13,130 nt of DNA from an archaeon (lineage in GTDB: Archaea; EX4484-52; B79-G9): NCBI GenBank assembly GCA_043813875.1, contig JBDRKP010000062.1:1-13130 (forward strand). The letters are read 5' to 3'. Below, in pieces: positions 1 to 13,130 of this stretch. Made by a program: the position numbers and the translations under genes. How positions within the stretch are numbered: position 1 is the first letter of the stretch; each line of letters opens with the position of its first letter. The notes beneath the pieces are model-generated. The model was given only the letters and a program-made list of their open reading frames with translations, made no database searches and was not told the origin of the DNA.

Positions 1-80
1 AGGCAGAAACACCTTCAGAGGCGTTTATTCGGAAGATGAGGTCTGAAGTGTGGTTTGGCTTCGCTAAAGACTGGTTTTGA
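1..80 (+). CDS. 3' end of an unidentified CDS entering from the left edge (...AETPSEAFIRKMRSEVWFGFAKDWF*)
   Basis: Open frame from position 3 to TGA at 78-80. The stop overlaps a GAGGTGAT RBS preceding an ATG at 90, a typical archaeal operon junction. No family recognised. Confidence 0.4.
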   Translation, partial: AETPSEAFIRKMRSEVWFGFAKDWF

Positions 81-262
81 GGTGATATTATGGCTGTAAA
101 ATATATATCAAAAAAGATGGAAATAATTACGGGATATCACAGCTTCAACTATTGAAAGTAAGATATTTTTCTTGAAGAAAGGCTCTGATTCTTGAGCTCT
201 GGAAGTTTGTTTATCCGGATATGTGCGCCGGTTTTTGTGCTGATGCTGATCATTGTTTAACA

Positions 263-1384
263 TCATTTGTTTTCTTCGATGATCTCTTTGAATGCATTCA
301 CCACGGCCTTTAATTTTTCTTTTGAAATGCCATAGGTGGACAGTTTAAATGACTTTGTATGACCGGGTTTTATGCCTGTGATGCCTCTTTTTTTGAGCTC
401 GTTATAGAGAAAAAAACCTTTCTTTTTGTGCTTTTTTGAGATCTCATATAAGACAGGTGTATTGAAATACATCAGATCGTGCATGTGCGGCCTCTGGCCT
501 ACTAAAACAAAGCCGAGGGTTTCTAGTTCGGATGCAAACCACTGCGCTTTTTTTACTTCTTCGTCCCAGTTTTCTACTCTTTTATGTACTTCGGGAAATG
601 ACGACATCAGTGTTGCGATGGTTGCACCTCTTGATGTGCAACCGAGGCATTCTAGAACCTTGTTCGGGTAGTCTTTTGATATTTTAAGTACAATGTCTGC
701 ATATTTCTTGTTCATGCCGATGAATCCAATGGGTCCTGATGCGCTCATTGATTTGTGGCCGGATGCGACTATGAAGTCAGCTCCCAGCGCGGTCATATCT
801 ATCGGGCGGCGGCCTACGGAATATGCGCAATTCAGCACATAAGGCACGTTGTATTTTTTTGCAATGTCTCCCAGTTTTTTTGCATCTGAAAGATTTCCAT
901 AGTTGCCGTCGGGGTATGTCAAGAGAATCAGTTTTGGCTTGTGTTTTTTTATGAGAGGTTCGTAATTTGCGACATCGATGGAATCAGTGGAATCGTTGTT
1001 GTTTTTTACTTTTATGACGTTGAGATGAGCGCGTTCTATAGCAACAAGGCATGAATAATGGGCGTTTTCGTCGACAAGAACTGTATCGTCTGGTTCTGCG
1101 ATTGAATGCATGATCATAAACATTCCTTCACGCGCGCCGTTTGTTATACGGACGGTGTCGCAACCTACGAATTTTGGAAGGATATCTTTTGTGAATGTCT
1201 TTATCGGCGGTTTTTCGATGTCGTCAAGTGCGCCCTTGCAGAAATCACATACGGAGTAGCCGTCTCCAAATTCTATGAGCGCTTTTTTTGCTGCTTCTGT
1301 CAGTTTTCCGCCTGTCTGGAGCGGGTTGAGGTTAATGAAATCTTTTGTCTCGCGCTTGATATCTGTAAGTTTTGAATAATCCAT
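263..1384 (-). CDS. pscS: O-phospho-L-seryl-tRNA:Cys-tRNA synthase (SepCysS), PLP-dependent
   Basis: Motifs INLNPLQTGGKL, GDGYSVCDFC (CxxC), GAREG, AHYS, PDGNYGN, PLP-lysine motif SGHKS, third conserved Cys in LGCTSRG, C-terminal GIKPG..FKLSTYG. ATG at 1384 preferred over TTG at 1399. Adjacent to sepS and a tRNA-Cys. Confidence 0.96.
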   Translation of the reverse strand: MDYSKLTDIKRETKDFINLNPLQTGGKLTEAAKKALIEFGDGYSVCDFCKGALDDIEKPPIKTFTKDILPKFVGCDTVRITNGAREGMFMIMHSIAEPDDTVLVDENAHYSCLVAIERAHLNVIKVKNNNDSTDSIDVANYEPLIKKHKPKLILLTYPDGNYGNLSDAKKLGDIAKKYNVPYVLNCAYSVGRRPIDMTALGADFIVASGHKSMSASGPIGFIGMNKKYADIVLKISKDYPNKVLECLGCTSRGATIATLMSSFPEVHKRVENWDEEVKKAQWFASELETLGFVLVGQRPHMHDLMYFNTPVLYEISKKHKKKGFFLYNELKKRGITGIKPGHTKSFKLSTYGISKEKLKAVVNAFKEIIEENK

Positions 1385-1405
1385 AGATTTAATATACAAA
1401 TTATA

Positions 1406-1413
1406 TTTATATA
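1406..1413 (-). promoter_or_regulatory. Putative TATA box (TATATAAA) for a leaderless pscS transcript
   Basis: Lies 22-29 nt upstream of the ATG at 1384. The region is very AT-rich, so specificity is limited. Confidence 0.45.
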
Positions 1414-1428
1414 CATATACCTAAATTT

Positions 1429-1440
1429 AAAAAAAAAGAA
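1429..1440 (-). terminator. Oligo-T archaeal-type terminator after tRNA-Cys
   Basis: TTCTTTTTTTTT on the minus strand directly after the tRNA discriminator base. Confidence 0.55.
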
Positions 1441-1511
1441 AGCGAGGAGAGAGAATTGAACTCCCGTGAGTCGCTCTGCAGGCGACCACATGGCCACTAT
1501 GCTATCCTCGC
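1441..1511 (-). tRNA. tRNA-Cys (anticodon GCA), copy 1; intron-less, G37, U73, CCA not encoded
   Basis: Minus strand folds as GCGAGGA TA GCAT AGTGGCC ATGT G GTCGC CTGCAGA GCGAC TCAC GGGAG TTCAATT CTCTC TCCTCGC T. All four stems pair, anticodon at 1479-1477. The first 10 nt overlap the end of sepS. Confidence 0.95.
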
Positions 1512-3034
1512 ACATTAACTTTAATTGTGATGAAAACCGGGCCTTTTATGTCTATTTTCTTGTTCTGTTTCTCCAGCTGCTTTTTTGTTACAGAAGAAAT
1601 CATTAAATTTATATGCCCCAAAGCGCGAACCATTCCCGTGTATATCTCAAAATCAGCTGTTGGTTTGGATTCTATCTCTGCAGCGGCTTTATTTGCGATC
1701 GCCGCAATGAAAGATATATCTGTCCTTTGTCCTGTATTTTCATCCAAACTGTTGATTATATTTCCGTCTTTAACAAAAATCTTATTAAAGCCTGCAGGAC
1801 CGATCAATTTTTTGCCTTCCTCAACTTCGACTATAGATACTACTGTTTTTTTGCTGTCTATCACGCCAACCCACGCCACAACTTCTGCTGGCGCAATGTC
1901 GTTCTTGTGTTCCCGGGCTGTCTTGAGAATGGATTCGGCTATTTCTTTACCCTGTATGGTTTTTGGCTCTTCAATGTATTTTATGTCTTCTGCTATCTGT
2001 TTGTCGTCTAATGTGTCTTCAAGATAAAACTGGGGGAATATCATCTCTCTTATGTCTTTGTGACCGCCCAGCACCATTGCGAGGCGCTCAACACCGAAAC
2101 CAACATTGAATACGGGATACCTGATGTTAAAATTTGCAAGGGATATCGCAGAATACATGCCCATGTCTGCTATTTCCAGCCATTTCCCGTTGTGCATCAC
2201 AAATACTTCGTCTTCCAAGCCGTTCGCATAATATTTTGATGTCGCTTTTTTTGTCTCGAATCTTACTTTTTTGAAGCCTATTTTTTCGAATATTTTCTTT
2301 ACTATCCTCCGGCCGGCAACCACATCGATGTTGGGATCCATCACGACAATTGATGCGCTGTTGTGTACTCTGAGGTGGCCTGCATCCTCTTTTTGCTCGT
2401 TCCTGTAGCGGCGGCCTATTGAAAACAGGGCTACCGGAAAATCGGCTTTGTCCTGCATGGCAGATAGAGTGTGATACCATGTGCCGCTCATGTGGCTTCT
2501 TAAAGTAAGATTGGTCGGTATCGGCTTAAGGTCCTTTAACTGCTCAAAAAGAGATATAATCGCTGTCGCATGTTCTGTCTTGATGCCTAATTTCACGACA
2601 AGCTCCTCTACAAAATCGTCCCCTTCTATGTTTCCTTTTTTGTATTCCCGTAATATGTCTTTTAATAATGTGATATCGATCTTTGCAATCTCTTTAATGC
2701 GGGCAATTAATCTGTCATCAAGCCCAATTTCGGGTCTTGGCAGCTTTGCAATATAGAATGCCCGGTCAAGAATAACAGCAGCTTCCGGGCCATATTCGCG
2801 GTAGACGTCATCATCGGGAATGATGGTGAGGTTTTCGGTCTCATCAAATCCCATTTCGATGAGAAGGGATCTGAGGTGATTTATTGTTTTCCCGAGTATG
2901 TGCTCTTTACCTATCTTTTTTTCAAACATGAATTTTTGGGTGGGTTTTTGCTCAAATAAGGCTGATGTCTCAATCCATGTTTTTTCGAAATCGTTTTTTG
3001 CGTCTTCTCTTGTCTTCTTGATGTTTATCTGCAT
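1502..3034 (-). CDS. sepS: O-phosphoseryl-tRNA(Cys) synthetase (SepRS), divergent type
   Basis: Motifs FEKTW, YGPEAAVILDRAFY..LPRP, TLRSHM, motif 2 region FSIGRRYRNEQKED...NSAS, SKYY, motif 3 PVFNVGFGVERLAM, anticodon-domain EVEE..LIGPA and IDIKGPVF. Neighbours tRNA-Cys and pscS. Confidence 0.95.
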   Translation of the reverse strand: MQINIKKTREDAKNDFEKTWIETSALFEQKPTQKFMFEKKIGKEHILGKTINHLRSLLIEMGFDETENLTIIPDDDVYREYGPEAAVILDRAFYIAKLPRPEIGLDDRLIARIKEIAKIDITLLKDILREYKKGNIEGDDFVEELVVKLGIKTEHATAIISLFEQLKDLKPIPTNLTLRSHMSGTWYHTLSAMQDKADFPVALFSIGRRYRNEQKEDAGHLRVHNSASIVVMDPNIDVVAGRRIVKKIFEKIGFKKVRFETKKATSKYYANGLEDEVFVMHNGKWLEIADMGMYSAISLANFNIRYPVFNVGFGVERLAMVLGGHKDIREMIFPQFYLEDTLDDKQIAEDIKYIEEPKTIQGKEIAESILKTAREHKNDIAPAEVVAWVGVIDSKKTVVSIVEVEEGKKLIGPAGFNKIFVKDGNIINSLDENTGQRTDISFIAAIANKAAAEIESKPTADFEIYTGMVRALGHINLMISSVTKKQLEKQNKKIDIKGPVFITIKVNVRG

Positions 3035-3058
3035 AGGATTTATTTAAGAGGAAATACA

Positions 3059-3066
3059 TTTATAAA
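3059..3066 (-). promoter_or_regulatory. Putative TATA box (TTTATAAA) of sepS, leaderless transcript
   Basis: 25-32 nt upstream of the ATG at 3034, preceded by a purine-rich BRE-like stretch. No RBS before the ATG. Confidence 0.6.
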
Positions 3067-3141
3067 ATATTCTTTTTTGTGTGCCGGGTCTCTGAATTCG
3101 CTAAGGTGGTTGTTTTATTGTCAATCCAGACTTTTCCGGGA

Positions 3142-3606
3142 TTAAGAAATAATCTCTGTCTTTTTTTTGAAGAAGAGCCAGTTCTTTTTTGAGCCTGCGA
3201 AGCGGGTTCTTATGAGGACGTATGGGCCTTTTAGTTTCTGGCCGTTGATGTCGATTATGAGTTTGTCTTCTTCTGATTCTATGGTTTTGAATGTGCCGCG
3301 GTCCCAGATTGTCACTTTGCCTGCGCCGTATTGACCCTGTGGGATGGTTCCCTCGAAGTCGGCGTAGTCTATGGGGTGGTCTTCGGTCTCTACTGCCAAT
3401 CTTCTTGTTTGGGGGTCCGTCGGCGGAACTTTCGGGAGGGCCCAGCTTTTTAAGACGACGCCGATTTCCAAGCGCAGGTCCCAGTGGAGGCGGGATGCGT
3501 CGTGCTGCTGGATCACATAGATGCTTTTTTGTGTTGATTCTTGTTTTCCTTCTGGCTCGGCGGTTGATGTGAAGTTGCGCTTCTTTTTGTATTCTTCGAG
3601 GGACAT
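3142..3606 (-). CDS. Stand-alone DNA 3'-phosphoesterase (LigD N-terminal PE domain)
   Basis: LEEYKKKRNF..T.EP, VIQQHDASRLHWDLRLE, LKSWALPK, RLAVETEDHPIDYADFEGTIP.GQYGAG.V.IWDRG match the LigD phosphoesterase signature. No ligase or polymerase domain is fused. Confidence 0.92.
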   Translation of the reverse strand: MSLEEYKKKRNFTSTAEPEGKQESTQKSIYVIQQHDASRLHWDLRLEIGVVLKSWALPKVPPTDPQTRRLAVETEDHPIDYADFEGTIPQGQYGAGKVTIWDRGTFKTIESEEDKLIIDINGQKLKGPYVLIRTRFAGSKKNWLFFKKKTEIIS

Positions 3607-3721
3607 GGAATATTATTGGTTTTTATTTTTTTAATATCTTCTGCATGTCCCTTTAGAGCGGGCATAAATATTTGTAGTATAAAGGGCCAATATTCCATAG
3701 ACTGTTTGACGTTTGTGGTAT

Positions 3722-5500
3722 ATGATGGATAAGCCAGAGAACGGATATATGCGCGCTGTAGAGGAATATCTTGGCGGCATCGATGAGGTCATAGAGACGC
3801 ATATGTCCCGGGTGTTTCTTGGTGAGGATACTGCGGTCAAGGCATTCAAGGCAATCGATCTTTTTTTTGTGGATATGAGGCCGCTTCTGAAAAGGAAGAT
3901 TTCTGCTATCAAGACTGTGGAGGTCGACAGAGTGTATTCTCCTGATCTTGATACGCGGGTCGCTACGGTTGTCTTGAGTGATGGTTATTATTCTGTTGTT
4001 GACGGTGTGATTCCTGATACCGGACTTAAGGCAGGCGAAGAGATAGTCGATTATGTCATTGTCATGCGGCGCTTCAGGGCTAAGTCGGAACTTGATGAGT
4101 TCTACAGAAACGGAGAGATCACATATGAACATGCAAGGCAGATCGGTGAGCTTCTTGCTTTCGCGCATGAGAAGGCAAAGAGTGATGATGAGATATCTGG
4201 AACCGGTTTTCGCGCCATTTCCGGGAACTACGATGAGGCCTTCCGGATCACGAAGAATTATATCGGCGTCTCTATCAGTAAGAAGGACTATGATACCATA
4301 TATTCTGCTTACATAAAGTTTGTCGAGGAGAACCGCAAATTTCTTGAAAAAAGAAGGGTTGACGGATTCATCAGGCAGTGCCATGGGGATGCGCATTCAG
4401 GAAATATGTTTGTCGAGTCCGGGAAGGTCAAGATTTTTGATCCTATCGGCTTCAAGGATGAGTTCAGCTATATGGATGTTATTTCTGATCTCGCTTTCGC
4501 GTGCATGGATGCTATCTTTTTCGGGCGGGAGGATATCTCTTCTGCAATCAAGGATGCTTATGTGAGGAAGACGAGGGACGACGAAGGTGTCGGGCGCCTG
4601 CTTGATTTCTATATCGCATACCGGGCGTTTGTGAGGGGCGAGGTCAGGACGATGGCTGCGAGCGGATGGAGAAAAAAGGAAAGTGGGAAGGCCATTTCTG
4701 AGGCAAAAAAATATTTCAGGATCGCAAAGAAGTATGCTCTGAAGGCATTAAAAAGCCAGAAACTCTATATCGTATGCGGCTACGTGGCGTCTGGCAAAAC
4801 TACTGTCGCTTCGCTGCTTCGAAGGATTACGGGCGCCAGGGCCATCAGTACGGACGAAATCCGAAAAGAGATGTATCCTCTCGTGTTTAATTACGGGCTT
4901 AAAAAGATAGCTTCGGCTGAGAGAATAAAGGAATGGATCGAGTCTAATGATGCGGATAAGATCAATTTCCAGGAAGTGCTTAATCCGCTGCTTGAATTCA
5001 AGGAGAGGGAGTATAAGAAGATAATATATGAATATAATCATTTCGTGAGGGAGCAGAAGGAGAAAGTATACAGGAGAGCATATTCTTTGCTTGATGAGTA
5101 CCTGTCTTCTGGGGATGATGTCATCTTCGATGCGACGTTTTCCAAGATGGAGATGCGTTATGAGGCGTATGATGTTTCGCTCAGGCACGGAGTGAAAGAT
5201 GTGTATATCTTACAGGTGCTCTGTTCGAGAGATGAGGTGGCTGGGCGGCTTTCTCTCAGAAAAAAAATGGGGCGAAAGAGCGCATCTGAGGCGAAGCAGC
5301 TTGAGATTTATGATCTTGTGAAGATGGAGTTCGATCGCAGCAGGATCGATCTTGATGATCCTACCGGTATCAATCTTCGGCGGATTGTGTATCATACTGA
5401 TACTTATGATGTTGAAGAGTTTGGAGAGAGGGATGATACTGTCGAGATGATTGTCGTTAAGGTGATCGGCGCATTGATAAAAAGGTACAGACGTGAATGA
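3722..5500 (+). CDS. Aminoglycoside-phosphotransferase-like kinase fused to a P-loop (AAA_33-type) nucleotide-kinase domain
   Basis: N-terminal IETHMSRVFL..AVK, catalytic loop CHGDAHSGN, FDPIGF..MDVISDLAF..MD, FYIAYRAFVRG. C-terminal Walker A GYVASGKTT, STDEIRK and VIFDATF. Start placed at ATG 3722 (3725 possible). Confidence 0.85.
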   Translation: MMDKPENGYMRAVEEYLGGIDEVIETHMSRVFLGEDTAVKAFKAIDLFFVDMRPLLKRKISAIKTVEVDRVYSPDLDTRVATVVLSDGYYSVVDGVIPDTGLKAGEEIVDYVIVMRRFRAKSELDEFYRNGEITYEHARQIGELLAFAHEKAKSDDEISGTGFRAISGNYDEAFRITKNYIGVSISKKDYDTIYSAYIKFVEENRKFLEKRRVDGFIRQCHGDAHSGNMFVESGKVKIFDPIGFKDEFSYMDVISDLAFACMDAIFFGREDISSAIKDAYVRKTRDDEGVGRLLDFYIAYRAFVRGEVRTMAASGWRKKESGKAISEAKKYFRIAKKYALKALKSQKLYIVCGYVASGKTTVASLLRRITGARAISTDEIRKEMYPLVFNYGLKKIASAERIKEWIESNDADKINFQEVLNPLLEFKEREYKKIIYEYNHFVREQKEKVYRRAYSLLDEYLSSGDDVIFDATFSKMEMRYEAYDVSLRHGVKDVYILQVLCSRDEVAGRLSLRKKMGRKSASEAKQLEIYDLVKMEFDRSRIDLDDPTGINLRRIVYHTDTYDVEEFGERDDTVEMIVVKVIGALIKRYRRE

Positions 5501-5503
5501 CAA

Positions 5504-5917
5504 TCAATCCCATGATGATGATTGCTCTTCCAGAAGCTTGAGCGCCTTGTCTTTCTTTTCGTACGGCACGAAGAGGTGGTCGTGATGATAGGCGGATACT
5601 GGATTGACGCTGATCCCGGATTTTGCGAGTCTCGCGGTTATTGCGGCCAGGAAGCCGACTGCTTCAAGGTCTGAATGGACGGTCAATGTTATTTGCGCCC
5701 ATGTCATTGAATATGGAAGTGAGTTGGCATCTGCTGATTCTTTTTCTATGATGATGGTTGCGCCTTCCTGTTCCCTGAATATCAGTAAAGGGTCTATCTT
5801 CAGTTCAGGAAGGGATTCGTATGGCAGAGTGCAAAAAACAAATTCGTGGTCTATCAATTTCGGTTTCATCGACTTCAGCAATGTTTTCAGATCAGTTATG
5901 GATGGCAGATAAATCAC
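5504..5917 (-). CDS. ACT-domain-containing protein (DUF2241/ACT_7 type)
   Basis: ITDLKTLLKSMKPKL...FVFCT, FREQEGATII, ITLTVHSDLEAVGFLAAITARLA..GISVNPVSAYHHDHLFVP. Start uncertain (GTG 5917 or CTG 5908). Confidence 0.88.
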   Translation of the reverse strand: MIYLPSITDLKTLLKSMKPKLIDHEFVFCTLPYESLPELKIDPLLIFREQEGATIIIEKESADANSLPYSMTWAQITLTVHSDLEAVGFLAAITARLAKSGISVNPVSAYHHDHLFVPYEKKDKALKLLEEQSSSWD

Positions 5918-6021
5918 TTCCTTTAGTAGTTATTTTATCAGGCGGCTTATTTGTCTGAATTCGGTTTTTTCGGGGTTTATTGCGCCGATAGAACTCATAT
6001 GAAGACCAATATAGATAATAT

Positions 6022-6048
6022 TGGAGCAGGGGATTAATCCGAAGAACC
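6022..6048 (-). repeat. Degenerate direct repeat of the 3' end of tRNA-Cys copy 2 (att-like scar)
   Basis: TGGAGCAGGGG at 6022-6032 is identical to 6111-6121. Similarity continues (attaatccgaagaacc vs gagtgattcgaacaccc). Confidence 0.65.
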
Positions 6049-6110
6049 TTCTGAAAGGTTCATCATCACAGCGACCATAAAGCTTCGCTTTAGGTCACTT
6101 ATGGATATTT

Positions 6111-6212
6111 TGGAGCAGGGGGAGTGATTCGAACACCCGTTAATGAGCTTGCTGCTTTGAGCGATCTTTTGCTCTTTTGCAGGCTCACGCCAAGCCGCTA
6201 GGCGACCCCTGC
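6111..6212 (-). tRNA. tRNA-Cys (anticodon GCA), copy 2; 27-nt intron at 37/38, A37, U73, CCA encoded
   Basis: Minus strand: GCAGGGG TC GCCTAGCGGCTTGGC G TGAGC CTGCAA [AAGAGCAAAAGATCGCTCAAAGCAGCA] A GCTCA TTAAC GGGTG TTCGAAT CACTC CCCCTGC T CCA. Anticodon at 6180-6178, mature length 75 nt. Confidence 0.93.
6150..6176 (-). other. Archaeal tRNA intron at the canonical 37/38 position, relaxed bulge-helix-loop motif
   Basis: CUGC (32-35) pairs with intron GCAG. The 3' site is a 3-nt bulge CA/A. The 5' site lies in a 4x3 all-A internal loop closed by GAGC/GCUC. Confidence 0.85.
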
Positions 6213-6236
6213 GCGTCTGTTTGAATTGCGGGACAA

Positions 6237-6244
6237 TATTTAAA
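6237..6244 (-). promoter_or_regulatory. TATA box (TTTAAATA) of tRNA-Cys copy 2
   Basis: 25-32 nt upstream of the mature tRNA 5' end, within the 41-bp cysS-tRNA spacer. Confidence 0.65.
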
Positions 6245-6253
6245 TAGGTTTTG

Positions 6254-7666
6254 TCATGATCTCTTTATCTTAGGACCGGCATCTGAGTCTTCTATTATGT
6301 AGCCGAGTTCCTGGATTTTTGATCTCAGTTCGTCTGACTTCTGCCAGTTCTTTTCTTTTCTTGCTTTTTCGCGCTCTTGTGAGAGCAATTTTACCACTTC
6401 AGGGATTTTCTCTTCTTTTATTTTCGAGAAAAGGCCGAGGACGCCTGAAAATTCTTCGTATAATGCAAGTGTTTTTTTGAGGACGTCTTTATTTTTGCCG
6501 GATTCCATGTATCTGTTTGCAAGACGGGCCAGTTCATGGAATGATTTTATTGCTTCGGGATTGTCAAGATCATCGGATAAGGCATCCTTGAACCGTGTTT
6601 GAAGCAGGGGGAGTGACTTCAACATCTCTTTGTCTATAGGGTATGTTTTTGCATCTCTGCCTTTCAGGGCAAAGCGTAGGTTTGTGAGGGTTTCTTTTAG
6701 TTTGTTGTAGTTATTTTTCGCGTTCTCTGCGAAGTCGTCTGTGTAGTCCAGCTTTTTGCGATAGTGCGTTGAGATGAACATGTATCGGACTATGTCGCCG
6801 CCGTATTTTTCTATTATGTCGGGAAGGGTGAAGAAGTTGCCTTTGGATTTGCTCATCTTTTCGCCGCCGACTATGAGGTGCTCGCCGTGGACCCAGTAGT
6901 GGACGAACGGCTTTCCTGTCGCGCCTTCTGATTGCGCTATCTCGTTCTCGTGGTGGGGGAATATGAGGTCTACGCCGCCTGTGTGGATGTCAAGCGTGGG
7001 GCCGAATGCGCTCATCGCCATGACGGAGCATTCGATGTGCCAGCCGGGGCGTACTTTTCCCCACGGGCTGTCGTAGCAGATGCCGCGCTTTATCTCGTCA
7101 ACTGTGGATGCTTTCAATAGGGCGAAGTCCTGGGGGTTGTCTTTTTCGTATTCGTCGACGTCGACTGAGGCGCCTATCTTTATGTTGTCGAGGTCTATTT
7201 TTGAGAGCTTGCCGTAGTCCTTGAATGATGAGATTTTAAAATATACTGATCCGCCTTTTTCGTATGCCATGCCTTTTTCTACAAGTTTCTTTGTGAGATC
7301 AATCATGCCTGCTACGTTTTCTGTCGCTTTGGGGTAGCTTGATGCGCGCTTGATGTTGAGCATGTCTAGGCCGCGGAAGAATTCATGAGTGTATTTTTCT
7401 GTGAAGTCTTTCAATGTCATTCCTGCAATCTCAGAGTCCCTTATGGTCTTGTCGTCTATGTCTGTGAGGTTCATGACGAGTTTCACTTTGTAGCCTAGGT
7501 ATTCGAGGACTCGCCTCAGGTTGTCGGTCATCAAGAATGAGCGGTAGTTTCCGATGTGGGGCATGTTGTAGACTGTCGGGCCGCATGCGTAGATTGTGAC
7601 TGCGCCTTCTTTTATTGTCCTGAAAGTGTCTTTTTTTCTTGTGAGGGTGTTGTAGAGTTTCAGCAT
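6254..7666 (-). CDS. cysS: Cysteine--tRNA ligase (class I CysRS)
   Basis: [22 protein letters not shown] (HIGH motif plus Zn Cys), [44 protein letters not shown]-terminal [18 protein letters not shown] 7666 (GTG 7675 possible). Confidence 0.98.
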
Positions 7667-7734
7667 TTTTGTCACGGATTGGTTTTGTTGGGTTGCGCTA
7701 TTTGTTTTTGTGTTTTATCAATACTTCGGGAAGA

Positions 7735-7742
7735 TATTTAAA
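7735..7742 (-). promoter_or_regulatory. Putative TATA box (TTTAAATA) upstream of cysS
   Basis: Same octamer as before tRNA copy 2, in the intergenic gap about 60-70 nt upstream of the cysS start. Confidence 0.45.
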
Positions 7743-7782
7743 TATATGGATTGCAGCTGGCAGTCAAAAACAAAGATAGGGG

Positions 7783-8499
7783 TTATTGTTTCATGTTTTT
7801 TGTGATTAGTTCTGATAGCTCGAGAATCTCTATTTTTGCATATTTGCCTTCTGTGTTCTCTTTTAAGTGCGCGTAGCATAACGGGCAGGTTGTTACCAGG
7901 CGCTTTGTTTTCGTTACTTTCAGGATGTTTTCTGCTACCTTGTCTGAGATGTCTTTGTAGTTCGATCTCACACCTCCGCCGCCGCCACAGCACAGGCTTT
8001 GCTCCCTGTTTCTTGGGAGCTCGCGGATCGTGTAGCCCATGTGTCTTATTATGTCTCTTGGCTCGTCAAAGATGCCTGAGTGGCGCCCCAGATGGCATGG
8101 GTCGTGATATGTTATTGTTTCGGTGTTGTCTTTCTTTAGGTGCAGTTTTTTTATGTCGGGCGCTATCACCTGTGTCATGTGGAGGACTTCCAGGTTGTAT
8201 CTGTTTTTGAGAATATGATAGCATGCGGGGCAGTTGGTGATTATCTTCCCTATGCTGTACTGCTTGAGGATATTGATGTTCTTTTCTTTGAGGTCTTCAA
8301 AGTCTTTTGTGTAGCCGGCGTTCAGGGCCGGGCTGCCGCAGCAGTTTATGTCTGTTTTCAGCATGATGAAGTCTATGCCAAGCCTGTTTAAGATTGTCTC
8401 GTAATTCTTCTGGATTTCGGGCAGCACTGTCTGTGTGAGGCAGCCGGGGTAGTAGAGGGTGTTTGTCGACGAGAAGAGGTCTTTTAGTCTTTTGAACAT
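7783..8499 (-). CDS. CCG-domain Fe-S protein (C-terminal half of GlcF/HdrD-like oxidoreductase)
   Basis: Two CCG domains: YYPGC..NCCG..TNCPAC and TYHDPCHLGR..LCCGGGGG..TTCPLC. ATG 8499 follows the RBS-like GAAGTGA and avoids overlap with the upstream gene. Confidence 0.9.
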   Translation of the reverse strand: MFKRLKDLFSSTNTLYYPGCLTQTVLPEIQKNYETILNRLGIDFIMLKTDINCCGSPALNAGYTKDFEDLKEKNINILKQYSIGKIITNCPACYHILKNRYNLEVLHMTQVIAPDIKKLHLKKDNTETITYHDPCHLGRHSGIFDEPRDIIRHMGYTIRELPRNREQSLCCGGGGGVRSNYKDISDKVAENILKVTKTKRLVTTCPLCYAHLKENTEGKYAKIEILELSELITKNMKQ

Positions 8500-8509
8500 G
8501 GAAGTCACT

Positions 8510-9745
8510 TCAGATGTAGCCGAACAGCATGGCAAGGGCAAGCAGTATGAGGATCGCTCCAAGCATTAGCTTCATTGTGCGCTTGTGGCTGTCGCGCCAC
8601 TTTTCGAGGGCTTTCGCTTCGCCGCCGTAGTATATAATCCCTGCAAGCAATACGAGTGGGAGTATGAACATCAGGTTATATGTGAAGATGTAGGGCATTA
8701 TCTGCAGGAGGTTCTGGCCGTGGCCTTTGAGGACTTCGACGACTGTGAGGTATATAGGGATGCTGCACGGGGCTTCCAGAAGGGCGACGAGGGATCCCAA
8801 GAATACTGCTGCCGGAACTGTTGCTTTTTTTGTGAGCGCCTGGATGTGCTTTTTTGATGATTCGGGTATCTTCAATGTGATGCCTTTGCCGTACCAGAAG
8901 TAGTCTTTTATGTTTATTGCGCCTGCTATCAGGGCTAATGTTATCGCGATGTTGCGGATTATTGCCGGCTGATGAAGCTGCATGGAGGTGTAGTAGTAGA
9001 GGATGCCAAGGAGGATGTTTACTGAAAGGAGGGCTGTTATATATGCTGTCGTTATTTTTATGAGGCGCTTTCTTGAGTTTGAAATCTCCAAAAGGAATGC
9101 CATGATGAATAACAGGACGGCGAATGCGCAGGGATTTATGCCGTCTGCCAGGCCGGTGAATAATATGAGTGGGAGTATTGCCTGCCATTCGAGCTTTTCG
9201 CCGAGCTGGGGTATCAGGGGGTCGCGATCGCCTTGTGTCTGGTTTGTGGTGCATTGCATGCCTTCAAGAGGACATATCTTTTCTTCCATCGATATGCCGC
9301 GCTGTATCTCGGCATCGAGGTTGTCTTTTATTTCTGGTTCGCCTACCAGGATCCTGTCGTTTATGGCAAGAAGGGGTATTTTTTTTTCTTCGTAGTTCTT
9401 TGACTGGCATAGCTTGTTGTAGAGGGCGACGTTTTGCGGTTCGGTCACATCGTAACGGGTGAGTATGATGTCGTTTGAATATGCCTGTTCTATGCTGTCT
9501 ATGAACGGCTTCAGGTTCTCGCAGTGCGAGCAGAGCGGGCTGTAGAAGTATGCTATGCATACTTTTGTGGGGTCTGTGTGGTGGGTGAAGCCTTCCTCTA
9601 CTTCATGTGCATCACTGATTGTCTCTATGTCTGGGACCGCACAGCTGCCTGAATCCTGTGAGCATGTGTCTGTTTGGGCGAATGAGGGCACTGCCATCAG
9701 GAGTGTGAAGAATATTAAAGCGATGATGAGTATTTTTTTTGACAT
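8510..9745 (-). CDS. Signal peptide + thioredoxin-like domain + CcdA/DsbD-type transmembrane domain protein
   Basis: N-terminal signal peptide (..VPSFA-Q), FYSPLCSHC (CxxC), then about 6 hydrophobic helices with the two CcdA redox motifs DGINPCAF and LEAPCS. ATG 9745 or 9751. Confidence 0.87.
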   Translation of the reverse strand: MSKKILIIALIFFTLLMAVPSFAQTDTCSQDSGSCAVPDIETISDAHEVEEGFTHHTDPTKVCIAYFYSPLCSHCENLKPFIDSIEQAYSNDIILTRYDVTEPQNVALYNKLCQSKNYEEKKIPLLAINDRILVGEPEIKDNLDAEIQRGISMEEKICPLEGMQCTTNQTQGDRDPLIPQLGEKLEWQAILPLILFTGLADGINPCAFAVLLFIMAFLLEISNSRKRLIKITTAYITALLSVNILLGILYYYTSMQLHQPAIIRNIAITLALIAGAINIKDYFWYGKGITLKIPESSKKHIQALTKKATVPAAVFLGSLVALLEAPCSIPIYLTVVEVLKGHGQNLLQIMPYIFTYNLMFILPLVLLAGIIYYGGEAKALEKWRDSHKRTMKLMLGAILILLALAMLFGYI

Positions 9746-9793
9746 ATACATTACCTTTGAATCTATAATGCCGTTGTCTTTATGTGTTTTTGC

Positions 9794-10153
9794 CTAGCAG
9801 CAGTAGAGGTCTTTTGGTATCTTTCCTTTTTCCTGCCTGCCGAACGGGTTGCCGTGTTTTCTTATGTTCTCTATCATTTTTTTGTTCGCTTGTGTCTCTT
9901 TTCCTTTCTTTATTGATTCTTCTCTTGCTTTTCTTATCTCGCCGGGGAGGTCTATCTCTTCAGGGCATTCTATTTTGCATGAGTTGCAGAGGGTGCACTG
10001 GTGGATTATGTCGTCGAGCTTCTTGTTTTTTAATAGGATTGCGCGACCGCGTGCGCTTTTGGTCTCGAGCTTTGTCGCCTTGAATATGGGGCAGTTTGTC
10101 TTGCAGAGCCCGCATAATGTGCAGTCGTCCAAGGTCTTGTTTAATTTTTTCAT
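9794..10153 (-). CDS. 2x[4Fe-4S] dicluster protein (N-terminal half of GlcF/HdrD-like oxidoreductase)
   Basis: CTLCGLCKTNCP and CTLCNSCKIECP motifs, SARGR, GNPFG. ATGA overlap with the upstream gene. Ends in YCC. Confidence 0.9.
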   Translation of the reverse strand: MKKLNKTLDDCTLCGLCKTNCPIFKATKLETKSARGRAILLKNKKLDDIIHQCTLCNSCKIECPEEIDLPGEIRKAREESIKKGKETQANKKMIENIRKHGNPFGRQEKGKIPKDLYCC

Positions 10154-11319
10154 ATCACTTTTCCCCTGTTCATGATGTTGTTCGGGTCGTATTTCTGTTT
10201 CTTTTTTTGGAGGCTCTTTTTTAGTGTTTCATCGATGTATTGTCTTTTTGTGATGCCTATGCCGTGCTCGCCGGATACGATGCCGTTGTTGTTTTTTACT
10301 TCGGTGTAGAATCTTTTCAGGTCAAAGTCTTTTTTTAAGCGGCAGTGGATTATGCCGTAGCCGATGTGGCCGAAGTTCGGGATGCCTTCAATTCTCAGCC
10401 AGTTGAGGAAGAGAGGGATGTTTATTGTTGGTATCTTCGGGTCTTCTATCAATGGGTAGCCGGCCGCTGATAATACTGTTGCCAGACCCTTTCTTAGTTT
10501 CCATGCGCCTTCTATTTCTTTTTCTGTTTTGTATGTGCCGCCTGCGTTTTCGTATTCTATGAAGAGATGGTATTTTTCGCTGCCGCCCTCAAGAGTCGAT
10601 GTCAGGGGGTCTATGTATTCGATCGCGATTATGTCGGTTCTTTTCAGGTGGTCTTTTACTATTTGTATCATTTCTTCTGGTGTGTCGAATTCGTATGTTG
10701 AGATTGATGTCTGTTTTGGTGGGTGTGTGAGTTTTAAGGTGGCTTTTGTTATTATGCCAAGAAGACCTTCTGTGCCGGCGAATTCGTGTATGTCTTTTGT
10801 CTTTATTGTGTCTCCTTTTCCTGTTACGAGTTCGATTTCTTCTGTCCATGCGGAGGTTTTGCCGTATCTTATTGCGCGGTTGCCTGCGGCGTCTGTCGAT
10901 ATCATGCCGCCGATGGTGGCCACACCGTCGCTTGAGGGGATGACGGGAAAGTAGAGATTTTTACTTTTGAGGTATGTGTTGAGGTCGCCTACTATCATTC
11001 CTGATTCTACTGTTATTGTGTTTTTGGTTTCTTCGATTATCTTGTCCATCTTTGATGTGTCGATGATGAGCGAGCTGGCGGGGACTGCGCCGCCGACCAG
11101 GCTTGTTCCGCCGCCTCTCGGGGTTAGGGGGATGTTGTTTTTGTTCGCGTATCTTATGATTTTCTGTACATGTTCTGATGTTGTCGGCCAGATGACTGCG
11201 GTTGCTGTTCCTTTCAGCTGGGAGGAGTCGTATGAGTAGATGAGGAGGTCTGTCGGCTGTTCTGAGATGTTTTCTTTGCCTACGATTTTTTCGAGTTCTT
11301 TCAGATGGGATGGGTCCAT
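10150..11319 (-). CDS. FAD-binding oxidoreductase, GlcD/D-lactate dehydrogenase family
   Basis: PRGGGTSLVGG, ATIGGMIS.DAAG..AIRYG, GTEGLLGIITKATLKL, FGHIGYGIIH, SGEHGIG, DPNNIMNRGKV. Confidence 0.9.
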   Translation of the reverse strand: MDPSHLKELEKIVGKENISEQPTDLLIYSYDSSQLKGTATAVIWPTTSEHVQKIIRYANKNNIPLTPRGGGTSLVGGAVPASSLIIDTSKMDKIIEETKNTITVESGMIVGDLNTYLKSKNLYFPVIPSSDGVATIGGMISTDAAGNRAIRYGKTSAWTEEIELVTGKGDTIKTKDIHEFAGTEGLLGIITKATLKLTHPPKQTSISTYEFDTPEEMIQIVKDHLKRTDIIAIEYIDPLTSTLEGGSEKYHLFIEYENAGGTYKTEKEIEGAWKLRKGLATVLSAAGYPLIEDPKIPTINIPLFLNWLRIEGIPNFGHIGYGIIHCRLKKDFDLKRFYTEVKNNNGIVSGEHGIGITKRQYIDETLKKSLQKKKQKYDPNNIMNRGKVI

Positions 11320-11872
11320 AAAGATGTGTTTGGTGAGATAATATTTTATTATTAAGGTGAAACAGATATATTTGCTCTTTGCTTCCAGAATTAAACTACA
11401 TCTATGCCCAATAGGTAAATAGACTCTATAATCCAGAGCATACTATCCGGTATGCTGACAGTGATATAGAAACAGCACGAGTAATAGAGAAATACAATGT
11501 TGAAAAAATTTAAGAAAATGTTAACTTTTCATTAATGATTCACAAGAAAATCCGACAAAATATTTGACCTATTCGTAATTAGTGTGCTGTGTGGCGACAA
11601 GTTACGTTATTAATGTAAGGTAAGGTCAGCGACTAAGCTCTTCAACGAATATCTCTTTAGTCACGTCGGGAATGACATCAAGAAAAGACGTTATTACATT
11701 TTCCATGTCATTTGAAATTTCCGGAAACTTCCATCCCTTTTTAGACGGGTCACTGAACTCTATAATTCTTGCTTCGGTAAGATGCGCTAGTACCATGACA
11801 TATTAATTACCTTACGTATAAATACTACCTCTACAAAATTTATGCTTATTCTAACAAAGGGAGGTAGACAAT

Positions 11873-12328
11873 ATGAAAAGTGTAGATATTCATCTAAAGG
11901 ATGATGAAATTGATTTTTTAAAGAATTTTGTAAAAAAAGGAAAGCATAGAGCAAGAGAGATCGCAAGGGCAAACATATTGTTGCTGTCTAATGATGGTAG
12001 GGATGTCGCAACAATTACAAAAACTCTATCTGTCCATAGGCAAACGATATGGGAGGTCAAGAGAAGATACTTGGATGAGGGATTAAGGTTTGCGTTAAAT
12101 GATAAACCGAGACCAGGACAACCTAAAAGATATAATGATAAGCATGAAGCAGAAATAATTGCTACAGCATGTACCTCTCCGCCAAAAGGAAGCAAAAAGT
12201 GGACTCTCGTATTGTTGGTAGAAGAACTAAAGAAAAAGGATGATTTTGAAACAATTAGCCGTGAAACAATTCGTCTTGTTTTAAAAAAAGCAAAACAAAA
12301 CCATGGCAGAAAAAAATGTGGTGTATAG
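11873..12328 (+). CDS. IS630 transposase, N-terminal HTH part (orfA)
   Basis: RANILLL, HTH region, LNDKPRPGQP, ACTSPPKG..KWTL..L, ISRETIRLVLKK. RBS GGAGGT upstream. Confidence 0.92.
   Translation: MKSVDIHLKDDEIDFLKNFVKKGKHRAREIARANILLLSNDGRDVATITKTLSVHRQTIWEVKRRYLDEGLRFALNDKPRPGQPKRYNDKHEAEIIATACTSPPKGSKKWTLVLLVEELKKKDDFETISRETIRLVLKKAKQNHGRKKCGV
12283..12289 (+). promoter_or_regulatory. A7 slippery site for -1 frameshift joining orfA and orfB
   Basis: TTA AAA AAA G in the orfA frame. A -1 shift gives RLVLKK-SKTKPWQKKMWCI, the usual IS630 junction. Confidence 0.8.
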
Positions 12329-12987
12329 GAAAGATTACACCGGAATATAGGGAAAGGATGTACGATTTAACGGATTTGTACAATGAACCATATGACCCAG
12401 AAAGACCAAAAATAGGAATAGATGAAAAATCGAAACAGTTGCTTGAGAACATAAAAATTCCAATCCCAATGAAAAAAGGGAGTCCTGAAAAATACGATTA
12501 TGAATACAAACGAAAGGGCACTGCTAACATATTTGTAGCTGTTGATCCGCAAGTAGGGAAACGAGTTACAATGGTAACTAATCAAAGAACAAAAAAGGAT
12601 TTTGCGTACTTCATGAAACATTTGGTTGACGAGGTCTTTCGTGATGCGAAACAGCTAAGAGTAATTGTAGATAACCTCAACACACACTTTAAGAGTTCTT
12701 TCGACGAAACATTCGATGAGGAAGAAGCGAACAGAATCTTAAGCAAAATTGAATTTCACTACACCCCGAAACATGCAAGTTGGCTCAATGTAGCAGAGAT
12801 AGAGATTAATGCGATGGATACACAATGTACTGGCAGAAGAATGAAAAATAAAGACTTTTTGATTGAAGAGGTAGAAGCATGGACTAATAAGAGAAACGAA
12901 CAAAAAAAGAAAATCGACTGGAGATTCACCAGAAAAGACGCAGATAGAAAGTTATCTAAACATTATGTAAGTCAATTAAACTGCTGA
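12316..12987 (+). CDS. IS630 transposase, C-terminal DDE catalytic part (orfB, probably reached by frameshift)
   Basis: DDE triad contexts IGIDEK, VIVDNLNTH, YTPKHASWLNVAEIE, plus DYEYKRKGT and IDWRFT. Confidence 0.93.
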   Translation: MWCIGKITPEYRERMYDLTDLYNEPYDPERPKIGIDEKSKQLLENIKIPIPMKKGSPEKYDYEYKRKGTANIFVAVDPQVGKRVTMVTNQRTKKDFAYFMKHLVDEVFRDAKQLRVIVDNLNTHFKSSFDETFDEEEANRILSKIEFHYTPKHASWLNVAEIEINAMDTQCTGRRMKNKDFLIEEVEAWTNKRNEQKKKIDWRFTRKDADRKLSKHYVSQLNC

Positions 12988-13130
12988 GTCACTAGCCTGC
13001 CGGAATCTTAGGGCTCGGATATAATGACTATTACCTCCTTTATTTTTTTACCTGCTCATTCCAAACCGGCATCCTTCATTTCACCTCCTGTGCATATCAA
13101 GTCCATAATAAGATTCAGTTTTTCGCATGG

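Follow-up and report, generated by a model that had tools for sequence, protein, structure and literature searches.

A SepRS cassette with its own tRNA-Cys beside a native CysRS module in a DPANN archaeon: a probable intermediate in the replacement of one route to Cys-tRNA(Cys) by another

Operons of SepRS and SepCysS, with or without a tRNA-Cys gene, have been described in DPANN archaea (main texts of Mukai 2017, PMC5424206, and Mukai 2022, PMC8762117, section 3.1.2), and the main text of Mukai 2017 raises two possible causes for the sparse occurrence of archaeal SepRS, its gradual replacement by CysRS and horizontal transfer. The operons reported from DPANN and Bacteria (Mukai 2017, 2022) have the same three parts as the locus presented here, in a compact unit on one strand, with a SepRS of the same clade that has no m1G37 segment, and their distribution is patchy with suspected HGT. 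In a 'Ca.' bacterium with a small genome, a host-type and a cassette-type tRNA-Cys likewise accompany a SepRS of this clade, and base 37 differs between the two; its SepRS charged both tRNAs in an assay, whereas our organism is an archaeon, and here A37 belongs to the intron-bearing tRNA that is linked to CysRS. Methanosarcina likewise combines SepRS and SepCysS with CysRS and has several tRNA-Cys isoacceptors with reported preferences (Hauenstein and Perona 2008, cited after the main text of PMC8762117), but its SepRS is of the methanogen type that uses m1G37, its genes do not form a sepS-tRNA-pscS cassette, and in that lineage CysRS is considered to have arrived second, whereas here the SepRS cassette would be the newcomer. 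The dual routes to Asn-tRNA and Gln-tRNA also place a redundant direct synthetase beside a tRNA-dependent route, with lineages keeping either or both, although they involve different enzymes and amino acids and one common tRNA, with no second dedicated gene (main text of PMC8762117).

The window, by which we mean the whole stretch of 13,130 nucleotides that was analysed, comes from the metagenome bin of a tiny groundwater DPANN archaeon (G000). It carries both complete routes to Cys-tRNA(Cys) and two distinct tRNA-Cys genes, all on the minus strand:

263-1399, minus strand: SepCysS (pscS), matched by TIGR02539 and PF05889, with a probable ATG start at 1384
1429..1440, minus strand: TTCT9 run directly 3' of tRNA copy 1, read from the sequence
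1441-1511, minus strand: tRNA-Cys(GCA) copy 1, cassette type, found by ARAGORN and Rfam RF00005
1502-3034, minus strand: sepS (SepRS), 510 aa, matched by TIGR00470
6019..6045, minus strand: partial repeat of tRNA copy 2, spanning its 3' half from T-loop to CCA
6111-6212, minus strand: tRNA-Cys(GCA) copy 2, native type, from ARAGORN -i, intron-less orthologues and the fold
6150..6176, minus strand: intron of tRNA copy 2, 27 nt, at the canonical 37/38 position, from the gap against orthologues and the fold
6237..6244, minus strand: TTTAAATA box, 25-32 nt 5' of tRNA copy 2
6254-7675, minus strand: cysS (CysRS), 473 aa, matched by TIGR00435, PF01406, DALR_2 and CysS_C
7735..7742, minus strand: TTTAAATA box, about 60 nt 5' of the cysS start

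The first-pass annotation had reported sepS-tRNA(Cys)-pscS and cysS-tRNA(Cys) on one strand, and family models, ARAGORN and Rfam bear out all five parts. It had also placed the two systems side by side; both are present, but the 3.1 kb between them is filled by three unrelated genes, one of them on the opposite strand. A chimeric contig, joined from two organisms during assembly or binning, is a highly improbable source of this arrangement: although the bin consists of 90 contigs and public runs yielded only pieces of 150-430 nt on this stretch, the closest relatives of both modules belong to the same genus (identities of 72-77% for SepRS, 75-79% for SepCysS and 80% for CysRS), both systems are also carried by the relatives G001 and G005, GC is even over positions 1-11000 (41-48%, against a genome mean of 43.8%), and the stated contamination of the bin is 0.55%.

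The SepRS scores 439 bits against TIGR00470 (cut-off 380.65) in a profile search that covers residues 4-509, matches the class II catalytic core PF01409 (E 1.5e-40), and aligns over residues 1-508 with the structures 2odr, 2du7, 5x6c and 2du3 (E about 4e-101 to 3.5e-98). With the equivalog model above its cut-off, we annotate it as a predicted O-phosphoserine-tRNA ligase. According to the main text of Mukai 2017 (PMC5424206), m1G37 recognition in SepRS resides in Ile444 and the helix that follows. Compared with 2odr and 2du7, the anticodon-binding domain of our SepRS has a deletion of 13-16 residues after GNIINSLD, which residue numbering places at A. fulgidus Ile444, and the m1G37-recognition segment of the methanogen/Archaeoglobus type is absent; because this segment is missing, we assign the enzyme to the bacterial/DPANN type. 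The SepCysS scores 536 bits against TIGR02539 (cut-off 365.25), also matches PF05889, and aligns with the A. fulgidus SepCysS structure 2e7i (E 3e-139), including at CDFC, at the lysine of GHKSM and at the cysteine of LGCT. We take the conserved residues of this enzyme to be Cys39, Cys42, Lys209 (PLP) and Cys247. In adjacency, strand, tRNA-Cys and clade, the cassette is a DPANN/bacterial SepRS-(tRNA-Cys)-SepCysS operon, and the components of the locus are ordinary and already published. Unlike in the reports of such operons, this genome keeps a native CysRS, a native tRNA-Cys and CysK-like genes, and sister genomes show stages of their loss.

The tRNA of the cassette (copy 1) is 71 nt long, is called by ARAGORN and scores 54.6 bits against the Rfam tRNA model (RF00005). 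It has no intron and no encoded CCA, its anticodon loop reads CUGCAGA (G37), and its discriminator is U73. The sepS frame overlaps the first 10 nt of this tRNA: nt 1 closes a codon, and nt 2-10 form the last two sense codons and the TAG stop (U8-A9-G10). No TATA box was seen before tRNA copy 1, the TTCT9 run is likely the archaeal oligo-T terminator of a sepS-tRNA transcript, and an AT-rich, TATA-like stretch lies 3' of the run, ahead of pscS. Because tRNA copy 1 has no TATA box before it, contains the sepS stop and is followed by an oligo-T run, it is probably cotranscribed with sepS. The main texts of PMC5424206 and PMC8762117, figures and PDF supplements apart, do not mention the 10-nt overlap. 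Orthologues of tRNA copy 1 match it at 99% identity in G004, G006 and G007, against 90-94% in G020, G026 and G031. Base 37 of the cassette tRNA varies, being G in the source genus (g1) and in G031, and A in G026 and in loci labelled Woesearchaeota.

Default ARAGORN misses copy 2, and so does Rfam under either threshold, the gathering score or E<=10. With introns allowed, ARAGORN calls it a tRNA-Gly(GCC) with a 27-nt intron at 34/35, which would leave the window with a single tRNA-Cys. We give this reading practically no credence, because the call places the intron wrongly and is thus an artefact: intron-less orthologues, 48-250 nt 3' of cysS in G005 and G001, read CUGCAAA and end in U73-CCA, copy 2 itself has the discriminator U73, a separate intron-less tRNA-Gly(GCC) exists on another contig of the genome (C42), and the geometry of a bulge and a 4-bp helix yields a mature loop of CUGCAAA. 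On the orthologues, the separate tRNA-Gly and the fold, we read copy 2 as a tRNA-Cys(GCA) gene with A37, U73, an encoded CCA and a 27-nt intron at 37/38. The cloverleaf folds at -39.8 kcal/mol (z -2.9), and in the minimum free energy structure the anticodon stem is followed by a CAA bulge, a CUGC/GCAG helix, a 4x3 internal loop and a GAGC/GCUC hairpin. The 3' splice site falls in the 3-nt bulge (between CA and A) beside the 4-bp helix, with the exact cut ambiguous within the A run. A strict bulge-helix-bulge, with two 3-nt bulges and a 4-bp helix, is not seen, as the 5' site lies in the 4x3 internal loop, and the predicted structure is a relaxed form of that motif. The acceptance of relaxed motifs depends on the type of splicing endonuclease; the genome has a splicing endonuclease gene (EndA), and ARAGORN calls introns in 12 of its 27 predicted tRNA genes.

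The TTTAAATA box 5' of tRNA copy 2 is likely its own archaeal promoter, and the one 5' of cysS likely serves that gene in the same way; the two boxes share the same 18-mer context (repeat D20). About 65 nt separate copy 2 from the downstream partial repeat of its 3' half; the two are identical over a 12-nt core (CCCCTGCTCCAA), and the repeat may be a scar left when an element integrated at this tRNA. The two tRNA copies share 46 of 69 aligned positions, which upholds the first-pass description of two very different genes, distinguished by the intron, the encoded CCA and base 37.

The CysRS scores 479.2 bits against TIGR00435 (cut-off 340), matches PF01406, DALR_2 and CysS_C, and its translation shows readable HIGN (class I HIGH-type) and KMSKS motifs. 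CysRS is present in 30 of 41 genomes of the phylum, including 27 of the 29 from genera without SepRS. Identity to the G000 enzyme declines with taxonomic distance, being 80% for members of the genus, 62-80% for the family and 37-62% for other families, and that of the native-type tRNA declines likewise, with 96-100% at the upper end and 79% at the lower. Comparison of these sequences supports vertical inheritance of cysS and tRNA copy 2 across the phylum. That the native module is decaying in G000 too, with decoding resting on the cassette, is very unlikely. On that view a newly gained intron with an imperfect splice motif and the scar beside the tRNA would point to relaxed selection: G001 and G005 have orthologues without the intron, the 5' splice site departs from a strict 3-nt bulge, the 3' half of the tRNA is partly duplicated and most members of the genus have no native module, but against these signs cysS is full-length with both motifs and scores well above the cut-off, the mature cloverleaf of copy 2 shows compensatory anticodon-stem changes relative to its orthologues, intron calls are common among the tRNA genes of this genome and EndA is present, and both native genes keep their TATA-like boxes.

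Two CysK/CysM-like genes are present as well, with scores of 323 and 279 bits that fall short of the family cut-off (344), and CysRS therefore need not rely on imported cysteine; the proposed division of the two modules into de novo synthesis and salvage is not supported. CysK-like genes occur in 4/4 genomes of genus g2 and 3/4 of genus g3, and were found in none of the seven other g1 genomes and none of the four genomes of g8, a genus in a distant family of the same order, so that G000 alone is positive among the 12 genomes of g1 and g8.

SepRS is distributed differently: 9 of the phylum's 42 genomes have it, and they belong to 2 of its 13 genera (g1 and g8). Between these two genera SepRS identity is 74-75%, similar to the 72-77% within g1, whereas PheRS-alpha falls from 70-71% within g1 to 32-36% between g1 and g8, and MetRS from 73-77% to 36-38%. 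This mismatch indicates that the cassette moved laterally, and together with the patchy occurrence of SepRS it agrees with the first-pass proposal that at least one module was acquired as a cassette. In the SepRS tree, the window sequence, one g8 row and five close named records form a clade with 100/100 support, unresolved inside, which is nested among sequences of Woesearchaeota, Aenigmatarchaeota, CPR and Chloroflexi. Where a relative's locus extends to the 3' end of sepS, a tRNA-Cys overlaps the gene or comes directly after it in 5 of 7 cases; in G002 and on a second contig of G005 no tRNA follows sepS, and G002 yielded no tRNA-Cys of either type. In the wider clade, 69 of 80 SepRS loci contain SepCysS and 9 of 80 have a tRNA-Cys within 160 nt of sepS, including loci labelled Aenigmatarchaeota and Woesearchaeota. 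Neither cysS nor the window's spacer genes were found upstream of sepS in G001 (3.2 kb), G005 (4.3 kb), G004 or G007, and of the 80 other SepRS loci only 2 have CysRS in their flanks. The idea of a paired cysteine-decoding island is not sustained by this comparison of synteny, and the 3-kb proximity of the two modules appears to be incidental.

Among the 12 g1 and g8 genomes, CysRS and the native tRNA occur together in three (G000, G001 and G005), and neither was found in the other nine. All relatives are incomplete metagenome bins (57-96% complete), so any gene not found could reflect an assembly gap, and one missing contig would take away both cysS and the native tRNA, which are neighbours in this genus. 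The two genera amount to two evolutionary samples, as related genomes are not independent, and G005 is a mixed bin with 8% contamination, three native-type tRNA-Cys copies and two SepRS types. G000 keeps CysRS, the native tRNA and the CysK-like genes along with the cassette, and thus looks like a replacement intermediate. We consider it probable, with some reserve, that the cassette is replacing the native route and that G000 represents a redundant transitional state with two independent routes to Cys-tRNA(Cys).

An alternative is that the two systems are semi-orthogonal pairs, in which SepRS charges mainly copy 1 and CysRS mainly copy 2, giving two insulated channels that can be regulated separately. 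We regard this as unlikely, though several observations are in keeping with it: the cassette carries its own tRNA, conserved at 90-99% in g1 and g8, and the same acceptor stem and overlap recur in loci labelled Woesearchaeota and Aenigmatarchaeota; the low similarity of the two tRNAs would also fit, and A37 in the cysS-linked native tRNA is confined to this genus (2 of 18 native-type genes in relatives have A37 and 16 have G37), but that change is a single event. None of the 12 genomes has the native tRNA without CysRS or the reverse, but the joint loss follows from the adjacency of the two genes. For some methanogens the possibility that the two systems are orthogonal has been raised (main text of PMC8762117); however, bacterial-type and M. 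maripaludis SepRS charge A37, G37, 'bacterial' and 'archaeal' tRNA-Cys alike in vitro (main text of PMC5424206). The first-pass annotation had noted G37 in one copy and A37 in the other; base 37 is not supported as the discriminator of the two kinds of tRNA, given the charging of both bases by related SepRS, the occurrence of either base in cassette tRNAs of relatives, and a SepRS without the m1G37-reading helix. Both tRNAs share the major identity elements, the GCA anticodon and U73, and for this reason cross-charging of both would, on balance, be expected.

The replacement we favour can be described as follows. In the native module, cysS and then tRNA copy 2 would each be expressed from behind a TTTAAATA box, and CysRS would load free cysteine, probably made by the two CysK/CysM-like enzymes. 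In the cassette, RNase P would release tRNA copy 1 from the sepS-tRNA transcript, SepRS would load O-phosphoserine onto tRNA-Cys, and the PLP enzyme SepCysS would turn the tRNA-bound phosphoserine into cysteine. The genome carries RNase P RNA, a Trm5-family gene and SerA besides EndA; a phosphoserine aminotransferase (TIGR01364) was not found in it, so the source of phosphoserine is half shown. The cassette would have entered an ancestor of g1 and been exchanged with the distant family that includes g8, after which most of the genomes bearing it would have lost the CysK-like genes, CysRS and the native tRNA. A stronger version, which we think quite unlikely, holds that the cassette replaces the entire native channel (cysK, cysS and tRNA-Cys), tRNA included, because the synthetase/tRNA pairs are partly insulated. 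The shift of the native tRNA from G37 to A37, specific to this genus, would then belong to the insulation, and the conserved position of the sepS stop inside the cassette tRNA would couple the amount of SepRS to the processing of that tRNA. If this were true, the cassette would represent an orthogonal pair of natural origin, compact and transferable.

For the question of how SepRS came to be so sparsely distributed in Archaea, the order to which G000 belongs would offer the reverse case, in which a CysRS lineage receives a mobile SepRS cassette complete with a tRNA and then loses the direct route stepwise. G000 would be the stage that retains everything, and it raises the questions of whether the two synthetases share their tRNAs, why a symbiont with a reduced genome may prefer to synthesise cysteine on the tRNA, and whether the overlap of sepS with its tRNA acts in regulation.

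Coexistence of SepRS and CysRS has long been known in methanogens. The first-pass annotation had claimed two routes to Cys-tRNA(Cys), each with its own tRNA-Cys gene, and both routes and both tRNA genes are confirmed in the window, with the two modules lying wholly on its minus strand. The window spans the entire 13,130-base contig C62 of a 1.64-Mb, 90-contig metagenome bin (G000; completeness 91.5%, contamination 0.55%), which was studied within a set of 42 genomes of the phylum belonging to a single order, 8 families and 13 genera. The genes of the two modules and those between them are as follows.

Features of the two Cys-tRNA modules and the spacer between them
7675-6254 (-), CysRS (cysS), the direct cysteine-tRNA ligase; TIGR00435, 479 bits, cut-off 340
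6212-6111 (-), copy 2, native-type tRNA-Cys(GCA) with an intron; ARAGORN, introns allowed
5917-5504 (-), small ACT-domain protein; domain search
3713-5500 (+), 595-aa protein with APH-like and AAA_33 kinase domains; domain search
3606-3142 (-), LigD-type 3'-phosphoesterase; domain search
3034-1502 (-), SepRS (sepS), O-phosphoserine-tRNA ligase; TIGR00470, 439 bits, cut-off 380.65
1511-1441 (-), copy 1, cassette-type tRNA-Cys(GCA); ARAGORN, and Rfam at 54.6 bits
1399-263 (-), SepCysS (pscS), converting Sep to Cys on the tRNA; TIGR02539, 536 bits, cut-off 365

Alignment to the A. fulgidus structure shows that the window SepCysS conserves the CDFC cysteines, the GHKSM lysine and the LGCT cysteine, and the CysRS carries the HIGN and KMSKS motifs. 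In four groundwater DNA runs, sequence matching the window came only in fragments of 88-427 nt, and none bridged the two modules. The stand-alone phosphoesterase (3142-3606, -) and the fusion of an APH-like domain with an AAA_33 P-loop kinase (3713-5500, +) form a divergent pair that may serve in nucleic-acid end healing; neither gene was found beside sepS or cysS in relatives. On the far side of cysS, a four-gene cluster (7783-11319, -) encodes an HdrB-like CCG protein, a thioredoxin-domain membrane protein, an HdrC-like ferredoxin and a GlcD-like FAD oxidase, and may represent a lactate- or glycolate-type dehydrogenase with a thiol/disulfide module. An IS630-family transposase (11873-12987, +) lies in a low-GC stretch (35-38%) and occupies two overlapping frames (151 and 223 aa), being either a frameshifted or a broken copy.

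The SepRS module, sepS-tRNA-pscS, is an acquired cassette. SepRS is present in 9 of the 42 genomes, namely seven of the eight in the genus of the window (g1) and two of the four in a genus of another family (g8), and SepCysS (7 of 41 genomes) is confined to the same two genera. The window SepRS is 72-77% identical to its homologs within g1 and 74-75% identical to those in g8; PheRS-alpha, the nearest SepRS paralogue, falls from 70-71% within g1 to 32-36% in g8, and MetRS from 73-77% to 36-38%. This patchy occurrence, together with an identity between the two genera far above that of PheRS-alpha and MetRS, bears out the earlier proposal that one module was acquired as a cassette. The nearest named SepRS records (72-76% identity) are titled Candidatus Nanohalarchaeota, Candidatus Aenigmatarchaeota, 'Methanosarcinales' and 'uncultured archaeon'. 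A 27-row tree was built from the window, a single g8 locus and 25 of 80 SepRS loci from the wider clade, the 55 omitted being almost all near-duplicate Chloroflexi. There the window groups with the g8 row and five close named records in a 100/100 clade that shows no resolved internal branching; the sister of this clade is a Woesearchaeota-labelled pair, and all of these fall inside a group of Aenigmatarchaeota, CPR and Chloroflexi. The simplest reading of these sequence relationships would be lateral exchange between g1 and g8, or a common donor. The transfer was not recent, since the GC content of the cassette (41-43%) is near the genome mean (43.8%) and shows no compositional anomaly.

The cassette appears dispersed in one g8 genome (G031), where a cassette-type tRNA-Cys stands alone beside argS (L187, G031:C33, 1501-1571, -) and pscS lies between a TudS-related gene and gltX (L073, G031:C11); the search of this bin, which is 71% complete, detected no SepRS. 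A second sepS variant (L072, which is G005:C14, and L077) ends in AKACD with no tRNA after the stop, and in the g1 genome G005 it is only 56% identical to the window SepRS over the C-terminal 157-159 residues. Three native-type tRNA-Cys genes, one with A37 and two with G37, are also present in G005, which seems to be a mixed bin.

The native module is that of CysRS. This enzyme occurs in 30 of the 41 genomes searched, including 27 of the 29 from genera without SepRS, and its identity to the window CysRS is 80% in the genus, 62-80% in the family and 37-62% in other families. The copy-2-type tRNA-Cys follows the same distance gradient across the order, from 96-100% down to 79%. The native direct route also tends to cluster, as a CysK-like gene adjoins cysS in three relatives without SepRS (G013:C30, G011:C205 and G019:C79).

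Neither default ARAGORN nor Rfam detected copy 2. For Rfam this held at gathering scores as well as at E<=10 on 5800-7900, where four weak matches (E 1.7-3.4) were dismissed as chance. With introns allowed, ARAGORN labelled copy 2 tRNA-Gly(GCC) with a 27-nt intron at 34/35, a label that we reject on the evidence of intron-less orthologues, a separate Gly gene and the fold. The g1 genomes G005 and G001 carry, 3' of cysS, an intron-less 74-nt tRNA-Cys(GCA) with the anticodon loop CUGCAAA and the 3' end U73-CCA, which aligns with copy 2 on either side of a 28-column gap and shows compensatory anticodon-stem changes relative to it. A tRNA-Gly(GCC) gene is present elsewhere in the genome (contig C42), and the minimum-free-energy fold of copy 2 is a cloverleaf (-39.8 kcal/mol, z -2.9). 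From the anticodon arm the fold continues into a 3-nt bulge (CAA), a 4-bp CUGC/GCAG helix, a 4x3 internal loop and a small hairpin, which we take as a relaxed bulge-helix-bulge motif whose cuts would yield CUGCAA/A. Among the 27 tRNA genes predicted in the genome, ARAGORN gives 12 an intron, and a splicing endonuclease is also encoded there. The initial description of the two tRNAs was correct: copy 1 lacks an intron and an encoded CCA and carries G37, copy 2 possesses both and carries A37, and the two are identical at 46 of 69 aligned positions. The encoded CCA is non-discriminating as a marker of origin, since 8 of the 27 predicted tRNAs carry it.

The 3' half of copy 2 has two further near-copies that may be integration scars. 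One (6019-6045, -) lies ~65 nt downstream of copy 2, runs from T-loop to CCA and shares an identical 12-nt core with it; the other (6598-6624, -), a 23/27 match within the cysS coding region, is missing from the cysS of G001 and G005. When an integrated element spanning copy 2 to the sepS cassette was considered, these two were the only tRNA-end repeats found, with none beyond the cassette, where the contig stops 262 nt past pscS.

Within the cassette, the sepS frame ends in copy 1: nucleotides 2-10 of this tRNA contain the final two sense codons and the TAG stop, which forms U8-A9-G10 (window 1502-1511, -). A tRNA-Cys overlaps the sepS 3' end in five of the seven loci of relatives that span it (G004, G007, G006, G020 and G026); in G002 and a second G005 contig this end has no overlapping tRNA-Cys. 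The overlap extends to Aenigmatarchaeota- and Woesearchaeota-labelled loci whose SepRS is only 55-58% identical. Positions of the overlap outside the window are as follows.

Overlap of the sepS stop with a tRNA in other loci
4244-4253 in locus L081
9515-9524 in locus L082
1847-1856 in locus L083

No TATA-like box was found ahead of copy 1, which is directly followed on its 3' side by a TTCT9 run. TTTAAATA boxes lie upstream of copy 2 and of cysS, and AT-rich boxes upstream of sepS and pscS. A shared 18-mer (TATTTAAATAT..TCCCG, minus strand; 16/18 identical) precedes copy 2 (6229-6246) and cysS (7727-7744), and from their sequence the two sites look like twin archaeal promoters. A scan for sigma-70 promoters and intrinsic terminators, whose consensus is not relevant to archaea, gave no enrichment over shuffles. 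We propose that sepS and copy 1 would be co-transcribed and the tRNA freed by RNase P, the RNA of which is encoded in the genome (153 bits); such a release would cut off the sepS stop codon.

The two modules had also been read as a paired island, and conservation of this arrangement did not hold when the 12 proteins of the window were searched by tblastn against the sepS and cysS contigs of relatives. The second module and the spacer genes (phosphoesterase, APH/AAA_33 kinase and ACT) were not found on those contigs. Neither cysS nor spacer genes occur upstream of sepS in G001 (3.2 kb) and G005 (4.3 kb), both of which carry both systems, nor in the shorter upstream flanks of G004 and G007, and the ACT gene is absent downstream of cysS-tRNA in G005. 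The 80 wider-clade SepRS loci, taken with up to 8 kb of flank, include SepCysS in 69 cases and CysRS in 2 (L111 and L144), the latter about the chance rate for +/-8 kb in ~1-Mb genomes; juxtaposition of the two modules recurs, rarely. The first-pass interpretation is partly supported, with cassette acquisition upheld and the conserved island not.

That SepRS charges mainly copy 1 and CysRS mainly copy 2, as semi-orthogonal pairs, seems to us unlikely. Copy 1 and copy 2 share the GCA anticodon and U73, and the window SepRS lacks 13-16 residues of the anticodon-binding domain that its M. maripaludis and M. jannaschii counterparts possess. Placed by residue numbering, this deletion coincides with the m1G37-reading Ile444 and helix described by Mukai 2017 (PMC5424206), which reports both as missing in bacterial SepRS; according to the same paper, bacterial-type and M. 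maripaludis SepRS charge A37 and G37 tRNA-Cys, of the host and the 'archaeal' type. Base 37 of the cassette tRNA is itself variable, being G in g1 and G031 and A in G026 and Woesearchaeota-labelled loci. On the other side, CysRS and the native tRNA occur together in three of the 12 g1 and g8 genomes (G000, G001 and G005), with neither found in the other nine, and A37 in the cysS-linked tRNA is seen only in g1 (native-type genes in relatives, n = 18: 2 A37, 16 G37). Both points are weak, given that cysS neighbours its tRNA, that the genomes are incomplete bins and that the change to A37 happened once.

A Parcubacteria bin described in PMC5424206 likewise has one A37 and one G37 tRNA-Cys, and the text supplement of PMC8762117 does not mention Aenigmatarchaeota or Nanohaloarchaeota. 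The evidence for an incoming cassette and a direct route on its way out, a replacement that extends to the tRNA gene, and the conserved overlap of the sepS stop with the tRNA all go beyond the main text of these two papers, whose figures and PDF supplements may show some of this.

The genome encodes SerA (603 bits), a Trm5-family protein and two CysK/CysM-like proteins (323 and 279 bits, just below the cut-off of 344); phosphoserine aminotransferase gave no match to the one model searched, TIGR01364. CysK-like genes occur in 20 of 41 genomes, including all four of genus g2 and three of four of g3, and were not found in the other seven g1 genomes or the four of g8. All the absences come from bins 57-89% complete, and assembly gaps are unlikely to account for cysK being missed seven times independently within one genus. 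The distribution of CysK-like genes and that of CysRS together indicate a stepwise replacement series. An ancestor with cysK, cysS and the native tRNA would have gained the cassette, the stage at which the genome of the window would now stand; cysK would then have gone, as in G001 and G005, and finally cysS with its tRNA, as in G002, G004, G006, G007 and g8.
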